Source of the DNA: Gammaproteobacteria bacterium
Lineage (GTDB): Bacteria > Pseudomonadota > Gammaproteobacteria > Pseudomonadales > Pseudohongiellaceae
Assembly: GCA_963694865.1 (NCBI GenBank)
Contig: CAVOFA010000001.1
Location: 755-64,754, forward strand
Direction of reading: 5' to 3'
DNA length: 64,000 bases
How positions within the stretch are numbered: the stretch's first letter is position 1; each line of letters begins with the position of its first letter. Below the pieces are notes generated by a model that made no database searches, was not told where the DNA came from, and saw only the letters and a program-made list of their open reading frames with translations. Below, piece by piece: positions 1-64,000 of the stretch. The translations under genes and the position numbers were made by a program.

Positions 1-740
1 GAGCTCAGGGCCTCGATCAGGGCGTCTTCGTCGACACTGGAGCCGCGCCCTACGTTGATGAATATGCCCTGAGATCCCAGCTTTCGAAACACCTCGGTGC
101 CTATTAAGTTTTTGGTGTCTGCGCCGCCGGGCAACAGGCATAGCAGCACATCGGCAGCGGCAGCCAACTCAGCGATAGAGGGGTAATAGTGGTAGGGCAG
201 GTTTTTGGGTGCGCGGTTGTGATAAGCGATTTTCATCTTGAAGGGCAGGGCTCGGTGAACAATGGCCTCTCCAATTCTGCCGAGCCCAATAATCCCCAGG
301 GTTTTGCCTGCCAGGCCCCGTCCAAATTTGAACGGGCCATTAGCCCACTGTTTGCTGCGCATGAATTTGTCGGCGTTAACCGTGTCGCGGAGTGTGGACA
401 GGATTAGCGCCAGTGCTATATCGGCGACCGCGTCATTCAACACGTCCGGGGTGTTACTAACTACAACGTTTTGTGATCTGGTTTTTGCGAAATCGATAGC
501 ATCCACTCCAACCCCATAACAAGCGATTAATTCCAGCGAATTGAGTCGATAGACAAGGTCGTCGCAGTGCCACGACTTGGTTACGGCGGCGCGGCATTTT
601 CCTTCCAGATCGGCGATTAGTTTTTCTTTTTCCAGCGCGCTTTGCTGCCACAGATGATGGGTCTGATACAGCGAATCCAGTACGCGTACGGTTTCTGCAT
701 GAAAGCTGTTAACAACGAGTAAATGGGGTTTATCTGTCAT
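1..740 (-). CDS. D-isomer-specific 2-hydroxyacid dehydrogenase (glyoxylate/hydroxypyruvate reductase-like); 3' end cut by window edge
   Basis: Absent from the ORF track because it runs off the left edge. My minus-strand translation starts at the ATG (complement of 738-740). It reads MTDKPHLLVVNSF...GKTLGIIGLGRIGEAIVHRA...GIFINVGRGSSVDEDALIEALS with no stop down to position 1. It has the GxGxxG NAD-binding fold and the NxGRG block typical of this family. Confidence 0.8.
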   Translation of the reverse strand, partial: MTDKPHLLVVNSFHAETVRVLDSLYQTHHLWQQSALEKEKLIADLEGKCRAAVTKSWHCDDLVYRLNSLELIACYGVGVDAIDFAKTRSQNVVVSNTPDVLNDAVADIALALILSTLRDTVNADKFMRSKQWANGPFKFGRGLAGKTLGIIGLGRIGEAIVHRALPFKMKIAYHNRAPKNLPYHYYPSIAELAAAADVLLCLLPGGADTKNLIGTEVFRKLGSQGIFINVGRGSSVDEDALIEALS

Positions 741-934
741 GGAAATTCTGCGGCGTCGCCGGGCTGTAAAGAGGTTAGCTCGAGTATATTACCTCCAACT
801 GGGGCTAAGCAAGCCAGCTTCAGCAGCTTGATTCCGGTGAATTTGGGGAATTATTGCGCTAGCCAGCATTTTTACGTAGATTGGGCGCACTCAGGTTTGC
901 TCACACCAGCTATCGAGTCACTTAGCCAGAAAGT

Positions 935-2359
935 ATGAATTCTTCTTCCGCGTTATATAAATTACTTCCCTCCGTGGACCGGGTTTTACAATCCCCGGTG
1001 CTGTCACCGCTGATTTCCCGTGTTGGCCATGAAAGTGTCAAGCTGGCCACCAGAAGCTACCTGGAAAGCCTTCGCGAGAAGATCTCCCAGGCAGATGCCA
1101 AAACTTTAAAGCTGCTGGACTCGGATACGCTGCTCCCTGAAATTTGTCTGGGTGTTCAGGTCATGGTGAATAAGGAGTTTGCCAGCTCCCTGGTACCGGT
1201 TTTTAATCTTACCGGCACCGTTGTGCACACTAATCTGGGGCGGGCCAGGTTGCCTGAGAACGCGGTCAAGGCGATGGCCGTGGCAGCCAGATCCAGCACC
1301 AATCTTGAGTTCGACCTGGTGTCGGGAAAGCGCGGTGATAGAGATGCGCATCTCGAGCGCAGCCTCTGTGCGATTACCGGGGCGGAAGCCGCCACCGTGG
1401 TGAATAACAATGCCGCGGCAGTACTGCTGGTGTTAAATACCCTGGCTCAAAACCGGGAAGTGTTGATTTCGCGAGGTGAACTGGTAGAGATTGGGGGGGC
1501 TTTCCGGATACCCGATGTAATGCAAAGCGCCAACTGTATTTTAAAGGAAATCGGCACCACCAATCGAACGCATCTGCGGGACTATGAGTCAAATGTGAAT
1601 GCAGATACTGGTTTGATCATGAAGGTGCACACCAGCAATTATGAAATTCGGGGTTTTACCAACTCTGTCACGGCAGCCGAACTCAGCAAGCTGGCCACTG
1701 AGAAAAACATTCCCTTCGTGTCGGACTTGGGTAGCGGCACCCTGGTGGATCTTACGCAGTTTGGCTTGCCCCACGAACCCACCGTCATGGAGACCCTGAA
1801 GGCGGGGGCCGATATTGTCAGCTTTAGCGGCGACAAGTTGCTGGGAGGCCCTCAGGCGGGAATAATTGTCGGCAAACGGGAATTGATCGAGCAGTTAAAG
1901 AATAACCCTCTGAAGCGGGCGCTGCGAGTGGACAAGATCACCCTGGCAGCGTTGCTCGAAGTGATTAATCTCTACAAGGATCCCCAGCGTCTGACGACAC
2001 GATTGCCGCTATTGGCAGACCTGACAAGGCCACTGGCCGACATCGAAAAGGCTGCCGAAAGAGCCTGTGTCGAACTGGCCAAAGCCCTGGCGGGCAGAGC
2101 CACGGTCACAGTACAAGCCTGCAGAAGCCAGATTGGCAGTGGGGCGTTGCCGCTGGAGCTGTTGCAGAGTCGCGCCGTGGAAATAACCCCGGTTGCCAGC
2201 AAGGGGCAGACCGATGCCACACTAAACCAGCTGGCGGCAAGCTTCCGCTCGCTACCAACGCCGGTGATTGGCCGCATCAGTGATGGCAAGCTACTCTTCG
2301 ATATGCGTTGCCTGGCTGATGAAGCCGGGTTTATTCAACAACTGCAAAATCTTTGCTGA
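935..2359 (+). CDS. selA: L-seryl-tRNA(Sec) selenium transferase
   Basis: 474-aa ORF. The N-terminus (LYKLLPSVDRVL) and the PLP-lysine block (FSGDKLLGGPQAGIIVGK) are characteristic of SelA. Confidence 0.9.
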   Translation: MNSSSALYKLLPSVDRVLQSPVLSPLISRVGHESVKLATRSYLESLREKISQADAKTLKLLDSDTLLPEICLGVQVMVNKEFASSLVPVFNLTGTVVHTNLGRARLPENAVKAMAVAARSSTNLEFDLVSGKRGDRDAHLERSLCAITGAEAATVVNNNAAAVLLVLNTLAQNREVLISRGELVEIGGAFRIPDVMQSANCILKEIGTTNRTHLRDYESNVNADTGLIMKVHTSNYEIRGFTNSVTAAELSKLATEKNIPFVSDLGSGTLVDLTQFGLPHEPTVMETLKAGADIVSFSGDKLLGGPQAGIIVGKRELIEQLKNNPLKRALRVDKITLAALLEVINLYKDPQRLTTRLPLLADLTRPLADIEKAAERACVELAKALAGRATVTVQACRSQIGSGALPLELLQSRAVEITPVASKGQTDATLNQLAASFRSLPTPVIGRISDGKLLFDMRCLADEAGFIQQLQNLC

Positions 2360-2365
2360 AGAAAA

Positions 2366-2433
2366 AGGGCTCTAGCCTTGCGTGCTGCACAATATTGCTA
2401 ATCGTATTGTGCAGCACGCAAGGCTAGAGCCCT
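2366..2433. terminator. 29-bp perfect inverted repeat (10-nt loop) between convergent selA and the hydrolase gene; probable bidirectional terminator
   Basis: Left arm 2366-2394 (agggctctagccttgcgtgctgcacaata) is the exact reverse complement of right arm 2405-2433. An A-run precedes it, giving a U-tract for the minus-strand transcript. Only a weak T-tract follows on the plus strand. Confidence 0.7.
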
Positions 2434-2446
2434 ATTTACTATCAGC

Positions 2447-3361
2447 TCAGGCTCTTACGTAGCGGTTAAACCAATCGATGGTACGCGTCCACGCCTCGGT
2501 CGCCGTCGCTTCGTTGTAGCGTTCGGGCGTCGCGTCGTTGAAGAAGCCGTGTACCGAGTTGGGGTAAAGATGGCCTTCATGGGTGACATTGGCGGCAGTC
2601 AAGGCGTCGTCGTAGGCCGGCCAGGCATCAACCAGACGGGTGTCGAGCGCCCCATGCTGCACCAGCATTGCCGCCTTGATACTCGGCACATCCGCGGCAG
2701 CCGCCGCGCCACCGTAAAACGGCACCGCCGCCGCGAGATCGTCTCCCAACCTGACCGCAAGCTGGTTTGAAACGCCACCGCCGTAACAAAAACCGGTTAC
2801 GCCAATTTTTCCCGTGCAGTCTGCACGATTTTTCAGCCATAGCGCGCTGGCGACAATGTCTTCGAACTTTGCGTCATTGTCAATCTGTCTGAACAGCTGC
2901 CCACCCTCATAGTCATCACCGGGATAGCCACCGACGGAAGTGAGCACGTCCGGGGCAAAGGCCATGAAGTTGGCCAGCGCAAAGCGGCGGGCTACGTCTT
3001 CGGTGTGGGGGTTAAGCCCGCGATTTTCGTGCACCACTACAATGCCCGGTAGCTGGGCTGAGGTTTCACTGCGACTGTCGGCGCTGAAGGGGCGCGTCAG
3101 ATAACCTCGTATGAAGCCGTTGCCCTGTGGTGATGGCAGCGTCACATAGCTGGTGGTAATGCGTTCGTCGTCACGCGACACCTGTTGTCCCATCGCGTAA
3201 TTTGGCATCAGCGCCTCCACAATGGCGCCGGCAGTAAGACCGGCAACAGCAAACTTTTTCACGCCGTTCAGAAATGACCGGCGACTGATTTCACCGTGGA
3301 TATAGTTGTTGTAGATTTCAATTGCTTCAGTTGGAACCGTGCGCCTTTGTTTTGATGACAT
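2447..3361 (-). CDS. Dienelactone hydrolase family protein, Tat-exported
   Basis: 304 aa. It has a twin-arginine signal (SRRSFLNGVKKFAVAGLTAGA), the block VVVHENRGL, a nucleophile elbow (GVTGFCYGGG) and a C-terminal HGF. Confidence 0.8.
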   Translation of the reverse strand: MSSKQRRTVPTEAIEIYNNYIHGEISRRSFLNGVKKFAVAGLTAGAIVEALMPNYAMGQQVSRDDERITTSYVTLPSPQGNGFIRGYLTRPFSADSRSETSAQLPGIVVVHENRGLNPHTEDVARRFALANFMAFAPDVLTSVGGYPGDDYEGGQLFRQIDNDAKFEDIVASALWLKNRADCTGKIGVTGFCYGGGVSNQLAVRLGDDLAAAVPFYGGAAAAADVPSIKAAMLVQHGALDTRLVDAWPAYDDALTAANVTHEGHLYPNSVHGFFNDATPERYNEATATEAWTRTIDWFNRYVRA

Positions 3362-3651
3362 GGTGTTGCCCCTGGGTTGGCCTAGAAGCAGACGATACCA
3401 CTAAGAACTACCGGCCAAAAGCAAAAGTGGAGAGGGCCGGGGGTTTAATAAATAAATCTGTCCTATTCATTCTGAATATTCTCCTGACCAGGGGGCAGTA
3501 TAAAATATGGAAGTAGAGGGCGATTATCAGTAGTCGTCTTCTGTCCCGTGTGGTCGAAATCGGACAGTAAACTACGTGAACTTGCTGTATTTACAGGAAC
3601 AGGAGATAATCGGCTCAAGAGCACCATTACATGGCATCAGGAGAGTTTCAA

Positions 3652-5586
3652 ATGACAATAAGAAAACCACTGATTTTACTATTCATTGCAACCGTGGGTG
3701 CACTTGCCTGTGCGCCGCTGGCCCTGAGCCAGACCGGCACCGCGGAGCCGGGGGACTGGGCGTCCTGGGCTGGTAATGGCCTTGCTCAGCGCTATTCACC
3801 ACTCGATCAGATTAACGCAGATAACTTTGAAGACCTTGAGATAGCCTGGCGTTTTTCCACGGCGAATTTCGGGCCCACTACCGATTTCACGAATCCGTCG
3901 ACACCGCTGGCAGTGGACGGCGTTTTATACGCGAACATAGGCAGCACTCGAAACGTGGTGGCACTTGATGCCACCAACGGACAGGTACTGTGGCTTTGGC
4001 GCTATCAGGAAGGCGAACGTTTCACCGAAGCGCCGCGTAAGGGTGCCGGTCGTGGCGTCGCCTACTGGAGCGACGGTGAGTCGTCACGGATTCTCGACGT
4101 CTCCCCGGGCTACCAACTGATTTCACTGGATACTAAAACCGGCATTCCGGATCCGAATTTTGGCGATAACGGCATCGTAGATTTGTACGTAGGCCTGCGC
4201 AACGCCGATGATCCCAGATATCCCTTCCCCGATATTGGCATTTCTGCGCCGCCCTTTGTCATGAATGACGTCATTGTGGTAGGGGCAGCACACCGCACCG
4301 GTGGCCGGCCGCGGTCCAAGTTCAATACCAAAGGCGACGTACGCGGTTTCGATGTCCGCACCGGCGAGTTGCTGTGGACCTTTCATACCATTCCCGCGCG
4401 GGGAGAAGTAGGTTTTGAGTCCTGGTTAACCGGCAACGATATCACCGGCAATTCAGGCGTCTGGGCTGCTATCTCGGGTGATCCGGAACTGGGTCATGTC
4501 TATCTGTCGGTAGAAGACCCCACTGGCGATTACTATGGTGGCGACCGCCACGGCGACAACCTGTTTTCCAGCGGCATCGTCGCGGTAGATATCAAAACTG
4601 GTGAGCGCCAATGGCACTATCAATTTATTCACCATGACATCTGGGACTGGGATGTGCCCTCTCCGGCGATTATTGGCGATTTGCCTAACGGCCGTAAAAT
4701 CGTCATGTCGGTGACCAAACAATCCTGGGTCTATACTTTCGATCGAGAGACCGGCGAGCCCATCTGGCCAATTGTAGAGCGTCCAGTACCGGCAGGAGAC
4801 GTACCCGGGGAATGGTATTCTCCGACCCAACCCTTTCCTACGCGTCCGGCTGCCTTCGATCAACAGGGATTTGACGAAGATGATTTGATCGATTGGACCC
4901 CGGAACTCCACGCGCTGGCGCTGGAATCTATCCAGGGCTTTCGCCTGAGCTCATCTATATACACGCCTCCATCTCTGACGGAAGCAACTGACGGTACACG
5001 TGGTTTGCTTTCATTGCCTTCTTCCACTGGCGGCTCCAACTGGGAAAGCTCTGCCCTTGATCCAGAGACCGGAATTCTGTACGTGCCTTCAAGGAGCGTA
5101 CTGCAGGTATTGTCATTGTCAAAAAACCCGGAATCAGACATCGATTTCAGCCAGGGTTTTGGTGTTCGTGCCCCGCGGGTCCAGGGACTCGATATCCTCA
5201 AGCCACCTTACGGCCGCATTACTGCGATCGATATGAACTCTGGTGAACATCTCTGGATGATTGCGAATGCCGATACACCGGACCGCATTACCAATCATCC
5301 GCTGTTGCAGGGCGTTGATATTCCACGCACAGGTGTACCGACACGGTCAGGTATCTTACTGACCAAAACTCTGCTGCTCCAATCTGAGGGTACCGGTGCT
5401 GCCGGAGCCAGCCCCGTTTTCCGAGCTATAGACAAGCAAACCGGCGATATTCTTGCTGAATTGGAATTGCCCTTTAATCAAACTGGCTTGCCATTTACCT
5501 ACGAACACGATGGTAAACAATACCTGGCCATGTTCATCGGTGGTGGCGGCAATGCCGCTGAGTTAATCGCTTACGCGCTGCCGTAG
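3652..5586 (+). CDS. Soluble PQQ-dependent dehydrogenase (glucose/quinate-type beta-propeller quinoprotein) with signal peptide
   Basis: The ORF opens at 3631, but AGGAGA lies 6-7 nt upstream of the ATG at 3652, which begins a signal peptide (MTIRKPLILLFIATVGALACAPLALSQ). It has repeated W-rich propeller blades and an HHDIWDWDVP block. It lacks the vicinal CC of type I alcohol dehydrogenases. Confidence 0.8.
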   Translation: MTIRKPLILLFIATVGALACAPLALSQTGTAEPGDWASWAGNGLAQRYSPLDQINADNFEDLEIAWRFSTANFGPTTDFTNPSTPLAVDGVLYANIGSTRNVVALDATNGQVLWLWRYQEGERFTEAPRKGAGRGVAYWSDGESSRILDVSPGYQLISLDTKTGIPDPNFGDNGIVDLYVGLRNADDPRYPFPDIGISAPPFVMNDVIVVGAAHRTGGRPRSKFNTKGDVRGFDVRTGELLWTFHTIPARGEVGFESWLTGNDITGNSGVWAAISGDPELGHVYLSVEDPTGDYYGGDRHGDNLFSSGIVAVDIKTGERQWHYQFIHHDIWDWDVPSPAIIGDLPNGRKIVMSVTKQSWVYTFDRETGEPIWPIVERPVPAGDVPGEWYSPTQPFPTRPAAFDQQGFDEDDLIDWTPELHALALESIQGFRLSSSIYTPPSLTEATDGTRGLLSLPSSTGGSNWESSALDPETGILYVPSRSVLQVLSLSKNPESDIDFSQGFGVRAPRVQGLDILKPPYGRITAIDMNSGEHLWMIANADTPDRITNHPLLQGVDIPRTGVPTRSGILLTKTLLLQSEGTGAAGASPVFRAIDKQTGDILAELELPFNQTGLPFTYEHDGKQYLAMFIGGGGNAAELIAYALP

Positions 5587-5614
5587 CTAGCTAAAGCTAA
5601 CTCGAAGTACAATC

Positions 5615-5654
5615 AAAGGGGTCAGAGTAGAATTACTCTGACCCCTTTTATTTT
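5615..5654. terminator. Bidirectional rho-independent terminator between the PQQ dehydrogenase and the MFS gene
   Basis: The stem is aaaggggtcagagta / tactctgacccctttt (15 bp, loop gaat). T-runs follow on both strands. Confidence 0.85.
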
Positions 5655-5697
5655 GAGCTTGTGATCAGGTCTGCTACTACTCGAAACCAATACGTGT

Positions 5698-6897
5698 TTA
5701 GGTTTTGAGTGTTCTTCCACGCTGGATGCCGAACTTAAAACTCAGCAGAGACAATACGGATGCTGCCAGCATTAGCAGCAGCAGGGGGAAGACCGTGCCA
5801 TTGAAAATGACCGCGACGAACTGCGCTGCTGCCGCCGAAAAGGCCATCTGTAAGAATCCGGTGAGGCCGGAAGCGCTGCCTGCAAATTGTGGAAATTCAT
5901 TAATCGCCGCCGCCTGCGCATTGGGCAAGGTGATGCCGTTGCCAAATACCGCCAGAGCGATTGGCGCGAATAACGCCAGCGGTTGATGCAAGCCCGCTAG
6001 CTGCAAGGCGATCGCCAGACTGATTCCCGCCACGGCAATGACGACACCGACACCAATCATGGAATCCAAATGCAGGCGCCTGCCGAAATGCCGTGCCACG
6101 TAGTTGCCCAACATAAATCCAAAAGGAATCATGACGAAATAATAGCCGTATTCAGTGGCCGGACGGTGTAGCACCGATACCATGATTTCCGGTGCCGCGG
6201 AGATAAAGGCGAAGAACACCACGGAGACGAAGGTGACGCAAAAAGCATAGCCGCAGAAGGCGCGGGAGCGAAACAGACTCACGAAGGTAAGTAGCATCGA
6301 ACCTATGCCCTCGAAGGGTACTGGATCTTTCAGCGTCTCAGGCAGTTTGTTTATTAGCACGAGAAAAATCAGTGCGCTTAGAACGCCAACGACGATGAAC
6401 ACGGATTGCCAGCCATAGAACAGCATTAGTTCGCCGCCAAGTGCCGGCGACAGCATGGGAACTACCACCATCACCATCACCAGGGTGGCGATGACTCGAG
6501 CCGCCTCGTGGGCCGGATAGACATCTCTTACGATCGCCCGCGCCAGCACCAGTCCTACAGCACCGCCGAAGGCCTGGATAATTCTGCCAATGATCAGCAA
6601 CTCGATGGAATTCGCCAGCCAGCAAAAAATCGATCCTAACAGTGTTATGCAGAGCCCGAGCAGCATAATCGGCTTGCGCCCGAATTTATCGGAAAGCGGA
6701 CCATAGAACAGAGTGCCCACGGCGATAGCCAGCATGGACAGGCTTAAGGTGAGTTGAGCCACATCGTTGCTGACTTGAAAAGTGTCTTTGATCACGGGCA
6801 GGGCGGGCAGCAAAATCTGCATGGACGCTGGGCCCAGTGCTGAAGTTGCAGCCAATAATAGGATGAGAGACTTGCTTAACGAAGAAGTAGTCGGCAA
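5698..6897 (-). CDS. MFS transporter, Bcr/CflA-type drug efflux
   Basis: 399 aa with about 12 hydrophobic segments and MFS motif A (GPLSDKFGRKPIMLLG). The start codon in the track is TTG. Confidence 0.8.
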   Translation of the reverse strand: MPTTSSLSKSLILLLAATSALGPASMQILLPALPVIKDTFQVSNDVAQLTLSLSMLAIAVGTLFYGPLSDKFGRKPIMLLGLCITLLGSIFCWLANSIELLIIGRIIQAFGGAVGLVLARAIVRDVYPAHEAARVIATLVMVMVVVPMLSPALGGELMLFYGWQSVFIVVGVLSALIFLVLINKLPETLKDPVPFEGIGSMLLTFVSLFRSRAFCGYAFCVTFVSVVFFAFISAAPEIMVSVLHRPATEYGYYFVMIPFGFMLGNYVARHFGRRLHLDSMIGVGVVIAVAGISLAIALQLAGLHQPLALFAPIALAVFGNGITLPNAQAAAINEFPQFAGSASGLTGFLQMAFSAAAAQFVAVIFNGTVFPLLLLMLAASVLSLLSFKFGIQRGRTLKT

Positions 6898-6964
6898 AAC
6901 CCGGGTCCATCGAGTAAGGTGTTTATAACTAGGTTTCCTAACGGTCGGCCGCGGGTGTAAACGC

Positions 6965-9091
6965 TCAGCGCGCGAGTATTGCGTCTCGGTTTTGTTGCCG
7001 GTCGCTATTTAACTGAGAACTGAGAATAACGCTAGAGCCTAGCAGAATTGAGCGTTGGGCCTTGCTAATGTCATAGCCCAGGCCAAAGGTTTCGGTGTGA
7101 AACTGCTGCGTTAGTTGCTGGGCATTCCACTTGCTGTCTTGGCTTTCAACGGCGAGCATAGTGTAACACGACAGGATGGCTCCCGTTCGGTTTTTCAGAC
7201 AGATTGACAGGTCGGGTTCGGCTTTGACTTCGAGAATCAAGCCAGCATTGACCTCTTGAAAACGCGGAGAACGTGATAGATATTTATCAACCTGTCTGGA
7301 AAAATCGGAGTTATCGGCATTAATTGTCACCGGTATGGAAGCACCGAGTCGACGTAATATACTCGGGTCTTGCCGCAGTGCCGATTCGTAGTAGGTCAGG
7401 GCTTCGGTGTATTGCTGACGACGCCAGGCTGCGTTAGCCATGTGGGCCGAGACGCGGGCCTTAAGCAAGACCTCCTCCGGCGGCAATAGTGTGAGGGCCT
7501 GCACACCGGCATCCAGAGTTTGCTGATGCTGTTTTTCCAGCGGCCTGATCTCTGTGAGATAAGAAAAGTAATAGCCTTCGTTGAGTGTGAACGCGCCATT
7601 GCTACGGGCTTGATCCAAAATGGTAGACATGACGCCGGCGCCGATGAGCGCAATAATTTCCGGCTCAATCCATTCGGGAATGTATACATCCAGCGGCGCG
7701 TAGGGGCGCAGGCGGCTCTGCAAGACTTCGAAATCTGCGAAGATGGAAGCGGCTCTGCGTTCGGCTCGCCAGGCATCCAACAGGAGTCGAGCCGCACTTA
7801 ACCTGGCAGGTATTGATTCGGCCCAATCCATGGTGGCGATAGCCTCCAGCTGAATTTGGTACTGACTTCGGTTTGCTACCATATTCAGCAGTGCGGCAGC
7901 AGAGTCTTTCTGCTCGTCACCGGCACTGTAAGAGCCATTGCGGTCAGGTTGATTGAGCGCGGTAGAACTCAGCCTGATGGCATCTTCGGAGTAACCGGCA
8001 AGTAGTAGAAAGCTGGCGCTGACGAGGAAGTGCTCGGCTCGATTCATCACGCTGACTACAGGGTCCTGGGAGCCGCGCCAAACCAACATACGATCCAGTG
8101 CCGTCCTGGCTTCATCGAAGCGGCCCTGGGCCATAGTGAGGTACATCTTATAGATCCAGGGGTCTGCCACACTCTGGGGGTTCAGGTAGCGGGTGGCACG
8201 ATCCAGGTAGGCTTCGGCCCGGTCCATCTGTAACAGGCTCAGGGATACCTCGGAGGCATTGCTCAGGTAGACGGTGTCATAGTCATTAGCGGCGCTATCA
8301 CCGTCGTCTCCGTCGCCATCGATAGTACGATCACAGGCCTCCATGGAGTCAGGTGGCACCAGGCTGGCGAGCTCTACCGCACACAGCGTATTCCAGGCCC
8401 GTGCCCGCTCGCGTTTATCGCTGCTGCTTTGTAGTACTCGATTGGCACTTTCCCTGGCGGCTTCAAATTCCTTCATTTTGATCAGTGGCCAGCCGCGGAA
8501 TGATTCCATGTCGATGCCGTAGACCTGATTTATCTTGTCCAGGTAGCGCAGAGATTGCAGTTGATCGCCCATGAGTTGGTGGACATAGGATAACTGGCTC
8601 AGGGTCAGATAATGCCATTGCGCATTGCCCGAACTAATTGCCTGTTCCAGGGATTGATAGCCACTCAGCTCTTCGGCGCGGTTCAGATGAAACAGTGCCC
8701 GCGCCATATTTCCCTCAACCGTGAAAAGTACTTCGGCGAAGGAAAACTGGGCGGCCACCGACTCGGGTTCTGCCCGCAGCCATTGTTCGCTGAGCTCTCT
8801 TGCTTTTACATTCTGATCGATGCTGAGCGCATCGCAGATTGACAATGCACGCAGGTCCTCGATGTCGGTAAAGCCGAAACAGTTTGATGGCCTCAGTCCA
8901 GCCAGCAGTTCGGGAATGTCGAGGCTATCCAGATCGCCGGCAGGGGCGATGTCAGTCGAGGATGAGGGGGGTTGGGCAAAAGCAGGCAGCGATAAAGCGA
9001 CCAGTAGGTAGGACCCCAGCAGGCAGATCAATGCACTGCGGAGTCGAGTAGCGGCAACGACTCTCGGTAGCATCCAGCTCGATGCTGGCAT
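6965..9091 (-). CDS. Secreted helical-repeat (TPR-like) protein of unknown function; last gene of the MoxR operon
   Basis: 708 aa with a signal peptide (LICLLGSYLLVALSLPAFAQ) and alpha-helical repeat composition. I recognised no catalytic motif. Its ATG overlaps the MoxR stop (TAATG, 9089-9093). Confidence 0.65.
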   Translation of the reverse strand: MPASSWMLPRVVAATRLRSALICLLGSYLLVALSLPAFAQPPSSSTDIAPAGDLDSLDIPELLAGLRPSNCFGFTDIEDLRALSICDALSIDQNVKARELSEQWLRAEPESVAAQFSFAEVLFTVEGNMARALFHLNRAEELSGYQSLEQAISSGNAQWHYLTLSQLSYVHQLMGDQLQSLRYLDKINQVYGIDMESFRGWPLIKMKEFEAARESANRVLQSSSDKRERARAWNTLCAVELASLVPPDSMEACDRTIDGDGDDGDSAANDYDTVYLSNASEVSLSLLQMDRAEAYLDRATRYLNPQSVADPWIYKMYLTMAQGRFDEARTALDRMLVWRGSQDPVVSVMNRAEHFLVSASFLLLAGYSEDAIRLSSTALNQPDRNGSYSAGDEQKDSAAALLNMVANRSQYQIQLEAIATMDWAESIPARLSAARLLLDAWRAERRAASIFADFEVLQSRLRPYAPLDVYIPEWIEPEIIALIGAGVMSTILDQARSNGAFTLNEGYYFSYLTEIRPLEKQHQQTLDAGVQALTLLPPEEVLLKARVSAHMANAAWRRQQYTEALTYYESALRQDPSILRRLGASIPVTINADNSDFSRQVDKYLSRSPRFQEVNAGLILEVKAEPDLSICLKNRTGAILSCYTMLAVESQDSKWNAQQLTQQFHTETFGLGYDISKAQRSILLGSSVILSSQLNSDRQQNRDAILAR

Positions 9092-10179
9092 TAAGCGAGG
9101 GTTCCCTTGGCGAGCTGCTCCATGGGCTCACGCATACAATCTGCCAATACTCTGGCCATGTCGGATACGCCGGGAGCCAGCTCAATGCGATGCCCAAGGA
9201 CGCGAGGCAGTAATAATTCGATATCCTCGGCACTGACGAAATTGCGACCACGCAGGGCCGCTGATACTTGCAGTGCCGGCAACATTAAAACCATGCTGCG
9301 AGTGGAATTGCCCTGCAGTACGCGATCATCCTGGCGCAGGTTCCTGGAAATATCTACCAGGGCGGTCTTTACCGCGGAGCTAATGACCACCTCCGCATCT
9401 ATTTTGGCGCGGGCTGTCAGCACCTCATTTCTGCTCACGGTTTCGCGGGCGCGCTGCTGATCACGACGGGATTTGTAGGTGTCGAGCACGTCCAGCTCTG
9501 CATCACGATCGATATGATCCATGGTGATCTTGAACAGAAAGCGGTCCAATTGCGGCGTTGGCAGTGGGTACGTACCCACCAGATCCAGCGGGTTCTGAGT
9601 CGCGATGACGAAGAACAGCTCATCGAGAAAATAGGTGGTGTTGTCCACGGTTACCTGTTTCTCTCCCATAGCCTCCAACATTGCCGATTGCACTTTGGGC
9701 GAGGTGCGATTGATTTCATCGGCGAGTACAACGTGAGCAAACAGGGGGCCGTGGCGGAAGTGAAAGGCGTTGGTGTTGCTGTCGAAGATCGGCACACCGG
9801 TAATATCGGATGGCAGCAGATCTGGCGTAAACTGAATACGGCGAAACGGCACAATGCTTTCTTCCTGCAACTCTTCCTGGCGTTCAGCCGGGAATCTCGG
9901 GTCGGTGATGGCCTCGCCCAGGGCTTTTGCCAGTGTAGTCTTGCCAGAGCCGGGAAAGTCTTCCAGCAGGATATGACCGTCGGCGACCAGGGCGATGATT
10001 GCCAGCTCGATGACATCATCCCGCCCCAGTACCTGTTGCTTCACCGTATCCATCAGGGTTTGTAAAACGGCAACAGCATTGGATAGCGGGCTGTTGCTGG
10101 CAACTGGCTCTGCAACTGAACTGTCACTATCCGCTGATTTTTCCAGCGCGGTTACTGCGGCGACACTTTCAGATGTCAT
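9091..10179 (-). CDS. MoxR-family AAA+ ATPase
   Basis: 362 aa. Walker A is FPGSGKTTLAKAL, Walker B is VVLADEINRTSPKVQSAMLEAM, and IATQNP is present. Confidence 0.9.
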   Translation of the reverse strand: MTSESVAAVTALEKSADSDSSVAEPVASNSPLSNAVAVLQTLMDTVKQQVLGRDDVIELAIIALVADGHILLEDFPGSGKTTLAKALGEAITDPRFPAERQEELQEESIVPFRRIQFTPDLLPSDITGVPIFDSNTNAFHFRHGPLFAHVVLADEINRTSPKVQSAMLEAMGEKQVTVDNTTYFLDELFFVIATQNPLDLVGTYPLPTPQLDRFLFKITMDHIDRDAELDVLDTYKSRRDQQRARETVSRNEVLTARAKIDAEVVISSAVKTALVDISRNLRQDDRVLQGNSTRSMVLMLPALQVSAALRGRNFVSAEDIELLLPRVLGHRIELAPGVSDMARVLADCMREPMEQLAKGTLA

Positions 10180-10209
10180 GGTGTACTCCAGGTGAGGATG
10201 ACAAACAGC

Positions 10210-12354
10210 TTATTTGCTTAGAACCCACGAGAATGGGTTCAATGCGGCTATTATTTTTTTCCAGGTGACAACATTGTGTTGAATTTCTGTGCCGACTTCA
10301 GCCCGCAGCGCAGACCATTTCGCGCTATCAAGCTGTCGGGAATCGGCGTTGCCCAGGGCCTGGTTTAGATGGTAACGCGTGATCGATTTTAGTGTCGGTG
10401 CCGTACTGCCGACCCGGTCGGCGAATTGTTCACGACTCTCGCCGTAGTTGCGGTGCAAGCCTACGGCGGCCAATTGGTCCAGCGTGGCACGATACACTAC
10501 CCGGTATTGTTTGTTGGCGCCAGCATGTGCAGGTATCCACAGACGATAGTATTTAACGCCATAGGCACACACAAGCGTGAGCAGGATTATCGAGTAGATG
10601 ATGTTGAGTAAGGTTTGAAGCTCGATAAATGACGTTTGCCGGGACTGGAGAAAGTCGTCAAACGAGGTCTGGTTTCGCAACATGTCACCCAGTAGTTGCT
10701 GCAAACTGTCCTGCGGGTCCGTGGTCATATCAACCAGCGTCTGCTGGGGTGCCGGATCGACTATCACCCAGCCGATGCCTTCGAAATAAATCTCCGGCCA
10801 GGCGTGGCCGTGTACCGCTTGGATAAGCAGAGCAGAACCCCCAGAGCGGTTACTTTCGGGCACGGAGTAGCCTATGCCCACGCGAGCGGGAATGCCGAGA
10901 CTGCGAAACATATACGTTGCAGCAAAGGAAAAATGCATGCAGTAACCGGTAAGGTCGCCAAACAGAAAAGAGGCGGCGGGGTCGGTTTCATAGGCATGTT
11001 GATTCTTTAAACTGTAGATGCCGTTTTCATCCAAATAGGTTTTTACGGCCCAGGCTTTGGCGAAGGGGTCGTCTGCATATTCCGGTTTCAGGTCGGCAAT
11101 CAGGGTTTCGGCAAGCTGCTGGTAACGGGCATCATCTGGAATGGTTAAATACTCTTGCCAGACTTGCTCGGACCAATCTTCCCGGCCTACTTCTCTACCG
11201 ATTAAATCATTGAAATCGAATTCCGGTGCCAGCGAGTAAGAATCGTAGGTGCGCTTGAATCTCAGATTGTTTGGGTTCGGCGTGTCCTGATAGGCAATCG
11301 GGCTGTCGAGGCCAAAGGGTGAGCGATGGGAAACCAGCAGGCCGATGCTGGTTCGTACGGCGGTGCGCGCGTTCGCCGCCGGTGGTAATTGCGCTGTCTC
11401 CACTCTGTCGTTAGTAAAATGTTCGATTAAATCCTGGTCCATGTCGTCCCTGGTGGTGAAATCGAGCAGGGTGCGATTGAATTGGGAGTAGGCGGATTCC
11501 CGAAAGTAATAGGAGCCATTGACCGCCGCATAGTCATCACGGAACACCACTACCGCCACCGGAGCATCCTTGTTCTCAGACTCGTTCTCGCCATCTCGAA
11601 ACGGGTTTTCCTGTTGGGTGCTGCTGCCAGAACCCTCGCTCCCGGTCAGACCGAGGTCGTCGGTGAGCTGCGGCGTAGGCAAGCCGAAGGTGCGCACATA
11701 GAGCACCAAAGAGAAGCAAAGCAAGCCCAACACCGCAAAGTGGTAAGGCAGTCGCTTCTGATTGTTTTCCAGCATTAACAACGCTGCCAGCGACAACACC
11801 GCTGCGCTTCCAAGTGCCATCAAGATCGATGCAGGATCGATGCCCCGGATCAGGGCAAAATCTCCGATGAAGAAGGGGCGATGGATCATGCCGTTGCGAT
11901 GCGCCGACAAGGTAATGACAAAGGCGGTGGCAACAAAGAAAATTTCCAGCACTGAGCCAAAGCTGGTGCGGTGGGCCAGGGTTCTTAGTAACGCCACCAC
12001 TGACAAACTAAGCGTGAACCACTGGATAAATTCACTGGCGTTAAAAGCGAAGATCGGCGAGATCAGGCTGGCGAGAATGCTGGTGCTGGTCAACACGGTA
12101 GCGACGATTAAGCCCAGCACGAACACGCCAGCACAGCCAAGTACTATGGACAGCAGACGCAAGTGCTTGAGAGGCGGACGGTTTATGCCCCAGTCCACCA
12201 GGTAACAAGCCAGCAGACAGCCCAGCAAGGCAGCCACGGAGCCGCTAATTACGGTGAGGGAAAGGCTCAAAACCCAGAGGCCGCCGGCAATAATGATTGC
12301 GCGTAGGCTGGTGGGCAAAAAGTGCTGCGATGAAGACTCTGGTGTAGTTAACAT
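10210..12354 (-). CDS. Transglutaminase-like membrane protein (TgpA-type)
   Basis: 714 aa with a multi-TM N-terminal half. The transglutaminase core triad context is Cys (LTGYCMHFS), His (GHAWPEIY) and Asp (WVIVDP). Confidence 0.85.
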   Translation of the reverse strand: MLTTPESSSQHFLPTSLRAIIIAGGLWVLSLSLTVISGSVAALLGCLLACYLVDWGINRPPLKHLRLLSIVLGCAGVFVLGLIVATVLTSTSILASLISPIFAFNASEFIQWFTLSLSVVALLRTLAHRTSFGSVLEIFFVATAFVITLSAHRNGMIHRPFFIGDFALIRGIDPASILMALGSAAVLSLAALLMLENNQKRLPYHFAVLGLLCFSLVLYVRTFGLPTPQLTDDLGLTGSEGSGSSTQQENPFRDGENESENKDAPVAVVVFRDDYAAVNGSYYFRESAYSQFNRTLLDFTTRDDMDQDLIEHFTNDRVETAQLPPAANARTAVRTSIGLLVSHRSPFGLDSPIAYQDTPNPNNLRFKRTYDSYSLAPEFDFNDLIGREVGREDWSEQVWQEYLTIPDDARYQQLAETLIADLKPEYADDPFAKAWAVKTYLDENGIYSLKNQHAYETDPAASFLFGDLTGYCMHFSFAATYMFRSLGIPARVGIGYSVPESNRSGGSALLIQAVHGHAWPEIYFEGIGWVIVDPAPQQTLVDMTTDPQDSLQQLLGDMLRNQTSFDDFLQSRQTSFIELQTLLNIIYSIILLTLVCAYGVKYYRLWIPAHAGANKQYRVVYRATLDQLAAVGLHRNYGESREQFADRVGSTAPTLKSITRYHLNQALGNADSRQLDSAKWSALRAEVGTEIQHNVVTWKKIIAALNPFSWVLSK

Positions 12355-12392
12355 AAGCTCGTTGACTCAGTGGGCCCACAGTAGGTCCAGTA

Positions 12393-13709
12393 TTACACTT
12401 TTCTCAGGTTCTGATCGAAGCTGAGACCGGTTTTCCTGTCTACAATCAGGGTTGATTCTACTAGCTGGCTCAGATCGGTCAACAATTTGAGCAAATCAGT
12501 CCTGGAACCCCCATTCTCGCCGGTGTTATTGCGACTGTGCTCTTCGTTTTGCAGGAACAGGCGCTGCCACAGCCTGGGGGCAGGGATGTCATTTATACCG
12601 TCGGTAGCCAGTACTAGTGAGAACTGACCGGAATAACGCGCAATAGTGTTCTTTAAGGGCTCCAGCCAGGGTGCCAATTCGGCTGCGGCAAAGACGATGC
12701 AATGGGCGCCAGCCTGGCCCACAGCGTGAGCCAGAAATCTGTCCAGGCCATAGCTGTGCGGGATCCCCATTACTCTGGATTTGGCCACTGCTTCGAGAGC
12801 AGTGGCCAAGGATTCACAGGGCTGTTCGGTGCCGTCGGCAGCAAATGCCCAGTCTTCCCCCAGCACGCCGGATTCCAGGGCGATCCTGGCAACGGCCGCA
12901 GCGGCTTCATCGCAGTCACTGCTCAACAAGTAGGCGACAGTGCGACGACTGTGGAAGACGCTCTTCTCAGCCAGGCGCACGTTTAATTGTCGATTTCGGG
13001 CGTAGACTTTCCACATGATATTACGCACGGAATCACCTGGCACATAGGGGCGGATTTCCATGCGATCGCCGTCAGGGTTGCCGGACGGGTTAGGTATGCC
13101 ATCTTCCGCTGTCAGTGAGCGTAATAGCGGCAGCGGCTTCACGGTATTGGTTCTGGGCAACACCATGCAGGGAATTTCTTGAGTTTGTCGCCATGAATAG
13201 CGGCAAAAACCGAGCACATCAGCAACTGTGAATTGCCTGATGATAGTATTGGACTGGCAACGCTTAAGCGGAATAATTTCTTCGACTAGCTGATTGTTAG
13301 CCGCAACTCGAATTCGGGTCTGCAGGTAGTCGGGATGGCTAACGCGCCAGGAGAGTTTTACCAGTGGCAAGAAATTTGGTGTCGGCAGAGCGAATCCGGT
13401 TTCATTCGGAAAACCCGCTTCAGCACGAATTGGCTCATAGTCATCGCCATGTTGGGTGAGCCGATTGTGAATACGCCGTTGCAAGACGATGCCACTGACG
13501 ACGGCACAAAACAGGCTGAATATTAATATCGCCAGCGCACAGATGGTGAGAGAAAAAATGACCAGGTCCATGGAGCCGTAGCCATAGACTTTTAACACAA
13601 GAGCAGTGAGACCGAGCGTGATAGTACCCTGTAGAGTGAGGGGGAACAGCCCGGCAAGGGTGTTCAGCGCACGCATCACCAATGAATTGTGAATCTCAAA
13701 TCTGATCAT
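12393..13709 (-). CDS. DUF58 domain protein (MoxR-associated, vWA-like) with N-terminal TM helices
   Basis: 438 aa. It carries the DUF58 signature (MEIRPYVPGDSVRNIMWKVYARNRQL) and two N-terminal hydrophobic segments. Confidence 0.8.
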   Translation of the reverse strand: MIRFEIHNSLVMRALNTLAGLFPLTLQGTITLGLTALVLKVYGYGSMDLVIFSLTICALAILIFSLFCAVVSGIVLQRRIHNRLTQHGDDYEPIRAEAGFPNETGFALPTPNFLPLVKLSWRVSHPDYLQTRIRVAANNQLVEEIIPLKRCQSNTIIRQFTVADVLGFCRYSWRQTQEIPCMVLPRTNTVKPLPLLRSLTAEDGIPNPSGNPDGDRMEIRPYVPGDSVRNIMWKVYARNRQLNVRLAEKSVFHSRRTVAYLLSSDCDEAAAAVARIALESGVLGEDWAFAADGTEQPCESLATALEAVAKSRVMGIPHSYGLDRFLAHAVGQAGAHCIVFAAAELAPWLEPLKNTIARYSGQFSLVLATDGINDIPAPRLWQRLFLQNEEHSRNNTGENGGSRTDLLKLLTDLSQLVESTLIVDRKTGLSFDQNLRKV

Positions 13710-13789
13710 TGGCTTTGCAGTTAGTCATGGCTCCTGCTGTTCACGCTGTGTGGATTGGCGGATTTGTACAATGGCTTGGTTTGTTCTTT

Positions 13790-15727
13790 TTATCGATTTA
13801 CTCTATTTTCAATTAATTGATCCACCACCGCCGGCTCAGCCAGCGTGGTTATATCTCCCAGATTATCCAATTCGTTAGCCGCAATCTTGCGCAGAATTCG
13901 GCGCATAATTTTTCCCGAACGGGTCTTCGGCAGGCTCGGAGCAAACTGAATGATTTCTGGCCTGGCAAAGGCACCAATTTCCTTACCGACGAATTTTTCT
14001 AACTCGGTGCGCAATTCCTCGGATTCTTCAACATCAGCCATCAGGGTGACATAGGCATAAATACCCTGGCCTTTAATAGCATGGGGGTAATCCACCACCG
14101 CGGCTTCTGCGACCTGGGAATGCAGAACCAGGGCGCTTTCTATTTCTGCGGTGCCCAGTCTGTGGCCAGAGACGTTAATGACATCATCCACCCGTCCTGT
14201 TACCCAGTAGTAGCCATCTGCATCGCGACGGGCGCTGTCACCGGTGAAGTAGTAGCCTGGATAGGTCGTAAAATAGGTATCTATGCAGCGCTGGTGATCG
14301 CCGTAGATGCTTCGTATCTGACTGGGCCAACTCTGGCACAGCACCAGGTTGCCGGTATTGGCACCCTCCAATTCCTTACCCTCTGCATCCAGCAGCGCCG
14401 GTTTCACGCCGAAGAACGGAATACTGGCCGAACCCGGTTTTAAATCGCTGACGCCGGGCAGGGGCGTGATCATGATGGCGCCGGTTTCCGTCTGCCACCA
14501 GGTGTCGACGATGGCGCAGCGGGCTTCACCGACGACGTGGTAGTACCACTCCCAGGCCTCCGGGTTTATGGGCTCACCTACCGAGCCCAGCAGCCGCAGC
14601 GAGCTTCGCGAGGTACGGGTAACAGGCTCGTCACCCACCGCCATCAGGGCGCGGATAGCGGTTGGCGCGGTGTAGAATATATTAACCTGGTGTTTATCTA
14701 TTACCTGCCAGAAGCGAGAAGCGTCGGGGTAAGTGGGAACGCCTTCGAACATGAGAGTGATGGCACCATTAGCCAGCGGTCCATAGACTATGTAGGAGTG
14801 ACCGGTTACCCAGCCAACGTCTGCGGTACACCAATAGACGTCACCGTCATGATAATCGAACACATACTTATGTGTGATACATGCCCCCAACAGGTAGCCT
14901 GCGGTGGTGTGCAGCACGCCTTTCGGCTTACCGGTCGAGCCGGATGTATATAAAATAAACAGCGGATCTTCTGCGTCCATTAGTTCTGGTTCGCACTGGT
15001 CGCTCTCAGCAAGGGTAGCCTTGTGATAGCAAACGTCCCGAGCGTCGATCCAGGGTACTTCGGCATTGGTGCGTCTGACCACAAAGACAGAATGAACCTT
15101 GGGGCAACTCTCCAGCGCAGCATCAACATTCGCCTTCAGAGCAATAGTCTTGCCGCCCCTGACGCCTTCATCGGCGGTGATAACGGTTTGGCAATCGGAG
15201 TCCAGGATTCGATCTTTCAACGATTCCGGTGAGAAACCACCGAAGACCACGGAGTGAATAGCGCCGATGCGGGCGCATGCCAGCATGGCGTAGGCGGCCT
15301 CGGGAATCATGGGCATGTAGATGCAGACCCGATCGCCCTTGGCCACACCCCTGGCTTTTAATGCATTGGCGAATTTGCAGACATGACTGTGTAATTCGCG
15401 GTAGCTAATTTCCTTGGCATCGCTCGGCTCGTCGCCTTCCCAGATAATTGCAGTCTGATCGCCTCTGCGTTCCAGGTGCCTGTCTATGCAGTTGAAGGCG
15501 ACGTTGAGCTTGGCGCCGGCAAACCATTTCGCTTGCGCCGTGCGGAAGTCGCTTTCACAGACTGACTTCCAGGGTTTGTGCCAGTGGAGTAATTCACCTG
15601 CCTGTTCGGCCCAGAATTCCTCGGGAGAGTCTATGGACTGCTGATAGAGCTCCTGGTAGCGGGCTGCATCCATGTGGCTGCGCTGCTTCGCCGCTGCTGT
15701 GACTTTATAAATTTTGTCTTCGGACAT
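13790..15727 (-). CDS. acs: Acetyl-CoA synthetase
   Basis: It has the AMP-binding motif [12 protein letters not shown], the block WWQTETG, and the C-terminal [13 protein letters not shown]. The ORF opens at 15742, but MSEDKIYKV... (ATG 15727) matches the usual Acs N-terminus. Confidence 0.95.
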
Positions 15728-15882
15728 TAATCGTACCTGCATTCAATTTTGGTGAATTATTGTTAATTACTACGTGTTAACAAGGCTAAAAAAGTGGCTG
15801 AAGAGTATGCCTCAAAGCACAGGGCTACTCAAATGCAGGAATTGCCAGAGCCCCAGGGTATAGCTGTGTGCTGACCAGGCCC

Positions 15883-16737
15883 TCAGGCGCTTATTTCAAA
15901 TCGAATATTGTCGATTAGGCGGCTGGCACCTATATAACCCGCAGCCAGAATCACGAAGTGCGATTCATCCGCCTGCGCCAACTGTAAGCTGGTGGAATTG
16001 CAGATGCTGAAATAATCAGGCTTTATACCGGCGTCTTCGAGCTTGAGTTTAGCGCTGGATTCCAGCTTAAGGTACTCACGATTACCGCCCTCGATGGCGG
16101 CGGCGGTGTCGGTCAGACATCGATAGATGAGTGCGGCGGTTTGCAATTGTTCAGTACTGAGGTAGTTGTTTCTGGAACTCAGAGCCAGACCACTTTCGGT
16201 TCGCCTGGTCTCAACACCCACGATTTCCACAGCGAGAGCCAGGTCGCTCACCATCTTCTTGATGACCAGAAATTGCTGATAATCTTTTAAACCAAAGAAT
16301 GCTTGCTGCGGTTGTACGATGTTGAGTAATTTGTTGACGATTGTCGCCACACCATCGAAATGCCCCGGGCGACTGGAACCACAAAATCCTGCCGACAATC
16401 CCGGAACATGGATGAGGCTCTGTTGATCCAGGTTGGAGCCGTAAAGTTGATCGACGCCGGGGGCAAAAAGAAAGTCACAACCGACTGCTGTCAGTTTGTT
16501 TTTATCTGCTTCCAGAGTGCGAGGATAGGCATCGAGGTCTTCATTGGCACCAAATTGCAGGGGGTTGACAAAAATGCTGCTGACCACGCAGTCGGTGCTG
16601 GCCTTTGCCGCTTGCACCAATTTGATGTGACCGGCGTGGAGGTTACCCATGGTCGGGACCAGGCCGATCGATGCTTTATTGGCGCGGGCTTCGCTCAGCG
16701 CGTTCCTCAGTTCATTTTTTTGGGTGATGGTGCGCAT
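15883..16737 (-). CDS. panC: Pantoate--beta-alanine ligase
   Basis: 284 aa. It has PTMGNLHAGHIKLV (HxGH) and a typical PanC length. Confidence 0.95.
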   Translation of the reverse strand: MRTITQKNELRNALSEARANKASIGLVPTMGNLHAGHIKLVQAAKASTDCVVSSIFVNPLQFGANEDLDAYPRTLEADKNKLTAVGCDFLFAPGVDQLYGSNLDQQSLIHVPGLSAGFCGSSRPGHFDGVATIVNKLLNIVQPQQAFFGLKDYQQFLVIKKMVSDLALAVEIVGVETRRTESGLALSSRNNYLSTEQLQTAALIYRCLTDTAAAIEGGNREYLKLESSAKLKLEDAGIKPDYFSICNSTSLQLAQADESHFVILAAGYIGASRLIDNIRFEISA

Positions 16738-16756
16738 GGACTGAGAACTGAAGGCT

Positions 16757-17569
16757 TTAGTTAAAGCACTGTTCGTCGGCGGGAAAAGATTGGGTTTTAA
16801 CGGCCTTTACATAGTCCGCTATCGCCCCCGGTATACCCGCGGTTGAACCGGTCATGAAATCCTTAACGAATTTTGGTGTTATCGGAGATATCCCCAGTAC
16901 ATCATGTAGCACCATGATTTGAGCGGTGGTGTCTGGCCCCGCTCCGATTCCGATCACCGGTATATCAAGCGTGTCGGTGACGGTTTTACCGAGACTGCGA
17001 GGAACGCATTCCAATAACAATATGCTTGCGCCTGCGTTCTGCAACAGTTGAGCCTCTGCAATTATTGCCTGGGCCTGGTCCGGATCTCGCCCCTGAGCGT
17101 GAAATCCGCCTATTCGATTTACCGACTGCGGAGTAAGACCCATATGGGCGCAAACAGGAATTCCACGCTCGGCCAGCAGGCGGGTAGTGTTTTCGATCCA
17201 GGCTCCACCCTCCAGTTTTACTATGTGCGCCCCGGCACGCATCAGGCGGGCAGCATTTTCCAGTGTCTGCGACTCCGAGGCATAGCTCATAAACGGCAGG
17301 TCTGCCATCAACAGGGCGCCCCGATTGCCACGTTTGACGCACTTCATATGGTAAATCATGTCGTCCATGGTGACGGGGAGGGTGCTGTCGTGCCCCTGCA
17401 GTACCATTCCCAATGAATCTCCCACTAACAGCACCTCGACTCCGGCATTGCAGCAGATAGAGGCAAAACAGGCATCGTAGGCTGTGAGACAGGCGAATTT
17501 CTCGCCACCTTGCCTAATCTTGCGCAGAGTGGTCAGGGTTACGGTTTTGTTGATTGTCTGTGTACTCAT
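16757..17569 (-). CDS. panB: 3-methyl-2-oxobutanoate hydroxymethyltransferase
   Basis: 270 aa. It has the blocks [15 protein letters not shown] and VKLEGG. Confidence 0.95.
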
Positions 17570-17654
17570 CGTCTATTGATTTATAGTCGCGTGTCGGCGT
17601 TGCTCGCGGATGATGTAGACCTTGTCGGCAGCAACCACAGAGGCCATTGCCATG

Positions 17655-18323
17655 CTACAGCAAAGACGGCCGGGGATTGAAATAGTGCGTTCCAATTGGC
17701 AGGGTCAGAATATAGTCGACTAGTTGCTGATAGTCATCATCATTTGCGACTAAATCTATCTCGGCACAATTTACTATAAGCAGGGAAGTGCCCTTGAAAT
17801 AGTGAAAGAACTCGGCGTAGGCATCATTCAGATTCTGCAGATAGCTCAATTCTATAAGCTGTTCCGCCTCTATGCCGCGTTTTCGAACTCTGTCAAGAAG
17901 CACGGAAGTGGGGGCCTGCAGGTAGATTACCAGGTTCGGGGTTGGAGCGTCGATGGTCAGATGCCGGAATACCTTAAGGTAAAGTTCATATTCTTCCGGA
18001 TCCAGATTTTGCTGTGCGAATAACATGTCTTTATCAATGAGAAAATCCGCCACCCGGACCGGTTCGAACATGTCATTTTGACGTAGTTCCTGAATTTGCT
18101 GCGAGCGCTGAAACAGAAAGAACAATTGCGTTGATAGCGCATACTGTCTGGGGTTTTGGTAGAAGCGCTGCAGAAAGGGATTTTCATCGCTGTTTTCCAG
18201 CAAGACATCGTAGTTGAAACTTGCCGCGAGTCTCTTTGCCAGGCTGGTTTTACCAACGCCTATAGGACCTTCAATTGCAATGAAACGAGGTAGTTCCCTG
18301 ACGAAGGCGGCGTTCTGTGTCAC
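17655..18323 (-). CDS. Deoxynucleoside kinase family protein
   Basis: 222 aa with a P-loop (IAIEGPIGVGKTSLAKRL) and dNK-like blocks. Its GTG start overlaps the pcnB stop (GTGA at 18320-18323). Confidence 0.8.
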   Translation of the reverse strand: MTQNAAFVRELPRFIAIEGPIGVGKTSLAKRLAASFNYDVLLENSDENPFLQRFYQNPRQYALSTQLFFLFQRSQQIQELRQNDMFEPVRVADFLIDKDMLFAQQNLDPEEYELYLKVFRHLTIDAPTPNLVIYLQAPTSVLLDRVRKRGIEAEQLIELSYLQNLNDAYAEFFHYFKGTSLLIVNCAEIDLVANDDDYQQLVDYILTLPIGTHYFNPRPSLL

Positions 18324-19675
18324 TCGGTGTTACCGGAGGGTTTGCGTTTGCGACGACGTCTGCGTTTGCTTCCAGATTGCTCCACCGCTCCCGTTATTCC
18401 AGCTCGCTGATCGGTATCAGCGATTTGGAAGTCCGTCCACCATTGGCCCAGCATATTGAGTTCTTCGCCGGCCTCTTCTCTCAACAGCAGAAAATCGTAG
18501 GCTGCGCGAAAACGGGGGTGGTTAAATGTGCTCTCAATGCTACGGCGATTGTGCTTTTCAATGCGCAGTTGCAGTTCCCATATTTCTTTTGCAGCCAGCG
18601 TGAAGCGTTTGGGAATTGCCGTGAAATCCAGTTGCTCACGTAAGGTGGCATTGGCCGCTTGTTGGAAGCGCTGATACTCGCTGCCTTCTGCGCTGGCTGC
18701 CGCTTGCAGGCGTTGTTGTAACACCGGCCAGAGCAATGCCGCGAATAGAAAGTAAGGTGTAACGGATTTTCCCTCAGCTAGGCGGTTGTCTGTGTTACGC
18801 AGCGCCAGGTCCACCAGTGTGCGTTCACAGTCGCCTGCATCTTCCAGCGCCGCCAGGGTTGGTCCAAACAGGTATTTGCCGACTTCGAATTCTCGCAGCA
18901 GGCCAAATGTGACCTCGGCGTGTCCGTTAGTAAATAGTTTAAGGGTCTCATCGAATAATCGTGCTGGCGAGATAGATTCCAGTAAATGGGCCAGTTCGTT
19001 AATGGGGTGCCTGGTGCTGGCCTCGATAGTGAACCCCAGCTTTGCCGAAAACCGAATGGCTCTGAGCATGCGCACCGGGTCTTCCCGATAGCGTGCCGAG
19101 GGGTCGCCAATCATGCGAATTTTTTTGCTTCTCAAATCGTCCATGCCGCCGCTGAAATCCAGCACCTGGAAGTTATTGAGGGTGTAATAGAGTGCATTTA
19201 CCGTGAAATCACGGCGCAGCGCGTCTTCGTTGATGTCGCCGTAGACATTGTCCCGGAGAATCATCCCGGTGCTGGAGTGCGCGGAATCCAGGCCTTTTAT
19301 CTGCCTTCTGGAAGCGTCGTCTGCGATCTGATTCTGGGCGTCATGGTGGGCGCGAAATGTAGTGACTTCAATAATTTCCCGGCCATAGCGAATATGCACA
19401 ATCTTAAAACGTCGGCCTATAATCCGCGCGTTGCGGAATAACTTTCTAAGTTCTTCAGGCGTTGCATTGGTGGTGATGTCGAAGTCTTTGGGCTGCAATC
19501 CCAGCAATAAATCTCGGACCCCGCCGCCTACCAGGTAGGCATGAAATCCTCCGTCAGTTAGTTTGTATAAAACTTTAAGAGCACTGGGGGAAATATTGCT
19601 GCGTGAAACTGTGTGCTGGTCTCGTTCGATCAGCGTTGCGTTTTCAAGTCCCGGTAGCGGGTTGGTGTGAATCAT
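18320..19675 (-). CDS. pcnB: Poly(A) polymerase I
   Basis: 451 aa. It has the nucleotidyltransferase head (LVGGGVRDLLLG, DFDI), a tRNA-NT/PAP body and a basic C-terminal tail (KRRRRRKRK). Confidence 0.9.
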   Translation of the reverse strand: MIHTNPLPGLENATLIERDQHTVSRSNISPSALKVLYKLTDGGFHAYLVGGGVRDLLLGLQPKDFDITTNATPEELRKLFRNARIIGRRFKIVHIRYGREIIEVTTFRAHHDAQNQIADDASRRQIKGLDSAHSSTGMILRDNVYGDINEDALRRDFTVNALYYTLNNFQVLDFSGGMDDLRSKKIRMIGDPSARYREDPVRMLRAIRFSAKLGFTIEASTRHPINELAHLLESISPARLFDETLKLFTNGHAEVTFGLLREFEVGKYLFGPTLAALEDAGDCERTLVDLALRNTDNRLAEGKSVTPYFLFAALLWPVLQQRLQAAASAEGSEYQRFQQAANATLREQLDFTAIPKRFTLAAKEIWELQLRIEKHNRRSIESTFNHPRFRAAYDFLLLREEAGEELNMLGQWWTDFQIADTDQRAGITGAVEQSGSKRRRRRKRKPSGNTE

Positions 19676-19974
19676 TACTTATGGATTCGCTGTGCAGAAG
19701 AGTGGAGGAAAGCCAGGCGCTTGTCTATCCAGTTGACAGGCCTATCAGCAGGAATTTACGCGCTGGTCGACTGCTTGTATCTGAATTCTTAGTGCAAGTT
19801 ATGGTGCAAATAATAGTTCAATACAGCTAGCGTAACACGGACGGCGTTGGATGAAACGGCCTATTGCGGATGAGCGCTTCAGGACTCGCAAGACATTACT
19901 GTATTGTTCGGAGGTGCCCCAGAATCCTGGATGAAACTCAGCCCGGTTTGACTTGTGGTGAGAGGGAAGATCAT

Positions 19975-20002
19975 GGGGGGGGGGTGATTACACCCCCCCC
20001 CC
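19975..20002. repeat. G10-TGATTACA-C10 palindrome (12-bp stem, 4-nt loop) built from two homopolymer tracts
   Basis: Direct reading gives G x10 at 19975-19984, tgattaca at 19985-19992 and C x10 at 19993-20002. T85-A92 and G86-C91 extend the stem, and the loop is ATTA. Confidence 0.95.
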
Positions 20003-20247
20003 AAGGGAAGAAAAGAGATTTTATTATTATTGCTATTATTTGTGTGGTTATTATTGTTATGTAATCGGTACCAATAACGGCACCCCAAAGCTACAAGGCG
20101 ATACCTCCCCAACCGGTGACAATAAGCCACCTCTGGCCAGGAACTCGACCTTATTATTATTTAATGCACTAACCTTAGTTGTTTAACTCAGTAATGCTAT
20201 TCTTGTTTTTATTGGGCTTATTATTATTATTTATTGTTATTATTCCA
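19975..20247 (-). ncRNA. Candidate CrcZ-like A-rich (AAnAAnAA repeat) Hfq/Crc-sequestering sRNA; both ends approximate
   Basis: - It lies in an 831-bp non-coding gap between cbrB and pcnB, the crcZ position in Pseudomonas.
- A sigma-54 -24/-12 element lies just upstream on the minus strand.
- Minus-strand A-rich clusters sit at 20219-20245 (AAUAAUAACAAUAAAUAAUAAUAAUAA), 20199-20213 (AAUAAAAACAAGAAU), 20151-20164 (UUAAAUAAUAAUAA) and 20019-20060 (AUAACAAUAAUAACCACACAAAUAAUAGCAAUAAUAAUAAAA).
- GC stem-loops sit between them (20115-20131 and 20067-20084).
- The G10/C10 hairpin is a possible 3' structure.
- The only ORFs here are repeat artefacts. Confidence 0.6.
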
Positions 20248-20258
20248 GTAATACAAGG

Positions 20259-20273
20259 GCACTTACTGTGCCA
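20259..20273 (-). promoter_or_regulatory. Sigma-54 (-24/-12) promoter candidate for the A-rich RNA
   Basis: The minus strand reads TGGCACAGTAAGTGC, against the consensus TGGCAC-N5-TTGC. The GG-N10-GC spacing is exact. The element is itself palindromic (GGCAC-N5-GTGCC), so its orientation is inferred from the upstream IHF/UAS sites and the downstream A-rich repeats. Confidence 0.55.
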
Positions 20274-20292
20274 GAGTTAAAATATCCATATA

Positions 20293-20305
20293 TATCAAAT
20301 AGTTA
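20293..20305. promoter_or_regulatory. IHF-consensus match between the putative enhancer and the -24/-12 element
   Basis: TATCAAATAGTTA fits WATCAANNNNTTR exactly. It sits in an AT-rich stretch about 20-45 bp upstream of the -24 GG. Confidence 0.35.
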
Positions 20306-20346
20306 AATTTATACACGCTTGAAATTATTTTATTTCTTGGGGTTAT

Positions 20347-20392
20347 TGTTACTTTAAGTCACTTATTTATGAGTAGAAGGGTAGCGGTAACA
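20347..20392. promoter_or_regulatory. TGTTAC ... GTAACA inverted half-sites (putative CbrB enhancer)
   Basis: TGTTAC lies at 20347-20352 and GTAACA at 20387-20392, 34 bp apart. They sit about 75-120 bp upstream of the -24 element on the minus-strand reading. From memory, these hexamers are the half-sites reported for Pseudomonas CbrB, but the published spacing is shorter. Confidence 0.35.
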
Positions 20393-20506
20393 GTTTTCGA
20401 TGACTATCGCCGGATTGTGTGGGCGGCACACTCTGCTCTGGCGTTGGTAAGAAGTTAGATAAAAATTGCATCGATTACAGTGTCACCGGTACTGAGATTG
20501 GGGCAG

Positions 20507-21886
20507 TCAAACAGTCTGTTTCTTCTTGCGCTGAATGCCAAAGCGTTGCCTGCGCTCCCACAAACACTTACGACTTATACCCAGTTTTTTGGCGAGATGC
20601 GTTTCATTCATCATGTCTTGATGTTCCAACACGAAGCGTTGAAAGTAGTCTTCAAGAGATAACTCTTCGATTGGTTTTGGCTGTGCTATTGCCGTTGCGG
20701 CGGAAGTTTGTGCTGAAACGGTTTTGACGCTTTCGCCGTCGATAGCAAGTAGCTCTTCGCTGATCTGCTTGGTTTCTGCCAGGACCACCGCTCTTTCGAT
20801 CGCATTTTCCAGTTCGCGAACATTACCAGGCCAGTGATATTCAGCTATTGCGCGGATGGCACCATTGCTATATTTGAGCAGGGGTGTCTTCAGGCGTTTG
20901 CAGGTTCTTTGCAAGATCGCGTCCGCCAGATCCAGAATGTCATTACCCCGTTCTCGCAAGGGCGGGATTAATAAGGTCATGACATTGATGCGGTAATACA
21001 GGTCTTCCCTGAATTCGCCATCGACAACAAGCTGTTTTAGGTTACGATGTGTGGCGGCGACCAGGCGTACATCTACCTTGGTTGATTGCACCGAGCCAAC
21101 TTTTCGGATTTCACTTTCCTGTAATACTCGTAGTAGCCGAGCCTGCGCGTGCAGCGGTAATTCGCCTATTTCGTCCAGAAATAGTGTGCTGCCATTCGCC
21201 GCCTCAACCAGGCCTGTGCGAGTTGCTGTCGCCCCAGTGAATGCGCCTTTCTCGTGGCCGAATAACTCGGATTCAATTAAGTTTTCAGGTATCGCCGCGC
21301 AATTAACCGAGATCATCTCCTGGTCATAGCGGCTGCTTAAATTATGTATCGCCCGTACCACTAATTCTTTGCCGGTACCAGACTCGCCATTAATCAGCAC
21401 AGTTGAACTTGTAAGAGCAACCTTCCTTATTCTGCGTAACAACTCTATCATTTGCGGACAACTGCCGATCATGTCATGAACGGGGGGTATTATTTCTGTG
21501 TCGACTGGTTTGTTCCTGGGTGCAGATTTGGCGTGTTCTCGAATCACTTTCGCTACCGATTCAATGATCTCATTGTGTTCAAATGGTTTTGCAATGTAGT
21601 CCACCGCACCCATTCTCATGGAATCGATCGCCGAGCGAATGCTCGAATAACTTGTCATTATAAGCACCGGCGTGTTGGTTGCCTTAATCAGGTCGGTACC
21701 CGGTGCGCCCGGTAAGCGCAAGTCGCTGATGATGACATCAAAATCGTCCATGTCGTATTTTCCCAGCGATTCCTTTACCGTGCCCGCTTCGCTCACCTGA
21801 TATTTGTGGCGTTCGAGCAGGCGCTTCAATGCCGTGCGAATGACTACTTCGTCTTCAACTACCAAAATCTGGTTCATTTGCGTCAT
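20507..21886 (-). CDS. cbrB: Sigma-54-dependent response regulator, NtrC family (CbrB-like)
   Basis: 459 aa. It has a REC domain (VIISDLRLPG), an AAA+ domain with GESGTGKELVVRAIH and the GAFTGA loop, and a C-terminal HTH (LAKKLGISRKCLWERRQRFGI). It is paired with an SLC5-domain kinase, as in CbrAB. Confidence 0.85.
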   Translation of the reverse strand: MTQMNQILVVEDEVVIRTALKRLLERHKYQVSEAGTVKESLGKYDMDDFDVIISDLRLPGAPGTDLIKATNTPVLIMTSYSSIRSAIDSMRMGAVDYIAKPFEHNEIIESVAKVIREHAKSAPRNKPVDTEIIPPVHDMIGSCPQMIELLRRIRKVALTSSTVLINGESGTGKELVVRAIHNLSSRYDQEMISVNCAAIPENLIESELFGHEKGAFTGATATRTGLVEAANGSTLFLDEIGELPLHAQARLLRVLQESEIRKVGSVQSTKVDVRLVAATHRNLKQLVVDGEFREDLYYRINVMTLLIPPLRERGNDILDLADAILQRTCKRLKTPLLKYSNGAIRAIAEYHWPGNVRELENAIERAVVLAETKQISEELLAIDGESVKTVSAQTSAATAIAQPKPIEELSLEDYFQRFVLEHQDMMNETHLAKKLGISRKCLWERRQRFGIQRKKKQTV

Positions 21887-21894
21887 ATTGCTTA

Positions 21895-24861
21895 TTAGAC
21901 CGTGTGCTGCGAAGGGTTACGTTGATCCTGATCACCGATCTTCGAGTCAGGAACGTCCTGGCATCGTGGAAAGTGTAGTATAACCTGAGTTCCAGCCGCC
22001 TTTGAATTTCCCACTGAGCTAATTATATCAATATCTCCGTGTAAATCTTCAACTATACTGAATACCAGTGATAAACCCAGCCCCGTGCCCTCGCCTGCCT
22101 CTTTGGTGGTGAAGAAGGGGTCGAAAATGCGATCCTTGATGACGTCGGGAATGCCAATACCCTCATCGGTGATGGTGATTCGAACCTGATCGCCTTCGAT
22201 GCTAGCCTGCAATTCGATTTGGTCGCCTGACTGACTCGCGTCTCTGGCATTGCCAATCAGGTTAACCAGCACCTGAATCAGGCGCTGGGAATCTCCCAAA
22301 ATTCTGGCCGCCGGATCGACCTCCAGTTTGAAAGATAAATCCTTGCTTTTTTTGTCCAGGGAGATGAGAACCTGCGCTTCATTGATACAATCGGCGATAG
22401 AGACAACCTCGTTCTCATGCTGAGTTTTATTGGCACCAGCGTGGGCGAAATTGACCAGTGACTGCAGTATTTTCGATGTGCGATTGGTTTGTTCGATGAT
22501 TTGCTGCGCCAAATTGTTCAATTCATCAATTTCATATTCATCACGTATTGTTTGAGCCAAACAGGCGATGCCTGTAATTGGGTTACCAATTTCATGTGCC
22601 ACGCCAGCTGCTAACCGACCTATAGAGGCCAGTCTCTCACTGTGGCTTAAACCTGCTTCCAGAATTTCGGTTTCAGTTATATCTTCAATGAGAATGATCA
22701 CCCCTTCATGACTGGCATCCTGCTCGGCCGATCGTTCGATCACTGCCTTGTGCAAGTTTACGGTCTTGGTTTGGCCGCTTAAATCAAAATTGTGCTTATA
22801 GGAATGGTTGGCGTCTTCATTCATGAAATTCAAAAGTAAAGACAACCATGGCTGCTTCAAATCAGCGAGTTGTGAACCGACTACATCGGCACCGTTGATG
22901 TCGGTAAATTCGGTGAGCGCGCGATTCCATATCACGATTTCGTGGTCCGAACTCAAGGAACAAACACCGAGTGGAAGATCCAGCAGAATCTGCCGGTGGT
23001 AACGCCGCAGGCTGTCCAGGTCCGCTGCCATGCCCGATAGGTTGCTGCGGTATGCTTCGATGCGGTTCTCTATGACATTGACATCCGAGCTGCCGTGCTT
23101 GGAAATAATGCTATAGGGTAGGTAGCCATCAACCAGCTTGCCGGCTATGGAGGGCCCGAGCAAGCCAGAAAGATTTGCTTCCAATTTGCCGCGCAGCAGT
23201 CTGAGGTCATAGGGACGACGATTGTCCATGGTGATATTCAGATCTTGCAACGCTTGCGTGACTTCCCGTGTCGCTGTCTCCTGACCCAGGGGTTTGCTCA
23301 AGCTGATGATAAACTCGCCCGGTGATTTGGCAACCAGGCCACTACGTTTGCGGCGCTTGATCGTGTCGAGTGTGCAAATATCCGCAGAGCTACGCTCTTC
23401 ATCGGTGGTGCTACTCAACAGGGAAATCGTTACGAAAAGAAGGCCGTTGGCGATGAGTGACAATGCAGTTACTTCACGCCAGTTTATGGACGCTAACGAT
23501 ATCGGCACGGTCTCGATAAAAATAGGCAGCATCAGGAAAACGAACCAGATCAGTACGCCGGCAACGAGGCCGGTAATTAGCCCTTTCTTGTTGGCCTGTG
23601 GCCAATACAGAATAGCGATAATGCCCGGTAAGAATTGCAGACAGGCAGTAAATGCAATCGTGCCAATAAATTCAATACTAGTACGCTGATCCAGCAGATA
23701 ATGGAAAAGAAAACCAAGCCATATAACGGCCGTGATGAGTGCGCGACGTTTCCACAACAACCAACGATAGATGTCATCTTTTGCCGTGGGTTGATAGAGT
23801 GGCAGGACCAGGTGGTTGAGACACATATTTGACAGTGCCAGGGTAATAACAATGATTAAACCGCTGGCAGCGGATAATCCGCCGACATAGGCGAGCACGG
23901 TAATCAATGGCGCACCATAGGCTACCCCAATGACCAGCGGATAGTATTCTACCTGCACCGCACTGCCCGATTGCAATCCGGCCCACAGTATTGGTAGCAC
24001 GGGCAGACTGATCAGGAGAAAATATAGCGGTAGGCCCCAACTCGCGGAAGCCAGTGCACGTTGACCCTGGTTGCCATTAAAGGTGACATAAAACATATGC
24101 GGCATGGCCACAGCCGCGCTGAAGAATAGCAGGGTAAATACGTGGAAAGAGCTAAAGTAGTCAACGTCCTTAAGGCTGGCCAGCAACTCAGGCTGTCCCT
24201 GTAACCATTGGTTTAATTCGTTGGGCCCACCAAAACCACTGTAAATAGCAAAAACCCCCACCGCTAGAAACGCCACTAACTTGACCAGAGATTCGAAGGC
24301 GATGGCCAGAATGAGACCATCATGCTGGGTCCTGCCGGTTCGCTGTGAGGTGCCGAAGAGAATGGAGAACAGCGTAATAAGAACACAGAAACCAAAAGCC
24401 AAGACACCTTGGGAGGCATTCGAAGATAGAATCTCTGCGGTGTCAGAAACCGCTCGAATCTGTAAGGCAATGAGTGGTGTTACCCCGACAAGAATGACCA
24501 GGGTCGTTGCCGTGCCTGCCCAGGGCGAGCGGTATCTAAATGCCATCAGGTCGGCGAGGGAACTCAATTGGTAAGTTCTTGTTAAAGCCAGAATGGGTCT
24601 CAGGAGCAAGGGAGAGAGCAGAAAGGCAAGAGATATACCGATGTAATTAGCAAGGTAGCCATAGCCATCGCGCTGGGCGTGGCCGACGGCCGTGTAGTAT
24701 GCCCAGACACTGGCAAATACCCCCAATGACAGTACATAGACCACCGGATGATGGACTATTTTTTGTGGAATCCAGCCCCTGTCAGTGACGAAGGCAATGC
24801 CAAATAACAGCATCAGATAGATGCTGCCCAGGCCAATGATTGTGGTTAGTTCGTAGTTCAT
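21895..24861 (-). CDS. cbrA: Sensor histidine kinase with N-terminal sodium/solute-symporter (SLC5/SSS)-like domain (CbrA-like)
   Basis: 988 aa. The roughly 500-aa multi-TM N-terminus carries TRTYQLSSLADLMAFRYRS. A PAS region follows, then the H-box (AAGVAHEIGNPITGI), G1 (DEGIGIP) and G2 (GTGLGLS). Confidence 0.85.
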   Translation of the reverse strand: MNYELTTIIGLGSIYLMLLFGIAFVTDRGWIPQKIVHHPVVYVLSLGVFASVWAYYTAVGHAQRDGYGYLANYIGISLAFLLSPLLLRPILALTRTYQLSSLADLMAFRYRSPWAGTATTLVILVGVTPLIALQIRAVSDTAEILSSNASQGVLAFGFCVLITLFSILFGTSQRTGRTQHDGLILAIAFESLVKLVAFLAVGVFAIYSGFGGPNELNQWLQGQPELLASLKDVDYFSSFHVFTLLFFSAAVAMPHMFYVTFNGNQGQRALASASWGLPLYFLLISLPVLPILWAGLQSGSAVQVEYYPLVIGVAYGAPLITVLAYVGGLSAASGLIIVITLALSNMCLNHLVLPLYQPTAKDDIYRWLLWKRRALITAVIWLGFLFHYLLDQRTSIEFIGTIAFTACLQFLPGIIAILYWPQANKKGLITGLVAGVLIWFVFLMLPIFIETVPISLASINWREVTALSLIANGLLFVTISLLSSTTDEERSSADICTLDTIKRRKRSGLVAKSPGEFIISLSKPLGQETATREVTQALQDLNITMDNRRPYDLRLLRGKLEANLSGLLGPSIAGKLVDGYLPYSIISKHGSSDVNVIENRIEAYRSNLSGMAADLDSLRRYHRQILLDLPLGVCSLSSDHEIVIWNRALTEFTDINGADVVGSQLADLKQPWLSLLLNFMNEDANHSYKHNFDLSGQTKTVNLHKAVIERSAEQDASHEGVIILIEDITETEILEAGLSHSERLASIGRLAAGVAHEIGNPITGIACLAQTIRDEYEIDELNNLAQQIIEQTNRTSKILQSLVNFAHAGANKTQHENEVVSIADCINEAQVLISLDKKSKDLSFKLEVDPAARILGDSQRLIQVLVNLIGNARDASQSGDQIELQASIEGDQVRITITDEGIGIPDVIKDRIFDPFFTTKEAGEGTGLGLSLVFSIVEDLHGDIDIISSVGNSKAAGTQVILHFPRCQDVPDSKIGDQDQRNPSQHTV

Positions 24862-24937
24862 GAGTTCATGAGTTCAGGGGGTCATGAGCTTGCGGGGTTG
24901 CAAGGTCACAGCTTGAGAGCGACAGAGTTCGATTTGC

Positions 24938-25138
24938 TCAGAGTTCATCGGAGTCTTTCTCACGATGGGCCCAACTGCCTACCAGGATAACCAGGAATCC
25001 GACAATAAAAGGTCGGTACCAGGCGCCATCAGCCTGGTTCATCCAGTCCGCACTCAACAGAAAGAGTAGATAGATAATAACCAGCAAGATCAAAATGGAA
25101 CGAGGTATGTACACTAGCCCTCCACTATTTCGGCGCAT
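24938..25138 (-). CDS. Small two-TM membrane protein upstream of cbrA (CbrX-like)
   Basis: 66 aa with two hydrophobic helices (ILILLVIIYLLFLL and FIVGFLVILVG) and a charged tail. It overlaps the gluQ 3' end by 14 nt and ends 76 nt before cbrA. Confidence 0.5.
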   Translation of the reverse strand: MRRNSGGLVYIPRSILILLVIIYLLFLLSADWMNQADGAWYRPFIVGFLVILVGSWAHREKDSDEL

Positions 25139-26111
25139 CCTGACGGATAGTAGCTAACTTGGGCACGGCATGTATATCCCAGTGCTCAATTCCCCAGGCT
25201 AACAGGGACTGGGGCTCAGCGTTGAGCAGAGCGCCAGGGGCTGCCTGCCCCAGGAAATTCAGGCATTGGTGTAGTAGTCGGGATGAATTTTGGATGTCGG
25301 CAGCAGGGGCGAATGTTTGCTTGCTGATTTTATCTCCTAGCGCGTTGATGACAATTGGAATATGTCCGTATACCACAGTGGAGTAATCGAGCAGTTGCTG
25401 TAAATAGATTTGCCGTGGCGTCGAATCCAGCAAATCGAAGCCTCTTATAACGTGAGTGATGCCCTGATATTCATCGTCAACAACTACGGCCAGTTGATAG
25501 GCGAATAGCTTGTCCTTGCGGCGAATGACAAAGTCGCCGGTCTCGGTGTAAATAGCATGTTGGTGGGCGCCCTGGATAAGGTCCAGAAATTCAATAGCCT
25601 TAGCGTCGGTTTTAACTCTGACTGCAAACTCATGACTTGCCGGAGTCAGACGCTGACGACAGCGGCCATCGTAAACAGAACCCATGTTTCTAATTTGCGA
25701 TCTGCTACAGTCGCAGCGATAACACAGTTGCCGGTCCTGCAGCTCTTTTAGAGCCTCGGCGTAGTTTTTCAGTCGTTGGCTCTGATAAAGAACTTCGCCG
25801 TCCCAGTGTAATCCCAATTGGGTTAATTGCTGTAGAATCTGATCGGCGGCGCCTGCTGGCTCCCGGGGTGGGTCCAGGTCTTCCATGCGCAGCAGCCACA
25901 AACCATTATTTGCTTTGGCGTCCATGTAGCTGGCCACGGCGGCCAACACAGATCCAAAATGCAGCGGGCCAGTTGGCGACGGCGCGAATCTGCCAATATA
26001 ACCGGAGTGTGACTTGCCAATCGTCGCATTTGCATTCGCTGAGACAGATTTGGCTGCAGCCGGATTGGTAGGGTTTGACATCGTAGCCTGTAATAGTGAC
26101 GGCGGATGCAA
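25125..26111 (-). CDS. gluQ: tRNA glutamyl-Q(34) synthetase
   Basis: 328 aa (the start could be the ATG at 26081). It has the class I HIGH region (RFAPSPTGPLHFGS), resembles a truncated GluRS, and lies immediately downstream of dksA as in E. coli and Pseudomonas. Confidence 0.85.
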   Translation of the reverse strand: MHPPSLLQATMSNPTNPAAAKSVSANANATIGKSHSGYIGRFAPSPTGPLHFGSVLAAVASYMDAKANNGLWLLRMEDLDPPREPAGAADQILQQLTQLGLHWDGEVLYQSQRLKNYAEALKELQDRQLCYRCDCSRSQIRNMGSVYDGRCRQRLTPASHEFAVRVKTDAKAIEFLDLIQGAHQHAIYTETGDFVIRRKDKLFAYQLAVVVDDEYQGITHVIRGFDLLDSTPRQIYLQQLLDYSTVVYGHIPIVINALGDKISKQTFAPAADIQNSSRLLHQCLNFLGQAAPGALLNAEPQSLLAWGIEHWDIHAVPKLATIRQDAPK

Positions 26112-26162
26112 TAGTCAGAGGCTCCCTAGCCCAATTCAAATAGAAATTGGGCGGGACGAGGA

Positions 26163-26630
26163 TTAGCTGCCTAGCTGCCTTTCCTTCATTTCGTCCAGGG
26201 TTTTGCAATCGATGCACTTGTTAGCCGTGGGCCTGGCTTCCAGTCGGCGAATACCAATTTCGATGCCACAGGAGTCGCAGTAGCCATAATCATCGACAGC
26301 AATTAATTCGACAGTGCTATCAATTTTTTTGATTAGCTTGCGTTCACGATCTCGTGTTCTTAGCTCAAGACTGAACTCTTCTTCCTGTGTGGCCCGGTCA
26401 GCAGGGTCTGGATAATTCGCCGCATCGTCCTGCATATGATGTACCGTGCGATCGACTTCCTGCATTAGCTGTTCGCGCCAATTCATTAAAATCTGTTTGA
26501 AATGATCTTGTTGTTTTTCGTTCATATACGCTTCGCCCTTCTTGGGCTTGTAGGGAACGAAGTCCGTAAGAACTGGTTGAGATTCTGCGTTGCTGGTATT
26601 GGACATAATCAACGATGCCTCTTGCTGCAT
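26163..26630 (-). CDS. dksA: RNA polymerase-binding transcription factor DksA
   Basis: It has the coiled-coil tip ([25 protein letters not shown]) and a C4 zinc finger (CDSCG...CIDC). The start is uncertain (26630 or 26606). Confidence 0.9.
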
Positions 26631-26913
26631 CCATAATAAGTAGAATCGGGAGTTGCGCTATCAGGTGCCAGCTTTTACGCAAGCGGGCCACGCAATTCAC
26701 GATTTTCGAATGTTACAAAGTCCTTAACAGGCTGGCAATAAATTGGCTTTGCCTGTGATTTTAAAACGCTGAAGCCAGGTGAGCAAACTGACCTATTTTC
26801 AGAAAGCTCGATAAACTACCAGATTATTTGGGCGGATGCTACAAAAAATGCCCTCAAAGGTTCTTTAACATAGGCCAGCCATCTGTGCGCCAAGCTTTAA
26901 GCCGCAAGGCGTA

Positions 26914-26941
26914 CAGTGTTGCCGCTGCAACGCTGTTTTTT
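26914..26941 (+). terminator. Orphan plus-strand rho-independent terminator in the dksA/aminotransferase intergenic region
   Basis: The structure is CAGUGUUGC-CGCU-GCAACGCUG (9 bp including one G-U), followed by six T residues at 26936-26941. No plus-strand gene lies upstream, and the aminotransferase ATG is 84 nt downstream. Confidence 0.5.
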
Positions 26942-27024
26942 ATCTCTGTACTCTTTACCCCGGTACTATCTTTCCCCGGGGCTTTACCGATATGCTTTGT
27001 CGATAACGATTTAAGGTGCAATGA

Positions 27025-28194
27025 ATGCAGCAGAAAGCGTACAGGCCACAAGGTCCACTTTCCAAAGTAAAGCCTTTCCGGGTTATGACGGTAATGGAGC
27101 GAGCTTCTCAATTGGAGGCCCAGGGTCGCAAGATTGTGCACATGGAAGTTGGCGAGCCGGATTTTTCAACTGCACAAACTATTGTCGAGGCGGGCAAGGC
27201 GGCACTGGACAATGGTCTTACCAAATATACCCCCGCTGCGGGCATTACCAGGCTGAGGGATTGCCTGGTGGACTATTACCAACGTCGGTATGGCATTGCT
27301 ATCAGTCGAGAGCGAATATTAATTACCCCGGGTGCCAGTGGTGGTTTGACACTGTTGGCTAATTTGCTGGTGGCGGTGGGCGAGGGTGTGTTGCTTACGG
27401 ATCCAGCCTATCCCTGTGTTAGAAATTTTATCCACTTGCTGGCGGCCCAGCCGCAACTAATACCTGTGGGTATGGAGCAGAACTTTCAGCCAACAATCGA
27501 ACAGCTGGATCAATATTGCCAAGCAAATACTACCGGACTTTGGCTTGCCTCTCCCAGTAATCCCACCGGCACCATAATGGAGCGTGACCGCTTGCAGCAA
27601 GTCTGCTGCTGGGCGCAAAAACAAGGCTTACACCTGCTAGTCGATGAAATTTACCACGGCCTGCATTATGTAGAAGATTTACCCAGTGTGCTGGAACTGG
27701 ATCAATCCAGCTTTGTTGTAAACAGCTTCTCGAAATATTTTGGCATGACAGGCTGGCGGCTGGGGTGGATTGTTATCCCTGAGGCGTACACAGAAATGGC
27801 CAATATACTCGCACAGAACTTGTATATATCGGCCTCGTCCATTGCTCAATACGCCGCGCTTGCAGCCTTCGAAGATGATACCAGGGAAATTCTGGAGCAG
27901 CGTCGAGAGGCCTTTCGGCAACGCGGAGACTATTTAGCAAAGGCGCTGAAGGAATTGGGTTTTGTGCTGACAGAATCGACCCAGGGCGCCTTTTATTTGT
28001 ATGCGGATATTGCGAAATTCTCCAATGATAGCGAGGGGTTTTGCCATGAGATGCTGGAGCAACACGGGGTTGCAATAACCCCGGGGACTGATTTTGGCGA
28101 GTATAGGGCAAATAGCTTTGTCAGATTTGCTTTTACCACCGGCATGGATAATCTGGAGCTTGCCGTTGAGCGCCTGCGTCAGGCTTTGCCATAG
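27025..28194 (+). CDS. Class I/II PLP-dependent aminotransferase
   Basis: 389 aa. It has VGEPDF, SPSNPTG and the PLP-lysine region NSFSKYFGMTGWRLGW. Confidence 0.85.
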   Translation: MQQKAYRPQGPLSKVKPFRVMTVMERASQLEAQGRKIVHMEVGEPDFSTAQTIVEAGKAALDNGLTKYTPAAGITRLRDCLVDYYQRRYGIAISRERILITPGASGGLTLLANLLVAVGEGVLLTDPAYPCVRNFIHLLAAQPQLIPVGMEQNFQPTIEQLDQYCQANTTGLWLASPSNPTGTIMERDRLQQVCCWAQKQGLHLLVDEIYHGLHYVEDLPSVLELDQSSFVVNSFSKYFGMTGWRLGWIVIPEAYTEMANILAQNLYISASSIAQYAALAAFEDDTREILEQRREAFRQRGDYLAKALKELGFVLTESTQGAFYLYADIAKFSNDSEGFCHEMLEQHGVAITPGTDFGEYRANSFVRFAFTTGMDNLELAVERLRQALP

Positions 28195-28225
28195 CGCCCA
28201 CAGAGCAGGCTGAGGGATAGTTGTT

Positions 28226-28948
28226 ATGCAGTTCGATCCGCCACTGCAACAAGCCACACTGATAAAGCGATACAAGCGCTTCCTCGCTGATATCGAGCTC
28301 AGTAGTGGCGAAATGAGAACAATTCACTGCCCAAATACGGGCTCCATGAAAAATTGTCAGGCCCCAGGAAGTCGAGTTTGGTATTCGACTTCCAGTAATC
28401 CAAAACGAAAATATCCCAATACCTGGGAATTAGTCGAAGTCGACTCGCTGGATCTTGTGGGAATTAATACGGGGTTGGCGAATCAGCTGGTAGTGGACGC
28501 CATTGCGGCGGGAACGGTGCCGCAACTGCAGGGCTACCAGCAATTAAAAACTGAAGTTCCCTACGGTGGACAAAAAAGCAGGATCGATATATTGCTGCAG
28601 GCCGCTGCTAGTCGGCGCGCCACCGATTGTTATATAGAGGTAAAAAACGTCAGTCTCGGGATGGGCGATGGCTTGGGTCTGTTCCCGGATGCAGTTACTA
28701 CCCGGGGCCAGAAACATCTGCAGGAACTCATGTTGATGTCTAGCCTGGGCTACCGGGCGGTGTTGTATTTTTGCGTGCAGCACAGTGGCATCCACCGCGT
28801 TAGCCCCGCCGATGAGATTGATCCTGACTATGGTCGTTTACTCAGAGAAGCGGCCGCCAACGGTGTAGAGATTATGGCCTATGGCGCTGTATTTAATGTC
28901 GCGGCTTCAAGTCTGCAATTAACCACGAAGCTCGCCGTGGTCTTATAG
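28226..28948 (+). CDS. sfsA: Sugar fermentation stimulation protein A homolog
   Basis: 240 aa. The N-terminus ([14 protein letters not shown]) and the block IEVKNVSL are SfsA-like. It neighbours dksA as in enterics. Confidence 0.9.
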
Positions 28949-28981
28949 ACGCTCGCGTGTTGAGGCTGCCGAGTCGCATAG

Positions 28982-29326
28982 CTATTCTGGACCGCGTGTG
29001 CGCACGTGCCTGTCTTCTATCATGATCATGCCGTGGTTGATAACAAACGGCACGGCTTGCAGATATTTGCCTTTGCAAGGTCCAACCAGGCAATGGCCAT
29101 CTTCGATTTGAAACAGGGCGCCGTGGGTAGAGCATTGAATCAAGACACCATCAGAGTCCAGAAAGTGGTCCTCTTCCCACTCTAGTGGCGTGCCAAGGTG
29201 AGGGCAACGGTTATAATAGAGAGTGATCTGATTGTCTTTTTTGACGGCGAACAGGTACTGGTTGTTGGCCTCCAGCCCTTTGGCCGTTCCCTCTTCAATA
29301 TCATCGACGGCGAGCAGTTCAATCAT
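28982..29326 (-). CDS. Rieske [2Fe-2S] domain protein
   Basis: 114 aa with CPHLG...CSTHGALF (CxH...CxxH). Confidence 0.8.
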   Translation of the reverse strand: MIELLAVDDIEEGTAKGLEANNQYLFAVKKDNQITLYYNRCPHLGTPLEWEEDHFLDSDGVLIQCSTHGALFQIEDGHCLVGPCKGKYLQAVPFVINHGMIMIEDRHVRTRGPE

Positions 29327-29392
29327 TGGACTCTCAGTATGAATTTGTTGCGGGTGGTTTGGCTCAGCATGGGAGGTCCAGGCTGAGCCGTT

Positions 29393-30622
29393 TCAGGCTA
29401 ATGCCTTTTCGAAGTCTGCCAGTAAATCTTCGCAGTCTTCGATGCCGGTTGAGAATCGCAGCATGGAGTCCGCAATTCCCATTGAGGCTCGACGCTCGGC
29501 CCCCATCTCATAGTAAATGGTATGTGCAACGGGGATTGCCAGGGTGCGAGTGTCGCCAAGGTTACTCGAAGAGACGATGTTGTCCATCTTGTTCAGGAAA
29601 TCGAAGCAATCGACACCGTCTGCCAAATCGATACTAAATATAGAGCCAAAGCTTTTGAACAACAGCCCGGCACGGGCGTGTTGTGGATGGCTCTCAAGTC
29701 CCGGGTAATACACATTATTAATTTTTGCCTGCCCCTCGCAAAATTCGGTGAGTATTTTGGCATTACTGCAGGCCTTGTCCATGCGCAGGGACAAGGTCTC
29801 CGAGCCCACTGCGAGGTGATGCGCTGCCTCGGGCCCCAAAGAAGCCCCCATGTCCCGCAGTCCTTTCTTCTGTATCTGGGTAATACCCCACAACTGAGGT
29901 GCGGCGCTCTTGTAATTGTCAAATATGTTGTCGAAGCTCTGCCAATCAAAGAGACCGGTATCAGTGATCGATCCGCCCAAGGCATTGCCGTGGCCGCCAA
30001 TATATTTCGTCAGGGAATTGATGATGAGGCTGGCACCAACTGATTTTGGCAAAAACAAATGCGGCGAGGTCATGGTGTTATCAACAAAGTAAATCAGGTT
30101 TTTACTCTGACAAAGTTCACCGATATTTTGCAGGTCTGCAACCTGGGTAACTGGATTGGCGATGGTTTCGACAAAAACCAACCGAGTGTTGGCTGTTATG
30201 GCAGCCGCTACCGCATCCACATCCGTGGCATCGACGTAGCTGATGTCAATGCCCAGGTTTTGCAAGGTGCCAAACAAGCTGTTGGTGTTGCCAAATAAAA
30301 AGGCGCTGGAAACAATATGGTCTCCCGCCCGTAACAGCGACAACAGGGTTGAGCTTATTGCGCCCATGCCGGTGGCGAAGGCGACACTGTCAATACCGTC
30401 TTCCATTGCCGTAATTCGCTTCTGTAGCGCCGTGACCGTGGGATTAAGCTGGCGCCCGTAGTTAAATCCGGCCCGCTTGCCCTGAAAGACTTCGGCTAAA
30501 TGACGGGAATCGGTGTAGCCATAAGCAACCGATGGATGTATGGCTTTGTGAAGCACGCCATGTTCCGGGTTGTCCCTGCGGTCTGAATGCAGGTTGGTGG
30601 TGGTAAAGCCTTTCTTGGCCAT
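29393..30622 (-). CDS. Cys/Met-metabolism PLP enzyme, O-acetylhomoserine sulfhydrylase (MetY)-like
   Basis: 409 aa. It has the PLP-lysine block (NSLTKYIGGHGNALGGSITD), the blocks FVETIANP and VDNT, and the C-terminal RFSTGIED. Confidence 0.8.
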   Translation of the reverse strand: MAKKGFTTTNLHSDRRDNPEHGVLHKAIHPSVAYGYTDSRHLAEVFQGKRAGFNYGRQLNPTVTALQKRITAMEDGIDSVAFATGMGAISSTLLSLLRAGDHIVSSAFLFGNTNSLFGTLQNLGIDISYVDATDVDAVAAAITANTRLVFVETIANPVTQVADLQNIGELCQSKNLIYFVDNTMTSPHLFLPKSVGASLIINSLTKYIGGHGNALGGSITDTGLFDWQSFDNIFDNYKSAAPQLWGITQIQKKGLRDMGASLGPEAAHHLAVGSETLSLRMDKACSNAKILTEFCEGQAKINNVYYPGLESHPQHARAGLLFKSFGSIFSIDLADGVDCFDFLNKMDNIVSSSNLGDTRTLAIPVAHTIYYEMGAERRASMGIADSMLRFSTGIEDCEDLLADFEKALA

Positions 30623-30773
30623 AGCTTTCGACTCATCTGCTTTGCGCTTGTGTAAATGCTGGCGGAGTTATACACCAGCGCTTTTGATATTGGAAGTTAG
30701 GGCCGTGCTGATCGAGTAGCCGGTGTCTCCGTGTGACTCCAACTATGCCATTCCAAGTAATTTCAGAATCGGC

Positions 30774-31136
30774 TTATTGTTGACGATCAGCCGTGTCCTG
30801 ACAGCGAATGCACAGAGCTGCTTCCGGTTGCGCCAGCAGTCGTGGTACCGCGATAGGTTCATCGCAGTCTCTGCAATATCCGTATTCGCCGGTGTCCATC
30901 ATCCGCAGTGCAGCTTCCACCTGTTGCAACCTTGAGCTGATCTTGCCGCGGGTGGAAAGCGCCATGCTTTGTTGCTGCATGGCGTCCATGCGGGATAATC
31001 GACCGACGCTGGTTTGATCCAGGGTGACGACCTTGCTGGCGTCTTCGCCAATAATGAGTTGCTGATTTAATTGCGCTTGCAGTCCAAGCAATCGCTGCTT
31101 TAACTCTGCAGAGTCTACCGAATTCAATATTGTCAT
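30774..31136 (-). CDS. DksA/TraR-family C4 zinc-finger protein (second DksA-family gene in the window)
   Basis: It has CRDCDEPI...CIRCQ preceded by a coiled-coil-like region. The ORF opens at 31175, and MTILNS (31136) is the more likely start. Confidence 0.75.
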   Translation of the reverse strand: MTILNSVDSAELKQRLLGLQAQLNQQLIIGEDASKVVTLDQTSVGRLSRMDAMQQQSMALSTRGKISSRLQQVEAALRMMDTGEYGYCRDCDEPIAVPRLLAQPEAALCIRCQDTADRQQ

Positions 31137-31210
31137 TTTAACTCTCTGTGCAAGCTTCACACAGCTCCCTGCCAACGTTCATTGCCGCAGCTACTCCAAC
31201 TTCGGCAGCA

Positions 31211-32545
31211 CTAGCGAATTGGCAGCCCTTGAAATAGCGGTCTGGCGTCTATCAATGCCTGAATTTCGGCTAGTCGCTGCCGGTACTCAACACTGTCTCG
31301 ATTCCGGTAGAGGGCGTTGAAATCGGATTCGGACAAGCCATCACGATTGTTTCCAACCACTGGCATATAGTCGGATTCATTCTGTAGATTAGCCAGTCTC
31401 TCCTGCATAACACGTGCAGTTTGCGAATCCCGAGTCGAATTGCTGGCGATGGTGACGCCTACGGTATTCGCCGCCAGGTCGGAGAAGCTGAAACCGGATC
31501 GATAGCGGGCATCATACGCTTCCTTCGTAGTTGATAGCATTTGCGCCAGATCAGCACCTGCTGCAACTGTTATCGCCGCGATGGAAACCAGATGCTGGGC
31601 TAAATCCTGCCGTCTTTGCAGTCGCACCTCTATGACCTTGGGTTTGGCCAGGGATGCCGCCAGCTCTGCGCCAAGCAATTGCTCGATGTCGTCGTCGTTA
31701 ATGTAGACAGCCAGGGTTTGAAACAGGGTCCGGTTCTCGGCAATCGGGTCGCTGCCATTGCGGGATTTTTCGCGGGCCGTCGCAAACAGGGGAATCAAGA
31801 AGGCATTCAAGGATACCGCGCGCAAATCAGCAGGGATAGCTGCCGCTATTTCTCCCAATTGTAGATAATAGGCTACTACTCGCTGTTGATCCTCGGCTGA
31901 AATAAAAAGCTGTTGTGCGTGTTTGCTAATATCGCTGATCAGGGCCGGGTCCCATACCAGTTCAACGTCGATGCTGTTGGGGTTAATAGCAATCTGGCGA
32001 ATCTGGGCAAGCAATTGAGTAAAGTCCCGGTAGGCGCTAGTCGAAGTCGCCAGATTTTCTCGAATTTGGCTTAGAGTGAGTTGCAAAAGCCTGTCAGGGA
32101 CTTTCAATTTGCCAATATGCACGGACGCGACCTCCAATAAATTGTCGCGGCCAATGAATTCTGTGCGGACATTGAGGAATAAAGGAATCAAGCGTTGGTT
32201 CAACTTGACGCTGAGCTGAGAGCTGAGTGCATTTTCACTTAAAGCGAGGCGGGCGGTCCATTGGGGTGACAGGTTCATGACAGTGACGCTGTGGCGCAGT
32301 AACAGGTTCATTTCTTCGGCAGTGAGCTGTAAGCTTTGCACACTCACACTCTGGGGTGACTGGGGCGCGATATCCAGCAAAAATCGCTCTATTTGTGAAA
32401 TTTCAGCGCGGTTAAGTGGCGCATCGGTTGTCAGTACAGGGCTGGTTTCCACGGCAAGCAGGACTAGCACAAGCGGCGCGCTGCCAAGCAAGACCAGCAA
32501 CGGTCGTATCAGTTGAGCGAAACTCTTGGATAATAGGGTGCCCAA
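31211..32545 (-). CDS. Hypothetical membrane-anchored protein
   Basis: 444-aa uninterrupted ORF with one N-terminal TM (LLVLLGSAPLVLVLLAV). I recognised no motif. Confidence 0.6.
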   Translation of the reverse strand: MGTLLSKSFAQLIRPLLVLLGSAPLVLVLLAVETSPVLTTDAPLNRAEISQIERFLLDIAPQSPQSVSVQSLQLTAEEMNLLLRHSVTVMNLSPQWTARLALSENALSSQLSVKLNQRLIPLFLNVRTEFIGRDNLLEVASVHIGKLKVPDRLLQLTLSQIRENLATSTSAYRDFTQLLAQIRQIAINPNSIDVELVWDPALISDISKHAQQLFISAEDQQRVVAYYLQLGEIAAAIPADLRAVSLNAFLIPLFATAREKSRNGSDPIAENRTLFQTLAVYINDDDIEQLLGAELAASLAKPKVIEVRLQRRQDLAQHLVSIAAITVAAGADLAQMLSTTKEAYDARYRSGFSFSDLAANTVGVTIASNSTRDSQTARVMQERLANLQNESDYMPVVGNNRDGLSESDFNALYRNRDSVEYRQRLAEIQALIDARPLFQGLPIR

Positions 32546-32808
32546 TACGGGTCCAGCCTTCAGATCAGCTTTGGCAGAGGTTTAAAATCTGAGCCGCTAA
32601 AGCTTGAATTAAAAGTGTTAACAGCAGACAAAAGCAGGTTCACGAGCTGATTTTACTGACAAACTGCGACTTTATCGCTATAAAGTATGACAAAATCCAC
32701 ATTTTGCCGAATAACTAATAGAATTAATTGGTTAATCAACGGCTTGGCGTTAACATTGCGCAGACTGCAGCAGATAGTAATGTGAGTTACCCCATCAAGG
32801 AGATGGTT

Positions 32809-33519
32809 ATGAATTTCCTTCAAAATACAATATCAGGCAATTTTTATTCCGCGAAGCTGCTTCGGCAGGCCTGCTTCGGGGTCTGCGTGTTGATGATTTT
32901 GGGAGCCTGTAGCTCACAGGCAGCCAGGGATGCTGAACTGGCTGCGGTGGAGTCGGCACGTGTTGCTACCGAGCAAGCAGCAGCGGCCCGCGTGGCACGA
33001 GATCAAGCGCGCCAGAGCGCGGCTGAGCAGCAGCGGCAGCGGGAACTGCGCACACTTGAACTGGCCAGAGAGCAGGCACAGCAGCAGCGGCAGCGGGAAC
33101 TGCGCACACTTGAACTGGCCAGAGAGCAGGCACAGCAGGAGCGTGAATTGGCACGGGAGCGAGTCAGGATGGAAGCGGCTCAGCGTCAGCAAGAAGAAGC
33201 TGAATTGAGAGAACGAGAACGCTTGTCGGCTATTGCCGCGGCCGAGGCAGAGAGACTGGAAAAACTGGATCGCATCACCGAGCTGGAACGACAGATCGTA
33301 GCGGTGCAAACCAATGCCGGCGATGACGAAGCTGCGCGTCTAATATTGCTGGAAGCGATAGTAGTTGCGGAAGAATTGCTGGATGTACTTACCGCCGAGC
33401 AGGCGAAATACGAAAACACAGATGTCAGTGGTAATACGGTTCAGCCTCTGGCAAAGGAATTAATAGCTGAGTTGCAACAGCGCAAAGACAATCTGATGAG
33501 GCAAGCCAGTTCGCGCTAG
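32809..33519 (+). CDS. Coiled-coil lipoprotein with Q/R/E-rich repeat
   Basis: AAGGAG lies 6 nt upstream of the ATG at 32809 (the ORF opens at 32728). A lipobox is present (MILGAC). The body is highly charged and helical, and contains a perfect 18-aa duplication. Confidence 0.65.
   Translation: MNFLQNTISGNFYSAKLLRQACFGVCVLMILGACSSQAARDAELAAVESARVATEQAAAARVARDQARQSAAEQQRQRELRTLELAREQAQQQRQRELRTLELAREQAQQERELARERVRMEAAQRQQEEAELRERERLSAIAAAEAERLEKLDRITELERQIVAVQTNAGDDEAARLILLEAIVVAEELLDVLTAEQAKYENTDVSGNTVQPLAKELIAELQQRKDNLMRQASSR
33028..33135 (+). repeat. Perfect 54-bp tandem duplication (2 copies) inside the lipoprotein gene
   Basis: 33028-33081 is identical to 33082-33135 (cagcagcggcagcgggaactgcgcacacttgaactggccagagagcaggcacag). 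The duplication is in frame and encodes QQRQRELRTLELAREQAQ twice. Confidence 0.95.
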
Positions 33520-33552
33520 ACTGGTAGCGGCGTGCAATAAGCAGGTTAAAAC

Positions 33553-33720
33553 ATGAGTGATAATGTCGTAGATTTTGAGTCCTGCAAGCAAAACCACCTG
33601 CACAAGCGCAAGGAAGCGAAGGTAGATGCTATCAAACGTGCCTTCCGGGTTGCCCGCGGTGAACCGGACCCCGATCAAGCCCCGTTCCAAGCGCAAATCT
33701 GGCCGCAAATCCAAACGTAA
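33553..33720 (+). CDS. Possible small basic protein (55 aa), below the ORF-track cutoff
   Basis: My translation is MSDNVVDFESCKQNHLHKRKEAKVDAIKRAFRVARGEPDPDQAPFQAQIWPQIQT. The composition is protein-like, but the RBS is weak. Confidence 0.3.
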   Translation: MSDNVVDFESCKQNHLHKRKEAKVDAIKRAFRVARGEPDPDQAPFQAQIWPQIQT

Positions 33721-33898
33721 ATAATCTTGGCCAAGAGCCGCCAGGCTCGATTCTCCGGCGCCAGTCTTCACTTTCATAAGCGACTGATTCTGAGCTCATT
33801 TAGAGCTGCAGGCATGCTTTTTTTGTACTGTGTGTTGTGGTAAAGTGCGCGCCTTTGAAATAATAGATATTCCACTATTTATGGGGAGAGATAGCTAG

Positions 33899-36028
33899 AT
33901 GCCGGGCATAACAATTACGGTGACGACAATATTGGGTTTGTTTGGCTTGGGAATAGCCTTCTTTTTTATGCAGAAGGTAATGAGCGTTCCACTGGCTATG
34001 GGGCTTGATGAGAAGGACAGTACCCGCCTCAAGTTTATTCACGGAGCTATCGCAGACGGCGCGATGGCGTTCTTGAAGCAGGAATATAAATTCCTGACCA
34101 TTTTCATGTTGGTCTTTGCGCTTATTATCGCCATTCTTATCAATGATCCCCATACCCCTGATATTCGCGAGGGCATCTACACAGCGATAGCCTTCCTCTT
34201 TGGCGGAATTATTTCCATAGCCTCTGGCTACATAGGCATGAAGGTTGCCGTTCAGGGTAATGCTCGCACTACGGTATCGGCGAAGAAAAGCATCTCCGGC
34301 GCTTTCGATGTAGCAATCAATTCCGGTGCCGTCATGGGTTTTGCTTTGGTTGGACTCGCGACCCTTGGTCTGGTCATCATCTATGTCGTGATGAGCGCTT
34401 TGATGTCTGATCTTGGGCCTGACAACAATCACATTTTAATGGAAGTGATCGCCGGATTTGGTCTCGGCGGCTCTACTATCGCCTTATTTGCCCGCGTCGG
34501 CGGTGGCATATTCACCAAGGCGGCAGATGTTGGTGCCGACCTGGTTGGTAAAGTAGAGCAGGGTATTCCTGAAGACGACCCCCGTAACCCGGCGGTAATT
34601 GCCGATAACGTAGGTGACAATGTCGGCGATGTGGCGGGAATGGGTGCTGACCTTTTCGGTTCCTGTGCCGAGAGTACTTGTGCAGCGATGGTTATCAGCG
34701 CTGTTGTGTTTGCGGCGGATCCAAACGCCTTGCTGTATCCAATCCTCATCAGCGCCGTTGGAATTCCAATTAGCCTCATTACTAAGTTGTTGGTTACGGT
34801 AAAAACCGAAGACGATGTTGCCCCGGCATTAATGAAACTGCTGATTATTTCCAGTGCCCTGATGGCGTTTGTGATGTACTTTTTTACCATCGCGTTGATT
34901 CCTGAAACTTTCGAATTGAACGGTGAACCGTACACCAATGTGGGTGTTTATTTGTGCTTCCTCATCGGCCTGGTAGCGGGTTTGGCCGTAGGTCTGTTAA
35001 CCGGCTACTACACCTCCGAGAAGTTTGGCCCGGTTCAGGAAGTGGCCAAATCCTGTGAAACCGGAGTCGCCACCAACATCATTTATGGCCTGGCACTGGG
35101 CTATAAGAGTACGGTGCTGCCTTACCTGGCCATCGCCGTCAGCATTTTTGTTTCCTGGGAGCTTGCAGGCATGTACGGCATTGCGATTGCTTCCCTGGGC
35201 ATGCTCGGCACTCTGGTGCTGACCCTGACTATCGATGCTTACGGACCCGTAGCAGATAACGCGGGTGGTATTGCCGAGATGGTGGGACTGGAGAAAGAAG
35301 TACGCCGTCGCACCGACATCCTGGACTCTGCCGGCAATACTACCGCCGCAATCGGCAAAGGCTTCGCTGTTGGCGCCGCGATTTTGACGTCCTTGGCACT
35401 GTTCGCTGCCTTCATCACCACCGCCGAAACCTTAAGAGGTGAGGAAATCACCATGAGCTTGCTCGAACCTCTTGTTTTTACAAGCTTATTCATAGGTGCG
35501 GTGCTGCCTTTCCTGTTTTCTGCGATGACTATGAAATCCGTTGGCAAGGCTGCTTTTGCCATGATCGAAGAAGTTCGCCATCAGTTCAAGACCATCCCTG
35601 GCATTATGGAAGGCACCGGTGAGCCGGATTATTCGCGCTGCGTTGCTATTTCGACCCAGGCCGCGTTAAAAGAGATGATCGCCCCTGGCATATTAATCAT
35701 GGGTTCTCCTTTGGTAGTCGGATTTCTGTTCGGCGTAGAAGCCGTGGCGGGCATGTTGATTGGGTCTTTGGTTGCTGGTGGTGTGCTCGCTATCGCCTCT
35801 TCCAACAGCGGTGGTGCCTGGGACAATGCCAAGAAATACATAGAGGCTGGAAATCTCGGCGGCAAGGGCTCAGACGTGCATACGGCGGCAGTGGTTGGTG
35901 ATACTGTGGGAGATCCGATGAAGGACACTTCCGGACCCTCGCTGAATATCCTGATCAAACTATCCGCTATTCTGAGTTTGGTGTTCACACCTTTCTTTGT
36001 TCAATACGGCGGCATTCTCTTGGGCTAG
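33899..36028 (+). CDS. hppA: Membrane-bound proton/sodium-translocating pyrophosphatase
   Basis: 709 aa and multi-TM. It carries the signature [20 protein letters not shown] and [28 protein letters not shown]. Confidence 0.9.
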
Positions 36029-36044
36029 ACTGAGCCAAGGGTAC

Positions 36045-36071
36045 AAATAAGGGTCAATTGACCCTTATTTT
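36045..36071. terminator. Bidirectional terminator (perfect palindrome) after hppA
   Basis: aaataagggtc-aatt-gacccttattt forms an 11-bp stem with A/T runs on both sides. It lies between convergent genes. Confidence 0.8.
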
Positions 36072-36099
36072 GTGCCTGTAGTTTGGCTGTGGGTAGTGC

Positions 36100-36675
36100 T
36101 TAAAACTCTCGTCGAGTTTCAAAATGAAACAGCACCCACTCCTCGATTAGTTGCGTTGTACTGTTCTCAATATCTGTCCATGTAGTGTGTACAGTTTTAA
36201 CACATTGATAGATGCGGAATGAATCAGTGTCTTCAATGATCAGATTGCGTACCGAGGGGTTCAGTGTGTAATTGGAAATCTCGACCAGTTTTGAATTTTC
36301 TGCCATGGTGCGGTCGACACATTCATCGTCGGCAAGCAGATCGATATAGTCAATTTCGGTATCCGCGGAACCCTGGGCCGGCACCTCCAGGTTAAAAGTG
36401 AGCCGAATGGCTTCACTGTCTTTGGAACTGCCGAGAAATACGATAGAGTCCAGTCGGACTGTTTTCTGAGTCTGGTTATTAACAACCAGTCTTAGGCCAT
36501 CGTCAGTATTTTCGCCCCATCCTGACGAATACAGTGCGAATTTAATAGCGGCTGCTTCCGGCAGTTCTGCTGCCTGTATACTGGCAGCTAGCAGTAGCAG
36601 CAAGACAAAGGTTTTGTGCATAGGAAAAGAGTATCTCATGCTTTCGCCATGGTTCAGAGCTGCCCTGATATTCAT
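36100..36675 (-). CDS. Hypothetical secreted protein (start uncertain: 36675, 36639 or 36621)
   Basis: It has a signal peptide (MHKTFVLLLLLAASIQAAE) and a beta-rich acidic mature part. I recognised no motif. Confidence 0.55.
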   Translation of the reverse strand: MNIRAALNHGESMRYSFPMHKTFVLLLLLAASIQAAELPEAAAIKFALYSSGWGENTDDGLRLVVNNQTQKTVRLDSIVFLGSSKDSEAIRLTFNLEVPAQGSADTEIDYIDLLADDECVDRTMAENSKLVEISNYTLNPSVRNLIIEDTDSFRIYQCVKTVHTTWTDIENSTTQLIEEWVLFHFETRREF

Positions 36676-36812
36676 CCAATTTTAGCGGCCTGGCGGAGCA
36701 GGTGTCATGCCTATTTTCTTTTCATAGTGAATAAATGATAATCACCTCAAGCTGATGGCAAACGCCGCTTTCAGTCTACTTTGATCAAACCCATCTTCGA
36801 CAGGCCTGATAC

Positions 36813-37634
36813 ATGAATAAACTCGAAAACATAAAACATATAATCTGCGTAGCCTCGGGTAAAGGCGGAGTTGGCAAGTCTACCACCGCGGTCAATCTGG
36901 CGCTGGCACTGCACCAGCAGAGGCATCGAGTCGGATTGCTTGACGCAGATATTTATGGACCCAGTGTGCCACTTATGATGGGAGTGCCGCCAGGCACCAA
37001 GCCGCAAATAAAAGAGCAAAAATTCATGCTGCCGATTGTGGCCCATGGCATCGAATGCAATTCGATGGGGTTTTTAGTGGATCCCGGCACCGCTATGGTG
37101 TGGCGTGCTCCCATGATAATTTCGGCTTTCAATCAGATTCTCACGGATACAGCCTGGTCTGATCTTGACTATTTGGTGATCGATATGCCCCCAGGCACTG
37201 GAGATATTCAGCTTAGCTTGGCGCAATCAGTGAGTGTTAGTGGAGCTGTGATAGTCACCACTCCACAGGATGTCGCACTGCTTGATGCCCGCAAGGGCAT
37301 CGAAATGTTTAATAAAGTCGGGGTTCCTATTCTGGGTGTAGTTGAAAATATGAGCCTGCATATTTGTAGTGCTTGCGGTCACGAGGAAGCTATTTTTGGC
37401 AGCGGCGGTGGTGAACTACTCTCCAGTGAATACGGTGTCGATGTTATTGCGCGCCTGCCCTTGGATATTGTAATCAGGGAGACCGCCGACAGCGGCAATC
37501 CTGTGGTAGCATCTGACGCTGATCATACCGCGGCGCAAGCGTACTTGAGCCTGGCGAAGCGCGTGGTGGAGCAGGTCAATTCGATTGAGGCATCCAGAGT
37601 AACTTCTCCTAGTGTAACGATTATGGACGATTAG
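36813..37634 (+). CDS. apbC: Fe-S cluster carrier ATPase (Mrp/ApbC/NBP35 family)
   Basis: 273 aa. It has the deviant Walker A (VASGKGGVGKSTTAVNLA), the block DMPPGTGD and a CxxC (CSAC). Confidence 0.9.
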   Translation: MNKLENIKHIICVASGKGGVGKSTTAVNLALALHQQRHRVGLLDADIYGPSVPLMMGVPPGTKPQIKEQKFMLPIVAHGIECNSMGFLVDPGTAMVWRAPMIISAFNQILTDTAWSDLDYLVIDMPPGTGDIQLSLAQSVSVSGAVIVTTPQDVALLDARKGIEMFNKVGVPILGVVENMSLHICSACGHEEAIFGSGGGELLSSEYGVDVIARLPLDIVIRETADSGNPVVASDADHTAAQAYLSLAKRVVEQVNSIEASRVTSPSVTIMDD

Positions 37635-37701
37635 CATCTTTTTTCTTCATCCGATTTAAAATAACACGCTGCGCCTGTCGCAGAGCAAATGGGGTATTAC
37701 T

Positions 37702-39372
37702 TTGGACGCAGTTAATGATTTTTTGATATTTCTGGACAGCTTTCTGGGTAGTGCAATATGGTTTCCCACCTTGTTGTTGTCCGTAGGTATATTTTTTACG
37801 ATTTATCTTGGGTTTCCCCAAATTCGGTATTTCAAGCATGCGATCAGAGTAACCACCGGCAAATTCGACAAGGACGGTGCTAAAGGCGATACCAGCCATT
37901 TTCAGGCGCTGGCTACGGCACTTTCCGGTACTGTCGGTACCGGCAACATCGGCGGTGTAGCTCTGGCTTTGCACCTGGGTGGTCCTGCGGCCTTGTTCTG
38001 GATGTGGATGACGGCATTTTTCGGTATGACCAGTAAGTTTGTGGAGGTGACACTGTCGCATAAGTACCGCAATCAAACCCCGGATGGCACCATGGCTGGT
38101 GGGCCGATGTACTACATGGAGAAAGGACTGAATGCCAAATGGCTGGCGATAATTTTCGCTATGGCGACGGTGTTGAGTTCATTTGGTACCGGTAATCTTC
38201 CCCAGATTAATAGCATTGCCGCAGGGCTGGAAAGTACTTTTTCGCTTGATCCTTTAATTACGGCGAGCGTGCTATCGGTGTGCCTGGCTCTGGTAATTAT
38301 TGGCGGTATCACCCGTATCGCGAAAGTAGCGGCAACCATTGTACCAACCATGGCGCTTATCTATCTTATAGGAGCAGTTGCCGTCATTATTCCCAATGTT
38401 GGCAACATCATTCCATCTTTCGTTTCCATATTCAGCGATGCCTTCACCGGTTCGGCCGCTGCCGGTGGATTTTTAGGGGCGACCTTCGCCTATGCCTTCG
38501 ATCGTGGTGTCAATCGCGGCCTGTATTCGAATGAGGCGGGACAGGGCTCTGCTCCCATAGCGCATGCGGCCGCACGCACCGACGAGCCAGCAGATGAAGG
38601 CATGGTTTCGATATTGGAACCTTTCATCGATACCATTGTGATCTGTACGATTACCGGACTGGTGATACTTTCTTCGGGCGTGTGGATGGAAAAATTCCAG
38701 AATGAGTTTCAACGCGCCGATATGGCTTTTGTTGCTGGTAGCTACGCGGAATCGAATGCTACGGATGTTGAGGAGCTATTTTCTTTTCTAAACGGTGATG
38801 AATCGAATGTCAGCGGTTATTCCGGACAGATAAATTTAGTCGCTGGTGAAGCGGTTAGCGGCAACGATTTCACTCTTCTCAATTCCAGATCTTTCGCCGA
38901 AAACGTAATTTATTCGAGAGGCGGCGAGCCAATAACCGGCACGGTGGTAGTGGCCGGTGGCCGCTTGGAAGACACCAGTGTCGAGGTCAATGGAGAATCC
39001 TTGCTACATTCTGTGCCGCTCACGACAATGGCCTTCAGCAGGGGGCTGTTCGGAGAGTTTGGTAAATACATTGTTGCTATAGGTTTGATGTTGTTTGCGT
39101 TTTCTACTGCTATTGCCTGGTCCTATTACGGTGATCGCGCGATGACCTATTTGTTGGGCCCGAAATCCATACTACCCTATCGGATAGTCTATGTTCTTGC
39201 ATTTTTCTACGCCGCTCTGGCCGATACAACTATCGTTTGGAACCTCGCCTTAATTACTATTGTGCTGATGACGGTGCCTAACCTGATAGGGATATTATTT
39301 ATGCACAGGGAAATGAAACAAACCGTCAAGCAGTATTGGGAGAAGACCGACCACGGTAAGCATAAAACCTGA
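37702..39372 (+). CDS. Alanine/glycine:cation symporter (AGCS family) with a large extra loop
   Basis: 556 aa with a TTG start in the track. It has the AGCS signature ([21 protein letters not shown]) and the block [18 protein letters not shown]. About 95-110 non-hydrophobic residues are inserted between helices (nt ~38686-39009). Confidence 0.85.
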
Positions 39373-39390
39373 ATTGCTCAGGGTTTATGC

Positions 39391-41064
39391 TCAGGATTCA
39401 CCAGGCAGTCTGATATTTTCGACAATTTTCTGAACTTCTGCCGGGGGCTCATCGGTGAATTTTGACACCGTATAAGCAACAGCCAGGTTGGCCATGGTTC
39501 CCAGTGTGCCTATTCCTTCCGGCGATATCCCGAACCACCAACCTTCAGCATTGTCTGCAGCTGGATTGATAAATCTGAAATAAATAATATACATCGCAGT
39601 AAAGCCGAAGCCGGCGAGCATTCCAGCGATGGCTCCTTCCTTGTTCATCCGCTTGTTAAATATTCCCATTACTATGGCCGGGAAGAAGGATGCTGCCGCC
39701 AAGCCAAAAGCAAAAGCTACCACCTGCGCGACATAGGCGGGCGGATTAATGCCAAAATAACCTGCGACTAACACCGCGATGAAAATCGATATACGGGCGT
39801 AGCGTAGCTCCTGTTTCTCGGTAATATCCGGCATGAAACTGCGTTTGAGGAAGTCATGGGCTACCGAGGTTGAAATCACCAGCAACAGGCCGGCGGCGGT
39901 AGATAGAGCTGCAGCCAGCGCACCTGCGGCCACCAGGGCCACAACCCAATTGGGCAATCCCGCGATCTCAGGATTAGCTAGCACCATGATGTCGCGATTC
40001 ACCTCAAGTTCGTTTGTGTCGGGATCGCCGACATACTGAATCCTGCCATCACCATTTTTGTCATCGAAGCTTATGAGGTTAGTCGTTTCCCATTTGCTGA
40101 ACCATTCCGGCATAGCTGTATATTCGATGTTGTTAACGGTGTTAATGAGATTGGTTTTTGCAAATGCCGCAACCGCCGGCGCCGTGGTGTAGAGGATGGC
40201 AATGAATACGAGTGCGTAGCCTGCTGACTTACGCGCATCCCTGACATTAGGCACGGTGAAAAAACGAATGATTACATGGGGTAAGCCAGCGGTCCCAAAC
40301 ATCAGTGCTGCGGTGATAAAGAACACATCCTGAGTGCTGCGATGACCGTCTGTGTAGGTGGGGAAACCTAGCTCCTGGCTGAGACCATCGAGACGGTCGA
40401 GTAAATATCCGCTGCCGTCCAGTAGTTCAGAGCCAAATCCTATTTGCGGAATAGCCTGGCCTGTCATCTGTATGGAAATAAAGATAGCAGGCACCATGAA
40501 GGCAAATATCAGGACGCAATACTGTGCAACCTGGGTATAGGTAATGCCTTTCATTCCACCCAATACCGCATAGAAAAATACTATCGCCATGCCGATCACT
40601 ACACCAACTGTTATATCTACTTCGAGAAATCTGGAGAAAACGATCCCCGCCCCCTGCATCTGTCCGCAGACATAGACAAACGAAATTACGATTGCGCAAA
40701 ATACGGCGATTAACCTGGCTGGTCTGGAGTAATAACGATCGCCGATAAAATCAGGCACTGTGAATTTTCCGAACTTGCGCAAGTAGGGTGCTAGTAGCAG
40801 CGCCAGCAATACATAGCCACCGGTCCAACCCATAAGATAAAACGCACCGTCTCTGCCAAGAAAGGAGATGAGTCCGGCCATGGAGATAAAGGAAGCGGCG
40901 GACATCCAGTCAGCAGCAGTAGCCATGCCGTTAGCCAGTGGCGGCACGTTACCGCCTGCTACGTAGAATTCTTTGGTGGAACTGGCTCGAGACCAGATTG
41001 CGATGCCTATATAGAGACTAAATGTCAGAAAGACAAAAACATATGTCCAAATTTGTACGCTCAT
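39391..41064 (-). CDS. Sodium:solute symporter family transporter (large subunit of the DUF4212-paired type)
   Basis: 557 aa with about 13-14 TM and SSS-family blocks. Its start overlaps the stop of the upstream small-subunit gene (ATGA). Confidence 0.85.
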   Translation of the reverse strand: MSVQIWTYVFVFLTFSLYIGIAIWSRASSTKEFYVAGGNVPPLANGMATAADWMSAASFISMAGLISFLGRDGAFYLMGWTGGYVLLALLLAPYLRKFGKFTVPDFIGDRYYSRPARLIAVFCAIVISFVYVCGQMQGAGIVFSRFLEVDITVGVVIGMAIVFFYAVLGGMKGITYTQVAQYCVLIFAFMVPAIFISIQMTGQAIPQIGFGSELLDGSGYLLDRLDGLSQELGFPTYTDGHRSTQDVFFITAALMFGTAGLPHVIIRFFTVPNVRDARKSAGYALVFIAILYTTAPAVAAFAKTNLINTVNNIEYTAMPEWFSKWETTNLISFDDKNGDGRIQYVGDPDTNELEVNRDIMVLANPEIAGLPNWVVALVAAGALAAALSTAAGLLLVISTSVAHDFLKRSFMPDITEKQELRYARISIFIAVLVAGYFGINPPAYVAQVVAFAFGLAAASFFPAIVMGIFNKRMNKEGAIAGMLAGFGFTAMYIIYFRFINPAADNAEGWWFGISPEGIGTLGTMANLAVAYTVSKFTDEPPAEVQKIVENIRLPGES

Positions 41065-41354
41065 TCTGACTCCCCTGCAGTTTCAGTGCTACTGACCTGG
41101 GAAGATTTCTGATTGTAACTGTCATCCAGCTTGTCCATAAGACGGATGTAAATGAGTATGAGAGCGACGAAGACAAATATCGAACCCTGCTGTGCTATCC
41201 AAAAGCCGAATTTGAATCCACCGAATTGAATGGTATCCAGCGCGTCAACGAATAGTATTCCGCAGCCAAAAGAGATAAAAAACCAGACACTCAACAAGGA
41301 GAGTACAATTTTTATATTCGCTTTCCAGTAGTTTTGGGCGCTGTTATCAGACAT
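41061..41354 (-). CDS. DUF4212-type small membrane subunit of the solute:sodium symporter
   Basis: 97 aa with two TM. It has YWKANIKIV... and FGFWIAQQGSI, typical of the family as I recall. It is translationally coupled to the SSS gene. Confidence 0.8.
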   Translation of the reverse strand: MSDNSAQNYWKANIKIVLSLLSVWFFISFGCGILFVDALDTIQFGGFKFGFWIAQQGSIFVFVALILIYIRLMDKLDDSYNQKSSQVSSTETAGESE

Positions 41355-41360
41355 CGTGTG

Positions 41361-41377
41361 CCTCTTGTTATTATTAG
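41361..41377 (-). promoter_or_regulatory. A-rich AAnAAnAA motif fused to the Shine-Dalgarno of the DUF4212/SSS operon
   Basis: The minus strand reads GCUAAUAAUAACAAGAGGCACACGAUG. AAUAAUAACAA lies directly 5' of, and overlaps, AAGAGG, which ends 6 nt before the AUG at 41354. Confidence 0.45.
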
Positions 41378-41554
41378 CTTCTCAGCAGCTGGCGCTGCAG
41401 CTTGATTCCGTCAAATTGACGCGAAAAGATGGTATCACTTAATCACGGTACGGTATAGCCGACGAATAGTGAGACTTGTGCGCGTGACAGAAGGTTGCAA
41501 AGGACATTTTGAAGTGGTGGCGAATGAACAGAAATTAAAATAAGCTGCTTCGAA

Positions 41555-42073
41555 TTATGGCAGTGTGAAGAGGGCTAGATACTTTTCCAGTTTCGACTTG
41601 ATGGCAGCTTTCCTGGCCTCATCGGCATGCCGGTGATCGCGCTGAAATTGTCGGAGCTTCTGCCTTTCCAGCGCAGGGTGGGTCTGCAGCAGGGTGTTAA
41701 TTTCTGTATCACCGGCTGTTAGTATGCTGGCACACCAGTCGCTATCACCGGTCTGGGAGGACGCTGGAATTTGAGGAGTAGCCTGCTGTCGTGCTGTTTT
41801 TTGACGATCTATGGCGCTGACAATGCCGTCATAGTCGCAAGTGCGCATTAACTTGCCAATAAATTGCCGTTGGCGCCTGCGTGCACCATGGCTTTTAGGC
41901 AGACGATTGAATTCAGCAATGGCGGCAACCAGCTTGGGGGGCAGGGGGAGTTCTTGTAGCAGAGCAGGTTTGTAGCCTGTCAGCTCTTCCCCCAGCTTTT
42001 GCATCGCCAGCGCCTCCTGCTTGCGTTGCGTCTTGCTGATCAATTCTGTTGCTGCGGTGTCGTGCCCTGACAT
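41555..42073 (-). CDS. yjgA: Ribosome-associated protein YjgA (DUF615)
   Basis: 172 aa. It has SKTQRKQEALAMQKLGEEL and GARRRQRQFIGKLMR. Confidence 0.8.
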   Translation of the reverse strand: MSGHDTAATELISKTQRKQEALAMQKLGEELTGYKPALLQELPLPPKLVAAIAEFNRLPKSHGARRRQRQFIGKLMRTCDYDGIVSAIDRQKTARQQATPQIPASSQTGDSDWCASILTAGDTEINTLLQTHPALERQKLRQFQRDHRHADEARKAAIKSKLEKYLALFTLP

Positions 42074-42088
42074 CTACTTATGTGCTCC

Positions 42089-43447
42089 TTACAAATAGAA
42101 AAGCTGGGCCAATCCCAGGAAGGCGAAGAAGCCTACAGAATCGGTAACTGTAGTTAATGCCACCGAGCCGGCGAGGGCGGGGTCGATGTTCATGCGTTTT
42201 AGAAAGAGTGGCAGGTAGGTGCCAGCCAACGCAGCAATCACCAGGTTAATCATCATTGCCGCGGCGATGATGTAACTCAATGGCAAATCCCGGTACCAGG
42301 CGTAGGTAATGACGGAGATTACCAGGGCCCACACCATTCCATTCAAGATGGCGACTCCCAGCTCTCTGGTGAGCAACCAGCGACTATTGGCGGGGCTTAA
42401 ATGTCCAAGCGCCTGGCTTCTAATCACCAGTGTGAGGGTCTGGGTGCCGGCAACGCCTCCCATGTTGGCGACAATAGGCATCAATACCGCCAGGTAAACC
42501 ACCTGGTCGAGGGTGTCCTGAAACAAATAGATGACCAGCGATGCCACGATCGCAGTCATCAAATTTACTCCCAGCCAGAGCGCGCGGCGCCTGGCTGTCT
42601 TTACCACCGGTGCGAAGCTGTCATCCTCTTCGTCCAGGCCTGCCATGCTCATCAATGAATGCTCGGTGGTGTCGCGAATTACATCGACGATGTCATCGAT
42701 GGTGATGCGACCCAGTAGCTTGCCGTTGGCATCGACTACCGGTGCCGAGACCCAGTCATGCTGTTCGAAAAGCTGGGCGACCTCAGTGGCTTCCATATCG
42801 ACGGGAATGGCGTCTATATCTTCACGCATAACCTTGCGCACCGAAATATTTGGACCAGACACCAGTAGCTCGCGTAAGGGTAGTATTCCCAGAAATTCGT
42901 CGTCGCGGTTGACGACGTGGAGATTGTCAGTCATCTGCGGGATTGAATCGTGACGCCGCAAGTATCGAAGCACCAGTTCAACTGTATGACGTGGTCGCAC
43001 GGTGATGGTGTCGGTGTTCATCAAGCCGCCAGCAGTGTCTTCATCGTAGGAGAGTACCGACTCTACCCGCTGGCGATCTTGCTGATCCATAGCCCGCAGC
43101 ACCTGCGAGGCAACTTGCTGGGGTAGTTGCTGCAGAATGTCCGCCAGATCGTCTGTTTCCAGGCCCTCGGTGAGTTCTGCTACCTGTTCGGCGTTGAGTT
43201 CGCTAAGAAATTCAGCCTGCAGGTCTTCATTCAGATACTGAATGACCTCGCCTTCGACCTCTTTATCTATCAGCTGCCGAAGTACGCTTCTGGTTTTTGG
43301 GGGCGATGATTCGAGCAGGTGAGCTATGCCGGCGGTCGGCAGAGTTTTAATCATCTGCCTTACCTGATGCAGCGATCCGCTATCGAGCGTCTGATTCAGC
43401 TCAAGTACGCGATCCAACTGAAGTTTGGCTTCCTTAAGCTGCGGCAT
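42089..43447 (-). CDS. mgtE: Magnesium transporter MgtE
   Basis: 452 aa with an MgtE N-domain, tandem CBS domains and a C-terminal 5-TM domain (VTDSVGFFAFLGLA). Confidence 0.9.
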   Translation of the reverse strand: MPQLKEAKLQLDRVLELNQTLDSGSLHQVRQMIKTLPTAGIAHLLESSPPKTRSVLRQLIDKEVEGEVIQYLNEDLQAEFLSELNAEQVAELTEGLETDDLADILQQLPQQVASQVLRAMDQQDRQRVESVLSYDEDTAGGLMNTDTITVRPRHTVELVLRYLRRHDSIPQMTDNLHVVNRDDEFLGILPLRELLVSGPNISVRKVMREDIDAIPVDMEATEVAQLFEQHDWVSAPVVDANGKLLGRITIDDIVDVIRDTTEHSLMSMAGLDEEDDSFAPVVKTARRRALWLGVNLMTAIVASLVIYLFQDTLDQVVYLAVLMPIVANMGGVAGTQTLTLVIRSQALGHLSPANSRWLLTRELGVAILNGMVWALVISVITYAWYRDLPLSYIIAAAMMINLVIAALAGTYLPLFLKRMNIDPALAGSVALTTVTDSVGFFAFLGLAQLFYL

Positions 43448-43647
43448 GTTGTCAAATTCCTGAGCTGGAGATCGGCTTGCTTCGGCAAGAACGGCGTAGT
43501 AGTGCGGTCCTGACAGGCTTGTGGGTCTCTCTGAAGTGTCCGATATTGCTGGGCTGGAGCAATTCTACCGTCAATCTACAGCCAAGAGAAACTCTGTCTG
43601 GCCAGGGCCCGAGAAATTATCACGGCAGCGGCGCTGCGGATCGGGAA

Positions 43648-43914
43648 TTATTCGGGCTCGCCGAAGCGATCTTCAATCAAGGCGATAATAGACTTCAGAG
43701 CCTGTTCTTCGTCTGCACCATTGGCGATAATATTGAGCTCGGTATTTTTTACCGCTGCTAACATCATCAATGAGAGGATGCTTTTTCCATCAACCATTTT
43801 GCTGTGACCGATTTGAATATCACTAGCAAAGGAGGAGCTAAGTTCAACCAGTTTGGATGCAGCTCTGGCGTGTAGGCCGGCGACATTAATTATAGTTGTT
43901 TTCGCTGATAGCAT
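43648..43914 (-). CDS. ptsO: HPr-family phosphocarrier NPr
   Basis: 88 aa. It has the active-site region NVAGLHARAASKLV and lies at the end of the rpoN-ptsN-rapZ cluster. Confidence 0.85.
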   Translation of the reverse strand: MLSAKTTIINVAGLHARAASKLVELSSSFASDIQIGHSKMVDGKSILSLMMLAAVKNTELNIIANGADEEQALKSIIALIEDRFGEPE

Positions 43915-43928
43915 GAAACATCAATATC

Positions 43929-44786
43929 CTATTGATCGAGCTCTCTGTGCCGCACCTGTACGTTGCTATTCTCGTTGGAGAATATTTCTCCAAGTTTCTC
44001 ACACAGGTAGACTGATCGATGTTGTCCGCCGGTGCAGCCCAGGGCCACAGTAATATAGCTGCGGTTATTGTTCTCGAAGCGTGGCAGCCATTTCCGCAAG
44101 AAGGACTCTATATCTCTGGACATCTCCTGCACTTCCTCCTGTGAATCCAGAAAGGCGATCACAGGAGCGTCCAGACCGGTGAGGGCCCTTAGTGAATTAT
44201 CCCAATAAGGATTTGGCAAGCAACGGACATCATAGACAATATCGGCGTCGGCAGATACCCCATTTTTGAAACCAAAGGACTGGAACAGTAATGCCAAGCC
44301 TGCTTGCTGGTTCTCCAGTAAGCGATTTATTACGGTATCACGCAACTGGTGTAACGACATTTGGCTGGTATCTATAGACAAGCTGGCCATTACCGAGATG
44401 GGTTCTAAAAGCTCAGATTCTCTGTCTATAGCTTCCTTCAGACCTACCAACTCGGAAGACAGGAAGTGTTTGCGTCGGTTTTCGCTGAAGCGTTTCAGTA
44501 GAGTCTGCCTACTGGCATCCAGAAACACAATTTCGGTGGGCAGTGCTTTTTTCTTTAACTCATTTATAATATTTGGAAATTTCTCGAGATCGGCTGAAAT
44601 ATTTCTGGCGTCAATACTGACGGCCACATTTGGTATGCCGGCCGTGTCTGCAGAAATTCTGTTGGCAAGCGCTGGCAGCAAACTAGCAGGCAAGTTATCG
44701 ATACAGTAATACCCGCGGTTTTCGAGGATATGGAGTACGGTACTTTTGCCGGAGCCAGATCTGCCGCTGATTACAGTAAGCTTCAT
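43929..44786 (-). CDS. rapZ: RNase adapter protein RapZ
   Basis: 285 aa. It has the P-loop ISGRSGSGKST and the C-terminal block GCTGGQHRSV. Confidence 0.9.
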   Translation of the reverse strand: MKLTVISGRSGSGKSTVLHILENRGYYCIDNLPASLLPALANRISADTAGIPNVAVSIDARNISADLEKFPNIINELKKKALPTEIVFLDASRQTLLKRFSENRRKHFLSSELVGLKEAIDRESELLEPISVMASLSIDTSQMSLHQLRDTVINRLLENQQAGLALLFQSFGFKNGVSADADIVYDVRCLPNPYWDNSLRALTGLDAPVIAFLDSQEEVQEMSRDIESFLRKWLPRFENNNRSYITVALGCTGGQHRSVYLCEKLGEIFSNENSNVQVRHRELDQ

Positions 44787-44896
44787 CGTATTTGGACTCG
44801 AACCTGCGTAAAATTCGCCAGGCTAATTATAGTGCAAACTTCGGGTAACTTAGAGGGAGATTATCTGCCTGGGGTTTACTCTAACTGGAGCTTAAT

Positions 44897-45385
44897 TTAA
44901 CCAGTAACGCCCGCCACTTGCCCGTTGTTGGCTCCCCAGTAGTTAATCGCCAGCTTGTACATATCTTCAGCTGTCCGAGTATCTCTCAATGACTGGCAGA
45001 AGTCTTTGTCATTGAATAGCTCGGCAAGACCTGCCAGTGCTTTTATGTGCTCGTTGTGCTGCAATTCCGGTACGATAAGTACAAAAAGAATATCGACGGG
45101 TTTGCCATCCGGGGTGTCAAAATCGACGGCTGTTTCAAGAGTTATCAGAGTGCCGACAATGTCCTGACATTGAGTAACACGACAGTGAGGAATTGCAATA
45201 CCCTCGCCCAGACCAGTGCTTCCCAATTGCTCGCGCGCCATCAATGCGTAAAAGATTTCATCTGCTTCCAGTTGGTTCGCATTAGCTGATATTAATTCGC
45301 TTGCTGTCTTTAAAATACGTTTTTTACTGCTGCCGGAAAGCACGCAGTGGCAGCTATCCGGGGCTAAGATTTGTTCCAATTGCAT
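44897..45385 (-). CDS. ptsN: PTS-Ntr EIIA
   Basis: 162 aa with the phosphorylation site context GEGIAIPHCR. Confidence 0.9.
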   Translation of the reverse strand: MQLEQILAPDSCHCVLSGSSKKRILKTASELISANANQLEADEIFYALMAREQLGSTGLGEGIAIPHCRVTQCQDIVGTLITLETAVDFDTPDGKPVDILFVLIVPELQHNEHIKALAGLAELFNDKDFCQSLRDTRTAEDMYKLAINYWGANNGQVAGVTG

Positions 45386-45462
45386 TTATAGGTATTCTCG
45401 CTTTGAACAGTCTACTGTCAGCTTTCTGTAATTACTTGTGAAGAGCTGGAGCTAAAATTTTC

Positions 45463-46968
45463 TCAATCTATCAGACGCTTACGCTCGTTGGAGGGGGGGA
45501 TAGCCAGAGCTTCTCTGTACTTGGCGATCGTGCGCCTGGCTACGTTGATACCTTTGTCGTCCAGCAGTTGGGTTATCTTGCTGTCGCTCAGTGGTTTTCT
45601 GGCATTCTCGGCAGAGATGAGCTTCCTCATAATCGCCCGGATTGCCGTCGATGAACATTCGCCTCCGCTCTTGGTTGAAACGTGGCTAGAGAAGAAATAC
45701 TTCAGTTCGAAAATCCCTCGGGGCGTATGCATGTATTTTTGTGTAGTCACGCGAGAAATAGTCGATTCGTGCATGCCGACTGCTTCGGCAATATCGTGAA
45801 GAACCAGCGGCTTCATCGCTTCTTCTCCGTATTCCAGAAATCCTCTTTGGTGTTCGACGATGCGAGTGGAAACCTGCATTAGGGTTTCGTTTCGGCTTTG
45901 TAAACTCTTGATGAACCAACGGGCTTCCTGGAGATTGTCTTTCAAATAATTGTTGTCGGTACTCGAATCGGCACGTTTTACCAGCGCGGCATAGCTGTCA
46001 CAAATTCTTATCTTGGGGGCAGTGTCAGGGTTTAATTCGATTTTCCACTTGCCGGTGTCCGTCTGCTTGGTAACGATTACGTCGGGTATGATATAGCTGG
46101 TGGAGGGCGGGGAGATATTGGCACCAGGGCGTGGGTCCAGACTTTCGATAACCTCGATGACATCTTGTAATTCTGCTTCCTTGAGCTTGGTGCGTCGCAT
46201 CAACTGCGCATAATCGCGATTTCCAAGCAGTTTAATATAATCACGAACAACAAGCTTTGCATTAACGATGGCAATGCTTAGTTCAGCCCCTTCAAATTGA
46301 TTTAATTGTATGAGCAGGCACTCAGACAGGTCTCTGTAGCCGACGCCGACCGGATCAAACTGTTGAATTCGATGTAATACCGCAAGCACCTCATCCAGTT
46401 CAATTTCAGCAGCAGGATTGAAACTAGAGAGTATTGTCTCAAGGTCTACCGTCAACATGCCATTGACATCGATAGCATCGATAATAGAGATCGCTATCGA
46501 ATTGTCCTGCTCCGACATTGGGGTTAGATTCAGTTGCCAGAGCAAATGATCCTGCAGGGTATCGACTGTAGTATTACGAGACTCGAAATCCATGGTGTCA
46601 GCATCGAATGATGCTGAGGACGAATAGGTGGTTGGGTAGACGTCGTCCCAATTACTATCCACTGCCAATTCGCTCGGAACCTGCTCCTGCCAGGTATTTT
46701 CGTCATTGTCTGTCGACGTACTTTCTTCCGGCTTTGATGTCGCCAGTTCAGCAATGTTTTCACTGTTGTTGTTTTCAGTTTCGGCAGGGGGTGGAGCGTC
46801 TTCGTCATCATTGGCTTCCATCAACTCCAACATTGGGTTCGACTCCAATGCTTGATGAATTTCCTGTTGCAGATCCAGCGTTGAGAGCTGCAGAAGACGA
46901 ATAGCTTGCTGCAGCTGTGGCGTCATGGTCAGTTGTTGACCGAGCTTTAGCTGCAGCGAGAGTTTCAT
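45463..46968 (-). CDS. rpoN: RNA polymerase sigma-54 factor
   Basis: 501 aa. It has the Q-rich region I ([25 protein letters not shown]), an acidic region II and the RpoN box ([12 protein letters not shown]). Confidence 0.95.
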
Positions 46969-47171
46969 TTAATTACTTCTGTACGCTGGATGGTTGATAA
47001 GTCTACTTTGGGTGGCGCTTTACGATCTTGATTCAGGTCATTGAGGGCAGAAGTATAGCAAGTTTCATGCCTTAATTGCATGGTCTTTTTGTCGATGAGC
47101 AATTTAGGTAATAGCTTTTAAAAAACAAACAGATAGAAAGCAGATGTGGTTCAGAGATGGACTTTCCAGAG

Positions 47172-47897
47172 CTAAATTTTGAATTGATCTCCAAGGTATA
47201 CCGCCCGCACCTTTTCGTTATTCAATATGGCCTCGGTGTCGCCTTCCGCGATTATCTGGCCCTCGCTAACGATGTAGGCTTTCTCACAGATATCCAGTGT
47301 TTCCCTGACATTGTGATCGGTGAGGAGAATGCCGATGTCCCGCGATTTGAGGTGCTGAATGATCTTCTTGATTTCACTGACAGAAATGGGGTCGACGCCA
47401 GCAAAGGGCTCATCGAGCAAGATAAATTTAGGATCCGTGGCAAGGGTGCGAGCGATTTCGGTGCGGCGTCGCTCGCCGCCGGAAAGGCTCATTCCCTTGT
47501 TCTTGCGGATATGTCTGATATTAAACTCGTCGAGCAAGGATTCCATCTTCTTGAGTCTTGCTGCAGCGCTCAGATCGTCTCGGGTTTCCAATATCGCCAG
47601 AATATTATCTTCGACACTAAGTGTGCGAAAAATGGATGAGTCCTGCGGTAAATAGGACAGGGCACAATTGGCTCTTTGGTGTATTGCAAGTCTGGTTAGA
47701 TTTTGGTCACCGCTGTGAATCTCGCCGCTGTCAGCCCTGATTAAGCCGAGAATCATGTAGAAGCAAGTGGTCTTGCCAGCACCATTAGGGCCCAATAGAC
47801 CAACAATCTCACCCTGATTAATACGCAGGGAGATATCGCGAACGACTTGACGACCTTTGAAGCTTTTTGCCAGGTGGGATGCGTGCAGAGTAGCCAT
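47172..47897 (-). CDS. lptB: LPS export ABC transporter ATPase
   Basis: 241 aa. Walker A is GPNGAGKTT, the signature is LSGGERRR and Walker B is ILLDEP. Confidence 0.95.
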
Positions 47898-48406
47898 TAA
47901 TTCGCTGGACTACTCAGTACGCCGCTGCAAGGGCCCGTCGTTTCGAAAAGCTCGGTATCGGCGAAATACTTGATTGCAACGCAGTTTGTGGTGGTTCCGG
48001 GTTGGCGCAGACTGGCGTCGCCAACAAACTCAATGATGGTTTCAATGTTGCTGGTGTAATATATGGTTTCGCTGGCCCCGAGAACGAGATCTTCACTTGT
48101 ATCCAGTTGTTGCTGATAATGTGCGGGGCTGCCATTAACTGTTACTTTTAACAGTTCATCGGTAGTAAGGTTATATTCGAAAATCGCCTTGTCACCGGTA
48201 ATTTGCAAACTACCCCGTGTCACTATTACTTCCTGTTCCATAGTTACTATCCGGCTATTGCCTTGCTCTTGCATTTTTAAACCACCGACCGAAGTGTAGT
48301 TCACCGGTTGGTTTTTGTCCGACTCCAGAGCGAGGGTTGATGTGGAAACCAACCCACAAACAACAAAAATCCCGATCAGCTTAGACCTATTACAATGGAG
48401 CTTCAT
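47897..48406 (-). CDS. lptA: LPS transport periplasmic protein LptA
   Basis: 169 aa with a signal peptide and OstA-like beta-jellyroll sequence. It lies between lptC and lptB. Confidence 0.8.
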
Positions 48407-48974
48407 ATTTTCCTCTAATATCTGCTTTCAGAGTGATCACATCCTGACCCAAATCAGCAAACATGCCGACCCCGGTCTGTTCGATGTGCGCTGTGACTAT
48501 TTTAACTGCCGCTTCAGTTTCCAGCGAATTCCGGTCGGGGTTAACAGTAAGAAATTCCGTGGAAATGACCAATGTGTTACCCGCTTCACCCCGGCTATGA
48601 ACTTCAACATTTCCTGTCAAATCGATAGTTTGATCTGCGTTTCGTTGATTAGCTGAGCGCGCAGAGATTTTGCCGGAATCGGCGACTATATTCCAGCCGG
48701 ATTTTCCATCCTCATAGAGTCTGATGAATGGAGCATCGAACTCGGTAATATCATCGTTAAAATGAATTTGACGATCGGCCTGCAGGGTGTAACTGATACT
48801 GCCAGTTTCGTCGTAAAGCACCGAATTAATTCCCTCGGAATAGGCGTCGAAATCGAGACCAGTCGTCTGCAGGTTTATATCGGATTCAGTAGTAGTGGCG
48901 TCAAAGCTGCTAATCCCGATAAACAGGGCGGTAGCAATCAATCCTGGGATAAGAAGCATGGAGAGGCGTTGCAT
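48390..48974 (-). CDS. lptC: LPS export system protein LptC
   Basis: 194 aa with a single N-terminal TM. It lies upstream of and overlapping lptA. Confidence 0.75.
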   Translation of the reverse strand: MQRLSMLLIPGLIATALFIGISSFDATTTESDINLQTTGLDFDAYSEGINSVLYDETGSISYTLQADRQIHFNDDITEFDAPFIRLYEDGKSGWNIVADSGKISARSANQRNADQTIDLTGNVEVHSRGEAGNTLVISTEFLTVNPDRNSLETEAAVKIVTAHIEQTGVGMFADLGQDVITLKADIRGKYEAPL

Positions 48975-49104
48975 TTCGGAGGCTCCTTCGTTCTCTCAGA
49001 ATCAGCTGTTCTCTTGGCGACAGCTTATCACGGATTGCAAACATGAGTTGGGTGAGGGGCTAAGTGCTAATGGAAACGCAGTGCCGGGAGCCTGGCACGA
49101 GATC

Positions 49105-49644
49105 TTAGTCTGAGACGAAGGCTGCGTATTTATTCTGGGATTTTAGCAGGAAATCGCTAATCTCTCTTACCGCACCCATGCCGCCAGCCGCTTTGGTGAC
49201 GGCATCCGCCGCCGCAGTCAGTTCCGGGTGTCCCTGGGGCACGGAAAACCCGAGTCCGACGGTTTTAATTACGGGCAAGTCCGGCAAATCATCACCTACA
49301 TAGCAGATCTGTGCGCTATCAAGGCCTGTTGCTGTCATGATTTCAGCCAGCGCCTGCAATTTATCCTCACGGCCCTGGTAAAGTATTTCGATACCCAGAT
49401 CGTGTGCCCGTTTTTCCAGTAAGACAGACGTGCGTCCGGTTATAATTCCAACCTCTATGCCAACACTCATCAGCATTTTGATGCCATGACCATCGAGGGA
49501 ATGGAAGGCTTTGATTTCTTCACCCGAGTTGGAAAAATACAGGCGACCGTCAGTGAGTACACCATCGACATCAAGCAGAAGTAAACTTATGTTTTTAGCC
49601 GCCGCTGTAAGCGACTCCAGTTCAATATTTAATTTCATACTCAT
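49105..49644 (-). CDS. kdsC: KDO 8-phosphate phosphatase
   Basis: It has the HAD motif LLLLDVDGVLTDG and the block YVGDDLPD. The ORF opens at 49728, but MSMKLN (49644) avoids overlap with kdsD. Confidence 0.85.
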   Translation of the reverse strand: MSMKLNIELESLTAAAKNISLLLLDVDGVLTDGRLYFSNSGEEIKAFHSLDGHGIKMLMSVGIEVGIITGRTSVLLEKRAHDLGIEILYQGREDKLQALAEIMTATGLDSAQICYVGDDLPDLPVIKTVGLGFSVPQGHPELTAAADAVTKAAGGMGAVREISDFLLKSQNKYAAFVSD

Positions 49645-49663
49645 CTGAACTACTCCCGCACTC

Positions 49664-50629
49664 CTAAACCACGTTAGCCTGAAGCAGATCGTGCATCTTA
49701 ACGATGCCGGCAATAGTATTGTCATCATCTTTCACGATGAGCACATAGATATTTGACTCTTGCATGAGTCTCGCTGCTTCGGCGGCCAGGGCACCGGACG
49801 AGATGGATTTATATTTTGTAGACATCACATCTTCGATTTTTGTGCTTTGAATGTTTCTTCCAGAATCCAGTGTTCGCCGGAGGTCACCATCAGAAAACAC
49901 ACCAAGCAGATTACGGTTGTCATCGATAATCGTGGTAAGACCAAAGCCCTTTGTGCTCATCTCCAGCAAAGCGTCGCTCAGAGGGGTGCCAACACTGACG
50001 CTGGGAATGCTATCTCCATCATGCATCACGTCTTGCACCTTAACTAGCAAGCGTCGACCCAGCTTGCCGCCAGGATGTGAAATCTCGAAGTCATCACGGG
50101 TAAAGCCCCTAGCTTCCAATAATGCCATTGCCAAGGCGTCTCCGAGTACCAATGCAACCGTAGTACTGGATGTAGGAGCGAGACCCAAAGGGCAAGCTTC
50201 TGTGGCCACAGAGGCGTCAAGTCGTGCATCGGCGACAGTTGCGAGTTCGGAGTCGATGTCTCCGGTAAGGCAGATAAGAGTTATATTTTTTCGTCTTAAT
50301 ACAGGCAGCAGGGCTGTAATTTCTGCGGTCGCGCCGGAATTTGATATGGCCAGGACAACGTCGGTATCAGTAATCATGCCGATGTCACCATGACTTGCTT
50401 CTGCCGGGTGTACATACATTGCGGGAGTACCGGTACTGGCCAGGGTTGCAGCAATTTTTTTGCCGATGTGGCCGGATTTTCCCATGCCCGTCACCACGAC
50501 TCGGCCCTGGCATTTCAGAATCAATTCACAGGCGGTGTCGAATTCAACATCGATGCGCGTGAGTAATTCAGCCACTGCATTCTTCTCAATTTCGATGGTT
50601 CTGATTGCGCTGGCTACGTGGCGGCTCAT
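49664..50629 (-). CDS. kdsD: Arabinose-5-phosphate isomerase
   Basis: 321 aa with a SIS domain (VVTGMGKSGHIGKKIAATLASTGTP) plus tandem CBS domains. Confidence 0.9.
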   Translation of the reverse strand: MSRHVASAIRTIEIEKNAVAELLTRIDVEFDTACELILKCQGRVVVTGMGKSGHIGKKIAATLASTGTPAMYVHPAEASHGDIGMITDTDVVLAISNSGATAEITALLPVLRRKNITLICLTGDIDSELATVADARLDASVATEACPLGLAPTSSTTVALVLGDALAMALLEARGFTRDDFEISHPGGKLGRRLLVKVQDVMHDGDSIPSVSVGTPLSDALLEMSTKGFGLTTIIDDNRNLLGVFSDGDLRRTLDSGRNIQSTKIEDVMSTKYKSISSGALAAEAARLMQESNIYVLIVKDDDNTIAGIVKMHDLLQANVV

Positions 50630-50669
50630 GATGCTTGTTGCGGTCCCCTGAGTGAGAGCTTTGTGGTGA

Positions 50670-51623
50670 TTATACTTGTAGGAACATTACCGTAAACCAG
50701 ACACAGTAAATTGACAAGAAGGCAGCACCATATTTGCGCCCTATCATCTTGCCATTCTTTACCGCCCGATAACAGAAGAAGGTCATCAGCAGGGTTAGAA
50801 TCAAGACGGCTGTGTAATCTCGGGCCACCAGCGCAAATTCGACAGGCTCTGGAGCGATGAGGCCGGGAAAAGGCAGTACCACCAATAGATTTAGAATGTT
50901 TGATCCAACGATGTTGCCAATAGCAAGATCGTGGTGGCCTTTAAGAACACAAGTCACTGACGCGGCCAACTCGGGTAGGCTGGTGCCCAGAGCCACTACG
51001 GTAAGGCCGATTATCGCCGTAGAAACGCCAAGAGATTCGGCTATAGATGAGGCGGCCGCCACCAATGCTTCAGCGCTTAGCACTAACAAAGCCAGGCCGA
51101 GAATTAAATAGGCCGCGGCCTGCAGGTTTTTGACCGTCGTCATCTCGGGTTCCGTTATAGCAATGGCGGATCCTGTCCTTACTCTTTTCCTGAACAGCTT
51201 GTAGCCGAAGAAAGCGGTAATTGCAATGAGGATGAAAGCGTCGAAATATCCCAGGTAAAGATCGATGAGCAAGACGCCGGTAACAACTGTCACCAACAGC
51301 AACGCCGGGATTTCTTTGTGGATGAGGGTCTCGGGAGGCTTCAACGGACTGATGAGAGCAGCCACCGCAAGTGCGACTCCAATGTTGAAGAGATTCGAGC
51401 CCAGAGCGTTGCCTATTGCCAACTCCGGGGTGTTGTTCAGGGCGGCGACGGCGGAGGAGAAAATCTCAGGAGCCGAGGTGCCGAAGGCTACGATTGTGAG
51501 ACCGATCATTAGCTCAGACATCCCGAGATTTCGGGCAAGGCCAGAGGCTCCAAATACGAACTTGTCCGCTCCCCAGATCAAACCAATAAATCCGAGGACG
51601 ATAAAGGCCGTGTCAATCAGCAT
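50670..51623 (-). CDS. yrbG: Ca2+/Na+ antiporter family (YrbG-like)
   Basis: It has two alpha-repeats (GTSAPE and GTSLPELA). The likely start is MLIDTAF (51623), and the ORF opens at 51713. Confidence 0.8.
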   Translation of the reverse strand: MLIDTAFIVLGFIGLIWGADKFVFGASGLARNLGMSELMIGLTIVAFGTSAPEIFSSAVAALNNTPELAIGNALGSNLFNIGVALAVAALISPLKPPETLIHKEIPALLLVTVVTGVLLIDLYLGYFDAFILIAITAFFGYKLFRKRVRTGSAIAITEPEMTTVKNLQAAAYLILGLALLVLSAEALVAAASSIAESLGVSTAIIGLTVVALGTSLPELAASVTCVLKGHHDLAIGNIVGSNILNLLVVLPFPGLIAPEPVEFALVARDYTAVLILTLLMTFFCYRAVKNGKMIGRKYGAAFLSIYCVWFTVMFLQV

Positions 51624-51856
51624 AGGCGATGAAGTCTTAGTGCTTGCGAGGAAGCGAACAATTAGAAGGGTCTTTGTCGTGCTTTGCAAGTAATAATTTA
51701 TTGAACTGCCCATTTGATGTAAACTGGCTGCCTCGTGTCAGGGCTCAGTCCGCATTAAGGTCTCCTTACTTATAGTTAGTAATGATAGTTGGTAATGATT
51801 TATTTTACCGCCAGCGGCGATATGCTTCACGACAGACACAATTGAGAGATAAGCAG

Positions 51857-52456
51857 ATGAAATCACTAAAGAAAACCGCATTAACCTGGGCTTTGGTACT
51901 GACCTTGCCAGGGTTGGTGTATGGGCAGGCACTGTCAGCGGTGCAAACCGCAGAGTTAGGCGTCGAGGCGCTGCTGCAGTCAGTGTCCCAAACCAAGCAC
52001 TTATTTTTAAGTGACCGGGATCAGTATTTCTCTGAAATAGAACAGGTGCTGTCCAGCTTTGTTGATTTTAACGCCGTCGCCACGGTGGTCATGTCGCGTT
52101 ATGCCAGCGCAGCCACGGTAGAGCAAACACAGCACTTCGCGGATATTCTCAAAACTACTTTGACGCGTTTCTATGGCGCCGCGCTGGTTTCCTATAACGG
52201 CGAAGGCCTGGTGTTTCTGCCGCCCGGCAATCCGGCTACCGATCCTCGTGCCGATACCGTGGTTGGCATGGAGTTGCAAGGCGACACTAATCTTAGTTTG
52301 CAGTACCAGATGTTTCTCAATGATAATGATGAGTGGAAATTGAAAAATATCAGCCTGGCCGGAATTAATCTGGGTCGTCAGTACTTTACACAATTTTCCG
52401 CGTTGATGTCTCAGCATGATAACGATATTAATTCGGTTTTGGATAACTGGAAGTAG
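51857..52456 (+). CDS. mlaC: MlaC/Ttg2D-family phospholipid-binding periplasmic protein
   Basis: It has a signal peptide (MKSLKKTALTWALVLTLPGLVYG) and a family-like core (FVDFNAVATVVMSRY...WKLKNISLAGINLG). The ORF opens at 51782. Confidence 0.75.
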   Translation: MKSLKKTALTWALVLTLPGLVYGQALSAVQTAELGVEALLQSVSQTKHLFLSDRDQYFSEIEQVLSSFVDFNAVATVVMSRYASAATVEQTQHFADILKTTLTRFYGAALVSYNGEGLVFLPPGNPATDPRADTVVGMELQGDTNLSLQYQMFLNDNDEWKLKNISLAGINLGRQYFTQFSALMSQHDNDINSVLDNWK

Positions 52457-52470
52457 TTCGGGGTTCTGGA

Positions 52471-52707
52471 TTGGAAACTGATCAGATAAGACAGGTGCTC
52501 ATTGCCGAATTGCCGGACTGTGAGATCAGCGTCGAGGGTGGTGATGGCAAGTACCTGGTGACGGCCGTGGGGGAGGTGTTCGAGGGCCTGAATGCAGTGA
52601 AGCGGCAGCAGGCGGTCTATCGAATTCTCAATGAATATATTTCCAGTGGAGCTATCCACGCAGTCACCATGCGCTTGACGACCGCTGCAGAGCGTGGCGC
52701 CTCGTAA
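52471..52707 (+). CDS. ibaG: BolA-family protein IbaG
   Basis: 78 aa with a TTG start. It has KRQQAVYRIL and lies immediately upstream of murA, as in E. coli and Pseudomonas. Confidence 0.8.
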   Translation: METDQIRQVLIAELPDCEISVEGGDGKYLVTAVGEVFEGLNAVKRQQAVYRILNEYISSGAIHAVTMRLTTAAERGAS

Positions 52708-53976
<1,269 letters not shown>

Positions 53977-54025
53977 CACGTCGATGCTTGCCGGCAGAGC
54001 AGCCGGTCAAAGGCCCCCACGAACA

Positions 54026-54664
54026 ATGAAATCATCTCAACTTGTTATTGCCCTAACGAAAGGACGAATTCTGGAAGAAGTGCTGCCGCTATTTGAGCAG
54101 GCTGGCATCACGCCCGCTGAAAACATTTTCGCAAGTCGCAAATTGATCTTTGATACCAATATGGAGAATGTAAGGTTGATGGTCATACGCGGTTCCGACG
54201 TGCCTACTTATGTTGAATTCGGTAGCGCAGATATTGGCGTTGTAGGAAAAGACTTGCTGCTTGAATACGGTGGCGAAGAGTTTTACGAACCGCTGGACCT
54301 GAAGATTGCAGCCTGTCGTTTAATGACTGCCGAGCCTATCGGGGCGCAATTCGGTGCCGGCAGATTGAAAGTGGCTACCAAATTCACCAATATCGCCAAA
54401 CAATACTTTGCCGAGCAGGGCAAGCAAATAGAACTTATCAAGTTAAATGGCGCTCTGGAGTTAGCACCGTCGATGGGGCTGGCTGATTGTATAGTCGATA
54501 TTGTGGACACCGGCAAGACTCTCACAGCAAATGGGCTTGAGCCCCGAGCATTGATCGCCGATGTCAGTTCGCGGATAATCGTCAATAAGGCCTCGATGAA
54601 AATTAAGAACGGCATCATTCGAGACATTCTGGACAAATTACGTGCTGCCGTGGATGCCAGCTAA
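54026..54664 (+). CDS. hisG: ATP phosphoribosyltransferase, short form
   Basis: The likely start is [16 protein letters not shown] (54026), and the ORF opens at 53984. At about 212 aa this is the HisZ-dependent short type. Confidence 0.9.
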
Positions 54665-54729
54665 AAGCTGCGGCTTAATCCTGTCTTTTGACAACAGTTT
54701 GAAACTAGTAACTTCTACTCAGTAATAAT

Positions 54730-56064
54730 ATGAATTCCAAAATATCGAAAATTACTCGACTTGTGGCTGCAGATTCGGATTTTTCTGAGCAGCTGCAGCG
54801 CATGCTGCGCCGGGAAATGCTGGTGGCAGAAGAGGTAACAAGAACCGTCGACGCTATTCTTAAGGACGTGCGGACCAGAGGCGATCAAGCGGTGCTTGAC
54901 TACACCCGGGAATTTGATGGTTTCAAAGCCAGCGCCATGGAAGCTTTGTGTGTCAATCGGGCGCAGATGCAGACATCTCTGGATAACTTGCCCGATCGGC
55001 AACGACAAGCACTGGAGCATGCGGCGCAAAGAATTCGCAGTTACCATGAAAGACAGAAACAGGAATCCTGGCAATATCAGGAAGCCGATGGTTCTATCTA
55101 CGGACAAAAAATTAGCCCGCTGGAGCGAGTGGGAGTGTATGTGCCTGGTGGCAAGGCGAACTACCCCTCTTCAGTGCTCATGCTGGCGATACCTGCGACC
55201 GTGGCCGGTGTTAAGGAAATTATTGCGACGGTGCCTACTGCCTATGGCCCCGAAGGAGATTTGATTTTCGCGGCGGCCGCGCTGGCGGGTGTAGATAAAA
55301 TATTTACCATCGGTGGTGCCCAAGCAATCGCCGCCCTTGCCTACGGCACCGAATCGATACCCCGGGTTGACAAGATCACCGGTCCCGGCAATCTATTCGT
55401 GACGGTTGCCAAGAAACAAGTTTTTGGCGAGGTGGGAATAGATATGATTGCCGGCCCGTCTGAGCTAACAATTATTTGTGACGGTAGCTCGGACCCGGAT
55501 TGGATCGCTATGGATCTCTTTGCCCAGGCAGAACATGATGAGCAGGCTCAATCTATTTTGATTTCTAACAGTGCCGAATTTCTGGATCAGGTGATTGCCA
55601 GTATTTCGCGTTTGCTACCCGAGATGGAGAGAAAGTCCATCATTTGTGAATCACTGCAAAATCGGGGCGTTTTCATTCAGACAAAAGATCTGGAGGCTGC
55701 AGCCGTAGTTAGCAATCTGATTGCACCGGAACATCTTGAATTGTGCGTGCGAGACAGCGAACAGCTGCTTCCCTTAATCGATCACGCAGGGGCAATATTT
55801 ATTGGCAATTACAGTGCGGAAGCGTTGGGTGATTACTGTGCCGGTCCCAGCCATGTACTGCCTACATCCGGTACTGCCAGATTCTTCTCGGTACTGGGTG
55901 TGTATGACTTTCAGAAACGCAGCTCGATCATCCATTGTTCGCCGGAGGGAGCTGGAGTGCTCGCGCCAGTTGCCGCTGAATTAGCACGCAATGAGGGGCT
56001 TCATGCCCATGCTCGCTCTGCGGAGTATCGTCTTAACGCGCTCAAGAAATCTGCATCCGACTGA
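54730..56064 (+). CDS. hisD: Histidinol dehydrogenase
   Basis: 444 aa. It has the blocks VPGG, AGPSE, QAEHD and LAPEHLEL. Confidence 0.95.
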   Translation: MNSKISKITRLVAADSDFSEQLQRMLRREMLVAEEVTRTVDAILKDVRTRGDQAVLDYTREFDGFKASAMEALCVNRAQMQTSLDNLPDRQRQALEHAAQRIRSYHERQKQESWQYQEADGSIYGQKISPLERVGVYVPGGKANYPSSVLMLAIPATVAGVKEIIATVPTAYGPEGDLIFAAAALAGVDKIFTIGGAQAIAALAYGTESIPRVDKITGPGNLFVTVAKKQVFGEVGIDMIAGPSELTIICDGSSDPDWIAMDLFAQAEHDEQAQSILISNSAEFLDQVIASISRLLPEMERKSIICESLQNRGVFIQTKDLEAAAVVSNLIAPEHLELCVRDSEQLLPLIDHAGAIFIGNYSAEALGDYCAGPSHVLPTSGTARFFSVLGVYDFQKRSSIIHCSPEGAGVLAPVAAELARNEGLHAHARSAEYRLNALKKSASD

Positions 56065-56087
56065 CGCTGGGATTACACAACATACGA

Positions 56088-56297
56088 AGACATGAATCTG
56101 GTGCTCGGTGCAGTGACCGTCGCCCGCAGGGCCGAATAATTGCTCCTGCATTTTCGGCATTTCCGCCATCCCTGGCGGTCAGACTGGCGTCGAGCCTACA
56201 GGGATACGACGCACATGGATGTGCTAGTGTCGCGGGAGGCAGGATGCCGGGAGCGACGTCACGGCGTGTCACGGAAGTGAGTACCAGATTCATGTCT
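56088..56297. repeat. ~210-bp inverted-repeat-bounded, highly self-complementary element (MITE/REP-like or structured RNA)
   Basis: The terminal arms are 56088-56106 (agacatgaatctggtgctc) and 56279-56297 (gagtaccagattcatgtct), giving 19 bp with one G-T. Pairing continues inward (gtgac-c-gtcgc at 56113-56123 with gcgacgtcac at 56253-56262). Internal hairpins lie at 56163-56178 (ccgcca-tccc-tggcgg) and 56211-56224. Confidence 0.55.
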
Positions 56298-56341
56298 ATC
56301 ACCGAATTAGGCTCAACTGGCTGAGTAACGATACTGCGTTA

Positions 56342-57466
56342 CTAGGGTTCTATTATGATCGCCTGCCCAAAGCCCAGGGTCGTGGGAAAATCGAAGGTTT
56401 GGCCGTCTCTGTAGACCTGCACGATGATGGTGTCGCCGGGTTTCTTGTTGCGCACTTCCAACATGATGTTTTCCCCATCTATCACCGGCGTTGCTTCTAC
56501 CCGGGTTATGACATCACCAGGCCTGATGCCAGCGCGCCTGGCGGCGCCGCCCTGGTCGACACTCTCCACCAGCATGCCTCTGATATGGTCAACGCCAAAG
56601 AAAATTTGACTGGATTGGGCGTTTAACGCCTCCCCGGTAAGCACGCCGAGATAGCCGGAGTTTCCCTGAATAGCCTGCTCCACCATGGCCTCCATAGAAT
56701 TTACTGCGATGCTCGCCGGTGTGGCAAAACCTATGCCTTCAAAGTTGCCAGATTCAGAAAAGATTGAGGAATTAATGCCGACAAGTTTGCCGTTGCGATT
56801 AACCAGAGCGCCACCGGAGTTGCCCGGATTAATTGCAGCATCGGTCTGAATAATTGACAGAGAAGTATCGGGGTTGTTCGTTAGCGCGCTGACAATGCCC
56901 TGGGATACAGATTGGCCTATATTCCTAGGGTAGCCAATAGCGAAAACCAGGTCACCCACTTCGAGTTCCTGTTCGTTGCCAATTTCAATAGGGGACAGGT
57001 CATCCATGTTGATATGTAATACGGCCAGGTCGTTTGCCTCGTCCCATGCAACCACAGTCGCAGGTGTTCTACGGCCATCGTTCAGGGTTACTTCGGTATC
57101 GAAGGCATTAAACAAAGTATCTACAACATGAAGGTTGGTGAGAATAAAACCTTGGTCACCAACGAGTACACCCGAGCCGAGGCTGAGTTTTTCGCCCAGA
57201 TACAAGTTTAGCCGGTCCTCGGATTCGCGTTCGATGGATTCCACGTTAACACTGGTAGCGTTAATGCTGACAACAGAGGGTGCGGCCATTTTGATAGCAT
57301 CGGCAAACGAAATCTGCGGGGGAGCAGGAGGTTGGTATTGCGGAATGCTCAGCCGTTGTTCGCTCAGAAGCTGTAGCTGTTGATATTGCAAAATAACCAG
57401 CGCGAGCAGAATGCCGGAGACCGTGGGCCAGCCCATAAATTGAAGAATTTTGGTGAAACGGGCCAT
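56342..57466 (-). CDS. S1C serine endoprotease with one PDZ domain (DegS/AlgW-like)
   Basis: It has an N-terminal TM, catalytic blocks (TNLHVV, DLAVL, GNSGGALVN) and a PDZ domain (ARRAGIRPGDVI). The likely start is MARFTK (57466), and the ORF opens at 57523. Confidence 0.85.
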   Translation of the reverse strand: MARFTKILQFMGWPTVSGILLALVILQYQQLQLLSEQRLSIPQYQPPAPPQISFADAIKMAAPSVVSINATSVNVESIERESEDRLNLYLGEKLSLGSGVLVGDQGFILTNLHVVDTLFNAFDTEVTLNDGRRTPATVVAWDEANDLAVLHINMDDLSPIEIGNEQELEVGDLVFAIGYPRNIGQSVSQGIVSALTNNPDTSLSIIQTDAAINPGNSGGALVNRNGKLVGINSSIFSESGNFEGIGFATPASIAVNSMEAMVEQAIQGNSGYLGVLTGEALNAQSSQIFFGVDHIRGMLVESVDQGGAARRAGIRPGDVITRVEATPVIDGENIMLEVRNKKPGDTIIVQVYRDGQTFDFPTTLGFGQAIIIEP

Positions 57467-57551
57467 AGGTTTGCGCCTGATTTTGCAGCAGCAGCACTGT
57501 GTTATGATTTGCTGTTTAGCCAAATATACAGCGTTGTAGGGGCAGATTCCA

Positions 57552-58313
57552 ATGACAGTGAGCCTAAAAGCGATTGAGGCAGAGCTCAGGCAATTACTTA
57601 AGCCAGAGCAATTTGCTGACTATTGTCCAAATGGCTTGCAGGTTGAGGGTCGTCCGAACGTCAAAAAAATTGTCAGCGGTGTGACAGCGAGCCGCGAGTT
57701 GATTGCTGCTGCAAGCGCCGAGAAGGCCGATTTGCTGCTGGTGCATCACGGTTATTTCTGGCGTGGGGAAGATCAAACGATTACCGGACTGAAGAAGGCA
57801 CGCATCGAGATGCTGCTTGAAAACGGCATGAGCCTGGTGGCATATCACCTGCCTTTGGATGTGCACAGTGAACTGGGAAACAATGTACAACTGGCCAGGG
57901 TGCTGGGCTTTGAAATTCAAGCGGAGATGGGCAGGCAGAACAACCACCCAGTTGGCCTGATCGGATCTGTCAAACGTCCGCTGGGCGGTGTCGAATTTCA
58001 GCAATTATTAACCGATCGATTAGCCAGGGCGCCATTGCATATCCCGGGTGTGGCGGAGAAAATCTCCACGGTAGCCTGGTGTACTGGGGCCGCACAGAAT
58101 TACATAGAGCTGGCGGTGGCAGCGGGTGTGGATGCATACATCAGCGGTGAAGTATCCGAATCCACTGTGCATATTGCGCGGGAATCAGGGTTACATTTTT
58201 TTGCTGCGGGACATCATGCAACAGAAAAATATGGGGTGCAGGCGTTAGGCGATTATCTGGCTGACAAGTTCCCCCTGGTTCACCAGTTCATTGATATCGA
58301 TAATCCAGCCTAG
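57552..58313 (+). CDS. Nif3-family dinuclear metal centre protein (YbgI-like)
   Basis: 253 aa. It has the blocks DYCPNGLQVEG, LLLVHHGYFW, YHLPLD and GHHATE. Confidence 0.85.
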   Translation: MTVSLKAIEAELRQLLKPEQFADYCPNGLQVEGRPNVKKIVSGVTASRELIAAASAEKADLLLVHHGYFWRGEDQTITGLKKARIEMLLENGMSLVAYHLPLDVHSELGNNVQLARVLGFEIQAEMGRQNNHPVGLIGSVKRPLGGVEFQQLLTDRLARAPLHIPGVAEKISTVAWCTGAAQNYIELAVAAGVDAYISGEVSESTVHIARESGLHFFAAGHHATEKYGVQALGDYLADKFPLVHQFIDIDNPA

Positions 58314-58467
58314 CAGGCTGTTGAAAAACTTTCAGCCGGCACGATACCGCGTTAAAACCTGGCTTAAAATGCTCATTTACGGCGTGTAAACTCCGCTTTT
58401 TCGCCATATTTTGCCTTGTCTCGCACTCGCCTGAGAGCTTTTCAACAAGCTGCCAGGGCCGCTATTG

Positions 58468-60369
58468 CTAAATAATACCCTCAGTTTCCATCAATTTAAT
58501 AAGCTGATTCAAACACTCTTCCGGCGATATCTCTGCTGTATTCAATTCCAGATGGGTGAGGGAGGGTGGTTCGTAGGGAAATGAGAGCCCGGGTATATCT
58601 GCAGAAGTTGAGCCTTCTGCGGCAGCATACAAACCGCTGGGATCTCGCTGCATGCACACTTCCAGAGGTGGGTTCAGGTAGATGATATAGCAGTTATCCT
58701 TGCCAATGACGCTTAGCGCGTGTGCACGGGAGTCCTCGTTGGGCGCTACAAACGACGCACAGCAGATGACACCGGAATCATTGATAAAGCGCGCGATGTG
58801 AGCACTGCGTCTTAAGTTTTCGGCCCGCCCCTCGGCGTCATGGGGTAAGTCTTTGCTGATGCCAAGGCGCATGGTTTTGCCATCGAGTACGGTGCTTACT
58901 CGCCCGCGATCGAACAATATCCGTTCCAAGCCGTGAGCAAGGGTAGATTTGCCTGAACCGGAAACGCCGATAAACATGATAGTTGCGGGCTTCTGTCCAT
59001 AGCGGACGGCACGTTCCTCCTTGGTGACGTGAACATTGCTTGGTGCTGCGCTGCTGGCTTGTGTATGCTGCTCGCAATCAATCATACCGCCACCGACGGT
59101 GACATTGCTCAAACGGTCGATAACAATAAAATTGCCGGTGGTGCGATTGTCTTTATAGGCATCGAAGCAAACTTGTAATTCTAGGTTGACTTGCACCAGT
59201 CCAATTTCGTTAAGTTTCAGTTCCGGGGCCGGTTTACGTTGCAGGGTATTGACGTCTATCCGATTACGAATCGTAGCTATCTTTCCGCTTAACATGCGAG
59301 TGCCAAGTTTGAAGTCATACAGCTTGCCTGGCAGCAGTGGCGCCTCAGCCATCCATACCAGTGTCGCATCAAAGCTGTCCCTACTTATAGGCAAATTATC
59401 CGGGTGCGCCAACACGTCGCCACGGCTTACATCGATTTCATCTTCCAGAGTGAGAGTGATCGCCATCTCGGCATGAGCGAGTTCCAACTCTTCATCGAAT
59501 GTGACGATGGATTTGACATGGCTGGTTTTGCCGGAGGGGAGAACAATAATCTCATCACCTTTTCTTACTACTCCCGACCCCACTGTGCCGCAGAATCCCC
59601 TGAAATTCAGGTTCGGGCGATTTACATACTGGACCGGCAAACGGAAGTCAGAAAAGTTTCTGTCTTCTGCGATTTTCACCGTCTCAAGAATTGACATGAG
59701 CGGGTCACCCTCGTACCAGGGCATTAGCTCGCTGGCATTGACCACATTGTCTCCGTTAAGGGCAGACAGAGGGATGAAGAGTATATCCGCCGGATCCAGC
59801 TTTTGGGCAAACTCGGTATATTCCATTTTGATTGTTTCGAAGACCTGCTCTTCATATCCCACCAGGTCCATTTTGTTGACGGCTACGATGATGTGTTTGA
59901 TACCCAGCAGCGACGCGATAAAGCTGTGTCTTTTGGTCTGAGACTGTATGCCATTTCTGGCGTCGATGAGGATTATGGCAAGGTCGCAGGTTGATGCGCC
60001 TGTCGCCATATTACGAGTGTATTGTTCGTGTCCGGGAGTATCGGCGATTATGAATTTACGCCGCGCGGTCGAAAAATAGCGATACGCAACATCGATAGTG
60101 ATGCCTTGTTCGCGTTCTGCCTGCAAGCCATCTACTAGCAGGGCGAGGTCTATTTTCCCACCGGTAGTTCCCGATTTTACGCTGTCGGCCTCTATAGCCG
60201 CCAGCTGATCTTCATAGATCAATTTTGAATCGTGCAAAAGACGGCCAATCAGCGTGCTCTTGCCGTCATCGACACTGCCGCAGCTTAACAGGCGTAATAA
60301 TTCCTTGCGCTCATGTTGGGCAAGATAAGCATTGATATCGGTACTGATTAGTTCAGATTGATGAGACAT
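58468..60369 (-). CDS. cysNC: Bifunctional sulfate adenylyltransferase subunit 1 / APS kinase
   Basis: 633 aa. The N-terminal part is a GTPase ([26 protein letters not shown]). The C-terminal part is an APS kinase with P-loop [11 protein letters not shown]. Confidence 0.9.
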
Positions 60370-60406
60370 AGTGCGTGGTTTCTGTTTTTACTCAAACTAG
60401 CTGGAG

Positions 60407-61315
60407 TTAAAAATATCCTTTGCGTTTTTTCTCTTCCATAGATCCCGCCTTGTCCGAATCGATCAGCCGTCCCTGCCGTTCTGAACTGGTGGCGAGAAGC
60501 ATTTCCTGGATTATTTCAGGCAGGGTGGTGGCCGTTGATTCCACGGCTCCGGTCAAGGGGTAGCAGCCCAGAGTACGAAAACGAACAGTTTTTGTCTCAA
60601 TTTTCTGATTTTTCCCAATTGGCATACGGTCGTCGTCTACGAGGATGTCGATGCCGTCGATATTTACCACTGGCCGAGGTTTAGCGAAATACAGAGGCAC
60701 AATATCGATGTCATTGAGGTGGATGTATTGCCAGATATCAAGCTCGGTCCAGTTTGAAAGAGGAAAGATTCGTATGCTCTCTCCCTTGTTGATCTTGCAG
60801 TTATAGAGATTCCACAGCTCAGGTCGCTGATTCTTTGGATCCCAACCGTGATTCTTGTCTCGAAAAGAAAATACCCGCTCCTTGGCCCGTGATTTTTCTT
60901 CATCACGGCGGGCACCACCGAAGGCGGCATCGAATCGATACTTGTCGAGGGCCTGTTTCAATGCCTGGGTCTTCATGATGTCGGTGTGCTTTTCACTACC
61001 GTGGGTGAAGGGGCCAATGCCGGCGTCAACTCCCTCCTGATTTGTGTGGACGATAATGTCCAGCCCGAGCTTCTTGATCTGCTGGTCGCGAAATTCGATC
61101 ATCTCGCGAAATTTCCAGGTGGTGTCGACGTGCATCAGGGGAAAAGGAGGCTTGCCCGGATAGAAGGCCTTCAGGGCAAGATGCAACATTACCGCGGAAT
61201 CTTTGCCGATGGAATAAAGCATTACCGGTTTATCAAATTCAGCCACAACCTCTCGCATTATATGGATGCTTTCTGCTTCGAGTTGTTTCAGGTGAGTGAG
61301 GTTGTATTCGGACAT
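60407..61315 (-). CDS. cysD: Sulfate adenylyltransferase subunit 2
   Basis: 302 aa with the PAPS-reductase-like fold ([13 protein letters not shown]) and the C-terminal EEKKRKGYF. Confidence 0.95.
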
Positions 61316-61382
61316 GGGGTTACGTCATCATTGCCTAAGGCTTACGATTGGCGGATTAAAAGGTGTATTAGTTCGCTTCAGT

Positions 61383-61853
61383 TTATTGATTGCCAGACTG
61401 CGCAGGACTTTCCTCGTTACTGATGGCTTTCGACTTGTCCAATCCAAAATCTTCAGCTAATGCACCTTTTTGTTCAGGATTTTGCTTTGCAGCGTAGTCC
61501 TTGGGAGGAAGCAGTCCGCTGGTCTCTTGGCCGTTGTTATTGCTGTCAAATACAGCATCGGAGCTGGCTGGCAATAATTTGCTGGCGACTTCCAGGGAGC
61601 ACAGATCCTGTGCGCCAGTTGCCAGGTGCTGATACACTTCTTTGTAGCTTTCCGTCATGTGTTGCACTAACTCCGCTGTCATACTGAAATGATCGCTGAC
61701 ACTGTCTTTGTAGTCGATATGATTTTCTTTCAAGCTGCGGATTTGGTTTTCCAACTCATGCACGCGGGACGGGCTGGTGTTTAGACGACTCGCAAAAACG
61801 ACGCCGATCACGATGCCAACTGCCAGACAAGCCATTGCTACTAACCAAATCAT
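61383..61853 (-). CDS. zapG: YhcB/ZapG-family inner membrane protein (DUF1043)
   Basis: 156 aa with an N-terminal TM and a coiled coil (ELENQIRSLKENHIDYKDSVSDHFSMTAELV). It is divergent from zapE, as in E. coli. Confidence 0.75.
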   Translation of the reverse strand: MIWLVAMACLAVGIVIGVVFASRLNTSPSRVHELENQIRSLKENHIDYKDSVSDHFSMTAELVQHMTESYKEVYQHLATGAQDLCSLEVASKLLPASSDAVFDSNNNGQETSGLLPPKDYAAKQNPEQKGALAEDFGLDKSKAISNEESPAQSGNQ

Positions 61854-62078
61854 CGGGACTACTGCCTCTTTTTAGTGCCTCACTCTGCGCACCGGGTACC
61901 TACAGTGGGGACAATCAGAATTCAAATTATACATTAAAATCGCCGTGCCGCCGTATTAAGTTTGAGTTGAAAGGCTCTGGCAGGAAGGCTGCAGATGTGT
62001 TCTTACGGTGGTTTCCAACGGCAAATATCCATAAAATGCCACAGCTCCCCTTGCGAACAGGATACACAGATAGCCGTC

Positions 62079-63188
62079 ATGAACCCGTTACAGAGATATC
62101 AGAAAGAACTTGATGAGGGCATGATCTCAGAAGATGCAGAGCAGCGGCGCGTGGTTGCGCAGCTGCAATTGCTGTTTACAAAGCTGATAAGCCGAGCCGA
62201 TGCCAGACCTGATTTTCGCGCTGTTGTTTTGAATTGGTTCGGTAGCGGTGGGCATCGCGACTTCGATGTTAAAGGAATATATCTCTGGGGCGGTGTCGGT
62301 AGGGGCAAAACCTATCTCATGGATTTGTTCTACGACAGCCTACCTTTCGAGAGAAAATTGAGGACGCATTTTCATCGCTTCATGCAGAGAGTTCACAATG
62401 AGTTGACGCGGTTGCAGGGATGCAAGAATCCCCTTGAAATAATCGCGGATCAAATTGCAGCGGAGGCTCTGGTGGTCTGTTTCGATGAATTTTTTGTCCT
62501 CGATATCGCCGATGCGATGATTCTATCGGGGTTGTTCGAGGCATTGTTCGAGCGTCATGTTGTGCTGGCCACCAGTTCGAATATTCAGCCGCAGAGGCTC
62601 TATGAAAATGGACTGCAACGAGAGCGATTTTTACCGGCTATAGAGTTGATTAAACAGCACACCAATGTGATCGAAATACTCCCCGGCACGGACTATCGCC
62701 TGCGCAGTCTGAGCCAGGCGACCCTGTACCACTGTCCCATTAGCGCCGCTACCGAGGCGCTGCTACGGCAGAGTTTTTATGCGCTTGCTCCCGACAAATC
62801 CGAGATTCACGAGCGCGAGCAAATTGAAATTCTCAAGCGCCCCCTGCAAACGATTTATTGTGCTGACGATGTCGTCTGGTTTGAGTTCACGCAATTGTGC
62901 GACGGACCCAGGTCTGCGTTCGACTACGTGGAAATTGCCAAGCTCTACCATGCCGTCTTGCTAAGCGACGTGCCTCAGCTTGATTACAATCATGATGACC
63001 AGGCGCACCGCTTCGTCAGCCTGGTCGATGAGCTCTATGACCGCCGGGTGAAGCTGATTATAGCCGCTGCGGTACCCATCCAGGCACTTTATACAGGAGC
63101 GAACCTGGCTTTTGCTTTTGAGCGAACTCGTTCAAGGTTAGTGGAAATGCAATCACACGATTATCTGTGCAGCGAGCACCGGGGGTAA
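62079..63188 (+). CDS. zapE: Cell division protein ZapE (AFG1-like ATPase)
   Basis: Walker A is WGGVGRGKTYLMD and Walker B is VVCFDEFFV. The likely start is MNPLQRY (62079), and the ORF opens at 61995. Confidence 0.85.
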   Translation: MNPLQRYQKELDEGMISEDAEQRRVVAQLQLLFTKLISRADARPDFRAVVLNWFGSGGHRDFDVKGIYLWGGVGRGKTYLMDLFYDSLPFERKLRTHFHRFMQRVHNELTRLQGCKNPLEIIADQIAAEALVVCFDEFFVLDIADAMILSGLFEALFERHVVLATSSNIQPQRLYENGLQRERFLPAIELIKQHTNVIEILPGTDYRLRSLSQATLYHCPISAATEALLRQSFYALAPDKSEIHEREQIEILKRPLQTIYCADDVVWFEFTQLCDGPRSAFDYVEIAKLYHAVLLSDVPQLDYNHDDQAHRFVSLVDELYDRRVKLIIAAAVPIQALYTGANLAFAFERTRSRLVEMQSHDYLCSEHRG

Positions 63189-63384
63189 AACGACCTGGTA
63201 ATTGCGGGGCATAAATCGGCTTTGCCGGCACGCTTTCAAAGCCGCTGTTGTTTAGCATTTGCGCATCGTCAGCAGGCTAGACTACGCGAGGTAAAAACTG
63301 TCATTTAGCCCGGATTTCGCTTGAATAATCGATGCCGAATCGGTAGTATTCGCGCTCCTTAATGTAAAGCCCTTTGAATGTCCA

Positions 63385-63813
63385 ATGAAAACCTATAGTG
63401 CAAAGCCTTATGAGGTTGAACAGAACTGGCTGCTTGTAGATGCAGAAGGCCAGACCCTGGGTCGTATGGCCGCATCGATAGCGACTCGTTTGCGTGGCAA
63501 ACACAAGCCCGAATACACCCCTCACATTGATACTGGTGATTTCGTCGTAGTGATTAATGCTGACAAAGTGAAAGTCACTGGTAATAAGGCTAAAGGTAAG
63601 ATTTATCATGCCCACTCAGGCTTTCCTGGCGGGCTCAAGTCAATTTCTTTCGAAAAGTTGCTGGACAAAGCCCCTGAGCGAGTCATCAAACTTGCAGTGA
63701 AAGGTATGCTTCCCAAGAATCCATTAGGGCGAGCAATGTTCAAGAAGCTGAAAGTCTACGCCGGTGCAGAACACCCGCACGGGGCGCAGCAACCTGTAAC
63801 CGTACAATTTTAA
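63385..63813 (+). CDS. rplM: 50S ribosomal protein L13
   Basis: 142 aa, reading [27 protein letters not shown]... Confidence 0.95.
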
Positions 63814-63830
63814 AGAGGTTCGAATTAGCA

Positions 63831-64000
63831 ATGTCTGCAACTCAATACTACGGCACTGGCCGCCGCAAGACTTCGACAGCAAGGGTCTACCTGACTGGCG
63901 GTAGTGGAAATATTACGGTTAATCGGCGCCCACTCGACGGTTATTTTGGTCGCGAAGTTGCCCGCATGATTGTCCGCCAGCCACTGGAATTGGTCGAAAT
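63831..64000 (+). CDS. rpsI: 30S ribosomal protein S9 (5' part; runs off the window)
   Basis: My translation from the ATG at 63831 is [56 protein letters not shown]. It is not in the ORF track because no stop falls within the window. Confidence 0.9.

Follow-up and report, generated by a model that had tools for sequence, protein, structure and literature searches.

The cbrB-pcnB locus

The cbrB-pcnB spacer is 831 bp in length (positions 19676-20506) and is located in a 64-kb stretch of DNA, the whole of which was analyzed and is termed the window. The host is a marine Pseudohongiellaceae-type gammaproteobacterium. The spacer displays a GC content of 0.28-0.39 compared with approximately 0.5 in the flanking sequences, and is predicted to carry a small RNA (Table 1). 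The predicted RNA (20247-19975) is directly downstream of cbrB, and cbrB, the RNA and pcnB are all on the minus strand. The genes dksA and gluQ and a CbrA-like kinase are on the upstream side and panB/panC on the downstream side. The gene order of Pseudomonas is kept, i.e. dksA-gluQ-cbrA-cbrB-[RNA]-pcnB-...-panB-panC, and pcnB is the next gene in every related locus that reaches beyond the spacer. An earlier note on this DNA, made from the sequence alone, had pointed to an AT-rich gap of 831 bp and to synteny with the Pseudomonas cbrA-cbrB-[gap]-pcnB locus. The GC values bear out the first, and the gene order together with the orthology of CbrA and CbrB bears out the second.

Table 1. Features of the cbrB-pcnB locus (window coordinates)
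Feature	Position	Strand	Basis
cbrA orthologue, 988-aa sensor kinase with a long N-terminal membrane domain	21895..24861	-	alignment and Pfam
cbrB orthologue, response regulator and sigma-54 activator	20507..21886	-	Pfam and identity
CbrB-type UAS: TGTTAC (20392-20387), GTGACT (20362-20357), GTAACA (20352-20347)	20347..20392	-	read from sequence
IHF-like site TAACTATTTGATA (YAANNNNTTGATW), in the UAS-promoter interval	20293..20305	-	pattern match
sigma-54 promoter TGGCAC-AGTAA-GTGC, GG at -24, GC at -12	20259..20273	-	pattern match
predicted sRNA, ~273 nt	19975..20247	-	promoter spacing, Rfam alignment, relatives, covariance model
5' A-rich block, (ARN)n of 5, 5 and 6 triplets, AAUAAUAACAAUAAAUAAUAAUAAUAAG ... 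AAUAAAAACAAGAAUAGC	20196..20244	-	
SL1 stem-loop GCAUUACUGAGUUAAACAACUAAGGUUAGUGC, nearly invariant	20166..20197	-	
A-rich linker (AAU)3AAG, 4 ARN triplets	20150..20161	-	
central structured domain, long-range helix around hairpin GGUGGC-UUAUU-GUCACC (20131-20115)	20096..20151	-	
SL3 hairpin GGUGCC-GUUAUU-GGUACC	20067..20084	-	
3' A-rich block, (ARN)4 AACAAUAAUAAC and (ARN)7 AAUAAUAGCAAUAAUAAUAAA	20020..20058	-	
3' hairpin G10UG-UAAU-CAC10, 12 bp, without a following U-tract	19975..20002	-	
pcnB, poly(A) polymerase I, downstream neighbor	18320..19675	-	NCBIfam TIGR01942, 502 bits

Residues 1-982 of CbrA have a 49.8% identity to the protein encoded ahead of CbrB in Pseudomonas sp. v388 (locus L003), and CbrA is 70-72% identical to proteins of Pseudohongiella-type loci. 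Its C-terminal part displays PAS, HisKA and HATPase_c domains (Pfam). The N-terminus shows no Pfam match to SSF/SLC5 at E<=0.001; orthology was established instead by full-length alignment to Pseudomonas CbrA. CbrB displays the Response_reg, Sigma54_activat and AAA_lid_14 domains (Pfam). Its full-length identity is 60% to the Pseudomonas sp. v388 protein whose gene immediately precedes a bona fide CrcZ gene, whereas unrelated NtrC-family proteins show 46% identity or less to the window CbrB. As judged by sequence, CbrA and CbrB are orthologues of the Pseudomonas pair that flanks true CrcZ. No hfq or crc gene was found in the 64-kb window by tblastn with P. aeruginosa Crc and Hfq queries, the Crc query having been verified against PDB 4JG3.

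The sigma-54 promoter is the sole match to TGGCACNNNNNKTGC in 64 kb (TGGCAC-N5-GTGC at 20273-20259, minus strand). It precedes the A-rich clusters, as had been claimed, and is found at the equivalent place in nine relatives; loci L086-L088 show weaker -12 variants. A terminator-scan match at 20272-20258 was rejected, as it is merely the palindromic promoter itself. Further upstream, each of the 12 Pseudohongiellaceae-type spacers has the conserved sequence TGTTAC(C/T)GCTACCC...GTAACA. Its two ends correspond to the CbrB subsites TGTTAC (F) and GTAACA (R), which were characterized by mutagenesis of the P. putida promoters PcrcZ and PcrcY; the layout of PcrcZ is CbrB-IHF-sigmaN (PMC6296734). The position of the IHF-like site in the window agrees with this layout and similar sequences are found at the corresponding place in several relatives; the IHF pattern has three matches in 64 kb with 2.5 expected by chance and alone is not significant. 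Candidate elements of a CrcZ-type promoter architecture are present in the spacer sequence, i.e. a sigma-54 GG-N10-GC element, CbrB subsites and an IHF-like site.

A-rich tracts and structure of the predicted spacer RNA

The ~273-nt unit has 15 overlapping AAnAAnAA matches. The pattern AANAANAA is matched 71 times in the window when both strands are counted, with 15 matches at positions 20021-20244, each of them on the minus strand. In 2000 dinucleotide-shuffled versions of the 273-nt unit the count averages 0.91 and never exceeds 8. Elsewhere in the window a stretch of 273 nt has at most two AAnAAnAA matches, and the opposite strand of the unit has none. The 15 matches compose six (ARN)n tracts, which have 5, 5, 6, 4, 4 and 7 triplets (n>=4 in each). 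The four A-rich clusters of the earlier note are real, and its figure of at least six AAnAAnAA matches is exceeded. Its wording "near-pure AAU repeats" is slightly overstated: AAU is dominant, but AAC, AAA, AAG and AGC triplets are present as well.

The 5' end of the RNA (~20247) was derived from promoter spacing, and the 3' end was placed at, or shortly past, the hairpin that ends at position 19975. Eleven Pseudohongiellaceae-type relatives, whose CbrB proteins are 78-89% identical, keep a homologous unit of 271-282 nt, and the number of AAnAAnAA matches per sequence is 9-17 in family members. The minimum free energy of the window unit is -81.9 kcal/mol (z = -3.3 compared with shuffles). The consensus structure of the 12 sequences has 39 pairs that are 94% paired, compared with 35-52% in slid controls. 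Twelve pairs covary, a level attained by none of 500 shuffles.

The six ARN tracts are unpaired and interspersed with four hairpin domains in this covariation-supported consensus, the exception being the last bases of the linker tract. The 5' A-rich block (columns 1-56 of alignment A1) is unpaired and strongly conserved. The linker (columns 114-128) is mostly unpaired and its last two or three bases join the base of the central-domain helix. The 3' A-rich block (columns 222-292) is unpaired. With respect to the helices, helices 1-3 of SL1 are 94-98% paired, almost without variation across the 12 sequences. Helices 4-6 of the central domain comprise 16 pairs, seven of which show compensatory changes, e.g. 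GC<->AU in five sequences at three positions. Helix 7 (SL3) is 93% paired with compensatory changes in three of its five pairs, and helix 8 (the 3' hairpin) is conserved with two compensatory pairs. The two hairpins proposed earlier (20131-20115 and 20084-20067) were placed at the right coordinates and show compensatory changes in relatives, and the proposed alternation of single-stranded A-rich motifs with hairpins is that of the consensus. Alignment of the spacers of relatives, which the earlier note had recommended as a check, shows that the A-rich blocks are kept and that the stems covary.

A covariance model (R1) was built from the 12 Pseudohongiellaceae sequences, the window included. 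Scanning the window with R1 gives a single copy at 253.5 bits, a score for a sequence that is part of the training set. No second copy of the RNA was found in the 64-kb window by the R1 scan or by motif counts.

A non-functional AT-rich, low-complexity spacer is hardly credible as an explanation, and the same is true of a small-protein gene. The window sequence allows open reading frames of 64-83 aa, e.g. an 83-aa frame at 19879-20130 (minus strand), and in two metagenome contigs (L081/L082) a gene caller predicts an opposite-strand gene of 70 aa. However, frames, strands and lengths of the open reading frames are not conserved, and loci L001, L002 and L090 are without comparable frames on the RNA strand. 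The coding reading was rejected because no open reading frame is conserved in frame, strand or position among relatives. Covariation, strand-specific enrichment of a motif and conserved promoter elements would be unexpected in a neutral spacer.

SL1 is the most conserved element of the RNA yet it is not A-rich, which hints at an additional or different partner. It is nearly invariant (20197-20166) in 12 sequences whose CbrB proteins are just 78-89% identical, and this exceeds structural need. Its core, ACUGAG, is also found in the RNAs of Marinobacter and Oleiphilaceae and in Pseudomonas CrcZ. The RNA might then be a real CbrB/sigma-54-driven sRNA that acts mainly through SL1, which would either base-pair with targets or bind a protein distinct from Hfq/Crc, and the A-tracts would serve for Hfq loading or stability only. 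We consider this unlikely. The A-rich tracts are kept equally well in number, position and unpaired state, and they fit the design of CrcZ as an Hfq decoy, which was defined by experiment (PMC4063720). No target complementarity of SL1 was identified.

The 3' end of the RNA is probably set by the G/C hairpin. This hairpin is followed by 8 T in 9 nt in five of the 11 relatives, but not in the window or in the other six, and a terminator scan of the window predicted no intrinsic terminator for the RNA. The missing U-tract in the window lineage suggests, speculatively, that termination may be Rho-dependent or leaky towards pcnB. It also fits a reading in which the sigma-54 promoter serves chiefly pcnB and the A-rich structured region is a long pcnB 5' leader or attenuator, as does the adjacency of the RNA and pcnB, which is preserved across several families. 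Several findings argue otherwise and make such a leader very unlikely. Canonical hairpin-plus-U8 terminators are at the equivalent position in the five relatives, the length of the unit is tight (271-282 nt) whereas its distance to pcnB varies, and Pseudomonas CrcZ is a discrete RNA. In addition, a separately conserved block between the hairpin and pcnB has an extended -10-like TGTTACGCT / TGTATCAT motif, which suggests that pcnB has its own promoter.

Relationship to CrcZ

At gathering thresholds Rfam gives no match in the window, and in the 14 related loci it gives a match at the Pseudomonas locus alone (CrcZ, 359.9 bits). The earlier caution that covariance searches may miss this RNA was justified, as Rfam is silent at its curated thresholds. 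In a permissive scan of the window just one family gives a credible match, CrcZ (RF01675), with 28.6 bits and E 1.4e-5; the CrcY and CrcX models, which had been suggested for the same search, show no match there. The RF01675 alignment spans the full model (20243-19950) on the correct strand and at the correct position. The 5' A-rich block aligns to the CrcZ 5' end and the 3' A-rich block to the last A-rich motifs of CrcZ, both with high posterior probability. The score falls far short of the gathering cut-off (95 bits), therefore the RNA is outside of RF01675 as now delimited and is treated as a distant homologue.

RF01675 also matches seven of eight relatives, with 19.7-38.9 bits and in each case at the syntenic site, and gives in-between scores (33-58 bits) with Marinobacter and Oleiphilaceae spacers. 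A-rich composition may inflate weak CrcZ scores. In R1 scans Pseudomonas CrcZ is undetected, Marinobacter is weakly matched (17 bits, E 0.016) and so are Oleiphilaceae and a Pseudomonadales MAG (L072). Since R1 misses Pseudomonas CrcZ, reciprocal support for homology is weak, and the claim of homology is based on the sub-threshold Rfam matches, synteny and regulatory elements. The full-model match at the syntenic site, repeated in seven of eight relatives, points to a distant homologue and not a mere analogue. The RNA is CrcZ-like, as the earlier note had stated, but the term "analogue" understates the relationship.

P. aeruginosa CrcZ has six AAnAAnAA / (ARN)n>=4 motifs in single-stranded regions (PMC4063720). 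By the same criterion the six tracts of the window RNA equal the number in the 407-nt P. aeruginosa CrcZ, and the Pseudomonas CrcZ of L003 has 14 AAnAAnAA matches. The window RNA is like CrcZ in its place, downstream of cbrB and upstream of pcnB, and in the putative CbrB subsites, IHF-like site and sigma-54 promoter. The two RNAs display collinear blocks, i.e. 5' A-rich, ACUGAG, CGUUUG, 3' A-rich and a G/C 3' hairpin. The SL3 sequence CCG(Y)GUUUGG is similar to the UCCGUUUGC block of Marinobacter and Pseudomonas CrcZ. Unlike CrcZ, which is ~400 nt, the window RNA is ~273 nt and part of the central region is missing. Its tracts are mainly AAU in contrast to the AAC/AAA triplets of CrcZ, its lineage is without the U-tract, and its host belongs to the Pseudohongiellaceae and not the Pseudomonadaceae.

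CrcY and CrcX, the paralogous Crc sRNAs known from P. putida / P. fluorescens and P. syringae, are A-rich decoy RNAs. They depend on CbrB and sigma-54 and act together with CrcZ (PMC5113210, PMC6296734), and their genomic locations differ from the cbrB-pcnB spacer.

Marinobacter, Oleiphilaceae, Oleispira and the L072 MAG likewise have CrcZ-like RNAs between cbrB and pcnB. These loci share synteny, the UAS, the sigma-54 promoter and A-rich tracts with the window and display a terminator in addition. Their RF01675 scores are intermediate (33-58 bits). The Marinobacter and Oleiphilaceae RNAs are ~375-386 nt in length, are of the AAC/AAA type and are nearer to Pseudomonas CrcZ than the window RNA is. 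Oleispira apparently has two tandem units. The L072 RNA is apparently far shorter, with ~180 nt between promoter and terminator, and is A-rich almost throughout. The searched literature has no description of the RNAs of these four groups.

Proposed role and distribution

The spacer RNA is probably a divergent, compact CrcZ orthologue that would act by CbrB-driven sponging of Hfq. Titration of Hfq/Crc and dependence on CbrB/RpoN are inferred by analogy with Pseudomonas and Azotobacter. By that analogy, CbrA would activate CbrB when preferred carbon sources are low, and CbrB together with IHF and sigma-54 RNA polymerase would transcribe the RNA. Its ARN tracts would bind the distal face of the Hfq hexamer, with Crc if the genome encodes Crc. 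Hfq would be drawn off the A-rich ribosome-binding regions of catabolic mRNAs, and catabolite repression would be relieved.

The cbrA-cbrB-crcZ arrangement has been described in Pseudomonas and Azotobacter only, according to a 2022 review (PMC8871633), and CbrAB and CrcZ are regarded as exclusive to these two genera (PMC8871633, PMC6296734). The presence of the cbrA-cbrB-sRNA-pcnB module in at least four further lineages of marine heterotrophs contradicts these reviews. The sRNA of the module in these lineages is invisible to standard Rfam-based annotation. In the literature searched, CrcZ or CbrB is not functionally linked to Marinobacter, Pseudohongiella, Alcanivorax or Halomonas, and the window RNA is absent. 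The expectation of the earlier note that such an RNA would be new outside of Pseudomonas/Azotobacter-type genomes holds within the searchable literature (PMC8871633), and the finding extends the known CbrAB/CrcZ system. By analogy, it suggests that Hfq-sponge-based reverse catabolite repression may operate in abundant ocean bacteria.

A broader joint reading, which we hold to be rather unlikely, combines a module ancestral in marine Pseudomonadales, a compact Pseudohongiellaceae RNA, an SL1 with a non-Hfq partner and a sub-clade without a terminator. The CbrA-CbrB-CrcZ carbon-status circuit would then predate the Pseudomonadaceae and would be present in Pseudohongiellaceae, Marinobacter/Oleiphilaceae, Oleispira and others. 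The invariant SL1 would be recognized by a sequence-specific partner other than Hfq. The sub-clade that includes the window would have lost the intrinsic terminator, and CbrB/sigma-54 transcription would enter pcnB or be Rho-coupled to it. If true, such read-through or Rho coupling would tie carbon status to poly(A)-dependent RNA turnover.

The added sequences offer a wider set for finding the essential features of CrcZ, so far the six ARN tracts, the ACUGAG stem-loop and the CGUUUG hairpin, and should aid study of the CbrA signal. The 12-sequence alignment and its structure are a possible seed for a new RNA family model.

CrcZ has been compared with protein sponges of the CsrB/RsmY/RsmZ type (PMC4063720). 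The principle is alike, i.e. repeated single-stranded motifs amid hairpins that titrate a global translational repressor. These RNAs differ however in having GGA motifs, binding CsrA/RsmA and being under GacA/UvrY control, and their sequences are unrelated. The Acinetobacter baumannii sRNA99 is A-rich (AAN motif), associated with Hfq and, according to its authors, "reminiscent of CrcZ" (PMC12802169). Its likeness to the window RNA is one of analogy only and implies neither a CbrAB context nor homology.

The cbrA-cbrB locus and its spacer

The dksA-gluQ-cbrA-cbrB-gap-pcnB-panB-panC order proposed in the earlier note is found in the window with each gene now assigned (table below). The size of the gap is as first read, and its AT-richness is borne out by a GC fraction of 0.28–0.39 vs about 0.5 in the flanks.

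Features of the cbrB-pcnB locus in the window
Feature	Position	Strand	Basis
dksA	26163-26630	-	
gluQ	25125-26111	-	
988-aa sensor kinase, CbrA-like	21895-24861	-	
Response regulator/sigma-54 activator, CbrB-like	20507-21886	-	
Spacer, 831 bp	19676-20506	-	
TGTTAC	20392-20387	-	sequence reading
GTAACA	20352-20347	-	sequence reading
IHF-like TAACTATTTGATA	20305-20293	-	sequence reading
Sigma-54 promoter TGGCAC-N5-GTGC	20273-20259	-	sequence reading
12-bp G/C hairpin	20002-19975	-	sequence reading
pcnB	18320-19675	-	
Deoxynucleoside-kinase-family gene	17655-18323	-	
panB	16757-17569	-	
panC	15883-16737	-	

The CbrB-like protein was queried against one genome per GTDB species. The best matches are in a Gammaproteobacteria MAG at 80% and in an uncultured Pseudohongiella at 78% identity, followed by Pseudomonas sp. 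v388 (60%), several Marinobacter (57%–60%), and then Oleispira, Oleiphilaceae and Pseudomonadales MAGs. No unrelated NtrC-family protein exceeds 46% identity. In a large protein search the identical protein is encoded by metagenome contigs of JGI, ENA and Logan, and many relatives are 81%–89% identical, some labelled Pseudohongiella sp. or Pseudohongiellaceae, a family that NCBI taxonomy places in the order Pseudomonadales. In Pseudomonas sp. v388 (locus L003), cbrB is immediately followed by a bona fide CrcZ (359.9 bits), and residues 1–982 of the window kinase are 49.8% identical to the gene upstream of that cbrB. This argues that the window has orthologues of cbrA and cbrB and comes from a family other than the Pseudomonadaceae.

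Positions 24938–25138 (minus strand), between gluQ and cbrA, have a 66 aa open reading frame in which two stretches are hydrophobic. It occupies the slot of the small cbrX open reading frame of P. putida; unlike cbrX, it stops 77 nt short of the cbrA start, without overlap. The start of the deoxynucleoside-kinase-family gene (PF01712, 133 bits) has a 4-nt overlap with the pcnB stop codon, and the gene directly follows pcnB in all Pseudohongiellaceae-type loci. In the Pseudomonas locus this slot is taken by folK.

Promoter, A-rich tracts and structure of the spacer RNA

On the minus strand the TGTTAC...GTAACA sites are followed by the IHF-like sequence, the sigma-54 promoter, the A-rich tracts with hairpins, and the 12-bp G/C hairpin. 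The promoter, already noticed ahead of the A-rich clusters, is the single occurrence of its pattern in 64 kb. The enhancer subsites are those mapped by mutagenesis at P. putida PcrcZ and PcrcY, and the CbrB-IHF-sigmaN layout is common to these promoters and the window (PMC6296734).

Counting both strands, the window has 71 copies of the motif AANAANAA, of which 15 are within positions 20021–20244, all on the minus strand, where at least six AAnAAnAA matches had been claimed. Dinucleotide shuffles of the 273-nt unit give 0.91 ± 1.08 matches (maximum 8; none of 2000 reaches 15), every other 273-nt stretch of the window has at most 2, and there are none on the opposite strand. The 15 minus-strand matches group into six (ARN)n tracts with 5, 5, 6, 4, 4 and 7 triplets, i.e. 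adjacent tracts spanning 28 nt followed by ones of 18, 12, 12 and 21 nt. By their length these would accommodate some three to five Hfq hexamers on each RNA.

Sixteen further loci with a CbrB 81%–100% identical were retrieved. Every locus long enough shows cbrA-cbrB, a 674–839-nt spacer and pcnB, and every spacer has the TGTTAC(C/T)GCTACCC...GTAACA enhancer, a sigma-54 promoter (the -12 element is weaker in L086-L088) and a 271–282-nt unit closing with a G/C hairpin. No open reading frame is kept in frame, strand or position among the spacers, in keeping with the original reading that the gap has no credible one.

An alignment of 12 Pseudohongiellaceae-type sequences (A1) gives 39 predicted pairs by RNAalifold. 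Standard pairs fill 94.0% of cells vs 35%–52% when partners are slid by 1–3 columns, and compensatory double changes are found at 12 pairs vs 2–7 in the slid controls; none of 500 shuffles has as many. The two GC hairpins proposed between the clusters are correctly placed: GGUGGC-UUAUU-GUCACC is helix 6 (2 of 4 pairs compensatory) and GGUGCC-GUUAUU-GGUACC is helix 7 (3 of 5). A long-range helix (helices 4–5, 5 compensatory pairs) surrounds the first of them. The A-rich blocks (columns 1–56, 114–128 and 222–292) are invariant and unpaired in the consensus, except where the linker tract's final bases enter the first central-domain helix. Folded on its own, the RNA of the window reaches -81.9 kcal/mol (z = -3.3). 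The conserved unit, the covariation and the lack of a conserved open reading frame together argue that selection maintains a structured non-coding RNA encoded by the spacer. Promoter, strand-specific motif excess and hairpins confirm the initial observation.

The stem loop SL1 (20197–20166) is almost invariant in A1 and is conserved above any A-rich tract, which suggests an additional sequence-specific interaction. L084 and L085 are Logan contigs with the same CbrB protein; L084 has a 15-nt tandem duplication (ACTGAGTTATACAAC) within SL1 (about 2565–2595) that is absent from L085; the duplication may be natural or may stem from assembly.

Relation to CrcZ and putative function

The earlier note cautioned that covariance searches may miss this RNA, and Rfam at curated thresholds indeed gives no match in the window. 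A permissive scan of the spacer shows CrcZ (RF01675) at 28.6 bits (E 1.4e-5) at positions 20243–19950 of the minus strand, model positions 1–398, with high posterior probabilities at the 5′ and 3′ A-rich blocks and the terminal hairpin; three other matches all have E ≥ 3. Of all families, CrcZ alone reaches E ≤ 1 in eight related loci (46.5 kb); it matches seven of them at 19.7–38.9 bits, with site and strand syntenic in each case. The spacers of Marinobacter and Oleiphilaceae, at 33–58 bits, fill a graded series between Pseudomonas (360 bits) and Pseudohongiellaceae. Reciprocal support is weak: a model built from the 12 aligned sequences (R1) matches Marinobacter at only 17 bits (E 0.016) and does not match the Pseudomonas CrcZ locus. 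A joint alignment displays collinear blocks: 5′ A-rich tracts, ACUGAG, (C)CGUUUG(G)C, 3′ A-rich tracts and the terminator hairpin.

The RNA in the window carries 15 AAnAAnAA motifs and six (ARN)n≥4 tracts vs 14 and six in the L003 CrcZ, which is about 110 nt longer; six such repeats are also the published count for the 407-nt P. aeruginosa CrcZ (PMC4063720). We conclude that the RNA is a distant homologue of CrcZ. It is outside RF01675 as currently delimited.

CrcZ frees A-rich translation-initiation regions by acting as a decoy; the distal face of Hfq hexamers binds ARN repeats and Crc stabilises the Hfq-RNA complexes (PMC4063720, PMC5113210). By analogy with Pseudomonas, the exposed ARN tracts between hairpins would bind the Hfq distal face, with Crc stabilising, and the RNA would as a decoy release A-rich translation-initiation regions. 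Neither hfq nor crc is within the 64-kb window. The CrcZ-like interpretation is supported, and the RNA is quite probably a CbrB/sigma-54-driven, CrcZ-family Hfq decoy.

According to a 2022 review (PMC8871633), descriptions of the cbrA-cbrB-crcZ organisation come from Pseudomonas and Azotobacter alone, and the system is unique to Pseudomonadaceae; PMC6296734 considers it exclusive to pseudomonads. An Acinetobacter sRNA is only termed reminiscent of CrcZ (PMC12802169). Searches of open-access full texts gave no description of a CrcZ-like RNA in Marinobacter, Alcanivorax or Halomonas, or of such an RNA where CbrB is named with Marinobacter or CbrA with Pseudohongiella, which agrees with the expected novelty; an earlier account elsewhere is possible. 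The window RNA is a new divergent CrcZ relative and reveals no new mechanism. Its locus corrects the stated taxonomic restriction, and A1 supplies a seed alignment for an RNA family that current annotation misses.

Other arrangements are found after cbrB. The approximately 1.2 kb cbrB-pcnB spacer of an uncultured Oleispira (L008, about 5040–5920) apparently has two tandem units, each with TGTTAC/GTAACA sites, a TTGGCAC sigma-54-type promoter and A-rich tracts; these look like a CrcZ plus CrcY/X-like pair. Pseudomonadales MAG_142 (L072, about 5050–5270) displays a much shorter unit of sigma-54 promoter, short one-hairpin stretch, about 130 nt of near-pure AAnAAnAA and canonical terminator; R1 matches the 3′ part of this unit at 30.1 bits. 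In Pseudomonadales MAG SIP_5_Bin2 (L010, 4877–4951) pcnB starts about 50 nt after the CbrB homologue (55% identity), with no sRNA between them.

The 3′ end and the region preceding pcnB

A consensus scan gives no intrinsic terminator for the window RNA. A U-tract after the 3′ hairpin is lacking in the window and in six relatives (L084, L086-L088, L094, L095), and five relatives have 8 T in the following 9 nt. The first 30 or so nt past the hairpin are C-rich and G-poor in the window and in five of the six relatives lacking the tract, L094 being the exception. Such a composition would fit Rho-dependent termination with later trimming back to the hairpin; it would also fit transcription running on towards pcnB. 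The hairpin's C homopolymer (19975–19984) is C10 in the window vs C9 in the near-identical metagenome contigs L081 and L082, which could be slippage or assembly error.

Between the hairpin and pcnB a conserved block, GCCGTTTCATCCAACGCCGTCCGTGTTACGCT (19829–19860, minus strand), is found in the window, L084 and L086-L088; other relatives have CCGT(T)GTATCAT or TGTATCAT-like sequences at this position. The block may be an extended -10 promoter, and together these sequences suggest that pcnB has its own promoter.

Follow-up and report, generated by a model that had tools for sequence, protein, structure and literature searches.

A probable CbrB-, sigma-54- and IHF-type enhancer-dependent promoter of a CrcZ-like RNA between cbrB and pcnB in a Pseudohongiella genome

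The window, that is, the whole 64,000-nucleotide stretch of DNA that was analysed, carries the gene order cbrA-cbrB-promoter/RNA-pcnB, as in the cbrA-cbrB-crcZ-pcnB arrangement of Pseudomonas, and the promoter stretch (20259-20392) lies inside the 831-bp gap between cbrB and pcnB (Table 1). Over residues 325-966, the sensor kinase shares 50% identity with the protein encoded immediately before cbrB in Pseudomonas sp. v388. Since Pfam gave no match on the N-terminus of the kinase, hydropathy and orthology were used for its assignment, and its N-terminal 490 residues contain approximately 13 hydrophobic segments, as expected of CbrA. The adjoining response regulator is 62% identical to the Pseudomonas sp. 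v388 protein that precedes a CrcZ gene scoring 359.9 bits in Rfam, and its recognition helix has the same sequence, SRKCLWERRQR, as in Pseudomonas. In addition to rpoN, the genome contains ihfA, ihfB and hfq, and it combines a CbrB orthologue possessing the same DNA-reading helix with RpoN, as in organisms with PcrcZ-type promoters. Two ihfA-type genes are present (C208:150-431 and C5:1435-1719; 164 and 158 bits, both above the himA cut-off), one of them on a 1.9-kb contig, and the pair could stem either from a gene duplication or from heterogeneous strains in the assembly.

Table 1. Genes and predicted promoter elements, in window coordinates; CbrB subsites are read in the direction of transcription.
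Feature	Position	Strand	Remarks
pcnB, downstream neighbour	18320-19675	-	TIGR01942, 502 bits
A-rich CrcZ-like sRNA	19975-20247	-	Ends at G10/C10 hairpin; start predicted
Predicted transcription start	20244-20247	-	Placed 12-15 nt past the C of the -12 element
Sigma-54 -24/-12 element, TGGCAC-N5-GTGC	20259-20273	-	-26 to -12
IHF core match, WATCAANNNNTTR	20293-20305	+	Exact; ~-58 to -46
R2, proximal CbrB subsite, GTAACA	20347-20352	-	Predicted, ~-105 to -100
TACTCA in the R1 slot, genus consensus TAC-N-CA	20370-20375	-	TAC and CA invariant
GCTAC block abutting F1, F-like second subsite	20381-20385	-	Near-invariant in the genus
F1, distal CbrB subsite, TGTTAC	20387-20392	-	Predicted, ~-145 to -140
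cbrB orthologue, 459 aa; receiver, sigma-54 AAA+ activator and C-terminal HTH	20507-21886	-	Pfam Response_reg, Sigma54_activat
cbrA-like sensor kinase, 988 aa	21895-24861	-	HisKA, HATPase and PAS domains
rpoN (sigma-54)	45478-46941 (G000:C1:46232-47695)	-	TIGR02395, 489 bits, above cut-off

Direct reading of the plus strand gives TGTTAC at 20347-20352 and GTAACA at 20387-20392, separated by 34 nt, so that the inverted pair of half-sites named in the original prediction lies exactly where it had been placed. In the direction of transcription, these sites become R2 and F1, respectively, and the F1 hexamer is the same as the published one. The letters at 20293-20305 are TATCAAATAGTTA, an exact fit to WATCAANNNNTTR that bears out the predicted IHF match, while the minus strand of 20273-20259 reads TGGCACAGTAAGTGC in the GG-N10-GC form that had likewise been proposed. 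Two features of PcrcZ-type promoters are accordingly found in the stretch: TGGCACAGTAAGTGC provides an oriented -24/-12 element, and the exact consensus, at which IHF is predicted to bind, stands between enhancer and promoter. Within the enhancer, TACTCA is situated about 17 bp from the centre of F1 and about 23 bp from that of R2, where Pseudomonas has the R1 hexamer GTAACA. The first A-rich block follows about 16 nt past the C of the -12 element.

In P. putida, the CbrB enhancer has been described as F1 TGTTAC, N12-14, R1 GTAACA, N15-19 and R2 GTAACA, with subsite centres 20-25 bp apart on one helix face, and promoters with this enhancer require IHF and sigma-N (PMC6296734, PMC8871633). No subsite is essential singly, and spacing possibly outweighs sequence (PMC6296734, PMC8871633). 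The published arrangement places R2 at a distance of N33-39 from F1, which the N34 of the window fits. The original prediction had regarded the 34-bp spacing as larger, by about two helical turns, than in Pseudomonas CbrB sites; the value stands, but the oddity does not, because the interval is that between F1 and R2 rather than an expanded F1-R1 interval. This assignment follows from the offsets to TGGCAC. The hexamers of the window start 119 and 79 nt before it, the three subsites of Pseudomonas sp. v388 start 124, 104 and 82 nt before it, and two loci from other families (L023 and L030) have three canonical hexamers at about 123, 101 and 79 nt; in Marinobacter the offset of R2 is likewise about 80 nt, and Oleispira and Pseudomonas share it. 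The F1-R2 pair is consequently of the PcrcZ type, both in its gap (34, in a range of 33-39 nt) and in its position approximately 100-150 nt upstream. R1 departs from that type, as TACTCA occurs 11 nt after F1 in place of GTAACA at 12-14 nt. Such a non-canonical R1 does not preclude function, given the dispensability of individual subsites and the weight of spacing over sequence in P. putida.

The DNA downstream of cbrB was compared among 21 Pseudohongiella species and 14 loci from other families. In the genus alignment, information content is near zero outside a series of conserved islands, namely TGTTAC-Y-GCTAC, TAC-N-CA, GTAACA, a TA...TTG core, TGGCAY, TGC and, at the 5' end of the RNA, ATAATAACAATAAA. 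This conserved 5' end is A-rich, and between the islands the DNA has diverged among the 21 loci. F1 is exact in 19/21 genus loci and is located at -118 to -121 from TGGCAC in 20/21; its gap to R2 is most often 34 nt (13 loci), otherwise 35 nt (7 loci) or, at a single locus, 38 nt. R2 itself starts 79 nt before TGGCAC in 14 genus loci, as it does in the window, 80 nt in 6 and 78 nt in 1. The IHF 13-mer frame starts exactly 32 nt upstream of TGGCAC throughout the genus (21/21 loci) and in 12 of the 14 loci from other families, with 0-2 mismatches in 33/35 loci and the exact match seen in the window in only 5/35. Both TAC and CA of the R1 slot are invariant in a 19-locus alignment and reach the highest information content among the 21 loci, which indicates that TAC-N-CA is under selection; a CbrB contact at this slot is a guess from the sequence, and GCTAC is a putative protein contact. 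In effect, the comparative set constitutes a natural mutagenesis of the CbrB enhancer, in which R2 and the IHF core are fixed relative to the promoter, F1 is held within a few bases, and the middle subsite can vary freely. This outcome agrees with, and sharpens, the P. putida view that spacing takes precedence over sequence.

Every genus locus has TGGCAY and TGC at the promoter element, with a variable spacer between them. Across the 21 genus loci, the -12 element, which occupies 20259-20262 in the window, takes the forms ATGC, GTGC and CTGC and is never TTGC. TTGC is the consensus -12 sequence of sigma-54 promoters. The GTGC of the window differs from it and was counted against the promoter reading. 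Within the same GTDB genus, two high-GC genomes that branch deeply (L022 in G019 and L026 in G001) have a cbrB-pcnB gap of just 18-82 nt and are devoid of the promoter and the A-rich RNA at this place; with both missing together, they represent a natural empty site. Many Pseudohongiella species also have (G)TTACTRAT about 22-26 nt downstream of R2 and before the IHF core, a motif that may be an extra F-like subsite and is absent from the window, where the equivalent position is about 20318-20328. A covarying hairpin formed by TACCCA and GGGAA between the subsites was considered and rejected, since the alignment revealed no consistent complementarity.

Taken singly, the motifs are unremarkable in frequency. 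TGGCAC-N7-GC has 4 matches in the window against 3.4 expected from shuffles, which is not above chance, and the IHF 13-mer has 3 against 2.4, again at chance level. These counts are what a fortuitous co-occurrence of short motifs in an AT-rich spacer would require, but such an explanation has practically no probability, as order and spacing are conserved in 21 species and the composite recurs throughout the genus. Searched for as TGTTAC-N32-37-GTAACA-N68-78-TGGCAY, the exact composite is present as a single copy in 39/61 Pseudohongiella genomes and as two copies in none, whereas the reversed-pattern control is found in 0/61. The ordered composite, unlike its single motifs, is far above chance. 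In this genome, TGTTAC-N33-39-GTAACA occurs once in the whole 3.06 Mb, and the present locus is the only one with both exact hexamers upstream of a sigma-54-like site. A promoter profile run with nhmmer against the genome returned one match with an E value of 7e-31, followed by the next at 0.53, and neither this profile nor the hexamer and sigma-54 search detected further CbrB targets there.

The same results bear on the identity of the activator. Instead of CbrB, a different regulator might recognise the hexamer pair, for instance another of the roughly ten sigma-54 activators, given that ten matches to the activator family exist in this genome (G000), that the CbrB hexamers are short, and that a strict CbrB consensus could not be derived in a P. 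putida study. This is very unlikely, however, because the hexamers are the experimentally defined CbrB subsites, the site adjoins cbrB itself, the recognition helix of CbrB is the same as in Pseudomonas, and the composite is unique in the genome.

The strand on which the promoter fires was another matter of doubt. In the window, the -24/-12 element forms the palindrome GGCAC-N5-GTGCC, in which GG-N10-GC is readable on both strands, and the terminator scan lists this palindrome as terminator-like with a 5-bp stem. Both properties would suit a sigma-54 promoter on the plus strand, or a small hairpin or terminator, and the original prediction held that the promoter alone does not fix the strand. 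The inverted repeat is indeed present, but the ambiguity is removed by comparison: the reverse reading is possible in only 3/21 genus loci and in 0/14 others (3/35), and the cbrB-to-pcnB direction is the sole GG-N10-GC reading in 18/21 genus loci. Because the palindrome is not conserved, the terminator-like call is also weak. Furthermore, the enhancer and the IHF frame are placed for firing toward lower coordinates, as are the conserved RNA and the conserved T that precedes GG, and the plus-strand side lacks conserved sequence apart from the enhancer. A plus-strand promoter or a hairpin at this site can hence be given a probability close to nil. A scan for sigma-70 promoters yielded matches no more numerous than those in shuffled sequence.

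Downstream of the minus-strand promoter, the putative product resembles CrcZ without reaching the family threshold. At the gathering threshold, Rfam has no match in the window; below it, CrcZ (RF01675) matches 19950-20243 with 28.6 bits (E 1.9e-5), short of the gathering score of 95, so that the at least 95 bits of Rfam CrcZ membership are not attained, and the Pseudomonas control locus (L033) scores 359.9 bits. The Rfam alignment begins at 20243, beside the predicted start. Within 1 kb downstream of cbrB, AANAANAA has 16 matches, all of which fall in the cbrB-pcnB spacer. The hairpin that ends the RNA, G10-N8-C10 at 19975-20002 on the minus strand, is followed by AUGAUCUUCCC in place of a U tract and is therefore not a canonical intrinsic terminator.

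On the minus strand, a scan of the interval from the cbrB stop codon (20507) to the enhancer detected no terminator, and partial read-through from cbrB is consequently possible; such read-through has been reported in P. putida (PMC8871633). In its strong form, this route would mean that the RNA arises mostly from the cbrB promoter by read-through and processing, with the sigma-54 element playing a minor part, for which the terminator-free interval would speak. We consider this improbable, since the purifying selection on TGGCAY-N6-TGC, the IHF frame, the hexamers and their spacing, seen in 21 species and several families, is hard to explain with an unimportant promoter, although the two routes are compatible with each other.

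The stretch is thus very probably a CbrB/sigma-54/IHF enhancer-dependent promoter of a CrcZ-like RNA encoded between cbrB and pcnB, and most likely serves to switch on a small RNA of carbon control. The elements with their order and spacing, their uniqueness and conservation, the orthology of CbrB and the presence of the factor genes are direct observations of this analysis. Together, synteny, the recognition helix, the factor genes and the conservation footprint support, at the level of sequence, the original proposal of an activator-dependent sigma-54 layout firing toward lower coordinates. In the proposed mechanism, CbrA, encoded just upstream, would activate CbrB. The activated CbrB would occupy an enhancer composed of F1 TGTTAC, the adjoining GCTAC, TAC-N-CA in the R1 slot and R2 GTAACA, between about -145 and -100. 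IHF, acting at about -58 to -46, would bend the AT-rich spacer and allow the CbrB oligomer to touch sigma-54 RNA polymerase at TGGCAC-N5-GTGC (-26 to -12). ATP hydrolysis would then lead to promoter opening, with transcription expected to start near 20244-20247 on the minus strand. The resulting RNA would be about 270 nt long, contain A-rich repeats and presumably titrate Hfq. Binding, bending, factor dependence and the start site are predictions of this scheme.

The promoter type is an ordinary one, with the architecture of PcrcZ, and it occurs here in the marine genus Pseudohongiella, a lineage without an earlier description of it. The CbrB-, RpoN- and IHF-dependent promoters PcrcZ, PcrcY and PP2810 of P. 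putida and P. aeruginosa likewise stand downstream of cbrB and upstream of pcnB. The locus shares with PcrcZ the placement of TGTTAC and GTAACA on one helix face at about -150 to -100, the F1-R2 distance (N34, within the published 33-39), the IHF site between the enhancer and -24/-12, and an A-rich RNA as product, presumably Hfq-binding here as well. It differs in that the Pseudohongiella R1 is the genus-invariant TAC-N-CA rather than GTAACA, in the additional GCTAC abutting F1, in a -12 element that is [A/G/C]TGC and never TTGC, and in its host, which lies outside the Pseudomonadaceae. NifA- and NtrC-type promoters such as nifH and glnAp2 follow the same general logic, in which an upstream activator sequence acts on a -24/-12 element through a loop assisted by IHF. 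In those systems, however, dimers act on true palindromes, and the half-sites have other sequences, TGT-N10-ACA in the case of NifA, whereas CbrB is reportedly a monomer that acts through separate subsites.

A further difference from the PcrcZ systems is that no Crc-type protein was found in Pseudohongiella. The Crc of Pseudomonas belongs to the NApe subfamily of AP endonucleases. The sole protein of the Crc/NApe subfamily in the genome is encoded outside the window (C5:37526-38317; L115:1471-2265, minus strand) and has about equal scores against the Crc of P. aeruginosa (274 bits; 4jg3) and the NApe of Neisseria (292 bits). It retains the AP-endonuclease motifs QE, GYSG, DWN, WWSNRG and SDH; at the same positions, the Crc of P. 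aeruginosa (4jg3) reads QD, a changed GYSG, SLY, WWP and SQH. Separate degenerate copies of the Crc type are present in Pseudomonas sp. v388, Marinobacter and two sister families, and they are not identically degenerate: the DWN position reads SLY, NWN or NLQ, and SDH is kept in the Marinobacter copy. Among the 31 Pseudohongiella genomes searched, 28 have one Crc/NApe copy, closed promoter-carrying genomes included; the other three have, respectively, a second copy of 42% identity, a gene split over two contig ends, and none, the last genome being incomplete. Four Pfam Exo_endo_phos matches (L119, L122, L118 and L120) were considered as Crc and excluded on the basis of PDB comparison and subfamily alignment.

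Pseudohongiella therefore seems to lack Crc despite possessing cbrAB, hfq and a CrcZ-like RNA, and with a single NApe-type copy that keeps its catalytic motifs in the genus, the circuit may run without Crc. Rather tentatively, the remodelled CbrB enhancer (F1, GCTAC, TAC-N-CA and R2) might drive an Hfq-titrating RNA in a Crc-less circuit, a reading that we hold to be possible and no better than doubtful. If true, it would offer a natural Crc-less form of CbrAB/CrcZ carbon control and a test bed for the reading of non-canonical subsites by CbrB.

Reviews describe CbrAB together with CrcZ as unique to the Pseudomonadaceae, and no paper linking CrcZ with Marinobacter, or CbrB with other families, was found among the open-access papers searched. 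The present comparison indicates a wider distribution in the Pseudomonadales, including Pseudohongiella, Marinobacter, Oleispira and other families, of the whole control module: kinase and activator, enhancer grammar and IHF frame, sigma-54 promoter and A-rich RNA. Two Marinobacter loci (L035 and L039) have the same synteny, R2 about 80 nt before TGGCAC and an IHF-like core at -32, and their CrcZ matches of 49.9 and 57.9 bits are, as in the window, below the gathering score of 95. Each match is found some 180-600 nt past cbrB and is preceded by a sigma-54 promoter that has F1, R1, R2 and an additional F hexamer. With a sub-threshold CrcZ behind a CbrB-type sigma-54 promoter, Marinobacter carries the module too. 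In contrast to the window, its enhancer has a canonical R1 and a second F hexamer (TGTTAC or TGTTCC) near the place of GCTAC, and its F1 and R2 are 53 nt apart from start to start, compared with 40 here. The comparison also yields a simple sequence signature by which RNAs of this kind can be sought in the genomes of marine bacteria not yet in culture. In another family, L030 (G027) has two tandem sigma-54 promoters, at 280 and 619 nt past cbrB. A-rich sequence follows both, in the manner of a CrcZ/CrcY pair, and the second promoter contains TGTTAC-N36-GTAACA without a canonical middle hexamer, like Pseudohongiella.
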